Below are positions 1 through 60,696 of a stretch of 60,696 nucleotides of DNA, one piece after another. This DNA comes from an uncultured Candidatus Saccharibacteria bacterium (GTDB lineage: Bacteria; Patescibacteriota; Minisyncoccia; Phycocordibacterales; UBA2100). The stretch is from positions 23,202-83,897 of the forward strand of contig CAZGUV010000002.1 of NCBI GenBank assembly GCA_964528735.1, written 5' to 3'. Positions within the stretch are counted from its first letter, which is position 1. Each line of letters starts with the position of its first letter. Below the pieces are notes generated by a model. The model did no database searches. It saw only the letters and a list, made by a program, of their open reading frames with translations, and was not told where the DNA came from. The translations under genes and the position numbers were made by a program.

Positions 1-145
1 GGACATAAGTATCGCGCCCGGATCCACCGCGCAGCGTATCGGTCGTGCCATCGCCGCTGCCGCCGTCCAGCGTGTCGTCGCCCGCGTCACCGTCAAGGCG
101 GTTCGCCACCTGGCTGCCAATCAGCGTATCGTCGGCCGAGGGGAG
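1..145 (-). other. High-GC fragment encoding RTX/hemolysin-type Ca-binding nonapeptide repeats (partial, runs off the window)
   Basis: Minus-strand frame 136->2 translates to ADDTLIGSQVANRLDGDAGDDTLDGGSGDGTTDTLRGGSGRDTYV, which contains repeated GGxGxD motifs. GC is about 68% here and drops abruptly to about 45% near 140-150. Confidence 0.6.
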
Positions 146-998
146 TCTTAAGGAATATGCTCGCATGTTTTCCAGCGACGTGCAGGTCGTTCAGTCGCTC
201 ACCTGCAACCTCGATGTTTTTAGAAAGTTCCGAAAAAACGAACGAACGTTCTTTCGAATAAGTCCCGAATGAGCGTGTTGATTCTACGGACTTTTGGTAC
301 TCACGACTCGAGCGAGTTTCAAAACGCTTCATTCCTCGGAGCTCATCTTGCAGCTCGAGCACCCCTTTTACATCGAGGCCGTCGAGTTCGTCACGTGTAG
401 CATCACGAAATGCTCGCGCCGTGTAGATGTTGAGCTTCATGAGTTTCGGAGCGAGTGCCCTCCCTATCCCCCAGACATCATGGACCGATATACTTTCAAG
501 AAATGCAGTCTCTTTGTCTTCTGGTACATACGTGAGCCCATACGGCTTTTTATGCTTTGAACCGAGCTTTGCAAGTGCTTTTGTGCGTGCGATGCCGCAC
601 GAATATGTCACGCCGAGAGAGTCACGGAGTTCTTTTTGTATCTTTGATACATAGGCGACAACTTCAGATTCGGGGATATGAAAAAGGTCCACAAAGCACT
701 CGTCGATACTGTAACGCTCGACTACGGGGCTGTATTTTTTGAGTATCGAGTAACAGCTCTGTGAGATGTGTTCATAGAGGTCAAAGTGTGAAGGTACTAC
801 GGCGACTGAGTTGCCGTGTATTTCTCGTATTTGAAATACGGGCATACCTCGGACGATTCCTACTTTCTTTGCTTCTTGGTTCATCGCAGTTGCGATACCA
901 CGGTCCTCACCGACCACGACAGGCTTACCACGTAAATCTCGCCTGCGAAGTAATTCGCAGGCAGCGAAGAATCCATCACCATCAAGATGTAAAATCAT
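93..998 (-). CDS. dinB: Y-family DNA polymerase IV (DinB-like). The C-terminus is truncated or replaced at the high-GC junction.
   Basis: N-terminal MILHLDGDGFFAACE and SIDECFVDL catalytic motifs are present, and HDVWGIG matches the thumb region. The little-finger region stops early and the ORF ends in out-of-context residues RRYADWQPGGEPP read from the high-GC DNA. Confidence 0.8.
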   Translation of the reverse strand: MILHLDGDGFFAACELLRRRDLRGKPVVVGEDRGIATAMNQEAKKVGIVRGMPVFQIREIHGNSVAVVPSHFDLYEHISQSCYSILKKYSPVVERYSIDECFVDLFHIPESEVVAYVSKIQKELRDSLGVTYSCGIARTKALAKLGSKHKKPYGLTYVPEDKETAFLESISVHDVWGIGRALAPKLMKLNIYTARAFRDATRDELDGLDVKGVLELQDELRGMKRFETRSSREYQKSVESTRSFGTYSKERSFVFSELSKNIEVAGERLNDLHVAGKHASIFLKTPLGRRYADWQPGGEPP

Positions 999-1000
999 AC

Positions 1001-1645
1001 TTAGTATTTACGAATAACACCTCGCACAATCGCTGCGATAGTAAGCTTTTCTTTTGGTCGGAGGTCTGGGTATTCGTCGTTTGCTGCTTCGAGGTAGTAG
1101 CCTTTACTGTTTCGTCGAAGATATTTAAGAGTCCAGTCACCATCAATCTCAGCGACAACAATAGAGCCGACGGGCGCAGTCGTCGCGCGCTCTGCGATAA
1201 CCATGTCGCCTTCGTTTATCCCTGCATCTTTCATCGAGTGACCTTTTACTTTGAGCATAAATGACGCTTCGCGTTTCGGTATGAGCCATTCGTCGAGTGA
1301 GACGGTGTCGAGTAATGATTCTTCTGCAGGTGTCGGGAAACCAGCCTCAATCAATCCGAGCATCTTCAGCTCGCCTATCGGGGATGGTCGTGAGGTCTTT
1401 TGAGAAACAGTGTGTACCGGAAGTGATTTCTGAGAATCTGATTTTGGTATGAGTTTGCCTACACGGTCACGCTCCAGAAACCCTAGAACAATGAGCTCAC
1501 GAATATAACGGTACGCAGTATCTTTAGACTTCACACCAAGAACTTTCACAGCTTCTTGGTATGAAGGCATGCGTCGATGCACTCGATAAAATGCATCGAG
1601 CTTTCTAAACTGATCAGCACTTTCCTTGTTCGCCTTGCGGGGCAT
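1001..1645 (-). CDS. lexA: LexA repressor (S24 peptidase)
   Basis: N-terminal winged-helix region. C-terminal GHSMKDAGINEGDMV carries the Ser nucleophile and TLKYL the Lys. The gene ends 2 nt upstream of dinB. Confidence 0.85.
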   Translation of the reverse strand: MPRKANKESADQFRKLDAFYRVHRRMPSYQEAVKVLGVKSKDTAYRYIRELIVLGFLERDRVGKLIPKSDSQKSLPVHTVSQKTSRPSPIGELKMLGLIEAGFPTPAEESLLDTVSLDEWLIPKREASFMLKVKGHSMKDAGINEGDMVIAERATTAPVGSIVVAEIDGDWTLKYLRRNSKGYYLEAANDEYPDLRPKEKLTIAAIVRGVIRKY

Positions 1646-1659
1646 ATCTCTAGCGTATC

Positions 1660-1671
1660 GAACGAACGTTC
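1660..1671. promoter_or_regulatory. Cheo-type SOS box (GAAC-N4-GTTC) 15 nt upstream of the lexA start
   Basis: CGAACGAACGTTCT fits the Gram-positive LexA operator consensus CGAACRNRYGTTYC. Its position suggests autoregulation of lexA-dinB. Confidence 0.6.
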
Positions 1672-1682
1672 TTTATGCAATC

Positions 1683-1710
1683 AAAAAAAGACCCATCTGT
1701 GGATAGGTCT
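1683..1710 (-). terminator. Rho-independent terminator after the helicase/small-ORF unit
   Basis: The minus strand reads AGACCTATC-CACA-GATGGGTCT (9-bp stem) followed by TTTTTTT. Confidence 0.7.
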
Positions 1711-1717
1711 TTGAGGG

Positions 1718-2020
1718 CTACCAGGTGCTTGAAATAAGCCGTCCTTTTTGGTGTGCGCTTGCGAGGTCACGCTTGATGTCAGCAAGACCTACCTTTCTAC
1801 CTTCGTCACGCAAGATGGTTTGTATCTCGCTTGCGATACCATCCATGACCGCAGCATCCCCATGAGTTGTATCTATCTGAGTCTGAGCATACCGCTTCAA
1901 TGCATCACGCATTTTCGCGTTGTTTTCACCGGAAATAAAATTAGTAAGACGTATGAAGTCATCTATACCTTGTGAAGGTGTGTCAGACTGCTCGCCAGCA
2001 CCACGTTTTCCAAAAGTCAT
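1718..2020 (-). CDS. Hypothetical protein (~100 aa)
   Basis: The track ORF 1718..2086 overlaps the helicase 3' end. The internal Met (MTFGKRGAGE...) at 2020 removes the overlap. No recognisable motifs. Confidence 0.4.
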   Translation of the reverse strand: MTFGKRGAGEQSDTPSQGIDDFIRLTNFISGENNAKMRDALKRYAQTQIDTTHGDAAVMDGIASEIQTILRDEGRKVGLADIKRDLASAHQKGRLISSTW

Positions 2021-2024
2021 ACAA

Positions 2025-3737
2025 CTATTGTGCTTCTTTTTTGAGGAAACGCAACAGACGGACCAAGCGCACTTCGTCAAAGTCACTTTTTACTTTTTCA
2101 CGTTCAAGATGCCGAAGGACCGGTGTCAGTTTGATACGAATACCCTCCCCCTCCCCTTTCTTCTCGGCGACATCAAGCGCGTGCAAGACTTTTTTGAGAT
2201 GTGCGGGTTTTATGTATGGTGTGAAAAGTTTGTGAGGGAGATGTTCACCAGCGACAGCTGCCTTTTCTAGGTGAGTAAAGACGGTGCCAACGGTAACATC
2301 CAAATGTTTTGCGATCGTCTCAAGAGATGTGCCGGTGAGGAATTCTGCAACGGTATGAGCCCACACTGGTTGCTTGGTCGTAACACGCTTCTTTTTTTGT
2401 GCTGCATCGCCGTGGATTGTGCCACCGGATTTTTTAATAAATGCATGGTGTCGTTCGGTGATTTCTTTTGTCGAAAGTGATGAGATTCGAGCCTCTGCAT
2501 TTCGAGACATTTGGAGTAGCTTGTGGTCAAAGGTGATAATGCGTGGATGCATCCTGAGTGCGTCTCGAGAAAATCCAATAAGCGTGAGTCCGCTCAGAGA
2601 TCGGACTCGTGAAAGCGCAACGTACCCCATTCCAGGGGCAAACGTTCGTGAGATATCTACGACGGCAGAATCGAGACTCATGCCTTGGCTCTTATGCACT
2701 GTAATCGCCCATGCGAGGCGAAGTGGGAGCTGGGCAATACTTGCAATGGTTTTGCCCGAATCATTCTCCAGAGACCATTCTACGGCCTCTACGAGGAGTT
2801 TTGAGCCTGATTTAGTCTCAACATACGGGAAACCCTGTGCAGAGAAGCCAGTTACTACGCCTTGCGTGCCGTTCATGTACCCCTTGTCTGGGTTGTTTTT
2901 CACAAAGAGTACCTGAGCGCCTTCTTTGAGGGTCAGCACTTCTGGAGCAAGACATCCACGCTTGAGTATCTCGATGTGGCGCTCTTTCCCTTTGGTAAAC
3001 ATTTTGTATGACTCGCTTTGTCCTGAAAGCGCATTCAAACGTTTCTCGTTCTCTGCATCAACATTGACGTTGTGGGTGTAGATGCGCGTTGTAGTCTCAT
3101 CAAGCTCGATAGTCTCATCATCTTGGTGACGTTCTTGAAGATACGTGAGATGGTCGTCGGTCAATGTGAGAGAGCGCATCGCATTGAGTATTTCAATAAA
3201 ATTGCGGTCGTGTTGCCGGTACTGCTCGTGGAGGTAACACACGGCAGGTTTGAGTTCGCTCCATGCACGCGCGTCGATGGCAAGAGATTCTCCACCTTGC
3301 GAGACTGGAGGTAATTGAAACAAATCTCCACACAGCACAATCTGCATACCACCAAATGGAGCTTCGTTTCGTCGCATTTGCTTTGCAACTGCATTTAGTG
3401 TGTCGAGAAACGTGCCTGAGAGCATCGATATCTCGTCGATGATGAGCACTGAAGTACGTTGGTATCTGTCATAGATGTGCTTACGTGACTCGAGTGCATC
3501 AAGTTCGTACATATTGAGGGTGTCTCGCGCTCCTATCCCTGACCAGGCGTGAATGGTCGTCCCTCCGATATGTGTCGCAGCAATACCCGTGGATGCGGTC
3601 ACCGCATGAGGTATTCCATGTGCCTGCAGGTATGAGATATACGCCCTGAGGGTATGACTTTTGCCTGTACCAGCACCGCCCGTGAGAAAGACACTCGTTC
3701 CTATTTTTAGAATATTGAGAGCGTCCTTTTGTAACAT
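2025..3737 (-). CDS. PIF1/RecD-like superfamily 1 DNA helicase with a C-terminal helix-turn-helix extension
   Basis: Walker A GGAGTGKSH and Walker B LIIDEISM, with TVHKSQG near the C-terminus of the core. About 140 aa of extra basic HTH-like tail follow. Confidence 0.8.
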   Translation of the reverse strand: MLQKDALNILKIGTSVFLTGGAGTGKSHTLRAYISYLQAHGIPHAVTASTGIAATHIGGTTIHAWSGIGARDTLNMYELDALESRKHIYDRYQRTSVLIIDEISMLSGTFLDTLNAVAKQMRRNEAPFGGMQIVLCGDLFQLPPVSQGGESLAIDARAWSELKPAVCYLHEQYRQHDRNFIEILNAMRSLTLTDDHLTYLQERHQDDETIELDETTTRIYTHNVNVDAENEKRLNALSGQSESYKMFTKGKERHIEILKRGCLAPEVLTLKEGAQVLFVKNNPDKGYMNGTQGVVTGFSAQGFPYVETKSGSKLLVEAVEWSLENDSGKTIASIAQLPLRLAWAITVHKSQGMSLDSAVVDISRTFAPGMGYVALSRVRSLSGLTLIGFSRDALRMHPRIITFDHKLLQMSRNAEARISSLSTKEITERHHAFIKKSGGTIHGDAAQKKKRVTTKQPVWAHTVAEFLTGTSLETIAKHLDVTVGTVFTHLEKAAVAGEHLPHKLFTPYIKPAHLKKVLHALDVAEKKGEGEGIRIKLTPVLRHLEREKVKSDFDEVRLVRLLRFLKKEAQ

Positions 3738-3772
3738 CGAACGAGCATACCACGGAGGTACGCCTCTTTCAT

Positions 3773-4540
3773 TTAGAGGAGGTGCCGGGCCTTCATGAGT
3801 GGGTGTAATATCTCCTCGTTGAAGCGCTTAAATATGTACCGGTATCCTACATCGCTGGGGTGGTAGCCATCCGCAGAAAAATAAATATCTGGGTGACGCT
3901 TGAAGGGGTCTTCGTGTGTATCTTTCATGATGTGCAAAAAGGATATGTGTTCACCGGTGAATTGGTGTTTCAAGACTCTCTGGGCACGGTTGTTTACCCA
4001 CGAAATAATACGTCGAACTTTTTTTGTAATAATCGGGACCATGTCTGGATCGCCGATAGCCCAACACACCTCGTCTGAACGCGTGCGTAGCATCTCAGCG
4101 ATACCCTTGAGCTTTTTTGTAAAGTGAAAGACGTGCAGATGAACAATATCGTTTGCACCGACGAATAGCAGTGTTGTATCAAAATGCTCTTCTTTGGGTA
4201 TGTGAGCGAGAAGTTGCGGGATGTCAGTGGTGCGAGCACCGAACTTCCCTATCGCACGTACGTACACTTTGTCTTTGTAGGTATCGACAATGCGTCTATG
4301 TATTTTTGCTTCATGAGTTTTTGCGCCACATGAGAGAGCCATCGAGTCACCTATGATAAGTATCTTGACTGGTGCAAAAGGATTACCTAGCACTGCTTGA
4401 ACTACGCTATCTGAAAATGCAGTGTCTTCAGGGTCAGTACTCAAAATATGTTTGTACAGGTGGTACATGAACGCTTCGGTATAGAAACGGTTGTATTCAA
4501 CAGAAAGTCCAAACAGAGATAGTGCGAGCAATTGCCACAT
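3773..4540 (-). CDS. SGNH/GDSL-family hydrolase with an N-terminal hydrophobic segment
   Basis: Block I IIGDSMA, block III FVGANDIV, block V DGYHPSD. Confidence 0.6.
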   Translation of the reverse strand: MWQLLALSLFGLSVEYNRFYTEAFMYHLYKHILSTDPEDTAFSDSVVQAVLGNPFAPVKILIIGDSMALSCGAKTHEAKIHRRIVDTYKDKVYVRAIGKFGARTTDIPQLLAHIPKEEHFDTTLLFVGANDIVHLHVFHFTKKLKGIAEMLRTRSDEVCWAIGDPDMVPIITKKVRRIISWVNNRAQRVLKHQFTGEHISFLHIMKDTHEDPFKRHPDIYFSADGYHPSDVGYRYIFKRFNEEILHPLMKARHLL

Positions 4541-4592
4541 AGGCTCTATGATAGCCTCTAATTGTCATCTCTGATGAGAGAGTGTGGAAAAT

Positions 4593-5972
4593 CTAGAGAT
4601 ACTCGAGTGGATTCAAGTAACCATTCCATGCAGATACAGGCACTGCGACATTGCGACACGGACTCGATGGGTTCACTTCTCCCATCTTTACTACCTTTAC
4701 GGCCTCAGCAGCGTATACAGTGAAATGCAGGTGTGGACCGGTCGAATAGCCAGTGTTACCTGAATAGCCGACAACATCGCTCGTGGTAACAGACTGACCA
4801 GGAGACACATTTATGACTGACAAGTGGCCATAGAGTGTCGCGAGTCCATTCGGGTGCCTCAAGAGTACGTATTTTCCGTATGAATAACATCCACGCGCGA
4901 CGTCTGTGTTTCCAGTTGCAAGTACGGTACCTGTGAGTGCTGCTTTAACAGGGGTACCGACAGATGCCTGAAAATCAACACCGTTATGGCCTTTACCACC
5001 GTATGCACCACTCTGTGAGAATGATGTCGTACCAAATTTTTGTGTGATGCGCACTTTATCGAGTGGCCAACTCAATATGCCTTTGCCTGCTGCTGGGATT
5101 TTTGTGCGGTCCAAGACGTAACGCAACTGTGACTCATAGCTACTCATTTCTGCTTCGAATTGTGCTTTTGCTCGCTTTTTGTCAGCAAGTATTTTTTGGT
5201 ACTCTGACTCTTGGTTTTTTGTCTCTGCAAGGACGCTCGACTTTGCTGCACGTGTGATGTCGAGCGACTGTTTTTGGACTTGGTAATTTTTTTGTTGCTT
5301 TGCGAGAGTGACTTTTTGGTTTTCGTTCGCAGCTTTTAATGTCTCGATTGCCTTACGCTCTTTACGAAGGAGTTCAACACGGGCTTGCACGGTTTGCTGG
5401 ACGTCACGCAGGTTTTCGATGTTGTTGATGGTTGTCGAGAGTGTCCCGTTACGTAAAAAGTTTTCCATAAATGAAGTACCTTCGGTTGAGTCTACTGAGC
5501 GAATGGTCTCTGCAGTCGCTGCAATCATGCGCTTCAATGCTTCAGAGCGAGTACCTACTTCTTTTGTAAGTGACTGTATGCGCTCTTCTGCATCTAGCAT
5601 GCGTTCTTTAGTGAGTGAGATGTTTGCGGTCGTACGCTTTCGGTTGAGGTCGAGTTCGTAAATCGTATTTGTAAGAGTGCGCTTTTGTGCACTCACGGTG
5701 TTGAGTTCTTTTTGATATTTTGAAATCTCTGTTTCCAGCTTATCGATTTCTTTCGCACGCGAATTTATCTGCAAACGCAATAACTCTGCACTTGCACGTT
5801 CACGAGCTGCCTCCTCTTCTTGAATCCGCTTTGCCTCCGCCGCAGCACGCGCCTCAGCCTCACGTGTCGAGGCGTCTTCAGGACTTTCTTCTTGTGCAAA
5901 TGCTGAAAATGGCGAAATGTATGCAATCGCAAGTACCCCAGCCATCAGGACAGCTATCATTCGTTTCTGCAT
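4593..5972 (-). CDS. M23 peptidoglycan metalloendopeptidase with a signal peptide and a long coiled-coil N-terminal region (EnvC-like architecture)
   Basis: Signal-like MQKRMIAVLMAGVLAIAYISPFSAFA is followed by about 280 aa rich in E/K/Q heptads. The C-terminal part has HNGVDF and GPHLHF metal ligands. Confidence 0.8.
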   Translation of the reverse strand: MQKRMIAVLMAGVLAIAYISPFSAFAQEESPEDASTREAEARAAAEAKRIQEEEAARERASAELLRLQINSRAKEIDKLETEISKYQKELNTVSAQKRTLTNTIYELDLNRKRTTANISLTKERMLDAEERIQSLTKEVGTRSEALKRMIAATAETIRSVDSTEGTSFMENFLRNGTLSTTINNIENLRDVQQTVQARVELLRKERKAIETLKAANENQKVTLAKQQKNYQVQKQSLDITRAAKSSVLAETKNQESEYQKILADKKRAKAQFEAEMSSYESQLRYVLDRTKIPAAGKGILSWPLDKVRITQKFGTTSFSQSGAYGGKGHNGVDFQASVGTPVKAALTGTVLATGNTDVARGCYSYGKYVLLRHPNGLATLYGHLSVINVSPGQSVTTSDVVGYSGNTGYSTGPHLHFTVYAAEAVKVVKMGEVNPSSPCRNVAVPVSAWNGYLNPLEYL

Positions 5973-5997
5973 CTATTTAGTATACAGGAGAGAGGCC

Positions 5998-7458
5998 TTA
6001 CTGTTGAGCGTTTTCAACACGCTGGAGCGTCTCTTGCTTTCCAAGAATGGAGGCCACTGTAAATGGATCAGGTGACTTTTCTCTTCCGGTTAGTGCTACG
6101 CGCAGCGGCCAGAGGACCATGCCTCGCCCTTTCTCCTCTGCGTAGCCCCACACAGCGTTTTTTACTGTCTCAGGAGTCCATGTGTCCTCGGTCTGAGATA
6201 AGAGGTTGTATATCTGCTTGAGATGCGTGCGTGTTTCTTCGAGTGTGCTCTTTTTTGGTATCAGTATTTCACCGATGTGTTGTGGTGAGTGTAAGAAGTA
6301 GTCGTACTCTCCTGATGCACACTGCTCCTTTATGTCGCCAAACGTGTGCGCACGGTCGCGTGCGAGTGGTATGAGTTGTGCGAGGAGGTCGGGTTTTGCT
6401 TGAAAGCGCTCGTCAAAAAACGCTTTTGCGTTTTCAGCAAACAACTCATGAGGAAGCTTGAGGAGGTACTCGCGATTAAACCATTTGAGCTTCTCCTCGT
6501 TCAAAATTGCTCCGTGTGTTTGAATCCCTTCGACACTAAAAGTACGTACTAATTCATCCCGCGTAAAGAGCTCTTGTTCGGTGCCCGGATTCCACCCGAT
6601 GAATGCAAGAAAGTTTATCATCGCTTCAGGAAGGTACCCTTCCGTTCGATACTCGAGCACATCTTTTGCTCCATCACGTTTGCCCAATTTTTTTGTCTTA
6701 TCTTCGCGCAAAATCGGTGGAAGTGTAACCAGTGCAGGGACGGCAATGCCGAGCGCTTGATACAAACTTAAAAACTTCGGGGTGCTCGAGATAAATTCAT
6801 CTGCGCGCATGATATGCGTAACAGACATGTTGTAATCATCCACTATGTGTGCAAAGTTGTATGTCGGGTAGCCATCAGCTTTGATCAAAATAAAGTCATC
6901 GAGTGCCTCCTCGCCTGCCTCGAGATTACCGCGCACCTCGTCATGCCATTTCATGCGTTTTACCTCTGGTACACGAAAACGAAGAGGTCGTTTTCCATCC
7001 CAGGTACCTGGATTGACGGGACGATGCTCTCTGAAGAGAAATGGTCGTCGTTCGCTTTGTGCTTTTTTTCGAAACGCGTCGACTTCCTCAGCACTGTATG
7101 GGTCAGGATATGCATGCCCCTTTTTGATGAGTAGCTCTGCCATGTCTCGATAGGTTTGGAGACGTTCTGATTGTATTGCCGAACCAAATGGGTTTTCCTT
7201 GTCAGGACCATAGTCCCAATCGAGTCCAAGCCATTTCAAAGTTTCTTGGATGTGTGCAATTGAGCCCGGCACTTCTCGCTCCTTATCAGTGTCTTCGATG
7301 CGTAGTATGAACGTGCCACCTTCCTTTCGTGCCAAAAGCCATGCAAAGAGCGCAGTTCGAAGACCTCCAATGTGCATGAAGCCAGTAGGACTTGGTGCGA
7401 ATCGTGTGACAATTTTACTCATGAAGGCGAGTCTAGCGTGATAAGGCTCTCTGGGCAA
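5998..7458 (-). CDS. gltX: Glutamyl-tRNA synthetase
   Basis: RFAPSPTGFMHIGGLRTALF (HIGH) and KLGKRDG (KMSKS-like). The true start is probably the internal Met at 7422 (MSKIVTRFAPSPTG). Confidence 0.9.
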   Translation of the reverse strand: MPREPYHARLAFMSKIVTRFAPSPTGFMHIGGLRTALFAWLLARKEGGTFILRIEDTDKEREVPGSIAHIQETLKWLGLDWDYGPDKENPFGSAIQSERLQTYRDMAELLIKKGHAYPDPYSAEEVDAFRKKAQSERRPFLFREHRPVNPGTWDGKRPLRFRVPEVKRMKWHDEVRGNLEAGEEALDDFILIKADGYPTYNFAHIVDDYNMSVTHIMRADEFISSTPKFLSLYQALGIAVPALVTLPPILREDKTKKLGKRDGAKDVLEYRTEGYLPEAMINFLAFIGWNPGTEQELFTRDELVRTFSVEGIQTHGAILNEEKLKWFNREYLLKLPHELFAENAKAFFDERFQAKPDLLAQLIPLARDRAHTFGDIKEQCASGEYDYFLHSPQHIGEILIPKKSTLEETRTHLKQIYNLLSQTEDTWTPETVKNAVWGYAEEKGRGMVLWPLRVALTGREKSPDPFTVASILGKQETLQRVENAQQ

Positions 7459-7462
7459 CCGT

Positions 7463-8599
7463 CTATTCCTCGTGCTCGAGGACTGTACCGAGTATCACTT
7501 GGGCCATCTTCTTTGCAGCATCAGGGCGTGCAAAAGCACGTGCACTTCGCGCCATGGTATCTCGGATTTCCTTTGTTTCCATGATGCGGTCAATCTCTGA
7601 GGCAAGTATGTGTGAGGTAAGGTTTTTTTGTTCGATGACTGTGCAAGCTCCAGCGCGCATGTACGCAAAAGCGTTTTTCGTCTGGTCATGAGAAATCTCT
7701 TCAGGTATTGGTACGATGATGCTTGGCAAGCCCCACTGCGCGATTTCAAAAATTCCACCAGTTCCGGCTCGTGAGACTACCAGAGATGCAGCACCTGCTG
7801 ACATCTTCATTGCAAGCGCGTTAAGAAATCCGTACGTCTTATATCTCTGCGAGTACTCACTGTTATTGAGCATGACATGTGCGATACCGCGCACTTCTTC
7901 AAGGTGTGCGACACCTGTCTGGTGCACAACTTGGTACTTTGGCAAAAGAATAGACAGCGCATCGAGTACTGTGTTGTTGATTGTTTGTGCACCTGAAGAT
8001 CCGCCAAGAATAAGGATGGTAGGAATCTCTGGTGAAAGCTCGAGGAATGTGTGCATTCCCTCTTTTGCTGGGAACATAACATCTTTGCGGATAGGATTTC
8101 CGACAAGCGCAATTTTCTCACGAGGTGCTTGCATCTGGTCTTCAGTGCCTGGGTATGAAATGCCAATATATTTCGCAAACTTTGATGCGTACTTATTGGT
8201 GCGCCCGACTGAGGCATCTGACTCATGAATGATGACTGGTATGGTAAGTATGCGTGCGGCTACTACTGTCGGGAATGCTGCATAGCCACCTTTGCAAAAT
8301 ACAACATCTGGGTAGAGCGAGTAGAGTTGGAAAATTGATTTGATGATTCCTACAAATGTCTTCAACATATCAAACACATTCAAAAGCGATGGATAGCGTC
8401 GAAGCTTGCCCGCTGGCGATTGAATAAAAGTTATGTTGTGCTCGGTGAGCGCTTGTGAGTCATAGGCATCAGGACCTATGTAGTAGAGTTGTGGCTCTAT
8501 GATATGTCGCTCCTCGCAGATGCGGTATATCTCTTCGGCTACCGCAATAAGTGGATAGAAATGTCCTCCGGTTCCTCCTCCTGTTAGTACTATTTTCAT
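7463..8599 (-). CDS. murG: UDP-GlcNAc:lipid I N-acetylglucosaminyltransferase
   Basis: MKIVLTGGGTGGHFYPLIAV N-terminus. Length 378 aa and cell-wall gene context. Confidence 0.9.
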   Translation of the reverse strand: MKIVLTGGGTGGHFYPLIAVAEEIYRICEERHIIEPQLYYIGPDAYDSQALTEHNITFIQSPAGKLRRYPSLLNVFDMLKTFVGIIKSIFQLYSLYPDVVFCKGGYAAFPTVVAARILTIPVIIHESDASVGRTNKYASKFAKYIGISYPGTEDQMQAPREKIALVGNPIRKDVMFPAKEGMHTFLELSPEIPTILILGGSSGAQTINNTVLDALSILLPKYQVVHQTGVAHLEEVRGIAHVMLNNSEYSQRYKTYGFLNALAMKMSAGAASLVVSRAGTGGIFEIAQWGLPSIIVPIPEEISHDQTKNAFAYMRAGACTVIEQKNLTSHILASEIDRIMETKEIRDTMARSARAFARPDAAKKMAQVILGTVLEHEE

Positions 8600-8639
8600 G
8601 GATGCCTTATTGTACGGCGTTTTTCCTATTTCTCAAAAC

Positions 8640-9749
8640 TCAAGATTTCTTTTGGTATCTTGAGATATTGAGCAAAACACCCACTGCCGCAAGTGAGATA
8701 AGGAGAGCTGTACCGCCATGGCTCACAAAGATAAGCGGGTTGCCTGAATATGGGAGCACTCCAACAATCACCGCGATGTTTATGAATGATTGGGTGATGA
8801 TAAGGAGTGTAATCCCAGAACCGAGCAATACACCAAACATGTCAGGTGCGCGAACTGATAGTGTGATACCACGCAGTGCAAAGAGCAAAAACGCGAGCAC
8901 TAAGATACATGAACCCAAAAATCCAAACTCCTCCGCAAAAACAGCAAAAATCGAGTCGCCTACAGGCTCAGGGAGGTAGCCAAATTTCTGTACGCTCTGT
9001 CCAAAGCCTCGTCCGAGAAATCCTCCTGATCCAACAGCGATGAGTGATTGGTTTGCTTGGTAGCCGCTTCCGAGTACATCAGCAGATGGGTTCATAAACG
9101 AAAGGACTCGTTCTCGCGCGTGAGGCTTTACATATAAAATAAGAGAGAGTCCGATAAGAGCAACAAGTATCACAACCGCCATATCTCGATACCTCATACC
9201 CGCCATGTAAAAAACACCAAAAGTCGCAGCGCCGATGATAAGCAAAACATCTATATCCGGCTGAAGAAGTAAGAGCACGCATGGGAGTGCGAGTATTGCC
9301 CCCAGTCCTCCGAGTGCGTAGTACGTGTGTGTCCTAATCTCCTTTGCAAAACCTGCGCCGTATGATGCAGCGGCGAGTATGACGGCATATTTCAAAAGTT
9401 CGGCAGGTTGAAATGTAGCGAAGTACATATCAAGCCATCGGGTCGCACCCTTTGCGGTGATTCCAAAACCAGGAACAAAAACAAGCGCGGTCATGAGCAA
9501 GCCAAATGCATACAAGTACGGTGCATAGTTTCGATAGAGTGTGTAATGTACCGAACGTGTCACGTACAGTGCAATTCCCCCACCGCAAAGCCCAAGAATA
9601 AATTGGTTGCCAATAATATTCATAATCGATACCGTGCCACCCGCGAGTAGTCCAAGTGAAGCAGAAAGAAATATGAGAAAACCGCCGATCGCCAAGGAGA
9701 CTGTCAGGATAGAAAGTAGTTTGTCTGGTGGTGCAGTCTTTCGTGCCAT
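8640..9749 (-). CDS. ftsW: FtsW/RodA/SpoVE-family (SEDS) protein
   Basis: About 10 predicted TM helices and a typical SEDS C-terminal PLIFVSHGGTALL motif. Lies between mraY and murG. Confidence 0.85.
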   Translation of the reverse strand: MARKTAPPDKLLSILTVSLAIGGFLIFLSASLGLLAGGTVSIMNIIGNQFILGLCGGGIALYVTRSVHYTLYRNYAPYLYAFGLLMTALVFVPGFGITAKGATRWLDMYFATFQPAELLKYAVILAAASYGAGFAKEIRTHTYYALGGLGAILALPCVLLLLQPDIDVLLIIGAATFGVFYMAGMRYRDMAVVILVALIGLSLILYVKPHARERVLSFMNPSADVLGSGYQANQSLIAVGSGGFLGRGFGQSVQKFGYLPEPVGDSIFAVFAEEFGFLGSCILVLAFLLFALRGITLSVRAPDMFGVLLGSGITLLIITQSFINIAVIVGVLPYSGNPLIFVSHGGTALLISLAAVGVLLNISRYQKKS

Positions 9750-9802
9750 GCAGTAGTTATACCACTACTTCCCCACAGTGCATGCTCTCTGCTGTATATA
9801 TG

Positions 9803-10864
9803 TTAGCCGATTACGGCAAAGACGACGCCGACAAGTGCACACATCCATGACACAACCCAGTATCGCATCGTTACTTTGTAGCTTGGCCAACCGATTGCCT
9901 CAAAGTGATGGTGGAGTGGTGCAATCCGAAGAAGCTTTTTTCCATAGATTTTTTTATACATGAGCTGAGCAATAACAGAAAGTACGGTGACGACAAGTGG
10001 AAAGCCGATTATAAGTAGTGCAGAGATGCCAATACCTCCTCCCATTGCGTCAGTCATACATGCGACTACTGCAAGAGTAAGCGTGAGCGCCATGGTGCCC
10101 GTTTCTGTCATGTAGAAGCGTGCGGGCGGGATGTTGTACCATAGAAAAGCAAGGAGCGACCCGACAATCATCGAACAAAATGCAGCGAGGTCATACTGTT
10201 GCTGTTGAAATGCAACGATAGCGTAGGCGGTAAATATTGATGAAAAGACACCACCTGAGAGTCCATCAATACCGTCGATGATTCCACTTGCGTAAATGCA
10301 CATAGCAAAAAACATAAAAAATGGAATGAGTAGTGGTCCGATGAGCCATACGCCTGCAAACGGAATACTAATCCCAACTACACCAACTTTCGCAAAAAAC
10401 CACCATCCTATAAAGCCAGAAAGTCCCGCGACAATACTGAGCCGAACTCTGAGCGAAATCCCCTTCGCCTCAGGTCTGCAATCGAGTATGTCATTTATAA
10501 ATCCAACACACGCGCCTATAAGAAGAGCCGCGAGAGGAATCCACGTCTGCGAACGTGACAAAAAATTAAATTTTACTTCTCCTACAACCGGAAACAGAGG
10601 TGCAAGAAGTGCGATAGCGACAATAGTTATAAGAGAGCTGCCCCATACGACGATACCCCCCATGCGTGGCGTCTTCTTCTCTCCTTCGAGCTTGAGCTTG
10701 TTGAATTCGTGCGCCACGCTACCATCCATTGCTGTCTTCCCTGGCTTCTTTTTCCACATTTTGTACTCGTAGAGGTACTTAGTTACGAGTGGGGTCATAA
10801 GTACTCCAATCACGAATGCGAGCGCAGGAGGAATGAGAACTTTGAGGATATCTACGGGCACCAT
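9803..10864 (-). CDS. mraY: Phospho-N-acetylmuramoyl-pentapeptide transferase
   Basis: Polytopic membrane protein with APLHHHFE near the C-terminus. The track ORF extends to 10939; the internal Met at 10864 avoids overlap with the divergent aquaporin gene. Confidence 0.9.
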   Translation of the reverse strand: MVPVDILKVLIPPALAFVIGVLMTPLVTKYLYEYKMWKKKPGKTAMDGSVAHEFNKLKLEGEKKTPRMGGIVVWGSSLITIVAIALLAPLFPVVGEVKFNFLSRSQTWIPLAALLIGACVGFINDILDCRPEAKGISLRVRLSIVAGLSGFIGWWFFAKVGVVGISIPFAGVWLIGPLLIPFFMFFAMCIYASGIIDGIDGLSGGVFSSIFTAYAIVAFQQQQYDLAAFCSMIVGSLLAFLWYNIPPARFYMTETGTMALTLTLAVVACMTDAMGGGIGISALLIIGFPLVVTVLSVIAQLMYKKIYGKKLLRIAPLHHHFEAIGWPSYKVTMRYWVVSWMCALVGVVFAVIG

Positions 10865-10927
10865 GGGCGATAGTATATACCCAATGTATTGCGCAGCAAC
10901 TACGCCTCGGTGGTATACTCTAGGTCT

Positions 10928-11533
10928 ATGATGATTCATTCAAGACACATTGCGGAAGCCTTTGGAACAGGTATTCTCGCGTTATCAGTTGCTCTCTCAG
11001 TACAATCAGGAAGTTCATTGCCGGTGAGCACAGCGGTATTGGCAGCGCTGATTGTCGGTGTATACGTGTTTACTATTGGTGCACTTACCGGAACACACTT
11101 AAACCCGGCGGTGACGCTCGCACAGTTGGCACAAAAGCGCATCGGAAGTATGGATGCACTCTATTACATTGGTGCACAAGTTGTTGGAGCTGTTGTCGCA
11201 GGACTTATTGTACACGGCATGGGCATTGTAAAAATTGCACAAATATTTACATTTAATCCAGCGGTCTTTATTTCTGAAATCTTCGGCGCACTCATGCTTA
11301 TGTTTGGTATTGCCTCAGTGGTGACTGGAAGAGTTACCACTCACGGTGCCCCATTCGTTATCGGAGGGTCACTCCTCATTGGTATCATGCTTGCGCTCCT
11401 CATGGGTGGTATCGGCATTCTCAATCCGGCAGTAGCACTCGCACTTGGTGAGTTTTCTATTGACACATTCTTGGGTCCAATCATTGGAGCAACGATAGGA
11501 ATGTACTTCTATACACTACTCACTGATAAGTAG
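10928..11533 (+). CDS. MIP-family channel (aquaporin/glycerol facilitator)
   Basis: Two NPA boxes (HLNPAVTLA and ILNPAVALA) and six TM segments. The track ORF starts at 10889 but the likely start is the Met at 10928. Confidence 0.85.
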   Translation: MMIHSRHIAEAFGTGILALSVALSVQSGSSLPVSTAVLAALIVGVYVFTIGALTGTHLNPAVTLAQLAQKRIGSMDALYYIGAQVVGAVVAGLIVHGMGIVKIAQIFTFNPAVFISEIFGALMLMFGIASVVTGRVTTHGAPFVIGGSLLIGIMLALLMGGIGILNPAVALALGEFSIDTFLGPIIGATIGMYFYTLLTDK

Positions 11534-11552
11534 TCCTGACACGAGCTTTATG

Positions 11553-11578
11553 AAAAGACCCCGAATGGGGTCTTTTTT
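11553..11578. terminator. Bidirectional intrinsic terminator between convergent genes
   Basis: AAAAGACCCC-GAAT-GGGGTCTTTTTT has A/T runs on both sides. Confidence 0.7.
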
Positions 11579-12545
11579 ATCGGAGTGCTTCGACAATCGC
11601 CTTCACATCAGTGAAGCGAGATTCTTTTGTTGACCCAAGGACTACGACAGAGACGGGTTCATTTATCGAACGGTCAAAAACAATCGCGAGGTTACCTCCA
11701 GCGAGATCGGTGTAGCCGGTCTTTCCACCAAGGAGTGAAGGAATCTCAGGAATTGCTTCGTTTGTGTTTCTTGCTGCGTGTGTGATACCTGACACTGAAG
11801 TAAATGTGTCATACGGTCGCATCGTTGCTTCGATAAGTTCTGGCTTTCGTTTGGTGATGTACGCAAGGAGTTGTCCGATATCTCGCGCTGTTCCGTAAGC
11901 ACCAGCGTTGACTGGGCTTGTATCAAGTCCAGTTTCATCGATGAACTCAAGACTAGTGAGTCCGAGTCCTTCAGCGCGCTCGTTCATAAGACGTATGAAT
12001 GCAACTCGCTCAGTTTCACCATCCCGAGCTTCCTTTTGCCCCACATGTTTTGAGAGAGCAACCGCGGCATCATTTGAAGAGGTAATGAGCATGAAATCTA
12101 CAAGATCCTTCGCTCTCCACTGTTCTGATGCGAAGAGGGTGCTATCCCCTTCTTCGTTGAGTGCATCGCGAGTTACTGTGATGACTTCGTCATCGTTCAT
12201 GTACTCAAGTGTTACAAGTGCAGTCATGAGCTTCGTAACGGATGCAAGAGGCATAATCTCTGACGAGTTCTTTTCAAAGAGTACTGTGTTGTGTGTTATG
12301 TCTAACACGTAGACACCTCGTGCTGCGAGCTGTCCAGGGTCTTTAATTGGCTCTACAAGAGGTACATCTGGCTCGATGGGGGTATTCTTCAAGTTGACTG
12401 CTCCGCTCACCTGCGCGCCCAATTTTTGAGCTTCTGAGCTCAGCTTGTCATCAAATGTAGTATACGAACCAAGTGCAGAGCCAACCACGAAAATCGCAAT
12501 TGCGACAAAGGAGTAAATTGCAATATATTTCTGTATTTTGTTCAC
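11577..12545 (-). CDS. D-alanyl-D-alanine carboxypeptidase (S11 penicillin-binding protein)
   Basis: SVTK (SxxK), SSND (SxN) and KTGYT (KTG) motifs, with an N-terminal TM anchor. Confidence 0.8.
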   Translation of the reverse strand: MNKIQKYIAIYSFVAIAIFVVGSALGSYTTFDDKLSSEAQKLGAQVSGAVNLKNTPIEPDVPLVEPIKDPGQLAARGVYVLDITHNTVLFEKNSSEIMPLASVTKLMTALVTLEYMNDDEVITVTRDALNEEGDSTLFASEQWRAKDLVDFMLITSSNDAAVALSKHVGQKEARDGETERVAFIRLMNERAEGLGLTSLEFIDETGLDTSPVNAGAYGTARDIGQLLAYITKRKPELIEATMRPYDTFTSVSGITHAARNTNEAIPEIPSLLGGKTGYTDLAGGNLAIVFDRSINEPVSVVVLGSTKESRFTDVKAIVEALR

Positions 12546-12593
12546 TGAAAGAGTCTAGCGTATCTTCGACACTATGGCAATGCGTTAAGCCTT

Positions 12594-13172
12594 TTATTCG
12601 TTGCTATCGGTATCGACCTCAGGTACTTCGTGTGTGTTTGTTACGCTCATGCGCTGCTCGAATGCTTTCAATGATTCTTGGATTGATTCGCGGTTCGGGA
12701 CGTCATTACTGTTTTGTATCCCGAGATGAGCGAGTGCTTCAGGAGATGCTTCGTAGTATGCAGATGGACCGTCCTGAGTTTTTGTAATCAACCCTCTCAT
12801 ACGCAAGTTTCTGAGTGAAAATGATGAGTTTACACCTCGAATGGTGTCGATTTCTGCTTGAGTACTCTTCCCGCGGTAGAACAGTATTCCGATGACCTCA
12901 AGTGAGGCAGGCCCTATTTCCTTTGCGAGTGAATCTTTGTGCATTTTTTCGATAAACTGAGCACATTCTGGTGCGACTCGGAGTGATACTTCTGAGTCAT
13001 TTGAAATACAGACAATACCCCTTCCTTGATAGAGTGCCGTGAGGTTCTGTACCTCTACGCGCACATCTTCAAGTGAAGCGCCAGTGACTTGCGTGAGTTC
13101 TTTATATGTCGCACTTCCCCCTTCGTAGAAAAGATATGCCTCGATTTTTTGAACTAGTGTTGCGTCAGTCAT
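12594..13172 (-). CDS. scpB: Segregation and condensation protein B
   Basis: Tandem winged-helix pattern (EAYLFYEGG..., LEVIGILFYRGKSTQAEIDTIRG). Lies immediately downstream of scpA. Confidence 0.8.
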   Translation of the reverse strand: MTDATLVQKIEAYLFYEGGSATYKELTQVTGASLEDVRVEVQNLTALYQGRGIVCISNDSEVSLRVAPECAQFIEKMHKDSLAKEIGPASLEVIGILFYRGKSTQAEIDTIRGVNSSFSLRNLRMRGLITKTQDGPSAYYEASPEALAHLGIQNSNDVPNRESIQESLKAFEQRMSVTNTHEVPEVDTDSNE

Positions 13173-13173
13173 A

Positions 13174-13896
13174 TTAGTTGTTTGTTTGAATCATCATGAT
13201 GTCGTCTGTATGACCTTGCTGTTCAGCTTCAACCATACCAAGCTTTACAAGCTCAAGCAACGCAAGAAAAAGCACTACGACATCGTTTCTGTGGCTTCCA
13301 GATGCTGTTGTTCGAAACGATGTGTGTGTTGAACTTTTGAGAACTCGCTGCTTTATTCTCTCAATCATTTCCTCAATGCTTACTGTTTTATGAACGGTTG
13401 CTTTCGGGTGACTTTTTGTAAAGACAGGTAATGCTACAATCAGTTCGTGTAAGGATTTTTGGATATGCTCAAGTGTAAAGTCCTGCGAGGGTGCAAAGCA
13501 CACTTCACGGGCCGGCTCTCGCCTAAAGCTCATCAAGTATGTACTACCCCACTGCTGTTCAATACGCTTTGCGGCCTTCTTGTAAACTGCATAGCGCTCA
13601 AGTGCAAACGTCAAATCCTCTACCTGCACCTCCTCCTCTTCAGTAAGATGAAAGTCAGGCAAAAGCGAGCGAGACTTGATGAGTAGCAATGTGGCGGCGA
13701 TAGCCACATAGGATGCTCTGTCATAGAGCGGGACCGCGTGAGTCTTGAGATACTCAATGTATGCATCAGCAACCTCAGCAAGTGAGACTTCATTTATGAA
13801 CAACTTTCTTTTCTCCACCAATTCAAGGAGCACATCGAGTGGCCCGTTGAAATTCATAACATTGAGTGTAAATGGTTGAACTGTTTCTGTCGTCAT
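13174..13896 (-). CDS. scpA: Segregation and condensation protein A (kleisin)
   Basis: N-terminal FNGPLDVLLELVEKRKL motif. Length 240 aa and pairing with scpB. Confidence 0.8.
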   Translation of the reverse strand: MTTETVQPFTLNVMNFNGPLDVLLELVEKRKLFINEVSLAEVADAYIEYLKTHAVPLYDRASYVAIAATLLLIKSRSLLPDFHLTEEEEVQVEDLTFALERYAVYKKAAKRIEQQWGSTYLMSFRREPAREVCFAPSQDFTLEHIQKSLHELIVALPVFTKSHPKATVHKTVSIEEMIERIKQRVLKSSTHTSFRTTASGSHRNDVVVLFLALLELVKLGMVEAEQQGHTDDIMMIQTNN

Positions 13897-13898
13897 GA

Positions 13899-15128
13899 CT
13901 ACAGGGTGAATTGCCCCTCTTTATATAGTACCACCTCACTTCCATCATGCATGTGTGCAATGACAGTGCGTGGTGCAGTAGAAATGATATCGGTGTGAAC
14001 AGACGAATCGTTGAAACCCAAATCCGCAAACTCCTCTTGTGTCATATCTGACAGCGCACCGGTGCATGTACTTTTGTATGCCATCCCAAGCGCTATGTGA
14101 GTATTTCCATACGGTCCACCGATATTTTCATCGTAGAGTGTCTCCGCCATAAACTTCGTTATTCGCGAGGTACGTCTATCAGTGAGTGAAAATTCACCAA
14201 TCTTGTCAGCACCCGGAGTACGAATCATTTCCTTGAGAAGCTTTTCGTTCGTCTTTGCCGTTGCCTTCACTACTTTTCCATCTTTGAATGTTAGTTCAAT
14301 ACCAGTGATTCTGTTTCCATATCGATAGAGTGGTTGATTGAATCGAATCCAGCCGTTAGTGCCTCTCCAGTCCGGTGATGTAAATATTTCAAAGCTTGGA
14401 ATATTTGCACCACTTCCGCCAAGCCACGCACGCTTTTTCCCGAGTGAAATCCAAAGATCCACGTCTTTACCCACCATGTGAAGCTTGTCGATGTTGTGAG
14501 AGATTGCGTTAAGTTTGCCGCGCGCTCCTTCAATCATATTGAAGACCTTCTTCCACTCTTTAATCGGATCTTTTTTGTCCAAGAAGCATGCCTTTATGAT
14601 TTGGTCCCAGTACTGCTTGTGAGTCATTCCTGCCTCCTTCGCCATACCTTCGGTACCAAAAAGTGCGATAGTCCATGAAAACTTACCTTTCAACTCTTTC
14701 TCACTCTCCCAATCACGAAACTGCTTCCATGCCTTACCGCGTCGCATGATTTTTTTCGGGTCTATACCTTTGAGCTCATGAGGATCCTTGTGCGCAAGGA
14801 TGTGTATTGAATGATCGATTTCATCGACAAGACCTTTTACGTAGCGAGCCGGAAACCAATCAATCTGCTCGTCATTTGCAAGCATGAAAAACTCGCGGGT
14901 GCCTGAGCGTCTACTTGCGGTGCCGTCAGGAAGAAAGTTTGGGATGACATGTCCTCCTGCCCTAATTATTTCGTTCCGTACCTCGACAAACAAATCGCGC
15001 GCTGCCTCCGGTGCATTGAGGTGCACCACTTCCCCCTTTCGTATTCCTGATCCGCCATTGAGTGCAAAGCGAACAAGTACTTTCGCGTAACGTTGCAAAA
15101 TAAGTCTACTCGGTGTGTACGTAGCCAT
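13899..15128 (-). CDS. M29-family aminopeptidase (AmpS/PepS-like)
   Basis: N-terminal LQRYAKVLVRFALNGGSGIRKGEVV is typical of M29 enzymes. Length 409 aa. Confidence 0.7.
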   Translation of the reverse strand: MATYTPSRLILQRYAKVLVRFALNGGSGIRKGEVVHLNAPEAARDLFVEVRNEIIRAGGHVIPNFLPDGTASRRSGTREFFMLANDEQIDWFPARYVKGLVDEIDHSIHILAHKDPHELKGIDPKKIMRRGKAWKQFRDWESEKELKGKFSWTIALFGTEGMAKEAGMTHKQYWDQIIKACFLDKKDPIKEWKKVFNMIEGARGKLNAISHNIDKLHMVGKDVDLWISLGKKRAWLGGSGANIPSFEIFTSPDWRGTNGWIRFNQPLYRYGNRITGIELTFKDGKVVKATAKTNEKLLKEMIRTPGADKIGEFSLTDRRTSRITKFMAETLYDENIGGPYGNTHIALGMAYKSTCTGALSDMTQEEFADLGFNDSSVHTDIISTAPRTVIAHMHDGSEVVLYKEGQFTL

Positions 15129-15130
15129 GG

Positions 15131-16477
15131 TTATTCGGTTATTTCTGCGTTAAGTCGTTTGTCGATTCGAGTCATATCTCGAGGGAATGCTGATGCCTCT
15201 TTTACGTTTTTTAGCTCGAGCATGCGAGCAGTGAATCGCTCGAGTCCTGTTGAGCATCCACCATGTGGAGGCATGCCTGATTTGAATGCCTCGAGATAGA
15301 ATGTGAACTTTTCTGGATCCATGCCCCGCTCCTTTATTCTTCCAACCAGCTCTTCATATTCATGAATTCGCTGTGAACCACTGTTTATCTCGAGTCCCCT
15401 GAAGAGCAAATCAAAACTCTTTGAGAATCCAGGACGTGCGTCATCAGCGTACGTATAAAATGCTCGCTTCTTTGTTGGGAAATGTGTAATAAACACAAAG
15501 TCCGTGCCTTTTTCACGCGCTGACCACTCACAGATGAGTCGTTCGTGCTCTGGTTCCATATCTGGTTCGCCTACACAGGTAAGGTTGTACTCCTTTTCGA
15601 GGATTTCTTGTGCTTCGGTAAGAGTGAGTTGTACAAACGACTCCCCCAAAAGTGGTACTGTTGTACCCATTCGTGCAAAGAGTGGTGCATGCTTCTTTTC
15701 TACCTCAATCACTACTGAACGCACAACTTTTTCAAGCATCGCCATTACTTCAGTGTGGTCATCAATAAAGCCCATTTCAAAATCCATCTGTGTAAGTTCA
15801 CTCAGGTGACGTGTGGTTGCTGATTTTTCTGCTCGGAAGATTTTTGCAATAGTGAATGATCGCTCGAATGGCCCCACCATAATCTGTTTGTAGAATTGTG
15901 GACTTGTCGCAAGGTATGCGTCGTGATCATTGTAGTAGTGCACTTTGAAAACAGCAGAACCTCCTTCAGCGTCACCACCAACAAGCGCAGGAGCTTGGAA
16001 TTCGGTGAACCCTTCAGTGCGGAGTGTTTCTCTGTATGTGTTCACAATCGTGCCTTGGACAGTGAAAATATCTCGAGCGCGCTGTTGGCGAAGTGTGAGT
16101 GGCAAATGGTCAAAATAGGTCTCAATGTTTACATCGGCTTCAATCTCAAATGGAAGCTCATGCGCTGTTCCAAGGACAGTGAGGCTCTGAATTTGCAATT
16201 CGAGTGTACCGTTCATCTCTTCAGGCTTCTTTGTTTTTTCACCTCGCTCAACAACGGTACCGGTTATAGATACCGGACTTTGAATCCGAGCCTTGTCTGT
16301 TGATGCAAAAGCCTCTGCAGCGCTTGCATGTACAACTGCCTGAATAATACCTGTTCTATCACGGACGACTAAAAAGATAAGTTTGCCATGGTCACGCCTG
16401 ATATCTACCATGCCCGCTACCGTAACAGTCTCACCTATGTGTGCGGTAAGTTCTCCTAAAAGTGTTCTGTCTTTCAT
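15131..16477 (-). CDS. aspS: Aspartyl-tRNA synthetase, archaeal/eukaryal short type (class IIb; Asn specificity not excluded)
   Basis: OB-fold N-terminus, motif 2 FRAEKSATTRH and motif 3 GGCSTGLERF. Length 448 aa. Confidence 0.8.
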   Translation of the reverse strand: MKDRTLLGELTAHIGETVTVAGMVDIRRDHGKLIFLVVRDRTGIIQAVVHASAAEAFASTDKARIQSPVSITGTVVERGEKTKKPEEMNGTLELQIQSLTVLGTAHELPFEIEADVNIETYFDHLPLTLRQQRARDIFTVQGTIVNTYRETLRTEGFTEFQAPALVGGDAEGGSAVFKVHYYNDHDAYLATSPQFYKQIMVGPFERSFTIAKIFRAEKSATTRHLSELTQMDFEMGFIDDHTEVMAMLEKVVRSVVIEVEKKHAPLFARMGTTVPLLGESFVQLTLTEAQEILEKEYNLTCVGEPDMEPEHERLICEWSAREKGTDFVFITHFPTKKRAFYTYADDARPGFSKSFDLLFRGLEINSGSQRIHEYEELVGRIKERGMDPEKFTFYLEAFKSGMPPHGGCSTGLERFTARMLELKNVKEASAFPRDMTRIDKRLNAEITE

Positions 16478-16591
16478 ATTAAAGTATTGTTTCTGTAATA
16501 AATGTACTATGCGATTGTGTATGAAGTATATGCCGTTGAAACGGCATTTGTGTTGCGATTGGTTGAAGTTAAGACTCGCATACTCATAACG

Positions 16592-17635
16592 CTAGTATAT
16601 CTTAAAACCAAATGCAGTACGAACTTCGGTGAGCGAATCTGCTGCTATAGAACGTGCCTTCTCAGTGCCCTCTCTCAGTATTCTTTTTACCTCTCCAGGG
16701 TTTGATTCATAATATCGTCTTCGTTCACGAATCGGCTCAAGAAATTCATTCATAACCCCAACCAAGTAGCGCTTTACTTCCATGTCTCCCACAGCGCCCT
16801 CTCGATACCTTGTTTTAAAGGTCTCGATTGCTTCTTTGTGTGTGTCTCGCCCGAATGTGTCTAGGTACATGAACACTGGGTTTCCTTCAACTGTCCCAGG
16901 GTCTGTCGCACGAATTCTTTTAGGATCTGTGTACATACTCATAATCTTCTTTTCAACATCCTCTGGTGACTCACCAAGGAAGATGGTGTTGCCGACGCTT
17001 TTACTCATTTTCGGACTTCCGTCAGTGCCGACCAGCTTTCCGACTCTTCCTACAAGCCCCTCTGGCTCAGGGAAGATAGTTTTCCCTGCGTGAGTATTTA
17101 TATCGCGTGCAATCTCTCGTGATTGCTCAAGGTGTGCGAGTTGGTCAACACCTACAGGGACAAGGTCGCCTTTCACGCACAGAATATCAGCCGCCTGGTA
17201 TATCGGGTAGTTAACAAAACCGAGAGAGTACACATCACCCAGTCCTTTTATTTTGATTTCATCCTTGATGGTTGGATTTCGAAGTGCCGTTGCATGAGTG
17301 ACATACATGCTGAAAAATGCGGCGAGCTCATATATTTCTGGTACTCCTGATTCTGCAAAAATAGTAACTTTCTCTGGATCAAGACCGACAGCGAGGTTAT
17401 CGGTTGTTGTTTCAAGAAGGTACTCGCCAACTTTCTGAGGCTCTTTGTGCAAGGTCGTTAGCGCATGCAAATCAGCCTCGATAATAAAGGTCTCGTATTG
17501 ATCTTGAAGTTTTACTCGGTTTTCAAGTGTACCTACGTAGTGCCCGATGTGGAGCTTCCCGGTAGGTGTGTCACCAGTTAATATCCGCTTTTTTTTCTGT
17601 GCATCTGTCATCTTGCAAATAGTACCAGAAAACAC
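16592..17635 (-). CDS. trpS: Tryptophanyl-tRNA synthetase
   Basis: TGKLHIGHYVG (HIGH) and KMSKS. The likely start is the internal Met at 17611. Confidence 0.9.
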   Translation of the reverse strand: MFSGTICKMTDAQKKKRILTGDTPTGKLHIGHYVGTLENRVKLQDQYETFIIEADLHALTTLHKEPQKVGEYLLETTTDNLAVGLDPEKVTIFAESGVPEIYELAAFFSMYVTHATALRNPTIKDEIKIKGLGDVYSLGFVNYPIYQAADILCVKGDLVPVGVDQLAHLEQSREIARDINTHAGKTIFPEPEGLVGRVGKLVGTDGSPKMSKSVGNTIFLGESPEDVEKKIMSMYTDPKRIRATDPGTVEGNPVFMYLDTFGRDTHKEAIETFKTRYREGAVGDMEVKRYLVGVMNEFLEPIRERRRYYESNPGEVKRILREGTEKARSIAADSLTEVRTAFGFKIY

Positions 17636-17650
17636 ACTATCTGCACGGTC

Positions 17651-19327
17651 TTATTGTGGTATGACAAGTGGTATTTCGGCGATAAATGTTGAGCCTTGTC
17701 CTTCCCCGGCCGATTCTGCCCACACCCTTCCCTTATGTGCCTCGATCATCTGCTTAGCCACGTATAATCCAAGCCCAGTACCAGAAACGTTAACCCCAGC
17801 AGCACCTCGTGCTCTGACAAATTTATCAAATAATTTGCCTATCTCATCAGCCGGTATTCCAACACCGGTATCAGATATGAGCACTCTGACTGATGAATCA
17901 ACACGTTGAGCGCGAATGGTCACCGAACCTTCACGGGTGTACTTGATTGAGTTGTCGACGAGATTGCTTATCACATGCTTGAGTTTGCCGTAATCAGCAC
18001 GCACCATAAAGGCTTCCTCGGGCATTTCGTAATGAAGTGCGAGCCCTTTTCGTTCCGCGCCTGAACGGAGCTCTTCGTACACCTCCTTAGCGAGTGTACG
18101 TATATCGAAATCAGTCATGTCGTACACCATTCTTCCTTGTTCAATACGAGAGACACTCAAAAAGTCCTCAATCGTACCATTCATCAACATTCCAGATTGC
18201 AGCACCTTTCGCAAAACCTCTTGAGTCTTCTCAGTGATAGGTCCAAATGAACCGCCAAGTATAAGTGAGGTGTATCCATTCATAGCACCGAGTGGGGTCC
18301 GAAGTTGGTGTGTAGCAATCGAGAGGAATTCTGATTTCTGGGCACTGAGAGCGGCAAGCTGTGCATTCGCAGACTCGAGCTCTTTTGCGAGTTGTTCGGC
18401 GAGCTCACGAGTACGGACTTCTTTCGCAACGCTGAGTATGAAGAAGGCGCCTGATGCGATGAGCACTATGGTCAATACAAGTCCAAAGATTTTACCTTCA
18501 ACTGTCTCATTGGTTACCGCAGCGAGAGTTGAAAGGAGTGCCATAAACAACACGAGCAATTCTGCAGACACTACTCTGATGTCAAAGAGTCTATGTTTGA
18601 ACATTCCGTATGTCATAGTGAATGTCGAGAACAAAACCGCAAAAGGTCCAAACCAGTTCATTCCCGAAACGCCCATGAGTGGCAAAATGAGATTTGAAAA
18701 AACTCCGGCAACTACAGGCACACCAGTTCCTACGAATATATACAGGAGCTGGAGTTTGGTTTGCGCATCTGCCTCGTCTCGGTAACGTATCCACAGAAAT
18801 CTATAGAGCAAGCCAAACGCGACACAGAGATAGAGTCCAAATGCGATGTGCGATGCAGGCAGAATTGACATAAGTGGCGTACCGTCAGCAGCAACATTCA
18901 AATCGCGCAAGAAAAGAGGCGAGAAAATCATCGTTTCTATAGAGAATGTTACAAAAAGTATTATTTGATTTGTTCGTTTCGAAACTATTTCTTGGGTTGC
19001 CTTAAATGTGCTGACGAATGCGTAAAATGCGAGCGGAATGAGTGCCGCAGAGGCGAATGCAAACTGTGCACAAAACCATGCAAGTTTGTAGGTAGGAATA
19101 TAACCGCTTCTCAAGAGAAACAACGACATCCCCCAAGAAGTGGTGACTGCAGTAAGTAAGAAGAAGTAGTAACTGCTTCGCGCCTGTCTGTCTTGTGAAA
19201 ATACGAAGAGTCCCAAAATGATATTGAGAAGCATTGCACCACCTACTCCAAGGAGCGAGTAAGAATCAGAAAGCATTTCAAAACCTATAGGTGCGACACC
19301 AATATCCATCCTGCTATAATACACCAA
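17651..19327 (-). CDS. Sensor histidine kinase with a ~8-TM N-terminal sensor domain; no adjacent response regulator
   Basis: H-box SIATHQLRTPL, N-box DNSIKYT, G1 DTGVGI, G2 GTGLGL. An alternative start at 19309 would remove the 14-nt overlap with the upstream gene. Confidence 0.8.
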   Translation of the reverse strand: MVYYSRMDIGVAPIGFEMLSDSYSLLGVGGAMLLNIILGLFVFSQDRQARSSYYFFLLTAVTTSWGMSLFLLRSGYIPTYKLAWFCAQFAFASAALIPLAFYAFVSTFKATQEIVSKRTNQIILFVTFSIETMIFSPLFLRDLNVAADGTPLMSILPASHIAFGLYLCVAFGLLYRFLWIRYRDEADAQTKLQLLYIFVGTGVPVVAGVFSNLILPLMGVSGMNWFGPFAVLFSTFTMTYGMFKHRLFDIRVVSAELLVLFMALLSTLAAVTNETVEGKIFGLVLTIVLIASGAFFILSVAKEVRTRELAEQLAKELESANAQLAALSAQKSEFLSIATHQLRTPLGAMNGYTSLILGGSFGPITEKTQEVLRKVLQSGMLMNGTIEDFLSVSRIEQGRMVYDMTDFDIRTLAKEVYEELRSGAERKGLALHYEMPEEAFMVRADYGKLKHVISNLVDNSIKYTREGSVTIRAQRVDSSVRVLISDTGVGIPADEIGKLFDKFVRARGAAGVNVSGTGLGLYVAKQMIEAHKGRVWAESAGEGQGSTFIAEIPLVIPQ

Positions 19328-20060
19328 GAGTTGAAAGGAACTTTCGGTACAGTGTATTTCTCAGTGTATAGTTCGTACCGCTCTGTTCAAAGAGAGAGGT
19401 GTTTCGAAGTACCTCATGCAAAAATGTCGCTATATCGGTGACGTGGAAAAAGCATGGTACTGGTACGTCGTCCGGCTGATTGTAGAAGTATGGAGCCATC
19501 ATTCCATCTTTTGGGTATGCGCATGAAAAATCTTGGAGCGAAGTGAATGGCATGCGCAACAACCGTAACTTTCCGATAAGTTTTGACTTTATGTACGCAC
19601 ATCCAACATCAAAACCTTCCTTTTGCGCGTAAGTAAGTGCGACATCTGCAAGAAAAAGCATCAGCACATTTCTCGGAATAAATGAATCCTCTTTTGTTCG
19701 CTCGACAACAAGACGACTTAACTCACCCATTTTTTTCGCGCTATTGAATTGTTCAGGTGTGTTGAAAGTAAATGTTTTGAAAAGTGGTAGAGGCGAGGTA
19801 TGCAGAAGTCTCATGGAGCCAAGCAGGCGTCCGTCAAGTGAAATGCCTACATACGTTGCAATCGAGGGCGTATCGTGTGCATCAGTATCTTCTGAGAGTG
19901 CTCCTGCTTGAGCAGGGTCAAAATACTTGTATTTGTTGTATATGCGCAGGCGTTGCTCAAACATCTGCTTCTGCATTTCCTTACTGGTGATGAGTCCGCA
20001 TGAGAGGATGCGAGCATTCCCATTCTCGTCCTGAAGTGTAAGTGTTTGAATGATGTCCAT
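19314..20060 (-). CDS. GNAT-fold N-acyl amino acid synthase-like protein (OlsB/FeeM/LuxI-like fold)
   Basis: The pattern RLRIYNKYKYFD...EDTDAHD...YVGISLDGRLLGSMRLL...GELSRLVV resembles the acyl-ACP-dependent N-acyltransferase family (Acetyltransf_5-like). Recognised by eye only. Confidence 0.45.
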   Translation of the reverse strand: MDIIQTLTLQDENGNARILSCGLITSKEMQKQMFEQRLRIYNKYKYFDPAQAGALSEDTDAHDTPSIATYVGISLDGRLLGSMRLLHTSPLPLFKTFTFNTPEQFNSAKKMGELSRLVVERTKEDSFIPRNVLMLFLADVALTYAQKEGFDVGCAYIKSKLIGKLRLLRMPFTSLQDFSCAYPKDGMMAPYFYNQPDDVPVPCFFHVTDIATFLHEVLRNTSLFEQSGTNYTLRNTLYRKFLSTLGVL

Positions 20061-20063
20061 ATC

Positions 20064-20747
20064 TTATTTTGTTCTGTTCATAATATCCTTCGCGATTTCC
20101 TTACAGACAGAAACATCTGTAGCGTCGTGAGAGTCGTACCGTACAGGCTCATGGTATGTAATTGTCATACGAATATCTCCTTTCACAAACGATGGTGGCT
20201 CATGAACATGAGTGCGTGTTATCTGCACTGGAATGACAACGCAACCTGTTTGAGCTGCAAGGTAACCAACCCCACCTCCTGGCTCCGGCTTTTTCCGTTT
20301 GATGCCTCCTTCTGGGAAAATGCATAGTGACCACCCTCGCTCAAGTATTTCCTTATGTGCCCCAAGAGACTGTGCATAGTCCCCTGTTCCTCGTATTAAA
20401 GGAAATGACCCCCACAAAGTGAAAAAAAGTCTTGAGTTGTAAAAGAAATTTCTCCATCCATAGTTATCACTCTGAAACTCTTTGACCGGTGCTGATACAT
20501 AAAACATCGGAAAACGTTTGGTGTATGGTTTGACGCCTGAAAGTACAATAATAGGATCAAATTCACTGACGTGAGTGCAACAAAAAATCACACCCGTGTT
20601 GTGTTGGTGTGCAAGTTTCTGTGCTGACCGAACATTATCCTCGCCGGTCACCTTCAGTGACAAAAAGACGTGTAGCGCGAGCCTGCCTGGGTACCATGCT
20701 ATGAGCTGGAGTATGGTTGGAAAGACTCTGTGGTACCACGAAATCAC
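20064..20747 (-). CDS. PlsC-family lysophospholipid/lyso-aminolipid acyltransferase (OlsA-like)
   Basis: HxxxxD motif CTHVSEFDP and FPEGG block. Confidence 0.7.
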   Translation of the reverse strand: MISWYHRVFPTILQLIAWYPGRLALHVFLSLKVTGEDNVRSAQKLAHQHNTGVIFCCTHVSEFDPIIVLSGVKPYTKRFPMFYVSAPVKEFQSDNYGWRNFFYNSRLFFTLWGSFPLIRGTGDYAQSLGAHKEILERGWSLCIFPEGGIKRKKPEPGGGVGYLAAQTGCVVIPVQITRTHVHEPPSFVKGDIRMTITYHEPVRYDSHDATDVSVCKEIAKDIMNRTK

Positions 20748-20763
20748 AATGGAAAGAAGTATC

Positions 20764-21249
20764 TCACACCTTTCTTGAAAAAGCGATTGCGGTTATACCA
20801 AGAAGCAAAACAAAAAGAAGTGAAGCTTCACCGTTTACAAATTGTCCCAAAAATGGGCCAAAAGTGAATACCGAACTCATTGGTATCACTCGTGTTACAA
20901 CGTATGCTGAAAGAAGTGCGATTCCCGTTGCTGCCATCGCTACTTTCGGCATACGCTTGGTATCATCAAGTCCTGAAGTCGAATGGCGCACTGCCCAAAA
21001 AGAAAAGACAAACATGAGGATGAAGAAAGTCAGCTCTATAGGAACTGGTAGGATTGCGAGAAGCATTTGAACAAATTGAGGGACAAGGAGTTTCCCAGCA
21101 GAAAGTGTTGAAAGAAATGAGGCAATAACGAGTGCAAGTCCAACTTCGGAGACAACTTGCACCCCTCGAAGAAGTCCAGCGCCCAGCGCACATGCAAACA
21201 CGATTGCGAGGAAAATAAAATCAGAAGATATACCAGACAAAATATCCAT
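20764..21249 (-). CDS. Small polytopic membrane protein (possibly CvpA-like)
   Basis: Four hydrophobic segments and no catalytic motifs. Confidence 0.35.
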   Translation of the reverse strand: MDILSGISSDFIFLAIVFACALGAGLLRGVQVVSEVGLALVIASFLSTLSAGKLLVPQFVQMLLAILPVPIELTFFILMFVFSFWAVRHSTSGLDDTKRMPKVAMAATGIALLSAYVVTRVIPMSSVFTFGPFLGQFVNGEASLLFVLLLGITAIAFSRKV

Positions 21250-21292
21250 TCACAAAGTATATAGTACTTTTAGATAAGACAAAGACAGAAAA

Positions 21293-22396
21293 TCACAATC
21301 CTTCTTTTCGTAGCTCAGAAATGAGTTCTTTCGCGTGCTTAGAAAGTTTTTTGGGAATCTCAACTGCGATTACCGCGATAAGGTCACCCCGCGTATTGCG
21401 TGATGGAAAGCCTTTTCCTTTTATTCGAACTACGTCTCCATGTGAAGCGCCAGCGTGTACTTGTACAATCACATCTCCATCTGGTGATGGGATGTTGTAT
21501 TCATGTCCAAGCAATGCATCAGTCAGCTTTACAGATAGTTGGTAGACAATGTCACTGCCCACGCGCTCAAAACGAGGGTCTGGCTTTACATGAATTTTTA
21601 TATAGAGATCACCATGGACTCCACCAGAGATTGCCTCACCTTTTCCAGTCATTCGCAATACCTCGCCATCATTGATGCCACCCGGGACTGCAATTTTGAT
21701 CTCTTCTTGTTGTTTGAACACTTTTTGACCCTTACAGGTTGTGCACTTGTCTTTTGGTATGCTCCCGAGCCCATCACATGCATCGCATGTTCGAAGTTGC
21801 GTAAAGACACCAAGAAGTGAGCGCTTTGTCTCTTTTATCTGTCCATTGCTGTTACATGTTGTGCATTGAACAGTTGCAGAGCCTTTCCCACCGCTTCCTT
21901 TGCATTCACCACACTGTGCGATTTTGTTAAGCAGGACAGTACGCTCTGCGCCAAAAACTGAATCCTTAAAAGTGATTTCTATATCGATCGAAATATCTCG
22001 CCCTCGTTTCTGTGCTTTGCGACCCTGATTACGTGTGCCTGCGCCAAAAAATTCACCAAATATGTCACCCAAATCAAACTCGACGCCATTTGCTGAGAAC
22101 GAACCATTGAAACCTTGTCCAGTGAACTGTGAAAAATCAAAACCGTCGAAGCCAGTAAATCCTCCCCCTTGTGGACCGGCACCATTAAATGTCTGTCCAT
22201 ACGTGTCATATTCTGCCCTTCTCTTTTTATCAGAAAGTACAGAGTATGCCTCACTCACTTCCTTAAACTTTCTCTCATCACCACCTGCCTTGTCTGGATG
22301 GTATTGCTGCGCAAGTTTTCTAAATGCTTTTTTTATTTCATCTTCGCTGGCGCTCTTTCGAACACCCAAAATGTCATAGTAGTTCTTTGAGTTCAT
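21293..22396 (-). CDS. dnaJ: Chaperone DnaJ
   Basis: J domain (YYDILGV...HPDK), a G/F-rich region and four CxxCxGxG zinc-finger repeats. Confidence 0.9.
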
Positions 22397-22438
22397 GTAC
22401 GTATTATATGCACTCTGACGTCTGGTGCAATGGTGCTG

Positions 22439-23683
22439 CTACGCTCTCTGTAAAACAGAAACTTTTTGCTTGCCACGTCTCAACAACGCGAGTCCGTTAT
22501 CGTAGAATGTTGCAGAGTCAATCGCGTATGAGGTGTCAGTTATTCGCTCACTATTGTTTATAGATACTGCACCTCCTTCAATAAACTGCCGTGCCTCACG
22601 CTTTGAGCTCGCTAGACCGGTAGAAACAAGGACATCGACAAGCAATTCACCACTTTGAACTCGCGCACACGGCACGTCGCGAACAAATACATCGACATCG
22701 GTGATGCTTTGAATGTCACCATCGCCAAAAAGTATCTTCGCGGTGTCTTCTGCAAGCTGAGCTGATGCAGTACCATGAACAATATCTGTTACTGCATACG
22801 CAAGAGAGCGCTGCGCTGAACGCTCGCCGGGATTTTCTGAGTGCGACATCATGATCTCAGAAATATCATCAAGAGAAATTTCAGTATACAGTTTCAAGAA
22901 GTCCTCAACACTTTCGTCGCCTGTGTTAAACCAAAACTGGTAAAACTGAAATGGGGTGGTTTTTGTTGCATCAAGCCAGACGGCATTTCCTTCGCTCTTG
23001 CCAAATTTTTTGCCCGTTGCCTTATCAATCACGAGTGGAATGGTGAGTGCATAGGTGGTACCACCTTCTTTGCGTCGTATGAGATCTACTCCTGCGATAA
23101 TGTTGCCCCATTGATCAGAGCCACCGATTTGCAGGTCGCAACCATACTCACGATGAAGATGTAGGTAGTCGTATGCCTGGAGTAGCGGGTACGAAAACTC
23201 TGTATAGGTGATTCCATCAGCGCTCTCCATTCGTGCTGCAATAGCATCTTTCTTCACTAATGAGTTTGCAGTGAAATGCTTTCCTATGTCTCTGAGAAAC
23301 TCAATATAGCCGAGCTTACCGAGCCAATCATAGTTGTCCGCAATAGTAAGGTTTGGTACTGCAAGTATGTGTTGTGCCTGAAAACGGATTGATTCTACGT
23401 TTGCAACAATAGTCTCGCGTGGCAAGAGAGGTCGTTCAACATTTGGTTTCGGGTCTCCAATCATTCCAGTGCCGCCGCCCGCAAGAAAAATGACTTTGTG
23501 CCCTGCCTTTGCAAGTGCTCGTAATAGTAGTACCGCAACTAGATTTCCAACCGTCATCGAATCAGATGATGGGTCGACACCGAGGTACACTGTCCTTGGC
23601 TTACCGTCGAGTATCTCTTCAAGGGTCTCTGATGAGTACTGATGTATGTAGCCTCTGGCCTTGAGTTCTTGTGAAAGTGACAT
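22439..23683 (-). CDS. tyrS: Tyrosyl-tRNA synthetase
   Basis: Class I fold with KFGKS (KMSKS) and a C-terminal S4-like domain. Confidence 0.9.
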   Translation of the reverse strand: MSLSQELKARGYIHQYSSETLEEILDGKPRTVYLGVDPSSDSMTVGNLVAVLLLRALAKAGHKVIFLAGGGTGMIGDPKPNVERPLLPRETIVANVESIRFQAQHILAVPNLTIADNYDWLGKLGYIEFLRDIGKHFTANSLVKKDAIAARMESADGITYTEFSYPLLQAYDYLHLHREYGCDLQIGGSDQWGNIIAGVDLIRRKEGGTTYALTIPLVIDKATGKKFGKSEGNAVWLDATKTTPFQFYQFWFNTGDESVEDFLKLYTEISLDDISEIMMSHSENPGERSAQRSLAYAVTDIVHGTASAQLAEDTAKILFGDGDIQSITDVDVFVRDVPCARVQSGELLVDVLVSTGLASSKREARQFIEGGAVSINNSERITDTSYAIDSATFYDNGLALLRRGKQKVSVLQRA

Positions 23684-23721
23684 GGTGGATAGTATACGGC
23701 AGGAATGACCGAAATTAAAGA

Positions 23722-23753
23722 ATGCCGCGAGCGTGTGGGTTCACTCGCGGCAT
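23722..23753 (-). terminator. 10-bp GC-rich hairpin with a weak U-tract, 38 nt upstream of tyrS and 8 nt after the small-ORF stop
   Basis: ATGCCGCGAG-12 nt-CTCGCGGCAT is followed on the minus strand by TCTTTAATTT. Confidence 0.4.
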
Positions 23754-23761
23754 GTCCTCAC

Positions 23762-24016
23762 TTAATGGGTGACTGCCCTCAGTTTGACCACGTCGTCCGG
23801 TACGACACACCTCATGAGCACACTCGCGCATACCCACATTTTCCGGTGTCCACATACTCGAAACGAACGCGGTTCAATCTTTTGGTCAGCGCCCGTTGGG
23901 CGAAGCCACAACACCTCACCAGCCTTGAGTGATAGATGGGTGCGACGACCACGAACAGGACCACGTCCTGAGTACGTCAAATCGCTCCCAAGCACCACTT
24001 TCATAGAACGCATCAT
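23762..24016 (-). CDS. Orphan 84-aa ORF in a ~55% GC islet
   Basis: Good Shine-Dalgarno (AAAGGGGAGAACCAATG). It is bracketed by hairpins and I recognise no family. GC is about 10 points above the flanks. Confidence 0.35.
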   Translation of the reverse strand: MMRSMKVVLGSDLTYSGRGPVRGRRTHLSLKAGEVLWLRPTGADQKIEPRSFRVCGHRKMWVCASVLMRCVVPDDVVKLRAVTH

Positions 24017-24037
24017 TGGTTCTCCCCTTTTCTGATG

Positions 24038-24087
24038 ACCACCACAACCGGTGGTGAAGAAATGTCATAAACAACTCTTCACCACCG
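24038..24087 (-). promoter_or_regulatory. Structured 5' leader: a perfect 12-bp hairpin with an alternative downstream pairing partner
   Basis: CGGTGGTGAAGA (24087-24076) pairs with TCTTCACCACCG (24060-24049). The 3' arm can alternatively pair with GTGGTGGT (24045-24038), about 10 nt before the SD. Confidence 0.4.
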
Positions 24088-24093
24088 ACTGCA

Positions 24094-24123
24094 CAAAAAA
24101 TCCCTGCCGGTCGGCAGGGATTT
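24094..24123 (-). terminator. Strong intrinsic terminator
   Basis: The minus strand reads TCCCTGCC-GACC-GGCAGGGA followed by TTTTTT. Confidence 0.75.
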
Positions 24124-24150
24124 GGAGTCAATGCGGTCAACAACAAATCA

Positions 24151-24216
24151 CTACCGACAGGTAGGTACGATGACGACCACGACTGATTGCTGTTTCATAT
24201 ATCTAGTATGTACCAT
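24151..24216 (-). CDS. Candidate leader micro-ORF (21 aa, or 15 aa from the second ATG): MVHTRYMKQQSVVVVIVPTCR
   Basis: ATG preceded by GAAAGGA, six consecutive Val/Ile codons and a double stop TAG TGA. It lies directly upstream of alternative hairpins and the terminator at 24094-24123. It is below the ORF-track length cut-off. Confidence 0.3.
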   Translation of the reverse strand: MVHTRYMKQQSVVVVIVPTCR

Positions 24217-24267
24217 ATCCTTTCGTTGATGCAAGGGCTGTCTCAAGAGTGTCAGTACTACGTGTAA

Positions 24268-24666
24268 TTACAGCGACCTCCATGCGCCTCCATTAATTGC
24301 AATGATGCCATACTCATTCAACATCTGTACCGCACGGCTACTCCTGGCTCCTGAATGACACACTATGATAATGGTGTCTTGAATAAATTGTAGAGCATCT
24401 AAATGTTTGGAGAGTGTATCGAGTGGTATGTTTTCAGATGCGCTGTGGTGTCCCGTTGCAAACTCTTCTGATGAGCGAACATCAATAATGCGTGCACCGT
24501 TACTCAATAGTTGCTTAGTGATGTATGCACCATGTGTTGCTTGGGTCGCACTACTGTTGCTGTGGGTTTTGCTGCTCAGCTTCTGGAGGGGTTTGCGGCT
24601 CACCGTTGTTTTTTTGCATTGCTGGGCCGATTTCCTGCATAGCCATACCAAGAGCTTCGGTTGCAT
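24268..24666 (-). CDS. Single-domain rhodanese (sulfurtransferase); start uncertain
   Basis: [14 protein letters not shown] and the active-site loop CHSGARS. The rhodanese fold begins only around 24530. The ATG-initiated ORF overlaps the dnaK 3' end by 116 nt, and there is no in-frame ATG after the dnaK stop. Confidence 0.65.
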
Positions 24667-26407
24667 TTTTGATAGAGTCCATATCTTCCTTCGACAATGC
24701 GTCTTTTAGTTCTTGTATCTTTGCTTCAACCTTCTCCTTTACATCGCTTGCAACTTTGTCGGCATGTTCCTTGAGCGACTTTTCGGCTTGATAGACTATT
24801 TGCTCACCAAAGTTTTTGACTTCAACCATTTCCTTCTTCTTTTTGTCGTCTTCTGCGTGAAGTTCGGCCTCTTTTGTCATGCGTTCGATGTCATCTTTTG
24901 AGAGTCCTGAACTACCTTTGATTTCAATAGACTGCTTTTTACCAGTCGTTTTTTCAACAGCCGACACTTTCAATATACCGTTTGCGTCAATGTCAAAAGT
25001 AACTTCAACTTGTGGTGTTCCGCGTGGTGCTGGAGGGATTCCATCAAGTACGAATCTTCCAAGCGATCTGTTATCTGCCGCCATTTCGCGTTCTCCCTGT
25101 ACTACGTTTATCTCGACTGAGGGCTGATTATCAGCTGCTGTTGAGAAAATTTGTGATTTACTCGTCGGTATTGTCGTGTTGCGAGGGATAAGCTTTGTTG
25201 CGATTGAGCCCATTGTCTCGATACCTAGTGAGAGTGGCGTAACGTCCAGCAAGAGAACATCTTTAACGTCGCCTTGGAGGATTCCTGCCTGAATAGCTGC
25301 GCCAACAGCAACAACTTCGTCAGGATTTACGTTTTTGTTCGGCTCTTTTCCAAAGTATGCCTTTACTGCTTCAACAATAGCTGGCATGCGAGTTTGTCCA
25401 CCCACAAGAATGACTTGCTGTATGTCTCCGACCTTGAACGGAGATGCATCAAGTGTTTCCTTGGTGATTTTCATTGATTGCGCAATGTAATCGGATGCAA
25501 GCTCTTCGAGTTTCGCTCGTGAGAGCTTCATGAGAAGGTGTTGAGGGCCATCTGCTGTTGATGTGATGAATGGTATGTTGATCTCTGCTTCAACAGTCGT
25601 AGAAAGTTCTATCTTTGCCTTTTCTGCCGCTTCGTCGATTCTCTGTAGTGCAAGTGCGTCCTTGCCAACATCAATACCTGACATCTTCTTAAACTCGTCG
25701 ACAATGTAACGGATAATTTTCTGATCGATGTCTCGTCCACCCATGTGAGAATCACCTCCAGTTGAGCGTACTTCAATCACACCATCACTTACTTCAAGTA
25801 CTGAGACATCAAACGTTCCTCCACCAAAGTCGTATACAACGACCTTCTCCTCATTCTTAGAGCCAAAGCCGTATGCGAGTGCCGCAGCGGTAGGTTCGTT
25901 TATGATTCGCTTTACATCAAGTCCTGCGATTGCTCCTGCATCCTTAGTTGCCTTTCTCTGGTCATCGTTGAAGTATGCGGGGACAGTAATCACTGCCTCG
26001 GTGATTGTCTCACCAAGCTTCGCTTCAGCATCGGCCTTGAGTTTTGCGAGGACCATTGCTGAAATTTCCTCTGGTCGGTACTCTTTATCTCCGATAACGG
26101 CGATAACGCCACCATCTTTTCCAGCCTTGAGTGTGTATGGGACTGTACTCAAATCCTTCTGAACTTCTGGATCAGAAAACTTGTGTCCAATATAGCGCTT
26201 TATACCGTATATTGTGTTTTTTGGATTTGTGACTGACTGTCTCTTTGCGATGACACCGACTAGCCGGTCGCCATTTTTTGAAATACCAACGACAGAAGGT
26301 GTAGTCCGTGCTCCTTCAATGTTTTCTAATATAGTCGGCTGCCCTGCTTGGATGATAGCCATAGCAGAGTTTGTTGTACCGAGGTCGATTCCAAGTATTT
26401 TTGACAT
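24551..26407 (-). CDS. dnaK: Chaperone DnaK (Hsp70)
   Basis: [19 protein letters not shown] and [11 protein letters not shown] motifs. Length 618 aa. Confidence 0.95.
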
Positions 26408-26457
26408 AATACAATGTTAGAAATATGTAAGTGTTCGTAGTGAACAAAGGTATATTA

Positions 26458-26503
26458 AAACGCTCCAGTAAATTATGCAAGTGGATAAATTACTGGAGCG
26501 TTT
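26458..26503 (-). terminator. Intrinsic terminator after the membrane-protein cassette
   Basis: A 13-14-bp stem AAACGCTCCAGTAA / TTACTGGAGCGTTT is followed on the minus strand by TTAATAT. Confidence 0.55.
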
Positions 26504-26509
26504 ACTGGG

Positions 26510-27361
26510 TCACGCTCTGTACATAATGCTTCTTTTTGACTTACCAGCGCCCGTCGTGAGCATAAATGAGTCCCGATACCTGTCGTGCATGCGAGTAAAG
26601 AAATCCTCGTTTGAAGTGAACAGGTCCATAACATTGTGCTCAAACTCAAGGTCGTTTCCTTCAGAAAATGGATCATACGCTTCCCGTTCGTTGGTATCCA
26701 TCGCTGCGCTTGAGAACAGATAACCAGTGTTACTTGCAGTTTTAAATTGCTGAACGACTTGCGGGTCAGATTTTAATGCTGTGCGCATCGCTGAAGTTGA
26801 GTTTAGATGAAAATCAACATACTCATTTTGAATAAGGCCAGACATGACTGAAAAATCTTTGCTTGTGTATTCTCGGGGTGCGACTTGCTCACTCACTATC
26901 CAAAAGAGTCTGACAGAGCCCGTTGTCTCCATCGCCTTCTCGAAAAATGCAGGATCACTAAAAAGCATATACCGGATATGGTCTGCGTAGCGCCTTTGTA
27001 GATACCCCCAGATGATGAGTGTACAGAAAAAGCCAGCCAATGCAGAGTTAATTACGAAAGAGAAAATATTTGCGTGAGCTTGTGTGATTGAGTAGGTTGC
27101 AAATGCAATGTACGCAATACAGACAATGACAACCGTACCTAAGATACAGTCAATGAGCAGATGCCCTTGTATATGTGCTTCGACAGTGCGACGTACCATT
27201 GCCGTATAGTCACTCGTAGCTTTGAGTCGCCTGAAGGCGATTGATAGTGGTGCAATTGCAAAGGTAGGTCGCATTTCTATGTCCGCCATAATCTTCCCTT
27301 CCATGACGAGCGACTTGTACGTGGCCTGATGATGACGAGCTACATCAAGTTCGTTATCCAT
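26510..27361 (-). CDS. Hypothetical membrane protein (2 TM plus a ~160-aa C-terminal soluble domain)
   Basis: Long ORF with two clear hydrophobic helices (aa ~68-122). No recognisable motifs. Confidence 0.5.
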   Translation of the reverse strand: MDNELDVARHHQATYKSLVMEGKIMADIEMRPTFAIAPLSIAFRRLKATSDYTAMVRRTVEAHIQGHLLIDCILGTVVIVCIAYIAFATYSITQAHANIFSFVINSALAGFFCTLIIWGYLQRRYADHIRYMLFSDPAFFEKAMETTGSVRLFWIVSEQVAPREYTSKDFSVMSGLIQNEYVDFHLNSTSAMRTALKSDPQVVQQFKTASNTGYLFSSAAMDTNEREAYDPFSEGNDLEFEHNVMDLFTSNEDFFTRMHDRYRDSFMLTTGAGKSKRSIMYRA

Positions 27362-27363
27362 GA

Positions 27364-27549
27364 CTACTTCTGTCTACGTCTAAGAAATGCAACAAACAAT
27401 AGTGCGATTATTGAAAGAAGAAAGATTATGCCTGCAATACCCGCAAAATCTGCACTTGTATCTACCCAACGAGACAGTGCAGCACACACAAGTATGAGCG
27501 CGCCTGCGCCTACAGCAATCTGTACAAATAGTTTTAAATACGAATGCAT
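27364..27549 (-). CDS. Small 2-TM membrane protein (61 aa)
   Basis: Two hydrophobic helices and an RRRQK tail. It is spaced 2 nt from the downstream neighbour and 1 nt from the upstream one. Confidence 0.4.
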   Translation of the reverse strand: MHSYLKLFVQIAVGAGALILVCAALSRWVDTSADFAGIAGIIFLLSIIALLFVAFLRRRQK

Positions 27550-27550
27550 A

Positions 27551-28141
27551 CTAGTTCAATGAAAATGCAGTTATGTATTCGTCGGCATTATCAATATCGA
27601 TTGCAACAAGATAGCGGACATACTGACGTGCGTCGAAAAAGTCACAGATGGAAGATACTTCCTCAGTACACTCAAATGGGTATATATACACTGACCTCTG
27701 GTATGGGCGAAACCCAATATCCTCGAGTTTCTGCCTGAATGAATTCCGTGTGGTGGTCATCTCCTTAGGGAAATCAAACATGACCATTCTCCACTTCTTA
27801 TCCCATCGCTTCGGCGCAGAAACTGACAAATCCCAGATTGCAACCTCAGCAAGTTTCACCTTGCCCTCTTCTGTGAGCAATATATAGTACTCGTCACCCT
27901 TTTCTTTGATTGCGATTCGATTTTGTTCCTCAAGATACTTAATTGCTTTCCATATTCGGTTACGTTCAAATCTATCCTGTGGTTTGAAATAGCTAATAAC
28001 CTGTAGTGCGTTTGTTTCCGCATGTGACGAGTCGAATTCTGACTCAACAAGTTGCAAAATTGATTGTGCGAGTGACCCACGTTCGGGTTTGCCTGGTTGT
28101 CCAGGTATAGGTGCAGGAGTCATCTTTTTACCCTTCTTCAT
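27551..28141 (-). CDS. PaaX-like transcriptional regulator (winged helix plus Cas2/VapD-like C-terminal domain)
   Basis: KRWDKKWRMVMFDFPKEMTTTRNSFRQKLEDIGFRPYQRSVYIYPFEC matches the WDgKWrivifDiPe...R..lr..L...GF..lq.SV pattern of PaaX-family proteins. Confidence 0.6.
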   Translation of the reverse strand: MKKGKKMTPAPIPGQPGKPERGSLAQSILQLVESEFDSSHAETNALQVISYFKPQDRFERNRIWKAIKYLEEQNRIAIKEKGDEYYILLTEEGKVKLAEVAIWDLSVSAPKRWDKKWRMVMFDFPKEMTTTRNSFRQKLEDIGFRPYQRSVYIYPFECTEEVSSICDFFDARQYVRYLVAIDIDNADEYITAFSLN

Positions 28142-28238
28142 CTCACAAGACTAGCATTACCCCTTGTCCTAATCAAACAGCTGTCGCTATACACAGCCAC
28201 TCAATGCGATTTCCGTACAAGATGCTACATTGAGATGT

Positions 28239-28709
28239 ATGAAGTCTGCCCACAAGGGTTTTACACTCATTGAACTTCTTGTGGTCATTGCAATCATAGG
28301 AGTCCTTTCTGCGGTCGTGCTTGCATCAATGAATGCAAGCCGAGGAAAGGCACGCTACGCGCGGATTGTTGAGGATATGAAAAGTATTGAGATTGCAGTC
28401 AGAATGGCTCATGATGCAGACAAACAGTATCCTGATGATGTATCGTGGGATATCCTTCCTCCAGAAATGGCCCCGTTTCTCAAACGCTGGCCGAAACCAC
28501 CATGCACAGATTGGACGTATGACTATGAGAATTGGTCAGATGGAAGAATCTATATTACCGCACGAAACGATGCAAATAACGATGTTCTGTACCTTTGTGT
28601 CGAAGATGAAAGTGAGGATTGCCCTAATACCGCTACTGCACCAAGTTCAGGTGCAATAAATATTATTACAGACTGGCCAGTGAAGTCTGTGATGTGCACT
28701 GAGACGTAA
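28239..28709 (+). CDS. Type IV pilin / pseudopilin with a prepilin N-terminal methylation motif
   Basis: KGFTLIELLVVIAIIGVLSAVVLA class III signal, and a Cys-containing C-terminal globular part. The track ORF starts at 28230. Confidence 0.8.
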   Translation: MKSAHKGFTLIELLVVIAIIGVLSAVVLASMNASRGKARYARIVEDMKSIEIAVRMAHDADKQYPDDVSWDILPPEMAPFLKRWPKPPCTDWTYDYENWSDGRIYITARNDANNDVLYLCVEDESEDCPNTATAPSSGAINIITDWPVKSVMCTET

Positions 28710-28715
28710 GTGTAC

Positions 28716-29264
28716 CTATTCAGCTATCTCTACACGAGCGGGGCGTATCACTCTTCCGTTCAGTTCGTAGCCTGATCTGAGCACCTTGGTGACGCGGCCA
28801 GAGTCTGTACCTTCTACCTTTGATTGGCTTGCAATATCGTACCTAAGTGGATTACTCTCGTCATTCACCATACCAAATTGCTTTATCCCGTTATCTTCAA
28901 GCACTTTTTTAAACTGTGTGTGGATGTATTCAATACCAATACGCCAATTAGAGTCAACCTTCTCCCAGGCCGAACCATTAAACGCTGCATCGAATGCATC
29001 AAGCACAGGAAGTAGATCCTCGATAAGGCGCTCTTTGACGAGGTCTGAAATTCTCGATTTTTCTTCAGCAAATGACCTGTCTCTGTTCACAACATCAGCC
29101 TTCATTCTTTGAAGAGCATCCAGATACTCCTGTTTTTCAGTCTCAGCGCGTTTCAGTCGTACACGTAACTTCTTCAGGGTCTCTGCAGGTGTCTCTTCAT
29201 CAAAAACAACATCGATATCATCCTGGTTGCTTGTTTCGTTATCATTCATCTGCGTAGTATACAT
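28716..29264 (-). CDS. grpE: Nucleotide exchange factor GrpE
   Basis: Coiled-coil N-terminus and GrpE C-terminal beta domain (VLRSGYELNGRVIRPARVEI). Confidence 0.85.
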   Translation of the reverse strand: MYTTQMNDNETSNQDDIDVVFDEETPAETLKKLRVRLKRAETEKQEYLDALQRMKADVVNRDRSFAEEKSRISDLVKERLIEDLLPVLDAFDAAFNGSAWEKVDSNWRIGIEYIHTQFKKVLEDNGIKQFGMVNDESNPLRYDIASQSKVEGTDSGRVTKVLRSGYELNGRVIRPARVEIAE

Positions 29265-29311
29265 ATTTTTATTGATAAGAAAACTGAATGTTCTATGGAA
29301 GTCCGCGCAAG

Positions 29312-29336
29312 AAAAAAGCCCCCGAAAGGGCTTTTT
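29312..29336 (-). terminator. Intrinsic terminator after rpsI
   Basis: The minus strand reads AAAAAGCCC-TTTCGG-GGGCTTTTTT. Confidence 0.65.
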
Positions 29337-29337
29337 A

Positions 29338-29727
29338 TTATCGCTTTGACCACTGTGGTGATCGGCGAGCTTTCTTGAGACCGAATTTCTTTCGTTCGAC
29401 TGCGCGTGAATCGCGAGTGAGAAAGCCCTTCTTCTTCAAGTCACCTCGAAGAGAGACGTCCATCTTCAATAGCGCGCGCGCAACCCCAAGGCGTATCGCC
29501 TCAGCTTGTGCAGATGCTCCGCCGCCCTTTGTGAGTGCCGTAATATCAAGTGTGTGCCCCTCAGCTGATGCGAGAGCATTCATTTGCTGAACAGCTGTCT
29601 TGAAATACTCATCAAACTTTCTGTCGTTAACAGTAAGTGTTGTCTTCTTTCCTGCTGGAGTTATACGTACTCGAGCTGTTGCTGTCTTTCGTCTGCCGAT
29701 GCCTTCAAAATATTTCTCTTTTGTCAT
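29338..29727 (-). CDS. rpsI: 30S ribosomal protein S9
   Basis: GRRKTATARV near the N-terminus and C-terminal KKARRSPQWSKR. Confidence 0.95.
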   Translation of the reverse strand: MTKEKYFEGIGRRKTATARVRITPAGKKTTLTVNDRKFDEYFKTAVQQMNALASAEGHTLDITALTKGGGASAQAEAIRLGVARALLKMDVSLRGDLKKKGFLTRDSRAVERKKFGLKKARRSPQWSKR

Positions 29728-29735
29728 AGTACGTA

Positions 29736-30107
29736 TTACTTCTTAATAATAAGATTCTTCATTCGCTTCGTTCGGAGAGTGTTTCGTGGAAGCATTCGTG
29801 ATACTGCTGTTCGGAGCACCTCATCATGACCGAATTTCTCGATGACTCGTCTCATAGACACATGTCGGAGTCCTCCTGGGTACCCTGAGTACTTCACATA
29901 TTGCTTTGTACCTTCGCGTGCGTCTGGTATATCAAGCTGAGTAACGTTTTCAATGGTAACAGTGACTGGTGCTACAACTCGCTTCTCTGCGTCAACACGA
30001 TCCTTACCAAGAAGAAGTGATGCAATCTTACTCGCAGCACGTCCGAGTCGCATTCCCTTTACGTCTATGACGTGATTCGTTTTGTCTTGTGTTTTCATAT
30101 TATACAA
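29736..30107 (-). CDS. rplM: 50S ribosomal protein L13
   Basis: GMRLGRAASKIASLLLGK motif. The likely start is the Met at 30098. Confidence 0.9.
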   Translation of the reverse strand: MYNMKTQDKTNHVIDVKGMRLGRAASKIASLLLGKDRVDAEKRVVAPVTVTIENVTQLDIPDAREGTKQYVKYSGYPGGLRHVSMRRVIEKFGHDEVLRTAVSRMLPRNTLRTKRMKNLIIKK

Positions 30108-30453
30108 ATTCTATGCGTGCTTCGTCGTGAGCAACGTTTGTTGCTGAGCCGAGCTTAGTAATTCTAAGATAGCCCCCTTCACGCTTTTCGTATCGCGGAG
30201 CTATAACACTGTGGAGCTTCGAGACAGTCTCTGCGTCATTTCCAAGACGTGCAGAAAGGAGTCGTCGTGAAGCAACCGTGTTTTTCTTTGCCGTAGTGAC
30301 CATTTTCTCAACGTAGGGACGTAGCTCCTTTGCTTTAGCAACTGTTGTGACAATAGCCTCCTCTTTTACAAGAGAGCGTGCAAGAGAGCGCATCAACGCT
30401 AGTCTTTGATTTGTCGGTCTTCCGAAGTTTCTTGTTTTGTTGTGGTGTTTCAT
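30100..30453 (-). CDS. rplQ: 50S ribosomal protein L17
   Basis: MKHHNKTRNFGRPTNQRLALMRSL N-terminus. Confidence 0.9.
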   Translation of the reverse strand: MKHHNKTRNFGRPTNQRLALMRSLARSLVKEEAIVTTVAKAKELRPYVEKMVTTAKKNTVASRRLLSARLGNDAETVSKLHSVIAPRYEKREGGYLRITKLGSATNVAHDEARIEFV

Positions 30454-30463
30454 ATGCTAACTG

Positions 30464-31432
30464 TTACGCGCGGAGAGAGATGCCCTTATCGTGTAATACT
30501 TTCTTTATCTCTTGAACTCCCTTCTGTCCAAGACCTTGGATAGCAAGAAGATCTTCTTCTCGCTTTCGAACGAGACCGCCAAGTGTTCGGATTCCAGCCT
30601 CATCGATTACTGCATACACACGAGGTGTAAGTCCAAGTTCTTCAACACGCATCTTGAGTATTTCCATGTCGCCTTGAAGTGGCGCCTCTTCTCGTGGCGT
30701 CGACTTCTTTACTTCAACTTTCTCAAGTGGAGCAAGAGTCTCTTCTTTGAATCCAACAATTGCCTTGAGCTGGTGGATCATGATATCGATAGACTGCTCA
30801 AGAGCTGCGCGAGGAGTGATTGTACCATCAGTTTCAACAGTAATTTTCAATCGGTTGAAATCAGTTCTGTCGCCGACACGCATGTTCTCAACTTCATAGT
30901 TTACTCGTCTGATTGGTGAGAATGCTGCGTCAAGTGCGATAGTACCAATCTCAACTCTATCCTTGTGAATCGCCTCCTTTGGGATAAAGCCGATGTTCTT
31001 TTCAATTGTCGCCTCGAGCTCAAGCTTCTTCTTTGAAGCAACTTCACAGATGTATTGGTCAGGGTTGAGGATTTGAACTTGACCAGGGACTTTGATATCA
31101 GCTGCTGTGACCTGCTTCTCTCCAGAGATTGAAAGAGAAATTCGCTGTGGCTCAGCGCCGTCCATCTGGAAGCGAACGCGCTTCAAGTTAAGGAGCAAAG
31201 TGATGATGTCTTCCTTAACTCCTTCAAGTGTAGAAAATTCATGTGATACTCCGTCAATTTTTACAGTAGTTATCGCAACACCAGGGAGTGAAGAGAGGAT
31301 TATGCGTCGGAGTGAGTTGCCGATAGTATGTCCATATCCAGGGAAGAATCCGTCAATTTCAAAAACTGCTCGGTTACCTTCCTCTTTCACTGCTCGTGGC
31401 TTTGATGGGAGAACGATGTGGTGCTCTGACAT
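30464..31432 (-). CDS. rpoA: DNA-directed RNA polymerase alpha subunit
   Basis: GYGHTIGNSLRRILLSS-type N-terminal domain and a C-terminal helix-hairpin-helix domain. Confidence 0.95.
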   Translation of the reverse strand: MSEHHIVLPSKPRAVKEEGNRAVFEIDGFFPGYGHTIGNSLRRIILSSLPGVAITTVKIDGVSHEFSTLEGVKEDIITLLLNLKRVRFQMDGAEPQRISLSISGEKQVTAADIKVPGQVQILNPDQYICEVASKKKLELEATIEKNIGFIPKEAIHKDRVEIGTIALDAAFSPIRRVNYEVENMRVGDRTDFNRLKITVETDGTITPRAALEQSIDIMIHQLKAIVGFKEETLAPLEKVEVKKSTPREEAPLQGDMEILKMRVEELGLTPRVYAVIDEAGIRTLGGLVRKREEDLLAIQGLGQKGVQEIKKVLHDKGISLRA

Positions 31433-31467
31433 ATGTGTACAAATTAGCTAAGTAAATAATGACGCTA

Positions 31468-32064
31468 CTATCGTGTATAGAACTCAAATATCATCGCGAG
31501 ATCAAACATTGATTCGGCAGATTTGAAAACCGGCTCTGTAGTAATCTTCGCCTCCTTCTTGTCAGTGTCTACGGTGAGCCATGATGCTGGGTGTGTCCAA
31601 TCTGCGTTCTGAAAGAGAACACCATCGCGACTTCCTTGTCTGACTCCGATGATGTCATTTACTTTGAGTGCCTGCGAAGGTGTCGTTATTCTTCGTCCGT
31701 TGATTGTTATATGTCCGTGAGCAACCATTTGTCGTGCCATTCGTCGAGTCTTTGCAAGTCCAAGGCGGTATATCGCATTATCAGCTCGCATCTCGAGTGC
31801 CGCGAACAATGCTGCTGGTGAATCTTTTTCGTTGATTGTCTGGTGAATGTATTTTTGGAGTTGCTTCTCTGTTATGCCATACGCAAAACGCACCTTCTGT
31901 TTCTCCTTAAACTGCTTTCCGTAGTCAGAGAGCTGTGATGGTCTCTTTCCTTTCTTACTGTTTTTTGAGCGTGCCTCTGAAAGAGCAAACTTCTGAGTCT
32001 GTGTTTTTTCGAAGATTGGTGCTCCGAGTCGCTTTGCAAGTTTGAATCGTGGTCCTAGTTTCAT
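31468..32064 (-). CDS. rpsD: 30S ribosomal protein S4
   Basis: S4 N-terminal domain and the S4 RNA-binding domain (RADNAIYRLGLAKTRRMARQMVAHGHITING). Confidence 0.95.
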   Translation of the reverse strand: MKLGPRFKLAKRLGAPIFEKTQTQKFALSEARSKNSKKGKRPSQLSDYGKQFKEKQKVRFAYGITEKQLQKYIHQTINEKDSPAALFAALEMRADNAIYRLGLAKTRRMARQMVAHGHITINGRRITTPSQALKVNDIIGVRQGSRDGVLFQNADWTHPASWLTVDTDKKEAKITTEPVFKSAESMFDLAMIFEFYTR

Positions 32065-32082
32065 AGTGTCGTTCTTAGAAGA

Positions 32083-32517
32083 TTAGATGCGGCGAGGCTT
32101 AGGTGCTCGAGGTCCATTGTGAGGAACTGGAGTATCATCTACGATTTTGGTAATTCCTATGCCCTTTCCTGCAAACGATCGTAGTGCTGATTCACGTCCT
32201 GAGCCAACTCCACGGATTACTACCGAGACGTCCTTCACACCCATGAGTTGTGCCTTTTCTCCAATAAGTTCACCAACTTTAGCCGCTGCAAAAGGAGTTC
32301 CTTTCTTCGCACCAGCAAATCCAAGTGCGCCCGATGATGACCACATGACTACGTTACCGTTTTCATCGGTAAGAGCCACTTTAGTGTTGTTGTATGTAGC
32401 CTGAATGGTAAGTATGCCGCGAACAATTTTCTTTGCTCCTGCTTTTGAAAGTGCGCGTGATCGAAGTTCTCGATCGACACCCTTTCCTGTTTGCTTGATG
32501 ATTCTCTTCTTTCCCAT
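32083..32517 (-). CDS. rpsK: 30S ribosomal protein S11
   Basis: ATYNNTKVALTDENGN...SSGALGFAGAKKGTPFAA and DDTPVPHNGPR. Confidence 0.95.
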   Translation of the reverse strand: MGKKRIIKQTGKGVDRELRSRALSKAGAKKIVRGILTIQATYNNTKVALTDENGNVVMWSSSGALGFAGAKKGTPFAAAKVGELIGEKAQLMGVKDVSVVIRGVGSGRESALRSFAGKGIGITKIVDDTPVPHNGPRAPKPRRI

Positions 32518-32602
32518 ATATGATTTTGTTTAAACGTTATGTTTTGGCGTGTATGTGGCACCGTTTCAGCCCGATGGATGCCCTTTAATAAAGTAACTGG
32601 GA

Positions 32603-32983
32603 CTATGTCTTTTCGAGCTTTCTTCGACCACTGGTCATGGTCTTACGAACGTTTCCTCGAATAGTACGGTTGTTTGTGCGGGTGGTCTGTCCGTGCACAG
32701 GAAGCTTCTTCGCGTGTCGGTCTCCTCTCCATGCCTTGATTTCCTTAAGTCGCTTGATGTTTGCAGAGATTTCTCGTCGGAGGTTACCTTCAATTGAGCG
32801 AGACTCAACTTCAGTACGAATCGCGTTCTCTTGTTCTGTACTGAGATCCTTAGGTCGTGCACCAAAATCAACTTTAACCTTAGAAAGAATTTTCTGAGCA
32901 AGAGGTCGTCCAATACCGTAGACAGCAGTGAGACCGATCTCAAGTCTTTTTTCTTCTGGAATGTTTACACCTGCGATACGCAT
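32603..32983 (-). CDS. rpsM: 30S ribosomal protein S13
   Basis: MRIAGVNIPEEKRLEIGLTAVYGIG N-terminus. Confidence 0.95.
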   Translation of the reverse strand: MRIAGVNIPEEKRLEIGLTAVYGIGRPLAQKILSKVKVDFGARPKDLSTEQENAIRTEVESRSIEGNLRREISANIKRLKEIKAWRGDRHAKKLPVHGQTTRTNNRTIRGNVRKTMTSGRRKLEKT

Positions 32984-33010
32984 ATGAATACTGTATGAAT
33001 ACTAAATAAA

Positions 33011-33124
33011 TTAACCTTGTCGCTGCTTATGGCGAGGGTTTTTACAAACAATTTGAATTGCACCTCGTCGTCGTACAGTCTTACAGTCTTTGCATCTTGG
33101 TTTTGTTGAAGCTTTTACTTTCAT
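33011..33124 (-). CDS. rpmJ: 50S ribosomal protein L36 (37 aa; below the ORF-track cut-off)
   Basis: Manual translation gives [37 protein letters not shown], with the CxxC...C...H zinc ribbon. It sits in the conserved position between infA and rpsM. Confidence 0.85.
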
Positions 33125-33129
33125 AGTGT

Positions 33130-33345
33130 TTACATGCGACGAGTAATGCGTGCGCGCCCTCCGTATGAATCAAGTTGAATCTCAACTTTGTCACCGACAA
33201 GAACTTTAATGCGATTGAATCGCATTTTTCCTGCAAGGTACGCAAGAACTTGTGTGTCTTCCCCGTCAAGGGTGACACGAAATAGTGTATTCGGCAGAGC
33301 CTCATCTACTACTCCAGTTCTCAATAATTCTTTGTTCGTACTCAC
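33130..33345 (-). CDS. infA: Translation initiation factor IF-1
   Basis: [33 protein letters not shown]1-like OB fold. Length 71 aa. Confidence 0.95.
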
Positions 33346-33432
33346 AGGTAAATATGTGCATACAAATGTTTATGCACAAGTGGGGGGAATATTACCAGAG
33401 CCAGCATAAGGTGTCAACTGAGCGACACGAGC

Positions 33433-34488
33433 CTAGCGCTGGCTATCGATGTATATCCGCTTTTTTGATAGGTGCTCTTCGTAGGTTTTGCTGTAATAGG
33501 TGGTTCCTGCACTATCAGCAAGGTAAAAAAGGTATGGATTATCCTGCGGCTCGAGCACCGCACGTATTGAGCTCAGCCCGGGGTTATTTATAGGGCCTGG
33601 AGGCAAGCCAGTGTGTACGTATGTGTTATAAGGCGACTGATGCTTCAGGTCTTCGCGAGTAAGTCCAAATGTACCCTTTCCGAGAATATAGAGGAAAGTA
33701 GCATCCACCTGTAGTGCCATGTTTATCTTCAGACGGTTGTTGATTATGCCGGCAATCATGTGCCTGTCCTTAGTGTCGCTTTCCTCCTTCTCTATGATTG
33801 ATGCGATGGTAAGAATTTCATGCATATTGTATGGTGATTTCTCAATCTCGTCTTTGTATGGTTCTAGTTTTCTTGTGAGAGTGTCTTTCAAAACTTTCAG
33901 CAAATCCTGTTCCTTAATGTTGGGCAATACAAAATATGTATCTGGAAACAAATATCCTTCAAACTTCTCTGCTTCTTCGGTAAACTTTACCCGGTCAAAG
34001 TGCATTAACTTTCCATCCAGAAGCTTCCCGATCTCTTTGGCGGTGCTTCCCTCGGGTATGACTATGCGTACTGGCTCAAGTCCAAATGCACCACTGGTGA
34101 TTCGCTTCGCGACTTTCAAGAGTGAAATAGGTTCCTTAAATACATAGTCACCAGCATAGACTTTCTCAGATTTGCCCTGAAGCTGTATAACACGCGTAAG
34201 CCACCACGATGAGGTGACAACACCTTTTTCTTCAAGGATTGACGCTGCTTCACGTACATTACTTCCTTCAGGTATCGTGACATATCCATCCTTGGGAAAG
34301 TTGTGTGGTGGGAAGTTTATGTATGCATAGAATGAGCTTATACAAGCCGCTACTACTGAAATTATAATGAGTGTTCGAATGTTGGTGTGCCTATTCCAAG
34401 TGGAATCATCAGATACGATCGCATCTTCGATAGATTCAAGTGTAGTTTCTGTCTTCTTTTCCGTATGCATGAACAAATAGCTTACCAC
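33433..34488 (-). CDS. mltG: Endolytic murein transglycosylase MltG (YceG-like)
   Basis: N-terminal TM, a LysM-like segment and C-terminal YNTYVHTGLPPGPINNPG, typical of YceG. Confidence 0.8.
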   Translation of the reverse strand: MVSYLFMHTEKKTETTLESIEDAIVSDDSTWNRHTNIRTLIIISVVAACISSFYAYINFPPHNFPKDGYVTIPEGSNVREAASILEEKGVVTSSWWLTRVIQLQGKSEKVYAGDYVFKEPISLLKVAKRITSGAFGLEPVRIVIPEGSTAKEIGKLLDGKLMHFDRVKFTEEAEKFEGYLFPDTYFVLPNIKEQDLLKVLKDTLTRKLEPYKDEIEKSPYNMHEILTIASIIEKEESDTKDRHMIAGIINNRLKINMALQVDATFLYILGKGTFGLTREDLKHQSPYNTYVHTGLPPGPINNPGLSSIRAVLEPQDNPYLFYLADSAGTTYYSKTYEEHLSKKRIYIDSQR

Positions 34489-34516
34489 AATAACGGTGTA
34501 AGCCCTTGTGTATAGC

Positions 34517-35548
34517 TTAGAGTGCTACGTACTTGCCGTCGTTTGTACGATTGAAGATGGTTCCGTCTTGGAGGTTTACGAGAATCGTTCCATCTTTTAC
34601 GTATCTTTCTCGTTTGACTCTGTCGATGATTTCCTTTTTTGAGAGCGGGCCGTCTTTCTTAAGAATATCTTTGATGACTTCCTTCACGACTCCTTTCGAG
34701 TATCCCCATTCTGAGAGTGCATACAATCCACGTCCCACAAGCACAAAGCGTTCATCTTTAATGAGTTCGTTATGACATGTTGCTTCGTGTGCCTTTCTTC
34801 CAAACAACTCTGAGATTGAACGAGCTACTTCAGCAAAATGCATCGGTGAGCCATGTCGTTTGAGAGAAAGATATGCCATGTCTCGCATATTTTTTACACG
34901 TACTCCTGGTGCGTCAATTCTGCCCCACTCACCAAGCTGGTTTCTTGAAATCTTTTTTGAAAGTGAGAGCCATCGGCGTGCAGTCTCTTGTGTGTGGTGT
35001 CGTTTGTCGAGATGAGCAAGATCCTTTAGAAAACGTGTGACAAGTTCTGACTCAGGGACAAGTTCTTCATTTGAAAGTGAGCGGTACAGGTTTCTGAGTG
35101 CGGTGTGCACTGAATCAGCGATGCCTTGGTCAGCATGCCAACGGTGATTGAATTCAGGGTCTTCCTTCAATCGCTCGAAATCATTCCCCACAACAAGTAG
35201 GAAGTGAATGTGGTTTTGCAAGCCTTCATTTTTTGAGATTGCATCGAGGAGTTCTTGTTCTGGAACAATGCCACCCATATCGATAATTATCCCTGCGAGC
35301 TCAGTGAATACTGCTGACGCCTCTTTGTATGATGGAGATGTACGGATCGCGCCGATTGCTCTATTTTCGATTTGTCGGACGCGTTCTCGTGTAATTGTGT
35401 ACCGTGTACCGATAGTCTCGAGGGTGTCTCGTTTTACCGTGTTGCCCAAGCCATAACGCCCCGTAAGAACGTCTCGCTCTCGTGACGGAAGTACCCCGAG
35501 AAGCTTTTTGGTGACCTGTTTAGGCTTGAATGTGACGGAAAACTGCAT
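34517..35548 (-). CDS. Sigma-70 region-4-like HTH plus HARE-HTH domain protein
   Basis: N-terminal SRERDVLTGRYGL...LETIGTRYTITRERVRQIENRAI (region 4). The later segment MAYLSLKRHGSPMHFAEVARSI...ERFVLVGRGLYALSEWGY resembles the HARE-HTH of the RNAP delta subunit. Confidence 0.55.
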   Translation of the reverse strand: MQFSVTFKPKQVTKKLLGVLPSRERDVLTGRYGLGNTVKRDTLETIGTRYTITRERVRQIENRAIGAIRTSPSYKEASAVFTELAGIIIDMGGIVPEQELLDAISKNEGLQNHIHFLLVVGNDFERLKEDPEFNHRWHADQGIADSVHTALRNLYRSLSNEELVPESELVTRFLKDLAHLDKRHHTQETARRWLSLSKKISRNQLGEWGRIDAPGVRVKNMRDMAYLSLKRHGSPMHFAEVARSISELFGRKAHEATCHNELIKDERFVLVGRGLYALSEWGYSKGVVKEVIKDILKKDGPLSKKEIIDRVKRERYVKDGTILVNLQDGTIFNRTNDGKYVAL

Positions 35549-35663
35549 AATGTCTTTGTTCTTAGATAGGCATTTCTACCATGTACTTATAAACTCGTCA
35601 AGTGCTACCATACAACAATATCTTGCCTTGTCCAGATAGCGGGCTGTGGATAACAAAAAAGCT

Positions 35664-38600
35664 CTACAGAACGATATTTACGATTTTGTTGGGTATAACT
35701 ATGACCCTGCGAGGAGTACCCTCACCAATCCATTTTTTGACCTCTGTCAAGGCCATTTCCTTGAGGGTGTCTTCGGCGAGATTTGGCGTTGCTTGGAGTG
35801 TGCCTCGAAGCTTTCCATTCACCTGAACTGCGATGGTAATAGACGATGAAATCAGCTTTTTCTCTGACCAGCGTGGAAACCTTTCAAGATGCACTGATTT
35901 TTTATGACCTCGCATGTGCCACAACTCTTCTGAGATGTGTGGTGCAAAAGGAGCAAGGAGAGTAACTAAGCTATCGAACTGCGAGCTTGAGATACCATGC
36001 TTCTCAGCTACATTTATAAAGCTCATAAGAGCTGCTATTGCAGTGTTGAATTTGAGACCTGCAACATCCTCTGTAATTTTTTTGATTACTTTATGGAGTT
36101 CTCGCTCAGTCTCCTCGTGCACGCCAAGCGATATCTTTTCCTGCAATCTCCATACTCGTTCAAGAAAACGGCGTACCCCGACGATAGCTTCCGGTGACCA
36201 CGGGTAACTCCCCGGTTCGTTAAATGGACCGATAAAGGCAAGGTACATGCGGACAGTGTCAGCCCCAAGCTTTTTCACCACGTCATCGGGGTCAATGACG
36301 TTACCTTTGCTCTTACTCATCTTTTGTCCATCAGGACCAAGAATAAGTCCCCTGTTCATTCTCTTTGCGTATGGTTCCTTTTCTCGAACCAATTTCATAT
36401 CATAGAGTGCTTTGTGCCAAAAGCGGCTGTAGAGCACGTGCATTGTGGTGTGCTCTGCACCGCCTGAGTAGAGATCTACTGGCAACCATTGTTGAAGCTT
36501 TTTTCTTTGTGCAAATTCCTTTTTGTTCTTTGGGTCCGCATATCGCAAGTAATACCACGATGAGCAAATGAAGGTGTCGAATGTATCAGTCTCTCGAGAT
36601 GCAGGAGCCTTGCATTGCGGGCACGTTGTTTTTACCCACTTCGATGCCTTTGCAAGTGGTGACTTACCATCTCCAGCTGGGAGGTAGTCATTTACGCGAG
36701 GTAGCTCTACGGGGAGACTTTTTTCAGGGACTGGTACATAGCCACATGCGCTGCAATGAATCATTGGAATTGGTACTCCCCAGTATCGTTGTCGTGAGAC
36801 TATCCAATCACGTAGGCGGTACGTTTTCTTAGTGCGACCATATGACTCAACTATCAATTTCTTGGCAGAGTCTGAATGCATGCCAGTGTATTCACCAGAA
36901 TCCAAAAGGAAACCCGAGTCAGTGTGTACCTGGTGTTGACCAGAGGTGTGCTGTTTCCAGAGGAGGTCCTTCTCTTTTATCGTAAGAAACGGCAACACTT
37001 CGTGAGCTGGCTTCCATTCATGAGTGTGCTTGGCGAGCTCATCAGCATCTACATGCCCCTGTTCATCGTTTTCAAGTTCAAAATACAAATAGGTGAATTC
37101 AACGCGTCTGTTTTCTTGTTTGATGGTATGGAAAAACTCAACGGTTGCAGCGTCTCCAATCTGCCGTATGAAGCGTGGATTTTTGTAACCGCTTTCCTCT
37201 CGGATCTCTCGTATACCTGCCTCGATGGCACTCTCATCTCTTTCGATACCTCCTGATATGAATGAGCGTATTGGATAGTTATTCCACGTTTGGCACAAGT
37301 ATTCATCCTTATTCCAATGCTTTACTATACACATAACTGCACGTCGATGGACAAATGGTAGTCCGTCTCGCACTGCATCAGCACCTGACGTTTGTCTCAC
37401 AACGCGAGAGACAACTTGCTTAATAGGGAGTGAAAAAGATTTTGCAAAAGCATTATCTCGTTCATCGTGACCAGGCACTGCCATAATTGCTCCGGTACCA
37501 TAGTGTGCAAGCACGTAATCACTTATGAAAACAGGTATTTCTTCTTTTGTTGCAGGATTGATAGCATGTACACCGAGTAGTTTGACTCCCGTTTTAACCT
37601 TATTTTCCTGTCGCTCAAGTTCGGTCTTTTGATTTGCCTGAGTACGATATGCAATTACCTCCTTCTCATTTTTTATGAGTCCGCGCTGGGCGAGCGCTCC
37701 AGTGACCCATGGATGTTCAGGTGCTAGTACCATATATGTTGCGCCGAAGATAGTATCCGGCCTTGTGGTGAACACACGTACTGTAGGCGTAATCGCCATG
37801 AGCATATCCGGCTCTCCCTTCTCGGATGAAAAGTGTGGCACTACACCTGTACCCTTAATAAGGAGTCCTCCAAGAGTATTACTCCATTCAGAGGCATCTG
37901 ATTGAGGCACGATAGTGTCGGTCTCATCTGTAAGAACTACAAAACTTTTTGCATGTGCGCGAATGGTTGCAATATCGTACTGATGCTTACACGCCCTGGT
38001 GACTGAACGGCGTGCTTTCTTGTCGAGAAATACGCCTGAGTGTGGTGTGGAGATTAATGTCACTCTCCCCACCTTCCTCCCAAGTTCTAGCACGCGAAGC
38101 GCAACGAGTCCGCCAAATGAGACACCGACCAATGCAGTTGATTCATCAAGTGTGCAGTGCTTCATGACATGTGCAGCCTGTTCATCGAGGTCTGGCTCCT
38201 GAGTGTGAGGCAATGTCGGCATTTCTACGGTATACCCGCGCTCTTCAAGCTTCCTTTTTAACCAAGGAAAGGCGTGCGACTGTGGGGAGCCATTTCTGCC
38301 ATGAAGAATAACCACCCGCTTGCACGAATCAACACCAGAAAGTGCAAAATCAATCTCCGCGCCTTCGCTTCTCCCTATCCAATTTCGCTGTGAATCCTTT
38401 ATTGCTTCTGGCCAATCAAGATTATCAAGATCATCAACAAGTCTGTCAGCATACTTAGTTATAGCAATATTCCACTGAGGCATGAGTCGTTGTTCAACCT
38501 TGTGGCCACAGCGCTCACACTCCCCTCCGATTACTTGCTCATTTGCAAGCACGGTTTTGCATGATGGACACCAATTCGCACTCGTATCTTTTCTATGTAC

Positions 38601-39044
38601 TAACCCTTTTTTGTAGAGTTGCAAGAATAGCCATTGTGTCCACTTATAATAAGCAGGGTCACACGTCACAACCTCTCTCGTCCAATCAAATGATGTACCC
38701 ATTGACGCAATCTGCTTTCGCATGTGCGCCATGTTTTTATACGTCCACGTACGCGGGTTGATGCCGCGTTTAATTGCAGCGTTTTCAGCAGGCAAACCGA
38801 ATGCATCAAACCCAATCGGAAATAGCACATTCTTGCCGGTCATTCGCATTGTTCGTGCGTACATGTCTGGTACTGCAAATGCGTACCAGTGTCCCACGTG
38901 GAGGTTGCCAGATGGATAAGGAAATTCAACAAGGACGAAATTATTCTTTTTACCTTTTTCTGAGTCCTTTACTGTATAGAGACCTTTCTTCTGCCACTCT
39001 TTCTGCCACTTCTTTTCAATACGTGCATGGTTGTACTCCTTCAT
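35664..39044 (-). CDS. leuS: Leucyl-tRNA synthetase, unusually long (1126 aa) because of two nested domains
   Basis: HIGH (NLHVGH), KMSKS (QKMSKSKGN), editing motifs TTRPDT and GTGAIMAVPGHDERD, RLRDWIVSRQRYWGVPIP, and a C-terminal tRNA-binding domain. Confidence 0.9.
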   Translation of the reverse strand: MKEYNHARIEKKWQKEWQKKGLYTVKDSEKGKKNNFVLVEFPYPSGNLHVGHWYAFAVPDMYARTMRMTGKNVLFPIGFDAFGLPAENAAIKRGINPRTWTYKNMAHMRKQIASMGTSFDWTREVVTCDPAYYKWTQWLFLQLYKKGLVHRKDTSANWCPSCKTVLANEQVIGGECERCGHKVEQRLMPQWNIAITKYADRLVDDLDNLDWPEAIKDSQRNWIGRSEGAEIDFALSGVDSCKRVVILHGRNGSPQSHAFPWLKRKLEERGYTVEMPTLPHTQEPDLDEQAAHVMKHCTLDESTALVGVSFGGLVALRVLELGRKVGRVTLISTPHSGVFLDKKARRSVTRACKHQYDIATIRAHAKSFVVLTDETDTIVPQSDASEWSNTLGGLLIKGTGVVPHFSSEKGEPDMLMAITPTVRVFTTRPDTIFGATYMVLAPEHPWVTGALAQRGLIKNEKEVIAYRTQANQKTELERQENKVKTGVKLLGVHAINPATKEEIPVFISDYVLAHYGTGAIMAVPGHDERDNAFAKSFSLPIKQVVSRVVRQTSGADAVRDGLPFVHRRAVMCIVKHWNKDEYLCQTWNNYPIRSFISGGIERDESAIEAGIREIREESGYKNPRFIRQIGDAATVEFFHTIKQENRRVEFTYLYFELENDEQGHVDADELAKHTHEWKPAHEVLPFLTIKEKDLLWKQHTSGQHQVHTDSGFLLDSGEYTGMHSDSAKKLIVESYGRTKKTYRLRDWIVSRQRYWGVPIPMIHCSACGYVPVPEKSLPVELPRVNDYLPAGDGKSPLAKASKWVKTTCPQCKAPASRETDTFDTFICSSWYYLRYADPKNKKEFAQRKKLQQWLPVDLYSGGAEHTTMHVLYSRFWHKALYDMKLVREKEPYAKRMNRGLILGPDGQKMSKSKGNVIDPDDVVKKLGADTVRMYLAFIGPFNEPGSYPWSPEAIVGVRRFLERVWRLQEKISLGVHEETERELHKVIKKITEDVAGLKFNTAIAALMSFINVAEKHGISSSQFDSLVTLLAPFAPHISEELWHMRGHKKSVHLERFPRWSEKKLISSSITIAVQVNGKLRGTLQATPNLAEDTLKEMALTEVKKWIGEGTPRRVIVIPNKIVNIVL
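36930..37409 (-). other. In-frame Nudix hydrolase domain inserted in LeuRS (aa ~546-705)
   Basis: GGIERDESAIEAGIREIREESGY is a perfect match to the Nudix box Gx5Ex7REUxEExGU. Confidence 0.7.
37785..38333 (-). other. In-frame alpha/beta serine-hydrolase domain inserted in LeuRS (aa ~238-420)
   Basis: VVILHGRNGSPQSH, GVSFGG (GxSxG), DETDTIVP (acid) and VPHF (His). The arrangement resembles YdeN/RBBP9-type esterases. Confidence 0.6.
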
Positions 39045-39086
39045 CCGGTAAGCCTACCAAAGGTCAGACACAAAGAAAAGCCTTGA

Positions 39087-40139
39087 TTATGCGAGTGCAA
39101 TCTTGTTCGAATGCGCAGACCACTGGACTAAATTCCATAGTACGCGCATCCCCACATTCGCATTCCACTCGTTGTCATTTGCTTGAGGTGAGACTTCATT
39201 GAGGTCAAAACCAATGACTGTTCTACCGGATTCAGAAATCGTTTTGATAAGGTACACAGCTTCCTCATAACTCAGACCGCCAGGTACTGGAGTGCCAGTT
39301 CCCGGACAGAGAGATGGATTAAGCCCATCAATATCAAAGCTTATGTAGACTTTTTGAGGTAGTGACGAGACAATTGAGTTGACCGTTTCTGACCATGTAA
39401 CACCTTCAAATCGTTCCTTTTTGAGATCGGAGTCAAAATACGCATGCACTCTCCCGTCACTACTATCAATCAAGCTCTTTTCACCTGGAGAAAAATCTCG
39501 AATACCAACTTGTACCAATTTTTTCATTGTAGGGATTGTTTTGAGTACATTCCACATAATTGATGCGTGAGAATACGTAAAGCCTTCGTATGCTTCACGT
39601 AAGTCGCAGTGAGCATCAATTTGTAAAATCCCGAAGTCATCATGTATAGCACCGAGTGCTCGTATGAGACCGTAGGGAGTGCTGTGGTCGCCCCCGACGA
39701 CCCCAACAAGCTTTCCTTCACGTAAGAAATATTCAGACTCTTCCTGAATTTCATCATGAAACACCTCACATGCGACATTTATTTCTGCGAGTGCTTTTAC
39801 GTTTGGTTTTTTTCCGTGAGATATATCATCGATATACTTCTCTGCCTTTGCGCGTAGTTGTTTTCCTCGCTTCATCGAGTTTTGTTTTTCCACGAGGGGC
39901 ATCATGCAAACCGGCACTTTCCACGAATCATTTCCGTACGCCTCATGGTAGTAGTCAATTTGAGGTGACGCTTTGAGTATCGCTTCCGGTGCGTTATGTG
40001 CTCCTCCGCCATACGAAACAGTAACTCCCCATGGTGCAGGTATAAGCACAATTCGGGCAGTACTGAGCGTGTGAGGAAGTCCAAATAAACCGCTATTCTC
40101 TTTAGATACGCCATTTGGGTCAAAATGTTCGTTTTTCAT
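39087..40139 (-). CDS. speB: Agmatinase (ureohydrolase family)
   Basis: GGDHS, DAHCDLR and SFDIDGL Mn-binding motifs. Confidence 0.75.
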   Translation of the reverse strand: MKNEHFDPNGVSKENSGLFGLPHTLSTARIVLIPAPWGVTVSYGGGAHNAPEAILKASPQIDYYHEAYGNDSWKVPVCMMPLVEKQNSMKRGKQLRAKAEKYIDDISHGKKPNVKALAEINVACEVFHDEIQEESEYFLREGKLVGVVGGDHSTPYGLIRALGAIHDDFGILQIDAHCDLREAYEGFTYSHASIMWNVLKTIPTMKKLVQVGIRDFSPGEKSLIDSSDGRVHAYFDSDLKKERFEGVTWSETVNSIVSSLPQKVYISFDIDGLNPSLCPGTGTPVPGGLSYEEAVYLIKTISESGRTVIGFDLNEVSPQANDNEWNANVGMRVLWNLVQWSAHSNKIALA

Positions 40140-40147
40140 ACTAGCTA

Positions 40148-41362
40148 TTATGCCATGCGAGCCTTGTAATCATCATAGGTAAAGGTTCGTAATGTATGCA
40201 TCATTCCGTCCTTCCAGTGCAATATCGAGGGATGCTGTACGCCATTAAACATAGTACATTGGACCATATTGTATTGAATACCATCGAGAAGCACCACATA
40301 ATCGCCTACAGAAAGATTTTTCTCAAAGCTGTGAAAATGATTGAGGTGGTCGCCTGTGACGCATGTACCTCCTGCAAGTTGATAGAGGTTGTTTGCATGC
40401 TGAGTAAGATCACGCACTACACGTGCTCCAAGTACAGGCATGTCCAAGTCGGTACTCAAAAGAAAGTCAGGTGTATGTGCATTGAATGACATATCGAGTA
40501 TCGCGATTTTATACGGTACATCATCTCGTTCAACAATATCGAGAACTCGAGTCACTAGAGCGCCAGCATTTTTACATATAGCAGCCCCAGGTTCGAAGTG
40601 CATAGTGAGCTCATATTTTGACTGTATGTCGCGGATGAGTTTAATAAACCCTTCTACATCGTACGAGTCATCAGTGATTCGTTGGCCACCACCAAGATTG
40701 AGCCATTCCAATGCCTGCAAATGCGTGCCGAATCGCTCCTCAATCAGTCGTGCAGACTTTTGCAAATCTTCGAAATCCTTGTCAAAGAAAATGTGCATGT
40801 GAAATCCAGAGATGCCTTCAAGTGCCTGAGGATTCTTATGCAACTCTGCATCAAGTTCGCTTTTTCGTATTCCAAGTCGAGAGCCAGGTGCGCAAGGACT
40901 CCAGAGGTTTTCGTGCTCATCATCCCCCATGTACTCCGGGTTGATGCGAAGACCGCAATGTATCTCCTTACCAGTACGTTTGGTGTATGAGATCACCGCA
41001 TCCTTGTAGGTGTACCACTGAGGGAATGAGTTGAAGATAACGGTACTCGAATTCTCTAATATGCGTTCAAATTCGGATGCAACATACGCCGGAGCAAAGA
41101 TATGCACTGATTCATTGAAGAAATCATGACCCAGCCTCGCCTCATTCAAAGAGCTTGCCTCAGAACCATCTAGATATTGCCTTGTTATTTCAAACAGCGG
41201 ATATGTTGACCATGTCTTCAGTGCTTGAAACATTTTGCAACCCGTTGCCTCACGTATATTTTTTAGGATTTCCAAGTTGTGCCTCAACACCGCATCATCA
41301 ATAACAAATGCGCTCGATGTCACCTTCGAATAATCAATACTTAGTGAGGGTCTTGATGACAT
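40148..41362 (-). CDS. nspC: Carboxy(nor)spermidine decarboxylase
   Basis: PLP fold-III decarboxylase of ~400 aa with ALKT lysine context and LGGG. It lies directly downstream of the saccharopine-dehydrogenase-like gene. Confidence 0.7.
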   Translation of the reverse strand: MSSRPSLSIDYSKVTSSAFVIDDAVLRHNLEILKNIREATGCKMFQALKTWSTYPLFEITRQYLDGSEASSLNEARLGHDFFNESVHIFAPAYVASEFERILENSSTVIFNSFPQWYTYKDAVISYTKRTGKEIHCGLRINPEYMGDDEHENLWSPCAPGSRLGIRKSELDAELHKNPQALEGISGFHMHIFFDKDFEDLQKSARLIEERFGTHLQALEWLNLGGGQRITDDSYDVEGFIKLIRDIQSKYELTMHFEPGAAICKNAGALVTRVLDIVERDDVPYKIAILDMSFNAHTPDFLLSTDLDMPVLGARVVRDLTQHANNLYQLAGGTCVTGDHLNHFHSFEKNLSVGDYVVLLDGIQYNMVQCTMFNGVQHPSILHWKDGMMHTLRTFTYDDYKARMA

Positions 41363-41364
41363 GG

Positions 41365-42630
41365 CTAAATCTTTTCAGGCAAGGGCTTGTGGTCCACCAC
41401 AACAAACGGGAGTCCATTTTTTGAAACAATCTCAAGGAATGGCTCCGGGTCAAGTTGCTCCATGTTGTATACACCAGCACCCTCCCATACCCCACTCATA
41501 AGCATGTATGCCGCTGACATTGCGGGGACACCAGTGGTATATGAAATGGCCTGAGAGCCAACTTCTTTAAAGCACTCAGCGTGGTCACAGACGTTGTAGA
41601 TATACTTCGTGAACTCTTTTCCATCTTTCTTGCCAGTAACTATGCAACCAATATTTGTTTTGCCGCTGTAGTTTGTTGCGAGCGACGCAGGATCAGGAAG
41701 AAGTGCCTTTAAAAACTCCATCGGGACAATCTTCTCGACCTTTCCGTTGTGTTTGAATGGAACAGGTTTTATTCCTGAAATACCGATGCTTTCCATAACT
41801 CGCAAATGAGTAAGGTAGTTTTCACCGAAAGTCATCCAAAAGCGCATTCGCTTAAGTCCAGGGAGATTTTTAACAAGTGACTCCATTTCTTCATGGTACA
41901 GCAAGTAGCTTTCCTTTGGTCCTATCTGTGGGTAATCAAACGCGAAATGGATGCTGCCTTTGTTCATCACTGCAGGAGTTGTCACCCACTTTCCATGCTC
42001 CCAGTGACGCACTTCCTGAGTAACTTCTCGAATGTTGATTTCTGGGTTGAAATTTGTTGCAAAAGACTTGTCGTGACTACCAGCGTTTGCATCAAGTATA
42101 TCGACTGTAGAAATAGTGTCGAAGTACTTCTTTAGCATATACGCACAGTACATATTGGTAACCCCAGGATCAAAGCCTGCTCCGAGTACTGCCATAAGCC
42201 CCGCTTTTTTGAATTTCGACTGGTATGCCCATTGCCATTTATATTCAAACTTAGCAACATCCTTAGGTTCGTAGTTCGCAGTATCGATGTAGTGCACGCC
42301 AGTCTTTAGGCATGCATCCATTATTGTCAGGTCTTGGTATGGTAGCGCGAGGTTGAGGACTAGAAACGGCTTCACTTTTTTAATCAGTGAAACGAGTTGT
42401 GGTACTTTATCTGCGTCAACCTCGTGAGTCGCAATGGTTACACCCCATCGCTTCTTAACGTCCTTCTTTATTGCGTCAGCCTTCTTCTTTGTTCTCGATG
42501 CTACATGAATTTTTTTAAAGACAGCGCTATTCATTGCGCATTTATGGATTGCCACTGAGGCAACTCCACCAGCACCAATGATGAGGATTGTTCCATTATT
42601 GTTATTTTTTTTCATAGCTTTAGTATACAT
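41365..42630 (-). CDS. Carboxy(nor)spermidine dehydrogenase/synthase (saccharopine dehydrogenase family)
   Basis: ILIIGAGGVASVAIHKCAMN Rossmann N-terminus followed by ASRT. Length 421 aa and pairing with nspC. Confidence 0.7.
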   Translation of the reverse strand: MYTKAMKKNNNNGTILIIGAGGVASVAIHKCAMNSAVFKKIHVASRTKKKADAIKKDVKKRWGVTIATHEVDADKVPQLVSLIKKVKPFLVLNLALPYQDLTIMDACLKTGVHYIDTANYEPKDVAKFEYKWQWAYQSKFKKAGLMAVLGAGFDPGVTNMYCAYMLKKYFDTISTVDILDANAGSHDKSFATNFNPEINIREVTQEVRHWEHGKWVTTPAVMNKGSIHFAFDYPQIGPKESYLLYHEEMESLVKNLPGLKRMRFWMTFGENYLTHLRVMESIGISGIKPVPFKHNGKVEKIVPMEFLKALLPDPASLATNYSGKTNIGCIVTGKKDGKEFTKYIYNVCDHAECFKEVGSQAISYTTGVPAMSAAYMLMSGVWEGAGVYNMEQLDPEPFLEIVSKNGLPFVVVDHKPLPEKI

Positions 42631-42633
42631 TGA

Positions 42634-43707
42634 TTAAAGATACTTTTGTGCGTGGAGCAATTCAGCAATAAGCACGCCTCCACCAGCGGCGCCTCGTATT
42701 GTATTATGAGACAATCCGACAAACTTCCACTGGAGTATCGGGTCTTCCCGGAGTCTTCCCACAGTGACAGCCATGGACTTGTCTGCGTCTCTATCGAGGC
42801 GAGTTTGTGGTCGGTTCTCCTCCTCTCGATACAGGATTGCCTGCTTTGGCGCAAGCGGTAAGCAAAGCGACTGAGGGAGGCCAGAGAATGCTTTCCATGC
42901 ACTTAGTATCTCGTCTTTTGATGGTTTTTGTTCGCATTCGAATGACACACATGCCATGTGCCCATCAATGGTAGGGACACGGTTGCAATGTGCTGAGATT
43001 GTAAAAGATTCGTCGTAGAGGAATGCATTCTCGCCAACTGTCCCTAGAATTTTTCTCGGTTCGATTTCTGACTTCTGCTCTTCGCCGCCAATGTACGGGA
43101 TGACATTGTCCAGAATGTCATACGACGACACACCTGGGTGTCCTGCCCCTGATATAGACTGCATCGTTGTGACGATGACCTTTTTCAGGCGGTGTGTCTT
43201 ATGGAGCGCAGCCAGTGGCGCTGTATAGCTTTGTATTGAGCAGTTAGGCTTTACAACAATGAAACCTTTAGACCAGTTTCGATTTTTTTGTTGAATTGGA
43301 ATCATCGATAGATGGTCAGCGTTTATCTCAGGGATGATCATTGGTACATCTGGAGTATGTCTATGTGTGGATGCATTTGAAACCACCGGAATCCCAGCCT
43401 CCGCATATTTCTCCTCCCATTCCTTCGCAATCGGTGTATCGAGTGCAGAAAACACGAAATCGCATGAGTCCTTACATGCCTGAATCTGATCGACTGTTGT
43501 TACCACACAAGTCGCCACTTCGCGAGGTAGTTCTGTACTCATGTGCCAACGACCTTGTACAGCCTCCGCATACGTTTTGCCCGCAGATGATTCACTTGCG
43601 ACTACATAGACAACTTCAAACCAAGGGTGGTTGTGTAGTAGTGTAATATACTGCTGCCCGACCATCCCTGTTGCTCCAAGTATTCCTACTCGTATTTTTT
43701 TGCTCAT
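42634..43707 (-). CDS. asd: Aspartate-semialdehyde dehydrogenase
   Basis: GILGATGMVGQ, active-site PNCS and HNTIRGAAG. Confidence 0.85.
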   Translation of the reverse strand: MSKKIRVGILGATGMVGQQYITLLHNHPWFEVVYVVASESSAGKTYAEAVQGRWHMSTELPREVATCVVTTVDQIQACKDSCDFVFSALDTPIAKEWEEKYAEAGIPVVSNASTHRHTPDVPMIIPEINADHLSMIPIQQKNRNWSKGFIVVKPNCSIQSYTAPLAALHKTHRLKKVIVTTMQSISGAGHPGVSSYDILDNVIPYIGGEEQKSEIEPRKILGTVGENAFLYDESFTISAHCNRVPTIDGHMACVSFECEQKPSKDEILSAWKAFSGLPQSLCLPLAPKQAILYREEENRPQTRLDRDADKSMAVTVGRLREDPILQWKFVGLSHNTIRGAAGGGVLIAELLHAQKYL

Positions 43708-45056
43708 ATTCGTTCTATTAATGCTTTGTGTAATGATACAACAGATTGCTTTGCGCTACTTTCGTGAACAAGAAACGTCACGCTCGTCCCTGATGCAGAC
43801 TCTGAAATCATACGTACCGGTATATTTTCTCTATCGAACACATGGCAGGCATCGCGAATGACCCGGGCATTGTTCATTTGTGCTCCTACTGCACAAACGA
43901 CAGCGCAGTCTTTGCTAACCTCAACACGACCAATTTGCGAAAGCTCCTTTACGAGCTTGTCCGTGTGAAGACTTGAAGCATAGCTACACGAGACACTTAC
44001 TACTGATGTCGAAATCACATCTACCGAAACTCGATTCTTCTCAAACACACTGAATATGCGCGCCATGAGACCGCTTCCATCATAAAAATCTGGTGTATGG
44101 AGCGTAACAACGGTAGTCCCTTTTGTGGCACTTATTGCTTTTGCCTTGCCGGCGCTATTTTCAGGTATTGATGATGTAATCAAGGTACCTTCACCATCAG
44201 GCTTGAATGTATTTAATACTCGTATAGGCACCTTTTGTAGCATTGCAGGGAGCATTGTCTTGGGGTGCAGAACTTTTGCGCCGAAGTACGCAAGTTCACT
44301 TGCCTCTTCGTAGTGGAGTGTTGGTATGAGGCGAGCATGAGGTACCACTCGCGGGTCAGTCGAAAGTACGCCATCCACTTCTTTCCATATTTGAATTTCG
44401 CGAGCTCGTAATGCCCCACCGATAATAGCTGTAGTGTAATCAGAACCTCCTCTTCCAAGCGTTGTGATTTTTCCTGACTTCGTCTTACCTATAAAGCCTG
44501 TTATTACAGGGATTTCATTCTTAATGCTCGATATTTTCTTTTGTAACATGCGCGGAGACTCCAGCAATGGCTCAGAATTGCCATGAACCGTTGTTGTGCA
44601 CATACCCACATCCCACGCATCGTACGCGCGCGCCTTATTTCCTGTGCTCTGAATAGCAGCTGCAACAATCCGTGAAGACATTCTCTCTCCAAAAGAGACT
44701 ACTGTATCGCGATACTGAGGGTAGTTCCTCGGGGTCTTTTTCTTAGTGATTGAATACAAATCGGCAAGTAGTGCATCTATAAGCGACGTCTCCATGTCGA
44801 GCGAATCGAGTATTGCATAGTGAAGATGGGCAATCTTTTTGAACAACGCCTCTTTGTGCTGCGGCCGAGTACTCTGTGAAAGCTCAACAAGTAAATCAGT
44901 AACTCCAGCAACCGCTGAGACAACCACCACTGGTTTTTGTCTTATGCGCTGGGTGACTATTTGTGCTACTTGCCTGATACTTTCCGCAGTTCCAACAGAT
45001 GTCCCTCCGAATTTCATTACTATCATAGAATCAACAATTACCCTGTAATGACTCAC
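43704..45056 (-). CDS. Aspartate kinase
   Basis: MKFGGTSVG and C-terminal ACT-type repeats. The likely start is the Met at 45026. There is a 4-nt ATGA overlap with asd. Confidence 0.85.
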   Translation of the reverse strand: MSHYRVIVDSMIVMKFGGTSVGTAESIRQVAQIVTQRIRQKPVVVVSAVAGVTDLLVELSQSTRPQHKEALFKKIAHLHYAILDSLDMETSLIDALLADLYSITKKKTPRNYPQYRDTVVSFGERMSSRIVAAAIQSTGNKARAYDAWDVGMCTTTVHGNSEPLLESPRMLQKKISSIKNEIPVITGFIGKTKSGKITTLGRGGSDYTTAIIGGALRAREIQIWKEVDGVLSTDPRVVPHARLIPTLHYEEASELAYFGAKVLHPKTMLPAMLQKVPIRVLNTFKPDGEGTLITSSIPENSAGKAKAISATKGTTVVTLHTPDFYDGSGLMARIFSVFEKNRVSVDVISTSVVSVSCSYASSLHTDKLVKELSQIGRVEVSKDCAVVCAVGAQMNNARVIRDACHVFDRENIPVRMISESASGTSVTFLVHESSAKQSVVSLHKALIERI

Positions 45057-45195
45057 ATGCGTGAGTTGTTGTGGAGCGTGCTCCTTCTATGCAGCGCTTC
45101 TGACGACGGGAAGAATTCTTCTGTCGGAATGATCGTGCTTTTTTAACTCTAGCATGTAATCAGTAGAATTCAATCCTTTGTGATACACTTTCGCT

Positions 45196-46218
45196 ATGAA
45201 GACGGCGCGCATCGCAATTATTGGGAATGGGAATATCGGCAAGACACTTGCAGAGCGTGCTCAAGATATCGGACACCACATAACAGCTCTGATAAGTCGC
45301 TCTGAATTTATAGATCACGCTGGTAGCACCATACAGCACTCATTCGAAAGCCTCTCAACATTTTTGGAGCAATACCCTGATGGACGTCCTGAAATTCTGT
45401 GTGTAGCGATACCGACTTTAGACACTGGTGAGATTGCAGCTCAAATCATAACTGAAGCACTTTCTCGCGGGATTCATGTCGTTACCTGTGAGAAGGGTTC
45501 GCTTTCATACCACGCAGACACACTTCTGCCCCTGACAACAGATGCGATGCTTCGCTTTTCTGCTTCAGTAGGAGGAGGAACAATGATGCTACCTTATATG
45601 CAGATGAGGAACATGCATGAACGCATTATCCAGATGGACGCAGTTATTAATGGAACGTGCAATTTCATCTTCCATCAAACAGCGCAAGGTGGGCGCACGC
45701 TCGGAGAAGCATGTGACGAAGCTGCACGACTCGGATATGCGGAGCCCGGCAGTAAAGAGCCACTAAGCCTTATAAATGGTGAATTGAAGGATGTTCGAAT
45801 GAAAACCTGTGTGTTGTTTAACACAGTTCTGGCACAGAAACTACGTATTACACCTCGCGACTTAGGTTCCCTTTCTCTTAACGAGGCAACATTGGATGAA
45901 CTCAGTAGGCAGTCAGGAAGTGTACGGTTGGTTGTTCAGTTTACCAACTCGGAAAGCGCAAAAATTGCACAGTACAGTGGATGTCAATTTATTACCTCAG
46001 TTGATGGTTGGACAATCCAAGGTGGCTTTCGCAATCTCCAGAAAGAGCCAGAACTGCTCCAGTGGCTTCCAGGAGGTGTGGGGAACGCGATTCATATCAC
46101 TGAGGGCAAGCTTGGAAGTGGCGGTAGGTACACCCTCATGGGGCCTGGTGCTGGTGCAGAGGCAACCACATCAGCCATGCTGAATGATATTCACGAAATA
46201 CTAACAAGTCGAGGCTAA
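45196..46218 (+). CDS. Homoserine dehydrogenase-like NAD(P)-dependent oxidoreductase
   Basis: IAIIGNGNIGKT Rossmann motif, and INGTCNFI...ACDEAARLGYAEP resembling the Hom catalytic domain. Confidence 0.55.
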   Translation: MKTARIAIIGNGNIGKTLAERAQDIGHHITALISRSEFIDHAGSTIQHSFESLSTFLEQYPDGRPEILCVAIPTLDTGEIAAQIITEALSRGIHVVTCEKGSLSYHADTLLPLTTDAMLRFSASVGGGTMMLPYMQMRNMHERIIQMDAVINGTCNFIFHQTAQGGRTLGEACDEAARLGYAEPGSKEPLSLINGELKDVRMKTCVLFNTVLAQKLRITPRDLGSLSLNEATLDELSRQSGSVRLVVQFTNSESAKIAQYSGCQFITSVDGWTIQGGFRNLQKEPELLQWLPGGVGNAIHITEGKLGSGGRYTLMGPGAGAEATTSAMLNDIHEILTSRG

Positions 46219-46283
46219 ATCCTTTACATTTTATAGAAATGCGTTAGAGTATAAATCACTAATTCATAACAATACCTAAAGAG

Positions 46284-47681
46284 ATGAAACGCGCGCGTGC
46301 ATCTGCACACAAACATGCGAAGAATGGTTTCAGAAAAATGTGGAAACTCGGCATTGAGGAGGTAAACACAGGAATGTTTGATATAAGTGACGATGGTTCA
46401 CTTATTGTACGTGAAGGAAACTACCAATACAACGTACACGATATTGTAAAAAAGTACGGTACGTCTACCGAAATCCTCTTCCCTACAATAATTGAGAATA
46501 GAGTGAGAGACATGATCGAGACATTTAACGCATATATAAAAGTTCTTGGATATAAGGGTAAATACCACTACCACTACCCAATGAAGGTCAACCAAAACCG
46601 TGAGTTTGTGCTTCCTGCAGTTGCTGAAGGCGCAAACCTTGAAGTTGCATCAGCGAACGAGCTTTTTCTTGTAAAGAGAATGATAGAACAGAGCAAGTTC
46701 ACGAATAAAATTCGCGTTTTGTGCAATGGACCGAAGACTGAACGCTACATTGAACTCATCGAAGAACTTAAATCAAAAGGCCTTGTGGTCATACCAATCA
46801 TCGAGGATCACACTGAGCTCGAGCGAATGAAGCGCTTCAAAGGTGAAGTTGGTATACGTGTTGACTTAAACATTAAAGTGGATAGTCATTGGGACAAGCG
46901 ATTCAACCGCTTTGGATTTACTGAGGACGAACTGCTTGGACTTGGCACCATTAAGAATCTCTCGATTCTCCACTACCACATCTCAAGTCAAATCGAACAT
47001 GTTGACGGGCTCATCAGGCCACTCCAGAGAGCACTTGAATTGTACGCAAAAATGCGCCCCAAAAACCCAGGGCTCGACACTCTCGATATTGGTGGAGGCG
47101 CAGGAATCCCATACAACAAGAACAAGCAACTCTACAACACGAAAAATCTTATCCAGCGAATAGTTAAAACAGCGAAAGTAACGTGTGATAAGCTCAACGT
47201 TAAACATCCGGCGCTTATATCTGAATGGGGACGATATGCAGTAGCTCCAGCACAAATAACAATCTACAAAGTAATTGCAGAAAAGGACATAGCACTCAAA
47301 GACAAGCATAAGTGGTATGTTGTTGACGGCAGCTTTATGAATGATTTGACTGATACTTGGGCACTCCACCAGAAATGGCACATAATACCTGTGAACAGTA
47401 TGAAGCATCATAAATTGCAACATACATGGCTTGCCGGTAGTTCGTGTGACAGTGATGATAAATACACAGCGGGCGGTACATCAATACCTCTGCCAAAACT
47501 ATCCGACACAGACAATGGTCTCTATATTGCTGTGCTTGATACAGGAGCATACCAAGATTCACTCGCTTCTCACCACTGCATGCTCTCATCACCGCTCAAG
47601 CTTCTTGCAAGTAATGGTGAAATAAAGGTTATCCGCAAGCGAGAAGCCCCAGAAGATGTCGGGAGACAGTTTGGTTGGTAG
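46284..47681 (+). CDS. speA: Arginine decarboxylase-like PLP enzyme (short SpeA type, Orn/DAP/Arg decarboxylase family 2)
   Basis: YPMKVNQNREF matches the SpeA PLP-lysine motif YPIKVNQ. GGGAGIPY and CDSDD are also present. Confidence 0.7.
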   Translation: MKRARASAHKHAKNGFRKMWKLGIEEVNTGMFDISDDGSLIVREGNYQYNVHDIVKKYGTSTEILFPTIIENRVRDMIETFNAYIKVLGYKGKYHYHYPMKVNQNREFVLPAVAEGANLEVASANELFLVKRMIEQSKFTNKIRVLCNGPKTERYIELIEELKSKGLVVIPIIEDHTELERMKRFKGEVGIRVDLNIKVDSHWDKRFNRFGFTEDELLGLGTIKNLSILHYHISSQIEHVDGLIRPLQRALELYAKMRPKNPGLDTLDIGGGAGIPYNKNKQLYNTKNLIQRIVKTAKVTCDKLNVKHPALISEWGRYAVAPAQITIYKVIAEKDIALKDKHKWYVVDGSFMNDLTDTWALHQKWHIIPVNSMKHHKLQHTWLAGSSCDSDDKYTAGGTSIPLPKLSDTDNGLYIAVLDTGAYQDSLASHHCMLSSPLKLLASNGEIKVIRKREAPEDVGRQFGW

Positions 47682-47684
47682 ATA

Positions 47685-48581
47685 CTAGAGACCTGGAACT
47701 GCCTGCTTTGGGTACAAAGGGTATTTCTCCTTATCGATTGTTCGCTGAAAACATACTTCTCCGTCCGTATGCTCCCAGTAGTTGAGCGGATCGTACGAAA
47801 CATCTGTAGACATGTTTCTTTGTGTCGTCTTGAATGTTGCACACAATTCAAACTGTGTCTCGGCCTTTACTGTGTAGCGTATCTTATTCGAATCAGTTAC
47901 GGGAGCTTTGTAACCAGAAAATGGGTCATTGAGCTCATTGAGTGATTGTGGCAGTGCACCCTTTCTCTGCCAAGTATCGGTTATTTGGTATTGGATGTTT
48001 TGTAATTCTGAGACCAGTTGCCTATCTTCGGATGCCTTTCTCATGTATGCAGGTGAGCCGACGATAGCAAAAATAAGACATACGGTTCCAACTACTGAAA
48101 GGCCGATTGCCATACCGACAAGTTCTGATTTTTTCTGGTTATCAGACCAAAACCCTGAAATCTCTTTCTTGTAGTACCAAAAGCACGCAACGAGTATACA
48201 TGCTGCGCTCAGCGCCTTTAGTATAAACGAGCTTGTGAATTCCTCTCCGTAGAGAAATGACGATAGAACAATAAATAGATCTATCGCAATGGTAAGCGCA
48301 GAGAGGAACAAAATCGCATACAGTGACCATGTTCGAATCCACAACTTCTTAAGCTCTGCTTCAGCACGCTCAGCGTTGTGAATTTTTCTGACCAGCCAAA
48401 CATACAAAGGGAATGCGATTATCAGCGCTGCAGCTGAAGTTTGTATTGATGAATGTTCGGGATACCCAACAGATAGTGCATCGATAAGTCCGAACCATAT
48501 AGTAACCAATGAGGTGCAGCTTATAATAAGTGACACAAGGAGCCCTACCCAGAGGAAGAATAAACGTGCTGTGTTGTTCAT
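47685..48581 (-). CDS. Polytopic membrane protein with a C-terminal pilin-like globular domain (DUF5671-like N-terminus)
   Basis: Five or six TM segments are followed by EDRQLVSELQNIQYQITDTWQRKGALPQSLNEL, which resembles the alpha1-C region of CPR pilins. Confidence 0.45.
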   Translation of the reverse strand: MNNTARLFFLWVGLLVSLIISCTSLVTIWFGLIDALSVGYPEHSSIQTSAAALIIAFPLYVWLVRKIHNAERAEAELKKLWIRTWSLYAILFLSALTIAIDLFIVLSSFLYGEEFTSSFILKALSAACILVACFWYYKKEISGFWSDNQKKSELVGMAIGLSVVGTVCLIFAIVGSPAYMRKASEDRQLVSELQNIQYQITDTWQRKGALPQSLNELNDPFSGYKAPVTDSNKIRYTVKAETQFELCATFKTTQRNMSTDVSYDPLNYWEHTDGEVCFQRTIDKEKYPLYPKQAVPGL

Positions 48582-48596
48582 ACCCCTTATAGTACC

Positions 48597-49697
48597 CTAA
48601 CCGTGGCGAAATTCCATAACGTCACCATCTTTGACTACATACTCCTTACCTTCTGTACGTAATTTGCCTGTGTCTCGCGCGAGTGCCCATGAACCGGCAG
48701 TTTCGAGGTCTCTCCAGAAAACTGTCTCTGCGCGTATGAATTTTTGCTTAAAATCAGTATGGATGACTCCTGCCGCATCAGGAGCTGTAGCACCTACTGG
48801 AATTGTCCACGCCCTCGTTTCATCCTCACCAGTTGTAAAGAATGACTGAAGAGAAAGTAATGCGTAGCCAGTCTTGATAAGATTATCGAGACCATTCTCA
48901 TGTACACCAAATTCACCTCGAAACATTTCTCGCTCATCAGAAGACACATCTTTTAAGTTTCTTTCGACACCCACATCAACCTTGACTGAAAGTGAGCCTG
49001 ACTGCTCTATAAATGCGGCGAGCTCCTTGTATCGAGGATCGTTTGCTTCATCTAGATTGTACGCACCTGCCTTTTTGTTCAGCACATACATTATAGGCTT
49101 CATAGTTAGCAACTGAAGCCCATCAACATGGAGCTTCTCAGACTCATTAAGGTGAATTGTAGATGCAAGCTTCCCTGACTCAAGTGCAGATGAGATTTTC
49201 TTAAGAACAACATCAAGCTCAATTGCTAGCTTGTCCCCGCGCTTCACATCTTTACCATTTGTCTCGATTCGTTTTGACACGACCTGCATGTCAGCAAGGA
49301 CAAGTTCTAGATTGATGACTTCGATGTCTCTCATTGGGTCAACAGAACCGTGCACATGAGTGATGTCAGCGTCATCGAATATTCGTACCACCTCTGCTAT
49401 CGCATCAACTTCCCGAATATTTGAAAGAAACTTGTTTCCTAGACCTTCCCCTTCTGATGCCCCTTTGACCAGGCCAGCAATGTCAACAAATTCCACAACC
49501 GCAGGTATGACTTTCGCGCTCTTGGAAAGACGGGCAAGTACATCAAGACGGGGGTCAGGTACAGGGACAATACCCACCGATGGATCTATGGTACAAAAAG
49601 GATAATTTTCAGCGGGCACAGACTTTTCTGTAAGTGCGTTGAATAGGGTCGATTTTCCAACATTTGGCAAACCAACGATTCCAATTGAAAGTGACAT
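48597..49697 (-). CDS. ychF: Ribosome-binding ATPase YchF
   Basis: GIVGLPNVGKSTLFNALT P-loop and a TGS-like C-terminus. Confidence 0.9.
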   Translation of the reverse strand: MSLSIGIVGLPNVGKSTLFNALTEKSVPAENYPFCTIDPSVGIVPVPDPRLDVLARLSKSAKVIPAVVEFVDIAGLVKGASEGEGLGNKFLSNIREVDAIAEVVRIFDDADITHVHGSVDPMRDIEVINLELVLADMQVVSKRIETNGKDVKRGDKLAIELDVVLKKISSALESGKLASTIHLNESEKLHVDGLQLLTMKPIMYVLNKKAGAYNLDEANDPRYKELAAFIEQSGSLSVKVDVGVERNLKDVSSDEREMFRGEFGVHENGLDNLIKTGYALLSLQSFFTTGEDETRAWTIPVGATAPDAAGVIHTDFKQKFIRAETVFWRDLETAGSWALARDTGKLRTEGKEYVVKDGDVMEFRHG

Positions 49698-49731
49698 CGG
49701 CGTATTGTATACAAAAGAGCCAAAAATGCTA

Positions 49732-49762
49732 ATAAAAAGGTCGCATTCGTGCGATGCGACCC
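49732..49762 (-). terminator. Intrinsic terminator
   Basis: The minus strand reads GGTCGCAT-CGCACGA-ATGCGACC followed by TTTTTT. Confidence 0.6.
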
Positions 49763-49769
49763 TCAGAAC

Positions 49770-49913
49770 TCAGAGCGTTGTCTTGCGCTTTCTCTTCTTG
49801 ATTCTGTCAATCCACTCGATGATTGCTGGCAATGCGCACGCAAAGCCACCTACCATAAAAGAGAGTACGAGCGCCGTACCAAACCCTCCGAGGTTATCAA
49901 GGAGCATCTCCAT
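49770..49913 (-). CDS. Unlisted 47-aa single-TM protein
   Basis: Manual translation gives MEMLLDNLGGFGTALVLSFMVGGFACALPAIIEWIDRIKKRKRKTTL. A GAGAGG SD lies upstream and a terminator immediately downstream. Confidence 0.35.
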   Translation of the reverse strand: MEMLLDNLGGFGTALVLSFMVGGFACALPAIIEWIDRIKKRKRKTTL

Positions 49914-49971
49914 GCTAAAACCTCTCAGTTCAGTAGCAAAATACAACCATGAATAGAATTATATGCAAGTC

Positions 49972-50232
49972 TTAGAAAGGCCTCTGTTTTATGTGTTGTG
50001 CTTGCGGGCCAAGTACCTCTTGGAGTTGCTTTTGATATTTCTTCATAACTTGCATCATTGCAAACATCTGGTGCTCGCCTTTTTTTGTGCGCTCTTCCAT
50101 TTCTTTCGCTATAGTTGTGAAAAGCTCTGGATTCTTTTCAATCAAACCTTGAATCATTTCCTGCATCTCTGGAGAGACGCCCTTCATCTGACTCTGTACT
50201 ACTTTTTTTGTAAGCCACGATTTTATACCCAT
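49972..50232 (-). CDS. Hypothetical Met/Lys/Glu-rich 86-aa protein
   Basis: ORF on the prevailing coding strand, predicted helical, no motifs recognised. Confidence 0.4.
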   Translation of the reverse strand: MGIKSWLTKKVVQSQMKGVSPEMQEMIQGLIEKNPELFTTIAKEMEERTKKGEHQMFAMMQVMKKYQKQLQEVLGPQAQHIKQRPF

Positions 50233-50267
50233 TGCGGTATAGTATATGAACTATTGAGTTCTGCAAC

Positions 50268-51071
50268 TTACCATCGTGGCCACCACCATGTCAGTCCTAA
50301 AAATGTACGACGTCGACCGATTTTTGTTCTTGTGATTGAGTATGCGAGTGCGGGGGTGCCCAGTTGCTTGCCAATGTGTTCAGAAAGAGTCCTCATATAT
50401 GTGCCCGAGCCACAGACGCAATGTATAGTGAGTATGCAAAAGCTGCGGCTGCTTGTCGCAAAAAAATCTTCCCATGCTTTTCGTGCTTTCGGCTCCCTCA
50501 GGTTTTTACATTCATCATCGGTAGCAAACCCTCTGAGGTCGTCAAGACGATTGCGCACATACTCCATCACCTGAGCCGAAGTAGCCCACTCTTCGCCTAC
50601 AAGTCGTATCGACTGGATGTGTGTTTTAGTCAGTGGCAATTCAATCTCTTCTGCCTTTCCTTCTCGCGCCCATTGGTGCAATGGCTTACCCTGAACTGTT
50701 TTTGAAGAGAACTTTGGGTACGGCCATGTGTGGTAGCCGACGAACGAAGCAACAATTTTTTGGACGGACTGAGTATGATTTGTCGGCACATCACTCTGCG
50801 CAGTAATTAGGCCGAGCACGTCACCAGTATCAGTCGATACTCCGAGTAGAACACGCACTTCGTATTGCTTATCCAATGAGCGATAGTGTTTTTCCTTTTT
50901 GCATTCATCACCAACGAGGATAAGTATCTTCCCCTGGGCCATAGGATCCAGGCGTCCTGAATATGTAAGCGGCACAGACTCCGGAATCACGTACCTCATT
51001 CTAAACCGCCTCAGAGCTTGTAGTGGTGTTTCACCAACCTTTTTCCATATCACGCCCGTCTTCATATACAC
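50268..51071 (-). CDS. truB: tRNA pseudouridine synthase (TruB family)
   Basis: SGRLDPMAQGKILILVG (catalytic Asp motif) and GTYMRTLSEHIG. Confidence 0.75.
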   Translation of the reverse strand: MYMKTGVIWKKVGETPLQALRRFRMRYVIPESVPLTYSGRLDPMAQGKILILVGDECKKEKHYRSLDKQYEVRVLLGVSTDTGDVLGLITAQSDVPTNHTQSVQKIVASFVGYHTWPYPKFSSKTVQGKPLHQWAREGKAEEIELPLTKTHIQSIRLVGEEWATSAQVMEYVRNRLDDLRGFATDDECKNLREPKARKAWEDFFATSSRSFCILTIHCVCGSGTYMRTLSEHIGKQLGTPALAYSITRTKIGRRRTFLGLTWWWPRW

Positions 51072-51083
51072 ACTATACCAGTC

Positions 51084-51397
51084 TTAGGTGCTGTGCTGTC
51101 TTTTAACGACTGCAACCTGAGCTTCGATTGAGTCATTTGAAGCTACCTTATTGCGCTTTTTGTGTGCACATCGTGTACACGTGTGGGTAATAATAGTCTC
51201 TTGGCCTTCAGTTTCAATAGCAGTAGGTTCCATAAGCGCACCACAGCCTGCAGATCTGTCTCCTGGATTTATATCAACATGCTTGCTCCATAAACAATGA
51301 CGACAATGGTTTGTGTAACCATTGCCGATTGTTGTGTCTCCACAATGTTCACAGACAAAATCTTCCTTTACTCGGACAAATTTCTTCGGCCCTGTCA

Positions 51398-51398
<1 letters not shown>
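51084..51398 (-). CDS. RNHCP-domain-like zinc-ribbon protein
   Basis: FVCEHCG...YTNHCRHCLWSKHVD...CGALMEP...CTRCAH. The start ATG shares one base with the atpC stop (TAATG). Confidence 0.55.
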
Positions 51399-53949
<2,551 letters not shown>

Positions 53950-53954
53950 ACGTT

Positions 53955-55517
53955 TTACTTAGCGAATTCAGGGTGAGCATCCTTGAATCGTGTGAATGCC
54001 TCGTCAAGCTTCTTCTTAGTCTCATCCTCAAGTTTTGTAGATGATTTAATATCAGCAAGCAATGGAGCATGTTGGTTGTGGAGATACTCGAGCAATGCAG
54101 CTTCCATTTTACTGATATTTGCAACTGGCATTGCGTTAAACACACCAGATATTGCAGCGTAGAGTGTAATCACTTGCTCCTCAAATCCGAGCGGTTTATT
54201 GTTTTTTTGCTTTAGAACTTCCACCATTCGACGACCTGAGTCAATTCGTTTTGCTGTTGCTTCATCAAGGTCCTGAGCAAACTGCATGAATGCCTCAAGT
54301 TCACGAAACTGCGCGAGCTCAAGTCTGAGAGTTCCTGCTACAGATTTCATCGCCTTTGTTTGTGCTGAAGACCCCACTCGAGAGACAGAAGTACCGACGT
54401 TTACAGCAGGGCGGATACCCTTGTTAAAAAGGTCCGCTTCAAGAAAGATTTGTCCATCTGTAATTGAGATAACGTTAGTTGGAATATATGCAGAAATATC
54501 ACCTTCCTGAGTTTCGATGATAGGAAGTGCAGTGAGTGAACCAGCTCCCTTCTCATCAGAGAGTTTTGCAGCACGCTCAAGCAATCGTGAGTGTAGATAG
54601 AAAATATCTCCAGGGTACGCTTCACGTCCAGGTGGGCGTCTCAAGAGAAGTGACATCTCACGGTATGCAACTGCTTGTTTTGATAGATCGTCATAGATAA
54701 CAATCGCGTGCTTGCCTTGATCCATGAAAAATTCTCCGATTGCAGCACCGGTGAATGGAGCAAGAAATTGCATTGGAGCAGGAGATGACGCAGGAGCTGA
54801 GACGATAACAGTGTACTCAAGAGCACCAGCTTCCTGAAGCTGTGCCATGATGCGCGCAGTCTTACTCTCCTTCTGACCTACCGCAACATAAATGCAAATC
54901 GGTCGTTTCTCTTTTGGTTCGTTTTTCTGGTTGATGATTGTATCGATTGCAATCGTAGTCTTTCCTGTTGAGCGATCACCAATGATGAGTTCACGCTGAC
55001 CTCGTCCGATTGGAATCATAGAGTCAATCGCTTTTATTCCTGTGTGCATAGGTTCATGCACTGACTTTCGATCCATAACACCGTATGCTTGTCGCTCTAC
55101 AGGAACAAAAGTAGGGTTCTGAATCGCACCCTTACCATCAACTGGCTCTGCGAGTGCAGAGAGTACTCGTCCTGCAACTGCATCAGAGACTGGTATTGAA
55201 AGCACACGACCCGTTGAAACAACGGTCATGCCCTCGCGCACCTTACTTACATCTCCTAGGACCACAATCTTCACAGCCTCCTCTTCAAGGTTGAGCACGA
55301 GGCCGAAGAGTGCTTCGGCATCTTGCATTGATTCCTTGAGTGACTTTCCGTCAGATGATTCGAAACGAACCATTTCCATCATCATTGCATTCGCAAGGCC
55401 CTCAACCTCTGCGACTCCGTCACCCACCCGCACAACAGTACCAATACTGTCGTTTTGTGCAGAAGGTGCGAAGTTCTGTATCTCTTTCTTTATCTTTTCA
55501 ATAATTACTGTGTCCAT
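53955..55517 (-). CDS. atpA: ATP synthase alpha subunit
   Basis: GDRSTGKT Walker A. Length 520 aa. Confidence 0.95.
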
Positions 55518-55543
55518 AGGAATGTATAAATAAATAATGTAAT

Positions 55544-55927
55544 TTACTCACCACGAGATTCAGACGTGATGTTGTGATAGAGCTTCAAAAGTGCACCCTT
55601 ATGACTTGCGTCATGACGTGTGTCACTTGTTCTAACTATGTAACCACCAATTAAGGTAGTGTCGACGACGATGCGCGTGTCTTTTTTGTCTAAGCTTGGA
55701 TGAGACGCAAATGCGGCGGATGCCTCGTCTTCATGCGCCACAATGAGTGTTGTCTTCTTTTGCACTGCTTGCGCCATAATGCGCTCGTAGGCATACAACA
55801 CTCGAGGAAGCAGTCGTAATGCACCCTTTCGTTTAAGAAAAGCAATGAGTGATTCCACAGCAGAGTGTGCCTCAGTTCCAGACTGAATCGTGCTCTTAAG
55901 TGCCTGTGCTACGTCATCTGCTTTCAT
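55544..55927 (-). CDS. atpH: ATP synthase delta (OSCP) subunit, short form (127 aa)
   Basis: C-terminal [28 protein letters not shown] matches the OSCP C-terminus. It occupies the position between atpF and atpA. Confidence 0.7.
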
Positions 55928-55932
55928 ACGAA

Positions 55933-56394
55933 TTAGTTAACTTTCTTTCCCGTTTCGCCGCGAAGTATCTTCTCGGCAACGAGAATAGCAGCCTTTGCTA
56001 TTTCCTCTCTACTCTCTCTCATTGCCTTATCTTTTGTTTCTGCAGCTCTCATTTCAGCGTCGCGGGCTACTGAGAGTGCTTTATCCTCTGCGCTTGATAG
56101 AATCTGCGCACCTTTTTCTTCTGCACGCACCTGTGCTTGCGCGATGATTGAATCTCCCTCGCGTGTTGCATCGGCTATAATGATTCTACCCTGCGACTCA
56201 GCTTGCTTATTCTTCTGTGCAGCCTCTTCTGCATCCTTAACTCCTTGCTCAATGACACGCTTTCGCTCATCAAGCATATTCATCACCGGCCCATAGAGAA
56301 ATCGCTTCAAGACATACAAAAGTATGCCGAAGTTTACTATCTGTATGACGAGTAGTTTCCAGTCAAGTCCGAATGTGCTGATAAGTTCGTTCAT
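55933..56394 (-). CDS. atpF: ATP synthase b subunit
   Basis: Single N-terminal TM followed by a long charged helix, in the operon position expected for atpF. Confidence 0.8.
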   Translation of the reverse strand: MNELISTFGLDWKLLVIQIVNFGILLYVLKRFLYGPVMNMLDERKRVIEQGVKDAEEAAQKNKQAESQGRIIIADATREGDSIIAQAQVRAEEKGAQILSSAEDKALSVARDAEMRAAETKDKAMRESREEIAKAAILVAEKILRGETGKKVN

Positions 56395-56405
56395 ATATCA
56401 GAGAC

Positions 56406-56633
56406 TTAGACGAATTTGATGATGAACGCAACGACAAGCGCGAGAATACCAAGCGCTTCTGCGAAGGCAATCGCGAGAATCATGTTCGAAGCGATTTTTC
56501 CAGTAGCTTCTGGGTTTCGTCCGATCGATTCCATTGCGCCCTTACCAATGAGTCCTACACCGATAGCTGGGCCAAAGACTCCAAGTCCTGCTGCTATCGC
56601 CATTGCTATTAATTGTGCTGATTCTACTTCCAT
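56406..56633 (-). CDS. atpE: ATP synthase c subunit
   Basis: MEVESAQLIAMAIAAGLGVFGPAIGVG...AFAEALGILALVVAF hairpin with the carboxylate Glu. The track ORF is 5'-extended to 56798, into atpB. Confidence 0.9.
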   Translation of the reverse strand: MEVESAQLIAMAIAAGLGVFGPAIGVGLIGKGAMESIGRNPEATGKIASNMILAIAFAEALGILALVVAFIIKFV

Positions 56634-56709
56634 AAACTTTGTATTAACCTTATAATTTTCGCGCACTCTATCACAGAGACGCATGAGTACCAACGATACT
56701 TCGTTGAGA

Positions 56710-57549
56710 CTAATGCGCTTCCGTAGTAGCAAGCTTAATAAAGAACAATGTGAGCAATGTAAATATTGCTGCCTGTACAACACCAACAAACATCTCAAAC
56801 ATCATTATCGGTGCAGGCAGTATGTATGGCACAAAGTACGTAATAACAGTAATAAGTACCTGTCCTGCAAAAATATTTCCAAAAAGTCGAAAACTAAATG
56901 AGATTACACGAGCCATTTCACTGACAAACTCTATAATTCCAACGACGAACTTGATTGGAGATTCGAATGTAAAGAATTTGTGAAGATAGTGCCAAAAGCC
57001 GAGAGCCATAATACCTGCGGCCTCGATTACGACCACAACAATAAGTGTGAGCGCAAGGGTCATGTTTAGGTCAGTGTTCGTACCTCGCAAAAACGGAACC
57101 ATTCCGTCAGGACCTAAGAACTTCACTGAGTGGACTCCAGGTATAAACTCCGCAAGGTTGCATAGTGAAATGAAAAGAAAGACGGTCATCAATAATGGGA
57201 AAAATTTTCGTGCAGCTTTTGCATCTTCAAGGGTCTGTTCTATGAATGTATACCCGTAGTTAATAACCTCCTCAAAAAATAACTGAAGTTTGCCTGGCAC
57301 GAGAGTTATCTTTTTCCCAACCCATACTGCAAGAACTGAAAGTGCGAGAGACACTACGAGTGACGTGAGCAATGTGTTTGTGATTGGAACACCTGCAATG
57401 GTACCGAGCACCTCAGGAGATAGTTTTACGTGAATACCACTGCCATGATCTGCAGATTCGTGTGATTCTCCACCAATTCCTCCCACCTCAGCGTGCACTG
57501 ATTCATCAATTGTTTGTACCAAGTTTTCTTCGTGTGCCGGAATATTCAT
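56710..57549 (-). CDS. atpB: ATP synthase a subunit
   Basis: SFSFRLFGNIFAG with the conserved Arg; polytopic. Confidence 0.9.
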   Translation of the reverse strand: MNIPAHEENLVQTIDESVHAEVGGIGGESHESADHGSGIHVKLSPEVLGTIAGVPITNTLLTSLVVSLALSVLAVWVGKKITLVPGKLQLFFEEVINYGYTFIEQTLEDAKAARKFFPLLMTVFLFISLCNLAEFIPGVHSVKFLGPDGMVPFLRGTNTDLNMTLALTLIVVVVIEAAGIMALGFWHYLHKFFTFESPIKFVVGIIEFVSEMARVISFSFRLFGNIFAGQVLITVITYFVPYILPAPIMMFEMFVGVVQAAIFTLLTLFFIKLATTEAH

Positions 57550-57612
57550 AAAACGGCTTTACAATAGCACAGTTTGTAGAAAATGCGAGTACTCAAACTT
57601 TTAATATGTTGT

Positions 57613-58332
57613 CTAATTATGGCTCAATGAGCGCTCGTAATTATAAACATCGTCCGGTGTTGATATCTGCACCCAATCTTTTGCTTCTACGACGACTGTC
57701 TTCACCGAGTTCATACGCGCCACTATCGTCTGCGGAAGCCCAAACTCTTTACCCTCCTTTATTGCAACAGGAGGATAGTCAAAGATATCATCGGTAAGTA
57801 CATACAATGCTGTATTGACGAGTGATCCTGCAGGATGGTTGCCTTCAATGATTGACGTAAGTGTATTCGTCTCATCGACTGCAACTCTACCCCCTGAAAA
57901 GGGAACTTCAGATCGTTTGACTAAAATGACATTGCTCCCAGCCGCAAGTGCAGACTCAATATCGCGTTTACTGTGTATATCATCTGCCATCATTACGAGA
58001 AAAGTGCCCGTAACATACGGTTTGCACAAAAAAAGTGCGTGTCCCGTACCCTTCTGCTCCTCCTGAACAACATAAGTAATTTTTTTTCCATTCCAAGAGT
58101 CACCAAAATGTTCGATGATCATTTCTTTCAGATATCCCACGACAATGACTAGTTCTGTGATGTACTCGGGGAGAATTTGCAAATTTCTTTCTATAAGTGT
58201 AATGCCCCCTGCTTTCACCAGCGGTTTCGGAGTATGTTCAGTCAAAGGACGCATTCGCATCCCATTGCCTGCTGCGAGAATTACTGCTTGCATAGTAGAT
58301 TCGAATACTACAGAGATTGCAATTAAGGTCAA
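57613..58332 (-). CDS. Sugar-phosphate nucleotidyltransferase
   Basis: AVILAAGNGMRMRPLTEHTPKPL (GxGxR signature). The likely start is the Met at 58293. Confidence 0.7.
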   Translation of the reverse strand: MTLIAISVVFESTMQAVILAAGNGMRMRPLTEHTPKPLVKAGGITLIERNLQILPEYITELVIVVGYLKEMIIEHFGDSWNGKKITYVVQEEQKGTGHALFLCKPYVTGTFLVMMADDIHSKRDIESALAAGSNVILVKRSEVPFSGGRVAVDETNTLTSIIEGNHPAGSLVNTALYVLTDDIFDYPPVAIKEGKEFGLPQTIVARMNSVKTVVVEAKDWVQISTPDDVYNYERSLSHN

Positions 58333-58335
58333 GCA

Positions 58336-59736
58336 TTACCAGATGGTATGAAATACCCCATCTTTATCAAGCCGTCTGTATGTGTGCGCTCCAAAATAGT
58401 CACGCTGCGCTTGTGTAAGATTTGCTGGCAAACGCTCAGTTCTGTATGCGTCAAAGTACGCGAGTGCGCTGCTGAATGTAGGCACTGCTATATGCTGATC
58501 AATTGCAAGAGTAATAGTCCTTCTCCAGTCACCTTCGTATTCTTTCATGATGCTGGCGAAATAGTCATTAAGCAGAAGATTTTCAAGTTGAGGCATTTTC
58601 TTGAACGCATCTGAAATTGTATTGAGGAATTGCGCCCTAATTATGCAGCCCGCCCTCCAGATAAGTGCAATAGATGTTTGGTTGAGATTCCAGCCGTATT
58701 CCTTGTCAGCAGTTTTCATAAGATGAAACCCTTGCGCGTACGAACATATTTTCGAACACATCAATGACTTTCGTATTGACTCGATGGCCGATGCTTTATC
58801 AATTTGCAGCGGCTGGACCTTTGTTGAAAGTACTTGTGAAGCCTTCACACGTTCATCTTTGAGCGCACTGAGACATCTTGAAAAGACTGACTCGGCAATC
58901 GTTGGTGCCGGCACTCCCAAATCAAGTGCTATCTGAGAGGTCCATTTCCCAGTGCCCTTTTGTTCAGCAGAGTCGAGTATGACATCAACGAGTGGCTTGC
59001 CTGTCTCGTCATCAATTTTTCTTAGCACATGTGATGTGATTTCAATGAGATAACTCTTCAACTCACCTTCATTCCACTCTTTGAATACATCAGCAATTTC
59101 AAGTGCCGACATCGATAGTGCAGTGCTCATGATGGCGTAGCTCTCTGCGATCATCTGCATATCTCCATATTCAATACCGTTATGCACCATTTTCACGAAA
59201 TGACCTGCGCCTCCGTTACCAATCCAATCGCAACATGCGCTCCCATCATCTGCCTTTGCAGCGATTGCTGAAAGTATAGGCTTTAGTTCAGGCCACGCGC
59301 GCACATCACCACCAGGCATTATCGATGGACCCCACAGCGCTCCTTCTTCACCACCACTAACTCCAGAACCAACATACATAATCCCAGTGCCTTCGAAACT
59401 TTTTTGTCTTCGTTCGGTCTCGGTATGCAATGTATTTCCTCCATCTATAAGTATGTCTCCCGAAGAAAGAAGAGGACGGATTTGCTCAATAACTTCATCA
59501 GTCGGCGCGCCGGCTTTTACCATCATTAGTATCTTGCGTGGAGTCTGCAATGAATCAATAAATTCTGTAATACTTGATGTTCCGCGTGCAGCTGGGGTTG
59601 CAGCCTTATCGAGAAATAGTTTCACTTTCTCAGGGTCTCTGTTGTACCCAATAACCGAGAATCCATTTCGTAGAATATTCCGTGCAAGATTTTCACCCAT
59701 CACTGCCAAGCCAATAACTCCAATATCAGATTTCAT
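58336..59736 (-). CDS. gnd: 6-phosphogluconate dehydrogenase (decarboxylating)
   Basis: IGVIGLAVMGENLARN, and a C-terminal domain with QRDYFGAHTY. Confidence 0.9.
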   Translation of the reverse strand: MKSDIGVIGLAVMGENLARNILRNGFSVIGYNRDPEKVKLFLDKAATPAARGTSSITEFIDSLQTPRKILMMVKAGAPTDEVIEQIRPLLSSGDILIDGGNTLHTETERRQKSFEGTGIMYVGSGVSGGEEGALWGPSIMPGGDVRAWPELKPILSAIAAKADDGSACCDWIGNGGAGHFVKMVHNGIEYGDMQMIAESYAIMSTALSMSALEIADVFKEWNEGELKSYLIEITSHVLRKIDDETGKPLVDVILDSAEQKGTGKWTSQIALDLGVPAPTIAESVFSRCLSALKDERVKASQVLSTKVQPLQIDKASAIESIRKSLMCSKICSYAQGFHLMKTADKEYGWNLNQTSIALIWRAGCIIRAQFLNTISDAFKKMPQLENLLLNDYFASIMKEYEGDWRRTITLAIDQHIAVPTFSSALAYFDAYRTERLPANLTQAQRDYFGAHTYRRLDKDGVFHTIW

Positions 59737-59747
59737 ATCACACCATC

Positions 59748-60696
59748 TTACTCTTGAAATGGGTCAGTGTCAGGCTCATAGTGTATAAGTCCATTTTCGG
59801 CACGTTCCATAACTGAGAGGAAGGCGTCTGAAATTTTCCAAAGCAAACTCACCTCTCTTTTATCAACTGAGAACTTCGAGATACCATCAAGTGCAGATGA
59901 TAGGATTCGTGCATATTCCTCGACGTACTGAAACATTGGTTTGTGATTTGGACGGAAGTGATGAACATGCTGAGTCCCATCGGTATAGTTAAACTCCACA
60001 CACTCTGGATCAATCGAGACAATAATAGATGTGAGCTGTTTACCAGCATGAAGCGCAGTATCTTTCATGTAAAAAGTTATTGTCTTTTTTCGCTTGCCGA
60101 CGCGCTTGCCGCCACGAAGTACGAACGGTATTGAACCCCATCGCTGCTGAGGCATGAGTCCGGAAACATCAAATGCTGTCTCTACCTGCGAATCAGTTTT
60201 AACACCTTGAATGCTCTGATAGCCGGAGTACTGATAACGTTTTGCATACTGTGGTTTTGTGTTTACTTCAGCAAGCTGCTCTAAAAGCATGATTCGCGCG
60301 TCCTTCTCAGATGTTGCTCCTGTATATGCTGCGCATGAAATCGCAAGCATCTCGAGGAGGTGATTTTGACCAACGTCTCGAAACGCACCGACAGAATCGT
60401 AGAATGAGCCTCTTTTTTCTACACCAAGCGTTTCGCACAAATGGACTACTATGTGTGAGACATACGCACCTTGGAGGAGTTCGTGCACGTCTGTACTCGC
60501 TACAAGATAGCGCGGAATGCATTGCAGTGTCTCTTTCGTTAGGTAGTGCTCGATTCTCTGTATTTGTTCCTCTTTAAAGTGCTGACCAATAGATGCATTG
60601 AGTGACTCGCATGACACGAGGTCATGTCCAATCGGCTTTTCTATAAGAAACTTATTGTAATGAGCCTCTCTGTCGAGAAAGTTTGTATACTCGTGT
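59748..60696 (-). CDS. zwf: Glucose-6-phosphate dehydrogenase, 5'-partial (continues beyond the window)
   Basis: EKPIGHDL and RIEHYLTKE (variants of EKPFG and IDHYLGKE). The reading frame stays open to the window edge upstream of the track start at 60617. Confidence 0.85.
   Translation of the reverse strand, partial: HEYTNFLDREAHYNKFLIEKPIGHDLVSCESLNASIGQHFKEEQIQRIEHYLTKETLQCIPRYLVASTDVHELLQGAYVSHIVVHLCETLGVEKRGSFYDSVGAFRDVGQNHLLEMLAISCAAYTGATSEKDARIMLLEQLAEVNTKPQYAKRYQYSGYQSIQGVKTDSQVETAFDVSGLMPQQRWGSIPFVLRGGKRVGKRKKTITFYMKDTALHAGKQLTSIIVSIDPECVEFNYTDGTQHVHHFRPNHKPMFQYVEEYARILSSALDGISKFSVDKREVSLLWKISDAFLSVMERAENGLIHYEPDTDPFQE

What the first reader, a model, noticed from the sequence alone, without database searches (positions are those of the whole stretch)
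24094..24216. Val/Ile-rich micro-ORF with classic attenuator geometry (1:2, 2:3, 3:4) downstream of the rhodanese gene
On the minus strand a micro-ORF, ATG...MVHTRYMKQQSVVVVIVPTCR-TAG-TGA (24216-24151), carries six consecutive Val/Ile codons (GTC GTG GTC GTC ATC GTA). Its last codons form a small hairpin, CTACC-TGTC-GGTAG (segments 1:2), with the stop codon inside segment 2. Segment 2 (GTCGGTAG) can alternatively pair over 8 bp, including one G-U pair, with CTGCCGAC. That sequence is the 5' arm and loop of the strong terminator TCCCTGCC-GACC-GGCAGGGA-TTTTTT (3:4). Ribosome stalling in the Val/Ile run would therefore favour the 2:3 antiterminator, and reaching the stop codon would favour the terminator. 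This is the textbook ilv/leu-type leader-peptide logic. From memory, the peptide also resembles the enterobacterial ilvL leader (...VVVIIIPPCG...). No branched-chain amino-acid genes follow; what follows is an orphan 84-aa ORF and then tyrS. It would be either a novel regulatory target or a chance ORF in the dnaK-rhodanese 3' UTR.
Basis: inference. Interest (0 to 1): 0.6.

Follow-up and report, generated by a model that had tools for sequence, protein, structure and literature searches.

The report
Leaderless Val/Ile leader-peptide attenuator
The tiny Val/Ile-rich reading frame and terminator behind dnaK are very probably a real amino-acid-sensing transcription switch, one of five sister switches in this 0.9-Mb genome, and this one controls an orphan 84-residue protein rather than a biosynthetic operon.

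Summary

- **Family.** A covariance model finds five paralogous cassettes in this genome (Val/Ile, Met, Leu, Ile, Phe/Tyr codon runs) and more in related genomes.
- **Cognate targets in paralogs.** The Ile copy sits directly before ridA-ilvA. The Phe/Tyr copy lies upstream of aroA-aroK and aroC.
- **Shared design.** Most copies have a promoter whose -10 box ends 6 nt before the ATG, so the micro-ORF is leaderless. A codon run follows, then a stop codon inside or just after an antiterminator arm, then a terminator.
- **Corrections.** The ORF starts at 24198 (MKQQSVVVVIVPTCR), not 24216. The 2:3 helix has 14 bp (-17.3 kcal/mol), against -18.0 for the terminator.
- **Support.** Both helices covary across the family, and ribosome-masked folds reproduce the attenuation logic.
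- **Target.** ORF84 shows 9 synonymous and 1 non-synonymous change against a conspecific strain, so it is a real gene, but it has no confident homologue. ilvC and ilvD were not found.
- **Age.** The cassette is absent from the closest sampled species.

No Rfam family matches. Earlier notes of this scan describe the same kind of element in other Saccharibacteria-like genomes. No transcript data could be obtained.

The parts
24229..24234 (-). -35 box TTGCAT of the cassette's own promoter
   Evidence: The TTGNNN box aligns with the -35 boxes of the paralogs and is unchanged in the conspecific strain L160.
24205..24210 (-). -10 box CATACT. It lies 18 nt after the -35 box and ends exactly 6 nt before the ATG at 24198.
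   Evidence: Ten of 17 family members have a TAnnnT-like -10 box ending 6 nt before the ATG. The box is unchanged in L160, whereas the alternative TACATA is mutated there.
24151..24198 (-). Leader micro-ORF, probably leaderless: MKQQSVVVVIVPTCR plus TAG.
   Evidence: Against strain L160 there are 2 synonymous and 0 non-synonymous differences.
24166..24183 (-). Regulatory codon run GTC GTG GTC GTC ATC GTA (V V V V I V)
   Evidence: It is unique among 5,873 short ORFs of the genome. Paralogs carry MMM, LLLLL, IIAIII or FFFYF at the same relative position.
24174..24186 (-). Segment 1': the Val-codon region. In ribosome-free RNA it pairs with the antiterminator loop (about 24139-24128), acting as an anti-antiterminator. 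The small 1:2 hairpin lies at 24164-24151.
   Evidence: MFE fold (-39.3 kcal/mol, terminator formed). A G-to-A change in strain L160 turns a U-G pair of this helix into U-A.
24144..24158 (-). Segment 2, the 5' arm of the antiterminator: GUCGGUAGUGAUUUG. It contains the stop codon UAG.
   Evidence: Covariation.
24110..24124 (-). Segment 3: CAAAUCCCUGCCGAC. It pairs either with segment 2 or with segment 4.
24095..24122 (-). Intrinsic terminator (3:4): AAUCCCUGCC-GACC-GGCAGGGAUU, whose last two U overlap a U6 tract. It is probably also the terminator of the dnaK-rhodanese unit.
   Evidence: -17.6 kcal/mol; -18.0; covariation.
24044..24092 (-). 18-bp hairpin in the spacer between the terminator and ORF84. 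Its 5' arm (GTCGGTGGTGA) resembles segment 2. Role unknown.
   Evidence: region -35.9 kcal/mol. Unchanged in strain L160.
23762..24016 (-). ORF84, the regulated gene: an orphan 84-residue protein with Shine-Dalgarno sequence AAAGGGGAG at 24030-24022
   Evidence: Against strain L160 there are 9 synonymous and 1 non-synonymous codon differences. The other two frames give 0 and 1 synonymous of 9. No Pfam match. No confident homologue.
23722..23753 (-). Terminator closing the ORF84 unit (12-bp stem, tail TCTTTAATTT)

Best explanation
This is a ribosome-mediated (leader-peptide) transcription attenuator that senses charged tRNA-Val and tRNA-Ile.

**Proposed mechanism.**

1. A promoter (TTGCAT, 18 nt, CATACT) starts transcription at or next to the ATG at 24198. 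The 15-codon ORF MKQQSVVVVIVPTCR is therefore translated as a leaderless mRNA.
2. When Val and Ile are plentiful, the ribosome runs to the UAG, which lies inside segment 2. It covers that arm, so segment 3 pairs with segment 4. RNA polymerase terminates at the U-tract (24100-24095).
3. When the ribosome stalls with one of the first Val codons in its A site, segment 2 is free and forms a 14-bp antiterminator with segment 3. Transcription continues into ORF84.
4. Without any ribosome, the Val-codon region pairs with the antiterminator loop and the terminator forms. The same hairpin can therefore also end read-through transcripts from dnaK-rhodanese.

**Origin.** The cassette (promoter, leader, attenuator, ORF84, terminator; about 584 nt) is one of five paralogous cassettes in the genome. 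It is a lineage-specific addition between rhodanese and tyrS.

**Shown here:** the sequence anatomy, family membership, covariation of both helices, the energetics, purifying selection on ORF84, and cognate biosynthetic genes behind two paralogs.

**Inferred:** the transcription start site, translation of the micro-ORF, the response to Val/Ile supply, and what ORF84 does.
For: **Family.**
- Model R1 finds five copies in G000 and copies in G001, G002, G133 and G136, with weaker hits in G077 and G082. Model R2 confirms five copies in G000.
- The micro-ORFs read MQNHGGHSVAMMMRIPVCR..SLLLLLSPHTR, MTVHGGHSIIAIIIPSVGRSL, MTLSQTFFFYFTTPKTERIAL and MKQQSVVVVIVPTCR.

**Cognate targets in paralogs.**
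- The Ile copy lies 22 nt upstream of ridA, which is followed by ilvA.
- The Phe/Tyr copy lies upstream of a 71-aa ORF, a 381-aa ORF, an aroA-aroK fusion and aroC.
- The Phe/Tyr copy also gets a sub-threshold hit to Rfam Phe_leader (33 bits, E = 0.02).

**Promoter geometry.** In 10 of 17 members the -10 box ends 6 nt before the ATG.

**Structure.**
- The antiterminator duplex has z = -6.4 against shuffles for this copy, and p < 0.05 in 17 of 18 members.
- On a MAFFT alignment, 8 of 14 antiterminator pairs show changes on both sides, and none of 500 shuffles reaches the observed values. Cells paired are 77.9%, against 30-55% when the partners are slid.
- In the terminator, 5 of 10 pairs change on both sides, and 88% of cells are paired.

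**Energies.** 1:2 is -5.7, 2:3 is -17.3 and 3:4 is -18.0 kcal/mol.

**Masked folds.**
- Footprint with the A site at Val codons 1-4: the antiterminator is the MFE structure.
- Footprint at the stop codon, or no ribosome: the terminator forms.

**Selection against conspecific strain L160.**
- Micro-ORF: 2 synonymous and 0 non-synonymous differences.
- ORF84: 9 synonymous and 1 non-synonymous.
- The ATG, -10 box, codon run, segment 2, segment 3 and terminator are unchanged.

**Rarity.** This is the only ORF with six consecutive V/I codons among 5,873 short ORFs.
Against: - The start site, premature 3' ends and any response to amino acids are therefore untested.
- **No visible link between target and amino acid.** ORF84 is an orphan of unknown function and is itself Val-rich (12 of 84 residues). 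ilvC and ilvD were not found in the 98%-complete assembly.
- **Weak promoter.** It matches the consensus at 7 of 12 positions, with CATACT as the -10 box.
- **Not conserved at this locus.** G002 has a gap of only about 40 nt here, and G001 has unrelated sequence. All conservation evidence comes from paralogs and from one 96-98% identical strain.
- **An uncertain stall register.** With a ribosome stalled at the very first Val codon, segment 1 could pair with segment 4 and extend the hairpin up to the U-tract. Which stall positions relieve termination is therefore uncertain.
Confidence: 0.8

Rival explanations
1. RNA-only element. The roughly 105-nt transcript is a small RNA, or a switch operated by a protein or ligand. 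The open frame and the codon run are incidental.
For: - A promoter plus a terminator about 105 nt apart is also the anatomy of an sRNA gene.
- The untranslated spacer between the stop codon and the terminator is 100% identical between the Met copy and the metagenomic contig L058, in a region that is otherwise about 76% identical. A simple attenuator does not require this.
- Terminated attenuator RNAs are known to act in trans in Sinorhizobium (PMC6614838).
Against: - The 5' halves of the paralogs differ in sequence and predicted fold, yet keep an ATG 6 nt after the -10 box, an open frame, a homo-amino-acid run at the same distance from the stop, and a stop in or just after segment 2.
- The identity of the run matches the downstream genes in the Ile and Phe/Tyr copies.
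- No Rfam family matches.
Confidence: 0.1
2. Recently duplicated cassette that no longer regulates. The hairpin serves only as the dnaK-rhodanese terminator, and ORF84 is expressed, if at all, constitutively.
For: - The cassette is absent from the same locus in G002 and G001.
- Its promoter is the weakest of those with the conserved 6-nt spacing (7 of 12).
- The target is an orphan.
- No terminator lies between rhodanese and the leader.
Against: - Both alternative helices are intact. Relative to the Met paralog they carry a three-way compensatory change: A-U, U-A against G-C, C-G.
- The leader and ORF84 are under purifying selection between strains.
- ORF84 keeps a strong Shine-Dalgarno sequence and its own terminator.
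Confidence: 0.07
3. Chance ORF in a 3' UTR next to an ordinary terminator.
For: The hairpin sequence CCTGCCGACCGGCAGG followed by a T-run recurs by convergence in 70 unrelated metagenomic contigs. The terminator alone is therefore not diagnostic.
Against: - The V/I run is unique among 5,873 short ORFs.
- The 2:3 duplex has z = -6.4.
- The element belongs to a family with covariation.
Confidence: 0.03

Closest known systems
Enterobacterial branched-chain leaders: ilvL of ilvGMEDA, ivbL of ilvBN, and leuL (classical ribosome-mediated attenuation; established knowledge)
   Same: - A short ORF with a run of Val/Ile (or Leu) codons.
- Mutually exclusive 1:2, 2:3 and 3:4 pairings.
- A stop codon placed so that a terminating ribosome masks segment 2.
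- An intrinsic terminator before the regulated gene.
- The tail SVVVVIVPTCR recalls the IlvL tail. This is from memory and was not tested.
   Different: - No Rfam leader model matches.
- The ORF is probably leaderless and lacks a Shine-Dalgarno sequence.
- The regulated gene is an orphan 84-residue protein.
- The genome lacks detectable ilvC and ilvD.
- The organism has a 0.9-Mb genome.
- Homology to ilvL is not supported, so the similarity is best read as convergence.
Mycobacterial polycysteine leaderless short ORFs (Canestrari et al., bioRxiv 10.1101/834739)
   Same: - Leaderless sensory short ORFs with a run of one amino acid.
- Several loci in one genome share the design (the authors' 'ribulon').
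- Ribosome stalling reshapes downstream RNA structure.
   Different: [quoted passage not shown] That is translational control.
- Here the switch is an antiterminator against an intrinsic terminator.
- Here the copies carry different amino acids, not one.
Actinobacterial attenuators: ilvBNC, leuA, trpE and aroF leader peptides of Corynebacterium glutamicum (PMC11857589, PMC3890552, PMC1262725)
   Same: Leader peptides with three-hairpin attenuators upstream of amino-acid genes, outside the Proteobacteria.
   Different: - Those control biosynthetic operons, and each is a separate family.
- Here five paralogs share one RNA scaffold, and three of them precede tiny orphan ORFs.
Rfam RF01859 Phe_leader
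   Same: The Phe/Tyr paralog (G000 C8:4212-4322) aligns over the full model at 33.2 bits, E = 0.02.
   Different: The score is below the gathering threshold of 55 bits. The window copy gives no match at all.

Membership tests
Ribosome-mediated leader-peptide transcription attenuators (mechanistic class) | Short ORF with clustered codons for the sensed amino acid | tested here: met
   Six consecutive Val/Ile codons. The run is unique among 5,873 short ORFs.
Ribosome-mediated leader-peptide transcription attenuators (mechanistic class) | Intrinsic terminator between the leader ORF and the regulated gene | tested here: met
   10-bp GC-rich stem plus U6 tract, -18.0 kcal/mol. ORF84 starts 78 nt downstream.
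Ribosome-mediated leader-peptide transcription attenuators (mechanistic class) | Antiterminator mutually exclusive with the terminator, supported by covariation | tested here: met
   14-bp 2:3 helix, -17.3 kcal/mol. z = -6.4 against shuffles. 8 of 14 pairs show changes on both sides, and 0 of 500 shuffles reach the observed values.
Ribosome-mediated leader-peptide transcription attenuators (mechanistic class) | Geometry: a ribosome at the stop codon masks segment 2, and a ribosome stalled in the run leaves it free | tested here: met
   Footprint-constrained folds. The exact footprint limits are assumed.
Ribosome-mediated leader-peptide transcription attenuators (mechanistic class) | The leader ORF is translated | tested here: inconclusive
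   There is no Shine-Dalgarno sequence. The -10 box ends 6 nt before the ATG in 10 of 17 members, which suggests leaderless initiation. Between strains there are 2 synonymous and 0 non-synonymous changes. There are no ribosome data.
Ribosome-mediated leader-peptide transcription attenuators (mechanistic class) | The regulated genes serve supply of the sensed amino acid | tested here: not met
   For this copy the target is orphan ORF84, and ilvC and ilvD were not found. The feature is met for paralogs: Ile before ridA-ilvA, and Phe/Tyr upstream of aroA-aroK and aroC.
Ribosome-mediated leader-peptide transcription attenuators (mechanistic class) | Premature termination is relieved by amino-acid limitation | not testable with these tools
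Rfam leader families (Leu_leader RF00512, Trp_leader RF00513, His_leader RF00514, Thr_leader RF00506, Phe_leader RF01859) | Covariance-model score at or above the gathering threshold | tested here: not met
   No leader family matches at E <= 1 in 22000-26000. Only the Phe/Tyr paralog gives a sub-threshold Phe_leader hit.
Enterobacterial ilvL (ilvGMEDA leader) | Sequence homology, and ilv genes downstream | tested here: not met
   No ilv genes follow. The peptide resemblance is recalled from memory and was not tested.
T-box leader (considered because tyrS lies downstream) | Match to Rfam T-box RF00230 | tested here: not met
   No match at E <= 1. tyrS has its own TATACT box 7 nt before its ATG.
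Against model R2 the window copy scores 67.9 bits, E = 4.7e-18. It was one of the 16 training sequences.

The most novel reading that the evidence does not exclude
The five cassettes form a modular set of amino-acid shortage alarms in a reduced, probably host-dependent bacterium. After duplication, one RNA scaffold is re-aimed at another amino acid simply by exchanging the codon run. Here the scaffold is closest to a Met-type copy. Most copies do not switch on biosynthesis. They switch on dedicated, fast-evolving micro-proteins (ORF84 and the 60-90-residue ORFs behind the Leu and Met copies). Those proteins would act as amino-acid-specific starvation effectors, for example in scavenging or in manipulating a host.
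Probability: 0.2. Interest if true: 0.85.

Novelty: new variant of a known kind. Interest (0 to 1): 0.62.

Why it matters
Leader-peptide attenuation is textbook biology for the amino-acid operons of free-living bacteria. Here the same logic appears five times in a 0.9-Mb genome that lacks detectable ilvC and ilvD.

Three features stand out:

- The leader ORFs are probably leaderless.
- All copies are built on one shared RNA scaffold.
- Three of the five copies precede tiny orphan proteins rather than enzymes.

That gives a direct, testable handle on how very reduced bacteria sense the supply of individual amino acids. It also marks a set of unknown micro-proteins as probable starvation-response genes.

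There is a practical consequence for annotation. The 48-nt leader ORF and ORF84 are real features that gene callers and Rfam currently miss or leave unnamed.

Tried and rejected
- **Rfam.** A cmscan of 22000-26000 at E <= 1 gave only two spurious eukaryotic hits, with no leader family and no T-box upstream of tyrS.
- **BLAST in relatives.** BLAST of the 877-nt region against 40 related genomes found nothing outside G000. It did reveal the second copy on contig 11.
- **Pattern scan of GTDB genomes.** The exact pattern CTGTCGGTAG..CTGCCGACCGGC gave 6 hits, all chance matches inside high-GC sequence without terminators.
- **Terminator-only scans.** Metagenome and viral scans gave 72 hits. Nearly all are convergent generic terminators, and only L058 is a true homologue, of the Met copy.
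- **A Met leader to metK link.** Rejected. metK lies 1.5 kb downstream of the Met copy, but an opposite-strand GDSL-lipase gene lies between them.
- **ORF84 homology.**
  - No Pfam match.
  - Only its own strain variant was found among 5.8 billion clusters.
  - A full HMMER scan gave two weak hits. One is to a 20-residue motif repeated in a PPC-domain protein and the other is to a repeat-rich Ig-domain protein. The E-values are inflated by the repeats.
  - The single-sequence AlphaFold model is all-beta but has pLDDT 48, so no fold search was run.
- **A shared family for the downstream micro-proteins.**
  - Leu-type against Met-type profiles gave hhalign E = 0.004 but only 8% probability.
  - ORF84 against the Leu-type profile was not significant.
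  - A colinear 'AGE ... LLxxGxV' pattern is visible in the alignment but is unproven.
- **Literature.** Searches found no paper on attenuators in CPR or Saccharibacteria.
Full report
**1. The observation**

- The ORF ATG(24216)...TAG(24151) is followed by TGA.
- The codons GTC GTG GTC GTC ATC GTA are there.
- The small hairpin CTACC-TGTC-GGTAG is there.
- GTCGGTAG is complementary to CTGCCGAC.
- The terminator is TCCCTGCC-GACC-GGCAGGGA followed by T6.

The gene order on this strand is dnaK (24551-26407), a rhodanese-domain gene (to 24268), the element, an 84-codon ORF (24016-23762), a second terminator (23753-23722), tyrS (23683-22439) and dnaJ. An Rfam scan of 22000-26000 at E <= 1 gives no leader family and no T-box.

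**2. It is not alone**

A BLAST of the region against the genome found a 68-nt, 74%-identical second copy near the end of contig 11. That copy is also preceded by an in-frame micro-ORF ending ...PVCR-TAG, but with ATG ATG ATG where the window has the Val/Ile run. The window lies in a 904,646-bp assembly of 33 contigs that is 98% complete.

A terminator-only pattern scan of metagenomes returned 70 contigs. Nearly all are unrelated genes that happen to use the same hairpin. One contig, L058, is syntenic with contig 11 at about 76% identity. It keeps the Met micro-ORF and is 97% identical from the Met codons to the U-tract.

I built a covariance model from these three sequences, with the antiterminator as its structure. 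It found three further copies in this genome, several in both same-genus genomes, and copies in another genus of the family. A second model built from 16 members confirms five copies in G000. It also gives hits in 12 of 150 genomes sampled across the order, and some of those are plain terminators.

The micro-ORFs in G000 read as follows:

| Copy | Micro-ORF |
|---|---|
| Val/Ile (window) | MKQQSVVVVIVPTCR |
| Met | MQNHGGHSVAMMMRIPVCR |
| Leu | MHTAQSQSLLLLLSPHTR |
| Ile | MTVHGGHSIIAIIIPSVGRSL |
| Phe/Tyr | MTLSQTFFFYFTTPKTERIAL |

Relatives add MKHTTVLLVVVTQNAGR, MTHAGLLVVLLTHSADR, ..FFWFYF.., ..FVWYWF.. and a Thr-rich MLRVLTTTTTNTTTTRFGR.

**3. Do the runs mean anything?**

- The Ile copy ends 22 nt before ridA, which is followed by ilvA (threonine dehydratase with its C-terminal regulatory domain).
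- The Phe/Tyr copy follows rpsT. It lies upstream of a 71-aa ORF, a 381-aa ORF, an aroA-aroK fusion and aroC.
- The Phe/Tyr copy also gives a full-length but sub-threshold hit to Rfam Phe_leader (33.2 bits against 55; E = 0.02).
- In G002 the orthologous Phe/Tyr leader lies about 1 kb upstream of aroA.

So the amino acid encoded in the run matches the pathway downstream wherever that pathway is recognisable. In this genome, the window's ORF is the only one of 5,873 short ATG-ORFs (12-30 codons, six frames) with six consecutive Val/Ile codons.

**4. Anatomy shared by the family**

Ten of 17 members have a TTGNNN box, a 16-18-nt spacer, and a TAnnnT-like -10 box that ends exactly 6 nt before the ATG. 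One more has 7 nt. Transcription would therefore begin at or next to the A of the ATG, which is the signature of a leaderless mRNA. None has a Shine-Dalgarno sequence in front of the micro-ORF.

In the window the promoter is TTGCAT (24234-24229), 18 nt, CATACT (24210-24205), 6 nt, ATG (24198).

The conspecific strain L160 supports this reading.
- The alternative -10 box TACATA is mutated there, while CATACT is intact.
- The ATG at 24198 is kept although the two bases before it change.

The Phe/Tyr copies are an exception. They start 3-4 nt after the stop codon of rpsT and have no promoter of their own.

**5. The switch**

Energies for the window copy:

| Structure | kcal/mol |
|---|---|
| 1:2 hairpin | -5.7 |
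| 2:3 extended to 14 bp (GUCGGUAG.GAUUUG with CAAAUC.CUGCCGAC) | -17.3 |
| 3:4 terminator | -18.0 |

The antiterminator is therefore a fair competitor.

- **Shuffle control.** Against 300 dinucleotide shuffles of the upstream 62 nt, the best duplex with segment 3 is -20.9 against -8.8 +/- 1.9 kcal/mol (z = -6.4). Seventeen of 18 members give p < 0.05. The exception is one member for which my terminator call was wrong.
- **A three-way compensatory change.** Between the window copy and the Met copy, the base of segment 3 that is U in one and C in the other is matched by A/G in segment 2 and by A/G in segment 4.
- **Antiterminator covariation.** On a MAFFT alignment of 16 members that was not fitted to any structure, 77.9% of cells are paired, against 30-55% when partners are slid by 1-3 columns. 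Eight of 14 pairs change on both sides, and 0 of 500 shuffles reach the observed values.
- **Terminator covariation.** 88% of cells are paired, and 5 of 10 pairs change on both sides.

Folds with a 28-nt stretch blocked to mimic a ribosome give the textbook outcomes:

| Ribosome position | MFE structure |
|---|---|
| A site on Val codons 1-4 | Antiterminator |
| At the stop codon | Terminator |
| On the last Val codon (GUA) | Terminator |
| No ribosome | Val-codon region pairs with the antiterminator loop, and the terminator forms (-39.3 kcal/mol) |

The no-ribosome state means that read-through transcripts from dnaK-rhodanese would simply terminate here. In those transcripts the ATG is internal and lacks a Shine-Dalgarno sequence. 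No other terminator separates rhodanese from the element.

One caveat. With a ribosome on the very first Val codon, segment 1 is free and can extend the hairpin towards the U-tract. The productive stall positions therefore cannot be fixed by computation.

**6. What is regulated**

ORF84 has a good Shine-Dalgarno sequence (AAAGGGGAG) and its own terminator. A contig from another sample carries the same locus at 96-98% identity (L160, Logan assembly of SRR29476917). Codon differences against it:

| Region | Synonymous | Non-synonymous |
|---|---|---|
| ORF84, annotated frame | 9 | 1 |
| ORF84, frame +1 | 0 | 9 |
| ORF84, frame +2 | 1 | 8 |
| Micro-ORF | 2 | 0 |

ORF84 is therefore a real protein-coding gene under purifying selection. 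Its function is unknown.
- It has no Pfam family.
- It has no relatives beyond its strain variant.
- It gives only weak hits, one to a repeated 20-residue motif in a PPC-domain protein and one to a repeat-rich Ig-domain protein.
- The AlphaFold model is all-beta but of low confidence (pLDDT 48).

tyrS has its own TATACT box 7 nt before its ATG, as in G002. It is probably independent of the switch. The genome has no detectable ilvD or ilvC (both families ring in all 14 control genomes). It has one class-IV aminotransferase. The switch therefore cannot be feeding back on a complete Val/Ile pathway.

**7. History**

- In the closest sampled species (G002; DnaK 88% identical, 90% by tblastn), rhodanese and tyrS are about 40 nt apart. 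G001 has about 650 nt of unrelated sequence there.
- The 584-nt cassette is therefore a lineage-specific insertion.
- G002 has a Val/Leu-type cassette elsewhere, next to the homologue of a G000 contig-22 gene. G000 has no cassette there.
- From segment 2 to the terminator, the window copy is most similar to the Met copy (73%). It is 70% identical to a Leu/Val copy of another genus and 47-65% identical to the other types.
- The cassettes thus move or turn over, and the codon run seems to be exchangeable on a conserved scaffold. This last point is an inference from short sequences.

**8. Comparison with what is known**

Mechanistically this is classical ribosome-mediated attenuation, as in the ilvL, ivbL, leuL, trpL and pheL leaders. 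It is not a member of any Rfam leader family. The recalled resemblance to IlvL cannot be taken as homology.

The leaderless sensory ORF recalls the mycobacterial polycysteine short ORFs, which act on translation rather than through a terminator (10.1101/834739). Leader peptides upstream of trpE, leuA, ilvB and aroF are known in Corynebacterium (PMC3890552, PMC11857589).

I found no paper describing attenuators in CPR, Patescibacteria or Saccharibacteria in the library.

After I had reached this reading, a look-up showed that earlier notes of this scan describe the same kind of leaderless, amino-acid-specific cassettes in other Saccharibacteria-like genomes, often in front of orphan micro-proteins. 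Those are unchecked AI notes. They agree with what I found here, but I do not count them as evidence.

I did not verify the taxon of this genome. The label 'CPR/Saccharibacteria-like' rests on genome size and on those notes.

**9. Verdict**

The main open points are experimental: the transcription start site, translation of the micro-ORF, the response to Val/Ile supply, and the role of ORF84.

Noticed in passing
window 24495-24534 (-): Relative to conspecific strain L160, the window's rhodanese gene lacks one base near its 5' end (CTAAGCAAC against CTGCAGCAAC). The ATG at 24533 therefore runs into a stop after 9 codons, and the rhodanese domain is in another frame. This is a frameshift, a downstream TTG start, or an assembly error.
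   Followed up: partly
window 24044-24092 (-): An 18-bp hairpin lies directly after the attenuator's U-tract and before the ORF84 Shine-Dalgarno sequence. Its 5' arm (GTCGGTGGTGA) resembles segment 2 (GTCGGTAGTGA). It may be a relic of a tandem attenuator or a second control element. It is unchanged in the conspecific strain.
   Followed up: partly
window 23684-23696 (-): tyrS has a TATACT box ending 7 nt before its ATG and no Shine-Dalgarno sequence, and the same holds in G002. Leaderless mRNAs may be common in this genome.
   Followed up: no
G000 C8:4212-4322 (-), L137: The Phe/Tyr leader starts 4 nt after the rpsT stop codon and has no promoter of its own, and the same layout is seen in G001 and G002. 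It may be translated by coupling to rpsT. It gives a sub-threshold hit to Rfam Phe_leader.
   Followed up: partly
G000 C11:20910-21021 (+), L134: An Ile-rich leader (MTVHGGHSIIAIIIPSVGRSL) lies directly upstream of ridA-ilvA, in a genome without detectable ilvC or ilvD. What the 2-oxobutyrate made by IlvA is used for is unclear.
   Followed up: partly
L108, L112, L127, L132, L126, L111 (downstream of the Met and Leu leaders): The 60-90-residue ORFs behind the Leu and Met leaders, and possibly ORF84, share a colinear pattern: a mid-protein 'AGE/D-x-hhh-E' motif and a C-terminal 'LLxxGxV' motif. Leu-type against Met-type profiles give hhalign E = 0.004 but low probability. They may form a family of attenuator-controlled micro-proteins.
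   Followed up: partly
G000 C11:29648-30054, compared with L058: G000 has a roughly 400-nt insertion carrying a 79-codon ORF between the Met attenuator and the conserved 73-residue ORF. L058 and G002 lack it. Homologous ORFs follow Met-type leaders in G133 and G136.
   Followed up: partly
G001 C20 (L128: 232-333 and 1501-1612, -): Two attenuator cassettes lie in tandem about 1.2 kb apart. One is FFWFYF-type, and the second has a less clear micro-ORF.
   Followed up: no
G200 C16:9887-9974 (L152): A Thr-rich leaderless micro-ORF (MLRVLTTTTTNTTTTRFGR) with the same scaffold occurs in a different family of the order. The design therefore covers more amino acids than the five seen in G000.
   Followed up: no
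G000 C10 end (32060-32325) and C11 end (about 30297-30359): L058 shows that an ogt/MGMT-type methyltransferase gene lies upstream of the Met cassette. In G000 this gene is split across the ends of contigs 10 and 11, so the two contigs are probably adjacent.
   Followed up: no

What the first reader, a model, noticed from the sequence alone, without database searches (positions are those of the whole stretch)
37785..38333. Alpha/beta serine-hydrolase domain nested in the LeuRS editing-domain hinge
The LeuRS ORF is 1126 aa, whereas bacterial LeuRS is typically about 800-860 aa. All core motifs are intact: HVGH, KMSKS, and the editing motifs TTRPDT and GTGAIMAVPGHDERD. E. coli-type enzymes have only about ten residues between the conserved strand NWIGRSEGAEIDF and the TTRPDT editing motif. 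This protein has about 183 residues there (aa 238-420), and they read as a complete small alpha/beta hydrolase: VVILHGRNGSPQSH, nucleophile elbow GVSFGG (GxSxG), DETDTIVP (acid) and VPHF (His), in the order seen in YdeN/RBBP9-type serine hydrolases. The insert is in frame and contains no stops. It lacks intein junction residues. An esterase fold grafted next to the site that hydrolyses mischarged tRNA esters suggests an additional or replacement deacylase activity. I do not recall this architecture being described for any aaRS.
Basis: partly seen in the sequence, partly recalled or inferred. Interest (0 to 1): 0.8.

Follow-up and report, generated by a model that had tools for sequence, protein, structure and literature searches.

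The report
Serine hydrolase nested inside leucyl-tRNA synthetase
This Patescibacteria leucyl-tRNA synthetase carries a complete small serine esterase (and also a NUDIX hydrolase) folded into loops of its proofreading domain, and in relatives the same esterase sits as a separate gene next to leuS, which points to an undescribed esterase partner of this translation enzyme whose substrate is still unknown.

Summary
ORF 35664-39044 (-) is a bacterial-type LeuRS of 1126 aa. Residues 238-420 are a complete YdeN/RBBP9-type alpha/beta serine hydrolase. It sits in the turn of the CP1 beta-hairpin, about five residues before the TTRPDT editing motif. The model has pLDDT 97.7 and matches YdeN with TM 0.84. 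The Ser309-Asp376-His404 triad is nearly invariant in more than 140 homologues.

The architecture is not an artefact. It is typical of Kaiserbacteria/Parcubacteria LeuRS, and the hydrolase-only form reaches Doudnabacteria and Kerfeldbacteria.

The hydrolase occupies at least three different LeuRS loops. Of the eight closest free-standing relatives, six lie directly next to a leuS gene. One of those is in an operon with a YbaK-like deacylase, Ham1 and an archaeal-type LeuRS.

The same domain also occurs in ValRS, AlaRS, TsaD, UvrA, UvrB, SecA and EngA, so the link is not exclusive.

CP1 editing residues are intact, so "replacement" is not supported here. An additional aminoacyl-ester hydrolase is plausible, because RBBP9 forms Leu/Ile/Met acyl-enzymes, but this is unproven. 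I found no paper describing the architecture.

The parts
35664..39044 (-). leuS: bacterial-type leucyl-tRNA synthetase, 1126 aa, carrying two nested hydrolase domains
   Evidence: ORF. TIGR00396 scores 935 bits. The AF2 model has pLDDT 89.9 and TM 0.83 (normalised to the target) to E. coli LeuRS 4aq7/5omw.
37785..38333 (-). Nested YdeN/RBBP9-type alpha/beta serine hydrolase domain (aa 238-420), inserted in the turn of the first CP1 beta-hairpin (strands 226-236 and 421-426)
   Evidence: PF06821 scores 41.6 bits. The domain model has pLDDT 97.7. Foldseek gives 1uxo at E 3.5e-14 and TM 0.84, and RBBP9 at TM 0.82-0.83. Insertion point.
38298..38303 (-). His248-Gly249, the 'HG' motif after strand 1 (usual oxyanion-hole position in alpha/beta hydrolases)
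   Evidence: H248 and G249 are at least 90% conserved. H248 is kept in all host contexts. The oxyanion-hole role is inferred from general knowledge of the fold.
38112..38126 (-). Nucleophile elbow G307-V-S309-F-G311 (catalytic Ser309 at 38118-38120)
   Evidence: Ser is present in 115 of 116 insert-bearing sequences among the 120 LeuRS homologues and in every other host protein examined. It aligns with the YdeN and RBBP9 nucleophile, RBBP9 Ser75.
37917..37928 (-). D373-E-T-D376. Asp376 is at the position of the RBBP9/YdeN catalytic Asp. Asp373 is an extra conserved acid of the LeuRS-linked clade.
   Evidence: Alignment to 1uxo and RBBP9. Position 376 is D or E in all nested copies and D in the stand-alone relatives. 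Position 373 is D in 114 of 116.
37833..37835 (-). Catalytic His404 (followed by Phe405)
   Evidence: Invariant wherever the domain is present.
37404..37784 (-). Canonical CP1 editing core (aa 421-547), including the T-rich motif TTRPDT (37752-37769) and DERD (37455-37466)
   Evidence: PF13603 scores 170 bits. T426/T427/R428/D430/T431 and D527/D530 are invariant or nearly so.
36930..37403 (-). Second nested domain: NUDIX hydrolase (aa 548-705) with a complete Nudix box GGIERDESAIEAGIREIREESGY (37185-37253)
   Evidence: PF00293 scores 42.7 bits. It lies between Tt LeuRS residues 364 and 376. Box residues are at least 90% conserved. The weak best PDB matches are DIPP and Ap4A hydrolases.
38889..38900 (-). 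HVGH (HIGH) class I signature
36309..36323 (-). KMSKS class I signature. The leucine-specific domain that precedes it in T. thermophilus (about Tt 581-636) is absent.

Best explanation
**Shown.** Residues 238-420 of this LeuRS are an autonomous, fully folded YdeN/RBBP9-family serine hydrolase. It has an intact, strongly conserved Ser309-Asp376-His404 triad. It is spliced into the turn of the beta-hairpin that leads into the threonine-rich motif of the CP1 editing domain. A NUDIX hydrolase is nested in a second CP1 loop. The synthetic and CP1 editing sites of the host enzyme are intact.

The hydrolase lineage is a recurrent partner of LeuRS in Patescibacteria. It is nested at three or more different LeuRS loops, or it is encoded as a gene of about 180 aa that abuts leuS.

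**Inferred.** The domain is catalytically active and works on a LeuRS-related alpha-aminoacyl compound. By analogy with RBBP9, Ser309 attacks the carbonyl of an amino acid that has a free alpha-amine and a hydrophobic side chain. This forms an aminoacyl-enzyme, and His404/Asp376-activated water then hydrolyses it.

The most likely substrates are aminoacyl esters or anhydrides that LeuRS makes in error:
- mis-acylated tRNA(Leu) 3' ends, or
- non-cognate aminoacyl-adenylates or other aminoacyl side products.

On this reading the domain is an accessory quality-control hydrolase that supplements CP1 rather than replacing it. The NUDIX domain (Ham1 or HAD in relatives) would then remove nucleotide by-products of the same chemistry.
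For: **Fold and family.** PF06821 is above its cut-off. YdeN is hit at E 6.9e-10. The domain model has pLDDT 97.7, with TM 0.84 to YdeN and 0.82-0.83 to RBBP9.

**Triad conservation.** The triad is kept in 142 LeuRS copies and in every other host. The rest of the insert diverges to 28% identity. This indicates selection on catalysis.

**Position.** The domain sits between strands 226-236 and 421-426, five residues before T426.

**Coupling to LeuRS.**
- All 37 GTDB species-representative loci found with an insert motif lie in leuS: 36 at this site and 1 at a second site.
- Other LeuRS carry the domain after HCxxCG or at the NUDIX site.
- Six of the eight closest stand-alone homologues lie 2-36 nt from a leuS gene, or in one case in the same gene cluster.
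- One of these operons is SerH-SerH-YbaK-like deacylase-Ham1-archaeal-type LeuRS.
- More distant stand-alone members are not next to leuS.
- The domain is also nested in ValRS and AlaRS, two other editing synthetases.

**Chemistry.** RBBP9(S75Dap) traps single Leu/Ile, Met, Phe, Tyr and Trp residues and needs a free alpha-amine (PMC8866121). RBBP9 is cited as a valacyclovir-activating enzyme (reference 5 in PMC7730578).

**A hint of compensation.** Two LeuRS with an adjacent free hydrolase have YDSVPQTF in place of FTTRPDT.
Against: - No activity was tested.
Whether Ser309 faces the CP1 pocket or the path of the tRNA CCA end is therefore unknown.
- The same domain lineage (39-45% identical to the LeuRS copies) is also nested in UvrA, SecA, EngA, TsaD and a formyltransferase. 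More distant copies occur in UvrB and are fused to adenylate kinase, Ham1, NUDIX, peptidase S51 and glyoxalase. The link to aminoacylation is therefore not exclusive.
- CP1 is fully intact here, so there is no obvious need for a second deacylase.
- The nested domains are about neutral in charge and the closest stand-alone ones are acidic, with a mean of -5.5. This gives no sign of autonomous tRNA binding.
- The only biochemically characterised YdeN-family esterase found prefers pNP-butyrate (PMC6119806).
Confidence: 0.45

Rival explanations
1. Autonomous passenger enzyme. The hydrolase, like the NUDIX, Ham1, HAD and GNAT domains in relatives, is a small 'house-cleaning' or peptide/ester-degrading enzyme. 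On this view it has simply been nested into tolerant surface loops of constitutively expressed housekeeping proteins in streamlined Patescibacteria genomes. It acts on a soluble small molecule or peptide (for example as an RBBP9-like aminopeptidase) and has no mechanistic connection to leucylation or editing.
For: - The same lineage is nested in UvrA, UvrB, SecA, EngA, TsaD and a formyltransferase. It is fused to Adk, Ham1, NUDIX, peptidase S51, S33/S9-type hydrolases and glyoxalase.
- The triad is kept in all these contexts.
- It occupies several different loops of LeuRS.
- Free NUDIX-SerH and SerH-NUDIX two-domain proteins exist.
- The domain's charge is neutral or acidic.
- RBBP9 is an aminopeptidase.
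Against: - LeuRS is by far the dominant host: about 60 of the top 150 representatives and all 37 genome loci.
- When free, the closest relatives are still placed directly beside leuS, of both bacterial and archaeal type, in 6 of 8 cases. A pure passenger model does not predict this.
- Co-location with a YbaK-like deacylase gene also argues against it.
Confidence: 0.3
2. Target-tethered immunity against aminoacyl-nucleotide antibiotics. The hydrolase cleaves the aminoacyl-nucleotide bond of leucyl-adenylate mimics, as MccF does for processed microcin C. GNAT inserts in relatives would act like MccE, and NUDIX/Ham1/HAD would degrade the nucleotide part. Together they would protect the synthetase at its own active site.
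For: - The set of nested domains seen in LeuRS relatives (Ser hydrolase, GNAT, NUDIX, Ham1, HAD) matches the types of enzyme known, from my own knowledge, to detoxify aminoacyl-adenylate mimics.
- NCBIfam already has a curated 'IleRS, N-acetyltransferase domain-containing' family, NF040702.
- The hosts include LeuRS, ValRS and AlaRS.
- The RBBP9 family needs a free alpha-amine on an acyl group.
Against: - This is entirely inferential. MccF belongs to a different fold (S66), and no toxin is known for these organisms.
- The model does not explain the copies in UvrA, UvrB and SecA.
- No immunity or toxin genes are seen near leuS in the window.
Confidence: 0.1
3. Non-catalytic module. The fold is retained as a docking, regulatory or stabilising domain, for example to bind a partner protein or tRNA, and hydrolysis is irrelevant.
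For: RBBP9 was first described as a protein-binding factor (my own knowledge). One homologue has Leu at the nucleophile position (P0088).
Against: The Ser, His, HG and acid positions are essentially invariant, while the rest of the domain drifts to 28% identity.
Confidence: 0.05
4. Artefact. The segment is a chimeric assembly, a frameshifted separate gene or an intein.
For: None found, apart from a slightly higher GC in the insert (0.50 against 0.455).
Against: - The segment is in frame with no stops.
- An identical protein is found on independent contigs, and more than 100 diverged homologues share the same junctions.
- A single high-confidence model covers the whole chain.
- There is no Hint domain, no junction residues and no flanking repeats.
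Confidence: 0.01

Closest known systems
B. subtilis YdeN (PDB 1uxo) and human RBBP9 (2qs9, 7oex), Pfam PF06821 Ser_hydrolase
   Same: The same lid-less alpha/beta fold of about 180 aa (TM 0.82-0.84). The Ser-Asp-His positions, the GxSxG elbow and the HG motif all match. RBBP9 hydrolyses N-terminal hydrophobic aminoacyl groups through an aminoacyl-Ser intermediate.
   Different: Those proteins are free-standing. Here the domain is nested inside another enzyme, with a conserved extra C-terminal helix (E411-P-D-V-L-M) that brings the chain back to the host. It also has conserved D373, D341 and R345, which the wider family lacks. Sequence identity is only 20-26%.
Canonical bacterial LeuRS (T. thermophilus 1h3n/2bte, E. 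coli 4aq7)
   Same: The catalytic core, ZN motifs, CP1 editing domain with the T-rich motif and conserved Asp, the anticodon-binding domain and the C-terminal domain all align.
   Different: There are two nested domains of about 183 and 158 aa in CP1 loops, and the leucine-specific domain is missing.
Known aa-tRNA editing modules and trans-editing factors (CP1, INS/YbaK/ProXp, AlaX/second additional domain, DTD)
   Same: Genomic coupling to a synthetase by fusion or adjacency. One relative shares an operon with a YbaK-like gene. The chemistry expected from the family is ester or amide hydrolysis of an aminoacyl group.
   Different: It has an alpha/beta-hydrolase fold with a covalent Ser nucleophile. 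To my knowledge none of the known editing modules uses this fold or a Ser-Asp-His triad. No deacylase activity has been shown.
aaRS with appended or nested accessory enzymes, e.g. NCBIfam NF040702 'IleRS, N-acetyltransferase domain-containing'
   Same: A class Ia synthetase that carries an extra small enzyme domain within one polypeptide. A LeuRS relative with GNAT plus the hydrolase exists (P0247).
   Different: The domain type and the host are different. This protein scores far below that family's cut-off (78.6 against 1999 bits).

Membership tests
Bacterial-type leucyl-tRNA synthetase (TIGR00396 leuS_bact) | Whole-protein HMM score above the curated cut-off | tested here: met
   935.4 bits against a cut-off of 548.4.
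Bacterial-type leucyl-tRNA synthetase (TIGR00396 leuS_bact) | Class I HIGH and KMSKS signatures | tested here: met
   HVGH at aa 49-52 and KMSKS at aa 908-912. Both are invariant in the family.
Bacterial-type leucyl-tRNA synthetase (TIGR00396 leuS_bact) | CP1 editing domain with the threonine-rich motif and the conserved Asp of GTG..HDxRD | tested here: met
   PF13603 scores 170.7 bits. TTRPDT and HDERD are present and invariant.
Bacterial-type leucyl-tRNA synthetase (TIGR00396 leuS_bact) | Leucylation of tRNA(Leu) | not testable with these tools
   Needs an enzyme assay.
YdeN/RBBP9 serine hydrolase family (Pfam PF06821) | HMM score above the gathering threshold | tested here: met
   41.6 bits for the insert alone and 36.9 bits in the full protein, against a gathering score of 22.
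YdeN/RBBP9 serine hydrolase family (Pfam PF06821) | Small lid-less alpha/beta hydrolase fold that superposes on 1uxo and 2qs9 | tested here: met
   AF2 pLDDT 97.7. Foldseek gives E 3.5e-14, TM 0.84 and rmsd 2.5 A to 1uxo, and TM 0.82-0.83 to RBBP9. The next tier of matches has TM 0.55-0.75.
YdeN/RBBP9 serine hydrolase family (Pfam PF06821) | Ser-Asp-His triad at the family's positions | tested here: met
   S309 and D376 align with the RBBP9 Ser75 and Asp138 positions. H404 follows in the conserved HF motif. All three are conserved across homologues. Spatial proximity was not measured because no coordinates were available.
YdeN/RBBP9 serine hydrolase family (Pfam PF06821) | Hydrolytic activity dependent on the Ser | not testable with these tools
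   Needs an assay or an activity-based probe.
Aminoacyl-tRNA editing / trans-editing factors (functional class) | Hydrolysis of mis-acylated tRNA | not testable with these tools
   No biochemical data.
Aminoacyl-tRNA editing / trans-editing factors (functional class) | Genomic coupling to the cognate synthetase | tested here: met
   Nested at three or more LeuRS sites. Six of the eight closest free homologues are adjacent to leuS.
Aminoacyl-tRNA editing / trans-editing factors (functional class) | Belongs to one of the known editing folds (CP1, INS/YbaK, AlaX, DTD) | tested here: not met
   The fold is an alpha/beta hydrolase. It is therefore not a member of any known editing family. This does not exclude that it works like one.
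Intein | Hint domain with an N-terminal Cys/Ser and a C-terminal His-Asn followed by Cys/Ser/Thr | tested here: not met
   No Hint or intein Pfam hit. The junctions read ..LSG|VDSCKR.. and ..MAITP|TVRVF...
NUDIX hydrolase (PF00293), for the second insert | Nudix box GX5EX7REUXEEXGU and an HMM score above threshold | tested here: met
   42.7 bits against 21.1. The box is G598-x5-E604-x7-R612-E613-I-R-E616-E617-S-G619-Y.

The most novel reading that the evidence does not exclude
The YdeN/RBBP9-type hydrolase is a previously unrecognised class of synthetase-associated proofreading or protective enzyme. It would be a covalent Ser-Asp-His aminoacyl-ester/anhydride hydrolase dedicated to LeuRS, and occasionally to ValRS or AlaRS. 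It would act in cis when nested and in trans when encoded beside leuS. With NUDIX, Ham1 or HAD partners, it would form a modular quality-control or antibiotic-immunity kit built directly onto the synthetase in Patescibacteria and some organisms with archaeal-type LeuRS.
Probability: 0.3. Interest if true: 0.85.

Novelty: new variant of a known kind. Interest (0 to 1): 0.7.

Why it matters
Proofreading by aminoacyl-tRNA synthetases is thought to rest on a small, closed set of editing folds. A catalytic-triad esterase that is repeatedly welded into LeuRS, or parked beside it, would be a new candidate for that set. It would make an open question directly testable: how genome-reduced, amino-acid-scavenging Patescibacteria keep translation accurate, or protect it from inhibitors.

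Even if the domain proves to be an unrelated passenger, the family is a striking natural example of whole enzymes nested in the loops of an essential enzyme. At least three LeuRS loops accept Ser-hydrolase, NUDIX, HAD, Ham1, GNAT and even a Y1-transposase-like domain. This is useful for protein engineering and for understanding how streamlined genomes package functions. It also shows that automatic names such as 'alpha/beta fold hydrolase' or 'NUDIX domain-containing protein' are hiding the organism's LeuRS in public annotations.

Tried and rejected
- **Insert-alone word-index search.** It returned nothing, although the identical full protein is in the database. This is a tool limitation, not evidence of absence.
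- **Genome scan with the broad insert alignment.** It failed because there was no conserved stretch. I repeated it with a narrower alignment. That scan samples only copies with the T[AV][IVL][VI][GA][HV]SFGG motif.
- **Distance from Ser309 to the CP1 pocket.** Model coordinates are not exposed, so the key geometric test could not be done.
- **Signs of recent mobility.** I looked for direct or inverted repeats at the insert borders and found only a 10-nt chance repeat and an unrelated 15-nt inverted pair. GC and GC3 differ only slightly.
- **A free paralogue of either insert in the window.** None was found.
- **Intein hypothesis.** Rejected.
- **Pure 'promiscuous passenger' model.** I favoured it, then downgraded it when the gene neighbourhoods of the free homologues turned out to be leuS.
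- **Net charge as a proxy for tRNA binding.** Uninformative, or mildly negative.
- **Literature.** Ten searches, plus the AARS Online paper, found no description of the architecture. One further search was rejected for syntax.
- **Organism names.** They could not be obtained for the stand-alone proteins.
- **dN/dS.** Not attempted, because the closest relative is only about 76-80% identical and synonymous sites would be saturated.
Full report
**1. The observation**

- Between 35664 and 39044 on the minus strand there is one uninterrupted ORF of 1126 aa.
- It is a bacterial-type leucyl-tRNA synthetase. TIGR00396 scores 935 bits against a cut-off of 548. Pfam finds the class I catalytic domain, the LeuRS editing domain and the anticodon-binding domain.
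- HVGH, KMSKS, TTRPDT and GTGAIMAVPGHDERD are all present at the coordinates I checked by translation.
Query 1-238 matches Tt 1-239, and query 422-547 matches Tt 243-364. About 183 residues (aa 238-420, nt 37785-38333) therefore replace a three-residue turn.
- The same alignment shows a second break that the finding does not mention. Query 548-705 lies between Tt 364 and 376.
- It also shows that the leucine-specific domain (about Tt 581-636) is absent.

**2. What the insert is**

- On its own the 183-aa segment scores 41.6 bits on Pfam PF06821 (Ser_hydrolase, gathering score 22).
- It finds B. subtilis YdeN (1uxo) at E=6.9e-10 and human RBBP9 at E of about 0.007 among solved structures.
- An AlphaFold2 model of the segment with 24 aligned homologues has mean pLDDT 97.7 and pTM 0.94.
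- Foldseek puts YdeN first (E 3.5e-14, TM 0.84, rmsd 2.5 A). RBBP9 entries follow at TM 0.82-0.83. Other alpha/beta hydrolases match less well (TM 0.55-0.75).
- In the full-length model (pLDDT 89.9, pTM 0.77) the insert keeps pLDDT 93-98. It sits between strand 226-236 and strand 421-426, the hairpin that runs straight into T426-T431.
- The whole model superposes on E. coli and T. thermophilus LeuRS, with target-normalised TM up to 0.83.
Ser309 is in GVSFG. Asp376, the last D of DETD, is at the position of the RBBP9 and YdeN acid. His404 is in PHF.
- There is no intein domain, no splice-junction residues and no flanking repeats.
- The second insert is a NUDIX domain (42.7 bits against 21.1) with a perfect Nudix box at G598-Y620. 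Its closest solved relatives are only weak matches: diphosphoinositol-polyphosphate/ApnA hydrolases and Ap4A hydrolases.

**3. It is real and widespread**

- A database search with the full protein returned an identical sequence and more than 100 clusters at 53-80% identity. These are 1122-1150 aa long with the same Pfam content.
- Where named, they are Candidatus Kaiserbacteria, Parcubacteria, Paceibacterota, Minisyncoccia or Patescibacteria. Some carry automatic names such as 'alpha/beta fold hydrolase', 'NUDIX domain-containing protein' or 'leucyl-tRNA synthetase/predicted esterase YcpF'.
- Variants exist with the hydrolase only (about 961-985 aa), with NUDIX only (about 956-965 aa), or with the hydrolase plus a HAD domain (P0113).
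- Among the 116 of these 120 homologues that carry the insert, Ser309 is present in 115, His404 in all, and position 376 is always D or E. H248, G249, G307, G311, R345, D373, F405 and E411 are at least 90% conserved.
- The insert as a whole diverges to 28% identity. The catalytic apparatus is therefore under purifying selection.
- The CP1 residues T426, T427, R428, D430, T431, D527 and D530 are invariant or nearly so. The canonical editing site has not been given up.
- A scan of one genome per GTDB species with a motif from the insert found 37 loci, all inside leuS. Thirty-six are at this site and one is at a second site. They include Doudnabacteria and Kerfeldbacteria, where the NUDIX domain is absent.

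**4. The wider family changed my reading twice**

An exhaustive profile search with the insert against 1.84 billion representative proteins gave 4937 hits at E<=1e-3 and 96 at E<=1e-30.

*First shift, towards a passenger model.* Of the 149 new sequences among the top 150 listed, about 60 are LeuRS, about 70 are free proteins of 172-195 aa, and the rest are other proteins. Pfam scans of these showed the following.

- The same domain occurs at other LeuRS positions. One is after the HCxxCG hairpin, which is roughly residue 768 of this protein (P0137, P0180, P0161, P0150, P0181, P0269). Another is the NUDIX site (P0257).
- Other LeuRS carry extra nested domains: GNAT (P0247), Ham1 (P0257) and a Y1-transposase-like domain (P0172).
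- The domain is nested in ValRS (P0177) and AlaRS (P0178).
- It is also nested in UvrA, UvrB, SecA, EngA, TsaD and a formyltransferase.
- It is fused to adenylate kinase, Ham1, NUDIX (in both orders), peptidase S51, S33/S9-type hydrolases and glyoxalase.
- The copies in ValRS, AlaRS, SecA, TsaD, UvrA and EngA are 39-45% identical to LeuRS copies. That is as close as LeuRS copies are to one another.
- All of them keep Ser, His and the acid.

Taken alone, this favours a promiscuous passenger enzyme.

*Second shift, back towards LeuRS coupling.* I then looked at where the free proteins closest to the nested domain are encoded.

| Free protein | Locus | Position relative to leuS |
|---|---|---|
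| P0126 | L041-L044 | 6 nt upstream of a complete, insert-less 809-aa leuS |
| P0132 | L045 | 2 nt upstream of leuS |
| P0152 | L049/L050 | 24 nt upstream of a NUDIX-bearing leuS |
| P0158 | L051 | 36 nt upstream of leuS |
| P0170 | L052 | 2 nt downstream of leuS, followed by Sua5/TsaC |
| P0144 | L048 | cluster: hydrolase, hydrolase, YbaK-like tRNA_edit, Ham1, archaeal-type LeuRS (TIGR00395, 751 bits) |

- The other two look-ups were on contigs too short to judge.
- Two more distant free members are not near leuS.
- Six of eight adjacencies, in different arrangements and with both LeuRS types, cannot be chance.
- The lineage to which this insert belongs is therefore a dedicated LeuRS partner. 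Nesting is one of several ways the partnership is encoded.

**5. How it most likely works**

*Shown:*
- an intact, independently folded Ser-Asp-His hydrolase, tethered five residues from the editing motif;
- intact synthetic and CP1 sites;
- conserved coupling to LeuRS.

*Established for the family:*
- RBBP9 with its nucleophile replaced by diaminopropionate traps single Leu/Ile, Met, Phe, Tyr and Trp residues.
- RBBP9 hydrolyses aminoacyl-AMC only when the alpha-amine is free, and it binds Phe in a hydrophobic cage (PMC8866121).
- RBBP9 is also cited as a valacyclovir-activating enzyme (reference 5 in PMC7730578). From my own knowledge, valacyclovir is the valyl ester of a nucleoside analogue.
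- A YdeN-family esterase, ML-005, prefers short acyl esters (PMC6119806).

*Inferred:*
- Ser309 attacks an alpha-aminoacyl ester or anhydride related to LeuRS chemistry. Candidates are the 3' end of a mis-acylated tRNA(Leu), a non-cognate aminoacyl-adenylate, or another aminoacyl side product.
- The aminoacyl-enzyme is then hydrolysed. This would add a second hydrolytic quality-control step to CP1.
- In the sequence alignment, the residues at the positions of the RBBP9 side-chain cage are F339, I378 and V379. A conserved D341/R345 loop lies where RBBP9 carries its amine-binding Glu108. This fits a hydrophobic aminoacyl substrate, but loop alignments at 20% identity are not reliable.
- The recurrent company of nucleotide pyrophosphatases (NUDIX here; Ham1 or HAD elsewhere; free NUDIX-hydrolase fusions) suggests that nucleotide by-products belong to the same task.
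- Two related LeuRS with an adjacent free hydrolase have YDSVPQTF in place of FTTRPDT while keeping AHDERD. This is a hint of compensation, but it probably reflects a single evolutionary event.

I put this mechanism at about 0.45.

**6. Rivals**

- The passenger model (0.3) is kept alive by three things: the copies in UvrA, UvrB, SecA and EngA; the lack of any charge signature for tRNA binding; and my inability to measure the geometry, because coordinates are not exposed.
- An immunity role against aminoacyl-adenylate mimics (0.1) fits the odd set of nested domains (Ser hydrolase, GNAT, NUDIX, Ham1, HAD). It has no direct support.
- A non-catalytic role (0.05) conflicts with the conservation pattern.
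- An artefact or intein (0.01 or less) conflicts with the comparative data.

**7. Comparison with what is known, and novelty**

- The host is an ordinary member of bacterial LeuRS.
- The insert is a member of PF06821 by score, fold and triad.
- The insert is not a member of any known editing fold, so it should not be filed as one. Whether it works like one is untested.
- Nested or appended accessory enzymes in synthetases are known. One example is the curated NCBIfam family of IleRS with a GNAT domain.
- In ten literature searches and in the AARS Online description I found no account of a LeuRS with an alpha/beta hydrolase or NUDIX domain, or of a hydrolase-leuS operon. That library is incomplete, and the sequences themselves are public and auto-annotated.
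- I therefore rate it a new variant of a known kind, with interest 0.7. It is common in nature, apparently undescribed, and it offers a directly testable candidate for a new synthetase-associated hydrolase.

**8. Surroundings**

- The neighbours on the same strand are YceG/MltG, a sigma-70-region-4/HARE-HTH protein, an arginase-family enzyme, a carboxynorspermidine-decarboxylase-like protein, a saccharopine-dehydrogenase-like protein, aspartate-semialdehyde dehydrogenase and aspartokinase.
- Ribosomal protein S4 and RpoA lie further along.
- Nothing there bears on the insert. No tRNA genes were found in the window, and there is no free copy of either inserted domain.

Noticed in passing
window 36930-37403 (-), aa 548-705 of LeuRS: There is a second nested domain, a NUDIX hydrolase with a complete Nudix box, inserted in another CP1 loop (between Tt LeuRS residues 364 and 376). 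The box is degenerate in a few homologues (P0012, P0034, P0058, P0078, P0082).
   Followed up: partly
window about 36309-36335 (-), just before KMSKS: The leucine-specific domain of T. thermophilus and E. coli LeuRS (about Tt 581-636) is absent. Query residues 904-908 bridge the gap.
   Followed up: no
homologues P0113, P0247, P0257, P0172 (not in the window): Other Patescibacteria LeuRS carry further nested domains in the same loops. These are HAD (P0113), GNAT plus hydrolase (P0247), Ham1 plus hydrolase (P0257), and an IS200-like Y1 transposase domain (PF01797, 52.8 bits) at the site used here (P0172).
   Followed up: partly
homologues P0177, P0178, P0191/P0272, P0260, P0148, P0198, P0169, P0210, P0253, P0244: The same hydrolase lineage is nested in or fused to ValRS, AlaRS, UvrA, UvrB, SecA, EngA/Der, TsaD, a formyltransferase, adenylate kinase and Ham1. 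The catalytic Ser and His are kept in all of them.
   Followed up: partly
L048:4001-8549: A gene cluster reads hydrolase, hydrolase, YbaK-like tRNA_edit protein, Ham1, archaeal-type LeuRS (GCA_020049755.1). The organism was not identified. Its neighbours have archaeal-style HTH regulators.
   Followed up: partly
L045:2831-4558 and L052:1578-3998: Two LeuRS that have a free hydrolase gene abutting them carry YDSVPQTF in place of the FTTRPDT threonine-rich editing motif, while keeping AHDERD. Their CP1 may be editing-impaired.
   Followed up: partly
L052:4546-5154; P0169: There are links to t6A chemistry. Sua5/TsaC is the gene immediately after the leuS-hydrolase pair in L052. The hydrolase is also nested inside a TsaD in P0169.
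   Followed up: no
window 39087-45056 (-): Directly upstream of leuS lies a run of genes: an arginase-family enzyme, a carboxynorspermidine-decarboxylase-like protein, a saccharopine-dehydrogenase-like protein, Asd and aspartokinase. This looks like an aspartate-semialdehyde-dependent polyamine (norspermidine/spermidine) pathway, which is unexpected in a reduced genome.
   Followed up: no
window 34517-35548 (-): A 343-aa protein combines a sigma-70 region 4 domain at its N-terminus with a HARE-HTH domain. No other sigma regions are detected.
   Followed up: no
homologue annotations: Several of these LeuRS are named only 'alpha/beta fold hydrolase', 'NUDIX domain-containing protein' or 'hypothetical protein' in public records. 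Automated inventories could therefore score these genomes as lacking LeuRS.
   Followed up: no

Follow-up and report, generated by a model that had tools for sequence, protein, structure and literature searches.

The window analysed here, a stretch of 60,696 nucleotides from a Candidatus Saccharibacteria contig, carries on its minus strand (35664..39044) the gene leuS, an open reading frame for a bacterial-type leucyl-tRNA synthetase (LeuRS) of 1126 amino acids that hosts two nested domains. The whole protein scores 935 bits against the NCBIfam profile TIGR00396 (leuS_bact; cut-off 548), matches the Pfam families tRNA-synt_1, tRNA-synt_1_2 and Anticodon_1, and finds LeuRS of Thermus thermophilus (Tt; 1H3N, E=1e-209) as its top match in PDB; a full-length AF2 model has a mean pLDDT of 89.9 and a pTM of 0.77. 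The HIGH signature of the synthetic site takes the form LHVGH (aa 48-52, minus strand, 38889..38903), with L48, H49 and G51 invariant in the family, and the KMSKS signature (aa 908-912, minus strand, 36309..36323) is equally rigid, with no change at K908, M909, S910, K911 or S912. The core of the CP1 editing domain occupies aa 422-545 (minus strand, 37410..37781), PF13603 aligning aa 421-549 with its profile positions 22-144 of 185. Within it lie the motifs FTTRPDT (aa 425-431, minus strand, 37752-37772) and HDERD (aa 526-530, minus strand, 37455-37469), and the editing residues T427, R428, T431, H526, D527, R529 and D530 show no variation in 115 sequences. Judged by this conservation, the synthetic and editing sites of the enzyme are shown to be intact. 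Rfam and tRNA scans of the 60.7-kb window gave no matches.

Homology to canonical bacterial LeuRS (T. thermophilus 1H3N/2BYT, E. coli 4AQ7) is collinear over the full length, with HIGH, KMSKS and the editing residues of CP1 in common. The difference is in CP1, where the window protein has two nested enzyme domains, one of 183 aa that falls between Tt residues 239 and 243, the other of about 158 aa between Tt residues 364 and 376, whereas the solved LeuRS structures have neither. Bacterial class I synthetases that carry a catalytic domain are not without precedent. One such case is NCBIfam NF040702, 'isoleucine--tRNA ligase, N-acetyltransferase domain-containing', but there both the synthetase and the cargo are different; the window LeuRS scores 78.6 bits against this model (cut-off 1999), all of them owed to the synthetase core that the two have in common.

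The first insert (aa 239-421, minus strand, 37782..38330), at the very start of CP1, is an alpha/beta serine hydrolase similar to YdeN and RBBP9. It matches PF06821 (Ser_hydrolase) with 36.9 bits over aa 244-408, so that the alpha/beta hydrolase insert of the original prediction is real, and in PDB it matches YdeN (1UXO, E=7e-10) as well as RBBP9. Like these proteins, it keeps the GxSxG, Asp and His positions of the triad, here GVSFG (S309), D373 and H404, and these three residues are nearly invariant among homologues; what distinguishes it from them is its nested location. The same LeuRS loops hold other domains in relatives, namely Ham1/ITPase (P0148), HAD_2 (P0115, L058) and, at site 1 of L010, ASCH.

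The second insert, aa 546-705 (SRVVRQTSGADAV...SGQHQ), lies on the minus strand at 36930..37409, exactly where it had been predicted, and stands in place of a loop of about 11 residues between Tt residues 364 and 376. The alignment with 1H3N breaks at query position 547 (Tt 364) and restarts at 706 (Tt 376), which agrees with the claim of some 160 residues where an ordinary LeuRS has a short linker; in an alignment with the E. coli enzyme, the span takes up about 13 residues. The PF13603 model is interrupted by both inserts and so is split around them, which makes 'nested inside CP1' an accurate description. The C-terminal part of the editing domain (VHTDSGFLLDSGEYTG..., minus strand, 36810..36929) resumes immediately past the insert, as seen in the Pfam and 1H3N alignments.

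Pfam NUDIX (PF00293, gathering score 21.1) matches aa 566-685 (minus strand, 36990..37349) with 42.7 bits in the context of the full protein, and the insert alone reaches 47.2 bits over profile positions 2-120 of 134. A domain-only AF2 model has a pLDDT of 94.4 and a pTM of 0.88. In a Foldseek search this model had 547 PDB matches at E<=1e-3, and the best 50 of the 547 are Nudix-fold proteins, with TM scores of 0.72/0.82 for 2AZW and 0.65/0.81 for 3I7U, an Ap4A hydrolase. Profile score, Nudix box and the alpha/beta/alpha sandwich (beta-grasp) fold together confirm aa 546-705 as a member of the Nudix superfamily.

The Nudix box, GGIERDESAIEAGIREIREESGY (aa 598-620, minus strand, 37185..37253), had been called perfect, and its 23 residues do agree with GX5EX7REUXEEXGU at all defined positions, including the catalytic R612, E613, E616 and E617. 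This match is unique across the six frames of the window, and none was seen in 20,000 shuffles of the LeuRS protein (0/20000). In 113 embedded homologues, G599 and E617 are invariant, and the other positions come close: G598, E613 and G619 are each kept in 112, E616 in 110, R612 in 109 and E604 in 106. Outside the box, R567, N645, E669, H673 and W677 are conserved in the same set. An N-terminal motif, GADAVRDGLPFVHR (aa 554-567, minus strand, 37344..37385), of the form G-x-D-A-x-R...P-F..R, is specific to the subfamily; G554 is found in 95, D556 in 102 and R567 in 109 of the 113 homologues, and its pLDDT in the full LeuRS model is 92-95. Embedded and free-standing members have this motif in common, the free-standing P0001 and P0002 in the form GADAPREGLPFVER. 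A conserved C-terminal segment, ELAKHTHEW (aa 669-677, minus strand, 37014..37040), contributes E669 (112/113), H673 (104/113) and W677 (112/113), the tryptophan being invariant in alignment A2, which includes P0001 and P0002. Some lineages have degenerate boxes (L011/L012, ending in ...EETQC; L016, NEIKEEAAL; L020; L023), and one subgroup combines the substitutions E7Q and R15A.

Conserved X-loop tyrosine about 17 residues past the Nudix box is a marker of ApnA hydrolases (Dunn 1999, per Srouji et al. 2017, PMC5389931). In the window protein this region reads TVEFFHT (aa 634-640, minus strand, 37125..37145), with F637 and F638 at +17 and +18, so that it is aromatic but has no Tyr; most homologues do have one, position 637 being F in 84 and Y in 28 of the 113, and position 638 Y in 73 and F in 34. 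The proline that ADP-ribose pyrophosphatases have some 15-16 residues past the box is absent at positions 633-638 (ATVEFF in the window) and is also missing among the commonest family residues there. The NADH diphosphatase (NudC) motif SQPWPFPxS is absent from aa 621-660.

An identical protein is present in NCBI, and two independent Logan assemblies contain proteins of more than 90% identity. GC content is uniform. In close pairs the Nudix segment has a dN/dS of 0.036-0.071, the same as that of the LeuRS core. An assembly chimera or foreign insertion is ruled out by the uniform GC, more than 100 collinear homologues, the independent assemblies and the low dN/dS; a chance motif or decayed relic is ruled out by the conservation, the shuffles and the dN/dS. 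Residue conservation and substitution rates show strong purifying selection on the metal-binding and catalytic Nudix box and on several further residues. With the synthetic, editing, Nudix and Ser-Asp-His hydrolase sites all conserved, the notion of several active sites on one polypeptide holds.

The distribution of the subfamily was established by exhaustive HMMER search, which retrieved 278 cluster representatives of 1.84 billion at E<=1e-3. A word-indexed search of 5.8 billion proteins, in which the insert alone found two and the profile nine short proteins, evidently misses embedded copies, including the query's own protein, and is uninformative on distribution. Among the best 149 subfamily matches, 96 are in LeuRS, and the longer ones of the remainder are mostly LeuRS fragments; matches of about 280 aa come mostly with fragments of the editing domain, and P0274 is part of a LeuRS that a frameshift has broken up. 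P0001 is truly a gene of its own. Going by these matches, the subfamily hardly occurs outside Patescibacteria and sits mostly inside LeuRS. More than 100 LeuRS of Kaiserbacteria/Parcubacteria have the LeuRS-Nudix architecture, 109 relatives have both inserts, and the same site holds a Nudix domain in Saccharibacteria, Gracilibacteria, Moraniibacteria and other CPR phyla; the architecture is thus a widespread lineage trait. Copies of the subfamily occur at three LeuRS sites, one to three per protein, and are interleaved with free-standing forms. A distant free-standing member adjoins a gene for purine-nucleoside phosphorylase.

Between LeuRS of 83-89% core identity the insert has been gained, lost or replaced, and there are pairs in which it is cleanly present in one protein and absent from the other. 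Because close relatives do cleanly without it, comparison of these LeuRS shows the insert to be accessory. The invariant canonical editing residues, together with this clean presence and absence, argue against an integral role in editing.

Among characterised Nudix enzymes, the closest include RppH/NudH and the Ap4A hydrolases (RppH 4S2Y/7SP3, Aquifex 3I7U, CT771 4MPO, NUDT2 4IJX, lupin 1F3Y). The Foldseek list is dominated by E. coli RppH-RNA complexes and also includes CT771 and NUDT2. With these enzymes the insert shares the fold, an intact Nudix box and the X-loop aromatic at about +17/+18. It differs from them in its own GxDAxR..PF..R motif and E669/H673/W677 signature, in having Phe for the X-loop Tyr, and in being nested in a synthetase instead of free-standing; in the Foldseek alignments it is no more than 14-20% identical to any of the characterised Nudix enzymes. 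As a single sequence it matches 3I7U (E=0.06) and 1F3Y (E=0.11) weakly. The subfamily profile, when compared with solved structures, places AvrM14 (8DP8) on top, with E=8e-12 across profile positions 19-155, followed by lupin 1F3Y (7.7e-9, box region only) and Aquifex 3I7U (1.1e-7). AvrM14 is reported to be an mRNA-decapping Nudix hydrolase (bioRxiv 10.1101/2023.11.14.566975). The similarity is remote, however, and the in-vitro substrate of AvrM14 is not transferable to the insert; AvrM14-A/B (8DP8/8DP9) are secreted effectors of flax rust, a eukaryote, with a single domain and no link to a synthetase. The best NCBIfam matches of the insert, though weak, are RppH models, but in the RppH equivalog (PRK00714 models, cut-off 118) it reaches 22.5 bits at best and the free-standing P0001 29.3. 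The MutT 8-oxo-dGTPase model TIGR00586 has no match to the insert at E<=1 and gives P0001 17.8 bits (cut-off 97.9).

Saccharibacteria genomes have, in addition, a separate Nudix gene in a conserved nusB-nudix-rnc cluster, whether the LeuRS insert is present or absent. Its product, searched as a single sequence, matches 3I7U at E=2e-12 and is, at the sequence level, much closer than the insert to characterised Ap4A hydrolases. A free-standing copy of the insert subfamily was looked for beside LeuRS genes that have no insert and was not found; the nusB-nudix-rnc gene was found instead. Since this Ap4A-hydrolase-like protein is there irrespective of the insert, the insert is not needed as 'the' Ap4A hydrolase. 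The suggestion that the nested domain hydrolyses Ap4A is plausible, favoured by the aromatic X-loop and by the Ap4A hydrolases among the structural neighbours, and weakened by the separate and more similar enzyme.

Taken together, the insert is probably an active, accessory Nudix hydrolase. Its substrate is not readable from sequence. We propose that a Nudix domain was spliced into a surface loop of CP1 and is inherited within the working LeuRS of the cell, where it would remain outside aminoacylation and proofreading and would act as a LeuRS-tethered hydrolase, cleaving the pyrophosphate bond of adenine-nucleotide polyphosphates as do RppH, the Ap4A/ApnA hydrolases and AvrM14. The likeliest substrates would be dinucleoside polyphosphates of the Ap4A/Ap3A type, formed from aminoacyl-adenylate and a nucleotide, or else 5'-polyphosphate or Np4-capped ends of equivalent chemistry. 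Against this, LeuRS is a weak producer of Ap4A compared with LysRS or PheRS. Tethering would put the hydrolase at the origin of such by-products, and this would explain the nucleotide-directed hydrolases, Ham1 and HAD, that are nested in related LeuRS. Ap4A comes mainly from aminoacyl-tRNA synthetases, and its cleavage by Nudix enzymes yields ATP and AMP (PMC13627108). The substrate class is put forward tentatively, with rather more chance of being wrong than right, while the joint explanation, an active accessory hydrolase acting on that class, is plausible though somewhat short of probable.

It is also possible, if on the unlikely side, that LeuRS is simply a permissive scaffold, and that the Nudix domain is an enzyme of nucleotide-pool sanitising or salvage, acting on non-canonical or damaged NTPs or ADP-sugars with no mechanistic link to its host. 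On this view the CP1 loops of Patescibacteria LeuRS would simply accommodate nested domains, and a gene that is both essential and expressed constitutively would be a safe carrier of small hydrolases in a minimal genome. House-cleaning and salvage domains (Ham1/ITPase, HAD_2, ASCH, the alpha/beta serine hydrolase) do sit in the same loops, free-standing members indicate that the domain can act alone, the distant one beside the phosphorylase gene is in keeping with salvage, and an Ap4A-hydrolase-like gene of the canonical kind is present alongside the insert. The turnover of the insert among very close LeuRS and the unrelated domains in the same loops are as compatible with such a scaffold as with functional coupling. 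A scaffold of this kind would, however, leave unexplained the near-exclusive pairing with LeuRS, as no other synthetase or large protein hosts the subfamily, and the independent placement at three LeuRS sites, in up to three copies; the MutT-type signal that one might look for in a sanitising enzyme is missing.

An RNA 5'-end enzyme, that is, a pyrophosphohydrolase of the RppH/AvrM14/Dcp2 kind working on RNA held by LeuRS (5'-triphosphate, NAD- or Np4-capped tRNA-Leu, or another transcript), is unlikely. In its favour are the AvrM14 match, which covers nearly the whole domain, the RppH-RNA complexes that lead the Foldseek list, the rank of the RppH models in NCBIfam and the ASCH domain of L010, which is of an RNA-binding type; LeuRS, moreover, binds tRNA adjacent to CP1. 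Against it, the scores in the RppH family are far under the cut-offs, and these bacteria are not known to require any processing of the tRNA-Leu 5' end.

The Nudix fold might instead be a non-catalytic module, a ligand sensor or a protein- or RNA-binding surface that regulates LeuRS in the manner of CFIm25-type Nudix proteins. The degenerate boxes and the E7Q plus R15A subgroup would suit this role, but all catalytic positions are kept in the window protein and in about 95% of homologues, and a purely structural domain would not be expected to keep REx2EE in 109-113 of 113, so that we regard it as improbable. Pre-transfer editing, in which the Nudix domain would hydrolyse non-cognate aminoacyl-adenylates, has in its favour that the insert lies inside the editing domain of the very polypeptide that makes the adenylate, but is highly improbable: aminoacyl-AMP, in which an acyl group and the phosphate of a nucleoside monophosphate form a mixed anhydride, has a single phosphate and no pyrophosphate bond and is not, as the suggestion assumed, a nucleoside-diphosphate-X compound, so that its cleavage would be an unprecedented Nudix reaction. 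The canonical site for post-transfer editing, moreover, is conserved throughout, the LeuRS of close relatives works in the absence of the insert, and free-standing homologues exist.

To return to the tethered hydrolase, the LeuRS-Nudix arrangement seems never to have been described before; we found no description in the open-access literature, where absence is not proof. Acquisition of domains by synthetases is a classic route to non-translational functions, and nearly all known examples are eukaryotic. Here, a whole bacterial radiation has an essential synthetase with one to four extra catalytic domains in its proofreading module, and a Nudix subfamily that is under selection as strong as that on the synthetase core is yet swapped between close relatives. 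Because LeuRS serves both as a single-copy marker and as a drug target, CP1 insertions of 300 aa affect alignments, phylogenies and the modelling of inhibitors for these lineages.

The natural plus and minus variants, together with an E-to-Q control, make a directly testable system, which could show whether hydrolysis of by-products or alarmones, or RNA-end processing, is coupled to the aminoacylation site, and how ultra-small genomes package accessory enzymes; the cultivable Saccharibacteria would be the experimental entry point if cultured strains carry the insert. More speculatively, and we consider this doubtful, CP1 of Patescibacteria LeuRS may be a docking platform that physically links translation with the metabolism of nucleotides or RNA ends, with a LeuRS-dedicated Nudix enzyme acting on what the synthetase itself makes or binds (Ap(n)N alarmones made by LeuRS, or the 5' end of a tRNA or other RNA bound to it) and gated by the state of leucine, ATP or tRNA. 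If so, it would be a bacterial counterpart of the signalling roles that eukaryotic synthetases have gained through added domains.

The 1126-residue product of leuS (35664-39044, minus strand), identified by its open reading frame and profile matches, is by sequence unambiguously a bacterial-type leucyl-tRNA synthetase (LeuRS). It scores 935 bits against NCBIfam TIGR00396 (cut-off 548), contains the Pfam tRNA-synt_1, LeuRS editing and anticodon-binding domains, and has T. thermophilus LeuRS as its top PDB match (1H3N, E=1e-209). The HIGH and KMSKS motifs and the editing residues T427, R428, T431, D527 and D530 are invariant in the alignment of LeuRS homologues, from which the host enzyme looks fully functional. 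The alignment with 1H3N breaks at two places: residues 1-238 correspond to 1-239 of the T. thermophilus enzyme, 422-547 to 243-364, and 706 onward to 376 onward. The window LeuRS therefore carries two insertions, the first of 183 residues between T. thermophilus positions 239 and 243, and the second, containing the Nudix domain, of about 158 residues between positions 364 and 376. This mapping rests on 1H3N, and not on the E. coli sequence that entered one other comparison. Nesting within the CP1 editing domain, as originally predicted, is evident from the Pfam editing-domain model, which is broken into three stretches by the two inserts, while insert-free relatives match it contiguously.

The second insert (aa 546-705; 36930-37409, minus strand) is a Nudix domain, with the perfect signature that had been claimed for it. 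Searched alone, the segment matches Pfam NUDIX with 47.2 bits (gathering score 21.1) over profile positions 2-120 of 134. The Nudix box GGIERDESAIEAGIREIREESGY (aa 598-620; 37185-37253, minus strand) satisfies every defined position of the motif; a six-frame search of the window yields no second match, and no box arose in 20000 shuffles of the host protein. With 115 homologues as input, AlphaFold2 models the full-length protein at mean pLDDT 89.9 and pTM 0.77, with the Nudix region and its connecting segments at about 92-97 pLDDT; the domain-only model reaches pLDDT 94.4 and pTM 0.88. All matches listed by Foldseek against PDB are Nudix-fold proteins, led by 2AZW (TM 0.72/0.82) and Aquifex Ap4A hydrolase 3I7U (0.65/0.81), followed by many E. 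coli RppH entries, CT771, DIPP and NUDT2, at 14-20% identity to the insert. A 126-aa antisense ORF (36876-37256, plus strand) overlaps the Nudix-coding region and is most likely spurious, because the minus-strand coding signal is strong.

The first insert (aa 239-421; 37782-38330, minus strand) lies in the first hairpin of CP1 and is, as had also been proposed, an alpha/beta hydrolase, resembling the YdeN/RBBP9 serine hydrolases (Pfam Ser_hydrolase, 36.9 bits; YdeN 1UXO, E=7e-10). Its GxSxG serine S309, D373 and H404 are nearly invariant. The same insert is seen in Gracilibacteria (L015) and Saccharimonadales (L021); the placement of a predicted esterase inside a tRNA-deacylating domain is intriguing.

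The inserts are not an assembly artefact. GC content is even along leuS; an identical protein is present in NCBI, and two members of its cluster (at least 90% identity) come from other assemblies. Among 120 other proteins listed in a full-length homology search, with source names Candidatus Kaiserbacteria, Parcubacteria, Minisyncoccia and Paceibacterota, 109 have both inserts, seven the hydrolase only and four the Nudix only; presence in closely related genomes disposes of a chimera. Nor is the Nudix domain a relic, given the conservation of its box and its low dN/dS. Across 113 embedded copies, residues of the box are retained as follows: G598 in 112, G599 in 113, E604 in 106, R612 in 109, E613 in 112, E616 in 110, E617 in 113 and G619 in 112; R567, N645, L657, E669, H673 and W677 are nearly invariant outside the box. 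Pairwise comparison of close relatives among the fetched genes gives the Nudix segment a dN/dS of 0.036-0.071, indistinguishable from that of the synthetase core.

Variant boxes do occur. Three embedded copies (P0014, P0060, P0063) and two free-standing proteins that fall within the same subgroup (P0001, P0002) have GGIEEGQTPEEAARAEVREETGY in alignment A2, with Glu replaced by Gln at position 7, Arg by Ala at position 15, and an Arg one residue earlier, which looks like a coupled substitution. In a few lineages (L011, L012, L016, L020, L023) the box is degenerate (e.g. ...REIQEETQC, NEIKEEAAL), and catalysis may have been lost there.

With each GTDB species represented by one genome, a scan recovered LeuRS with a Nudix domain at this position from Saccharibacteria/Saccharimonadales, Moraniibacteriota (including the complete genome CP064994), Gracilibacteria, Lloydbacteria, Paceibacterota and Kaiserbacteria. 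Most of these proteins are about 950-970 residues long, i.e. they have the Nudix without the alpha/beta hydrolase. LeuRS of Fusobacterium, Helicobacter, Coprothermobacter and many other CPR genomes have only a short linker at the site. When 1.84 billion cluster representatives were searched exhaustively with HMMER, just 278 matched at E<=1e-3, which defines a small, distinct Nudix subfamily. LeuRS segments are present in 96 of the best 149 matches, and the longer proteins among the remainder are mostly LeuRS fragments; at least one seemingly free protein derives from a LeuRS gene broken by a frameshift. P0001 (160 aa) is a genuine free-standing gene, which has start and stop codons of its own and recurs on contigs of several samples, and free-standing genes retain the N-terminal GxDAxR..PF..R motif of the subfamily. 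In P0159 (251 aa), a weak, below-cut-off HGTP_anticodon match (18.9 bits) precedes the subfamily Nudix; the protein may be a fragment, or may join the C-terminus of a class II synthetase to the domain.

The Nudix insert is evolutionarily labile, judging by sequence comparisons. P0101, which lacks it, is 89% identical in the core to P0116, which has one, and the corresponding figure for L049 and L002 is 83%; both Nudix-minus forms have a clean short linker at the site. Free and embedded copies interleave, the nearest relative being embedded for 17 of 44 free Nudix proteins. Of about 300 domain copies, at least 212 are at the window's Nudix site, 13 at the hydrolase site and one at a third site in the C-terminal half, with one, two or three copies per LeuRS. 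Multiple copies, in tandem or across both sites, are seen in P0123, P0124, P0126, P0129, P0133 and L024 (aa 392-541 and 570-701); P0128 (379 aa) is a free-standing double Nudix with halves 74% identical. Other domains are nested in related LeuRS: Ham1/ITPase (P0148, aa 984-1167), HAD_2 phosphatase at two different sites (P0115, aa 683-839; L058, hydrolase site), ASCH (L010, hydrolase site, aa 246-352), a weak NTP_transf_5-like nucleotidyltransferase match (P0036, Nudix site) and different Nudix types (L032, P0116/P0031). With such varied domains in the same loops, CP1 of Patescibacteria LeuRS appears to act as a general hotspot for the insertion of small hydrolases, most of them directed at nucleotides. 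In the Saccharibacteria contig L001, a stop breaks the LeuRS frame exactly where the Nudix insert starts, leaving ORFs at 4852-6117 (422 aa, N-terminal) and 6121-8361 (747 aa, Nudix first); gene splitting, recoding or an error in sequencing could each account for this.

Fold, intact box and purifying selection make a well-supported case that the insert is an active pyrophosphohydrolase. Natural pairs with and without the insert, together with the intact editing site, imply that the domain is accessory to LeuRS catalysis, not part of it. Among solved proteins, the profile comes nearest to AvrM14 (E=8e-12 over almost the entire length), which has been described as a Nudix hydrolase that decaps mRNA and leaves 5-PP-InsP5 uncleaved (bioRxiv 10.1101/2023.11.14.566975); lupin and Aquifex Ap4A hydrolases follow, and RppH dominates the structural neighbours. 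Specificity for 'X' is set by the X-loop about 17 residues past the box (Srouji et al. 2017, PMC5389931), which is aromatic here (F/Y at +17 and Y/F at +18 across homologues, Phe-Phe in the window), a pattern that comes nearest to the Tyr by which ApnA hydrolases are marked. The insert has neither the Pro marker for ADP-ribose pyrophosphatases nor the NADH diphosphatase motif SQPWPFPxS. Cellular Ap4A comes mainly from aminoacyl-tRNA synthetases and is split by Nudix enzymes into ATP and AMP (PMC13627108). On these grounds, which involve remote homology, our tentative preference is for a LeuRS-tethered enzyme that hydrolyses Ap(n)N-type compounds or equivalent 5'-polyphosphates.

Only slightly below this stands the possibility that CP1 is a permissive scaffold carrying house-cleaning cargo, which would agree with the lability of the Nudix and with the Ham1, HAD and ASCH inserts. 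It also draws on a separate Nudix gene (WTIPKGHIEEGE...) in a conserved Saccharibacteria cluster, nusB-Nudix-rnc-rpsP, 1-2 kb downstream of leuS (L002, 8771-10441; L008, 8192-9894; L030, 8253-9981; L049, 8325-10002; and other Saccharibacteria loci), which occurs with or without the LeuRS insert. Its Nudix matches 3I7U (E=2e-12), then Ndx1, C. elegans Ap4A hydrolase and NUDT2, all Ap4A/Ap6A hydrolases, and is by sequence far closer to these characterised enzymes than the LeuRS insert is. A role of the insert at RNA 5' ends is the third live option. Pre-transfer editing, suggested in the original prediction on the premise that aminoacyl-adenylates are nucleoside-diphosphate-X compounds, is unlikely on grounds of substrate chemistry, since aminoacyl-AMP is an acyl-phosphate of a nucleoside monophosphate and such editing by a Nudix domain would be, to our knowledge, chemically unprecedented; the insert's dispensability also contradicts it.

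Nearly all long ORFs of the window are on the minus strand. Directly upstream of leuS are five genes of the same strand (39087-45056), encoding aspartate kinase, aspartate-semialdehyde dehydrogenase, a saccharopine/carboxynorspermidine-dehydrogenase-like protein, an Orn/DAP/Arg-decarboxylase-fold protein and an arginase/agmatinase-family protein. Taken together, these genes resemble an alternative route to polyamines, of the carboxy(nor)spermidine type, a notable feature in a reduced genome. The downstream gene (34517-35548, minus strand) encodes a 343-aa protein with an unusual arrangement of N-terminal Sigma70 region 4 and a HARE-HTH domain. A scan of positions 1-60696 detected no tRNA genes, and no Rfam family reached gathering score in the 60.7 kb window.

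Homologues carry automatic public-database labels such as 'class I tRNA ligase family protein', 'NUDIX domain-containing protein' and 'alpha/beta fold hydrolase'. Full-text searches of open-access papers and targeted reading, two CPR overviews included, gave no description of the LeuRS-Nudix architecture or of a CP1 insertion hotspot, and a comprehensive Nudix review makes no mention of tRNA synthetases. Nudix hydrolases and synthetases with an added domain are each known already. The LeuRS-Nudix fusion is of interest as a widespread, strongly selected and apparently LeuRS-specific arrangement, which its natural plus/minus variants make directly testable.
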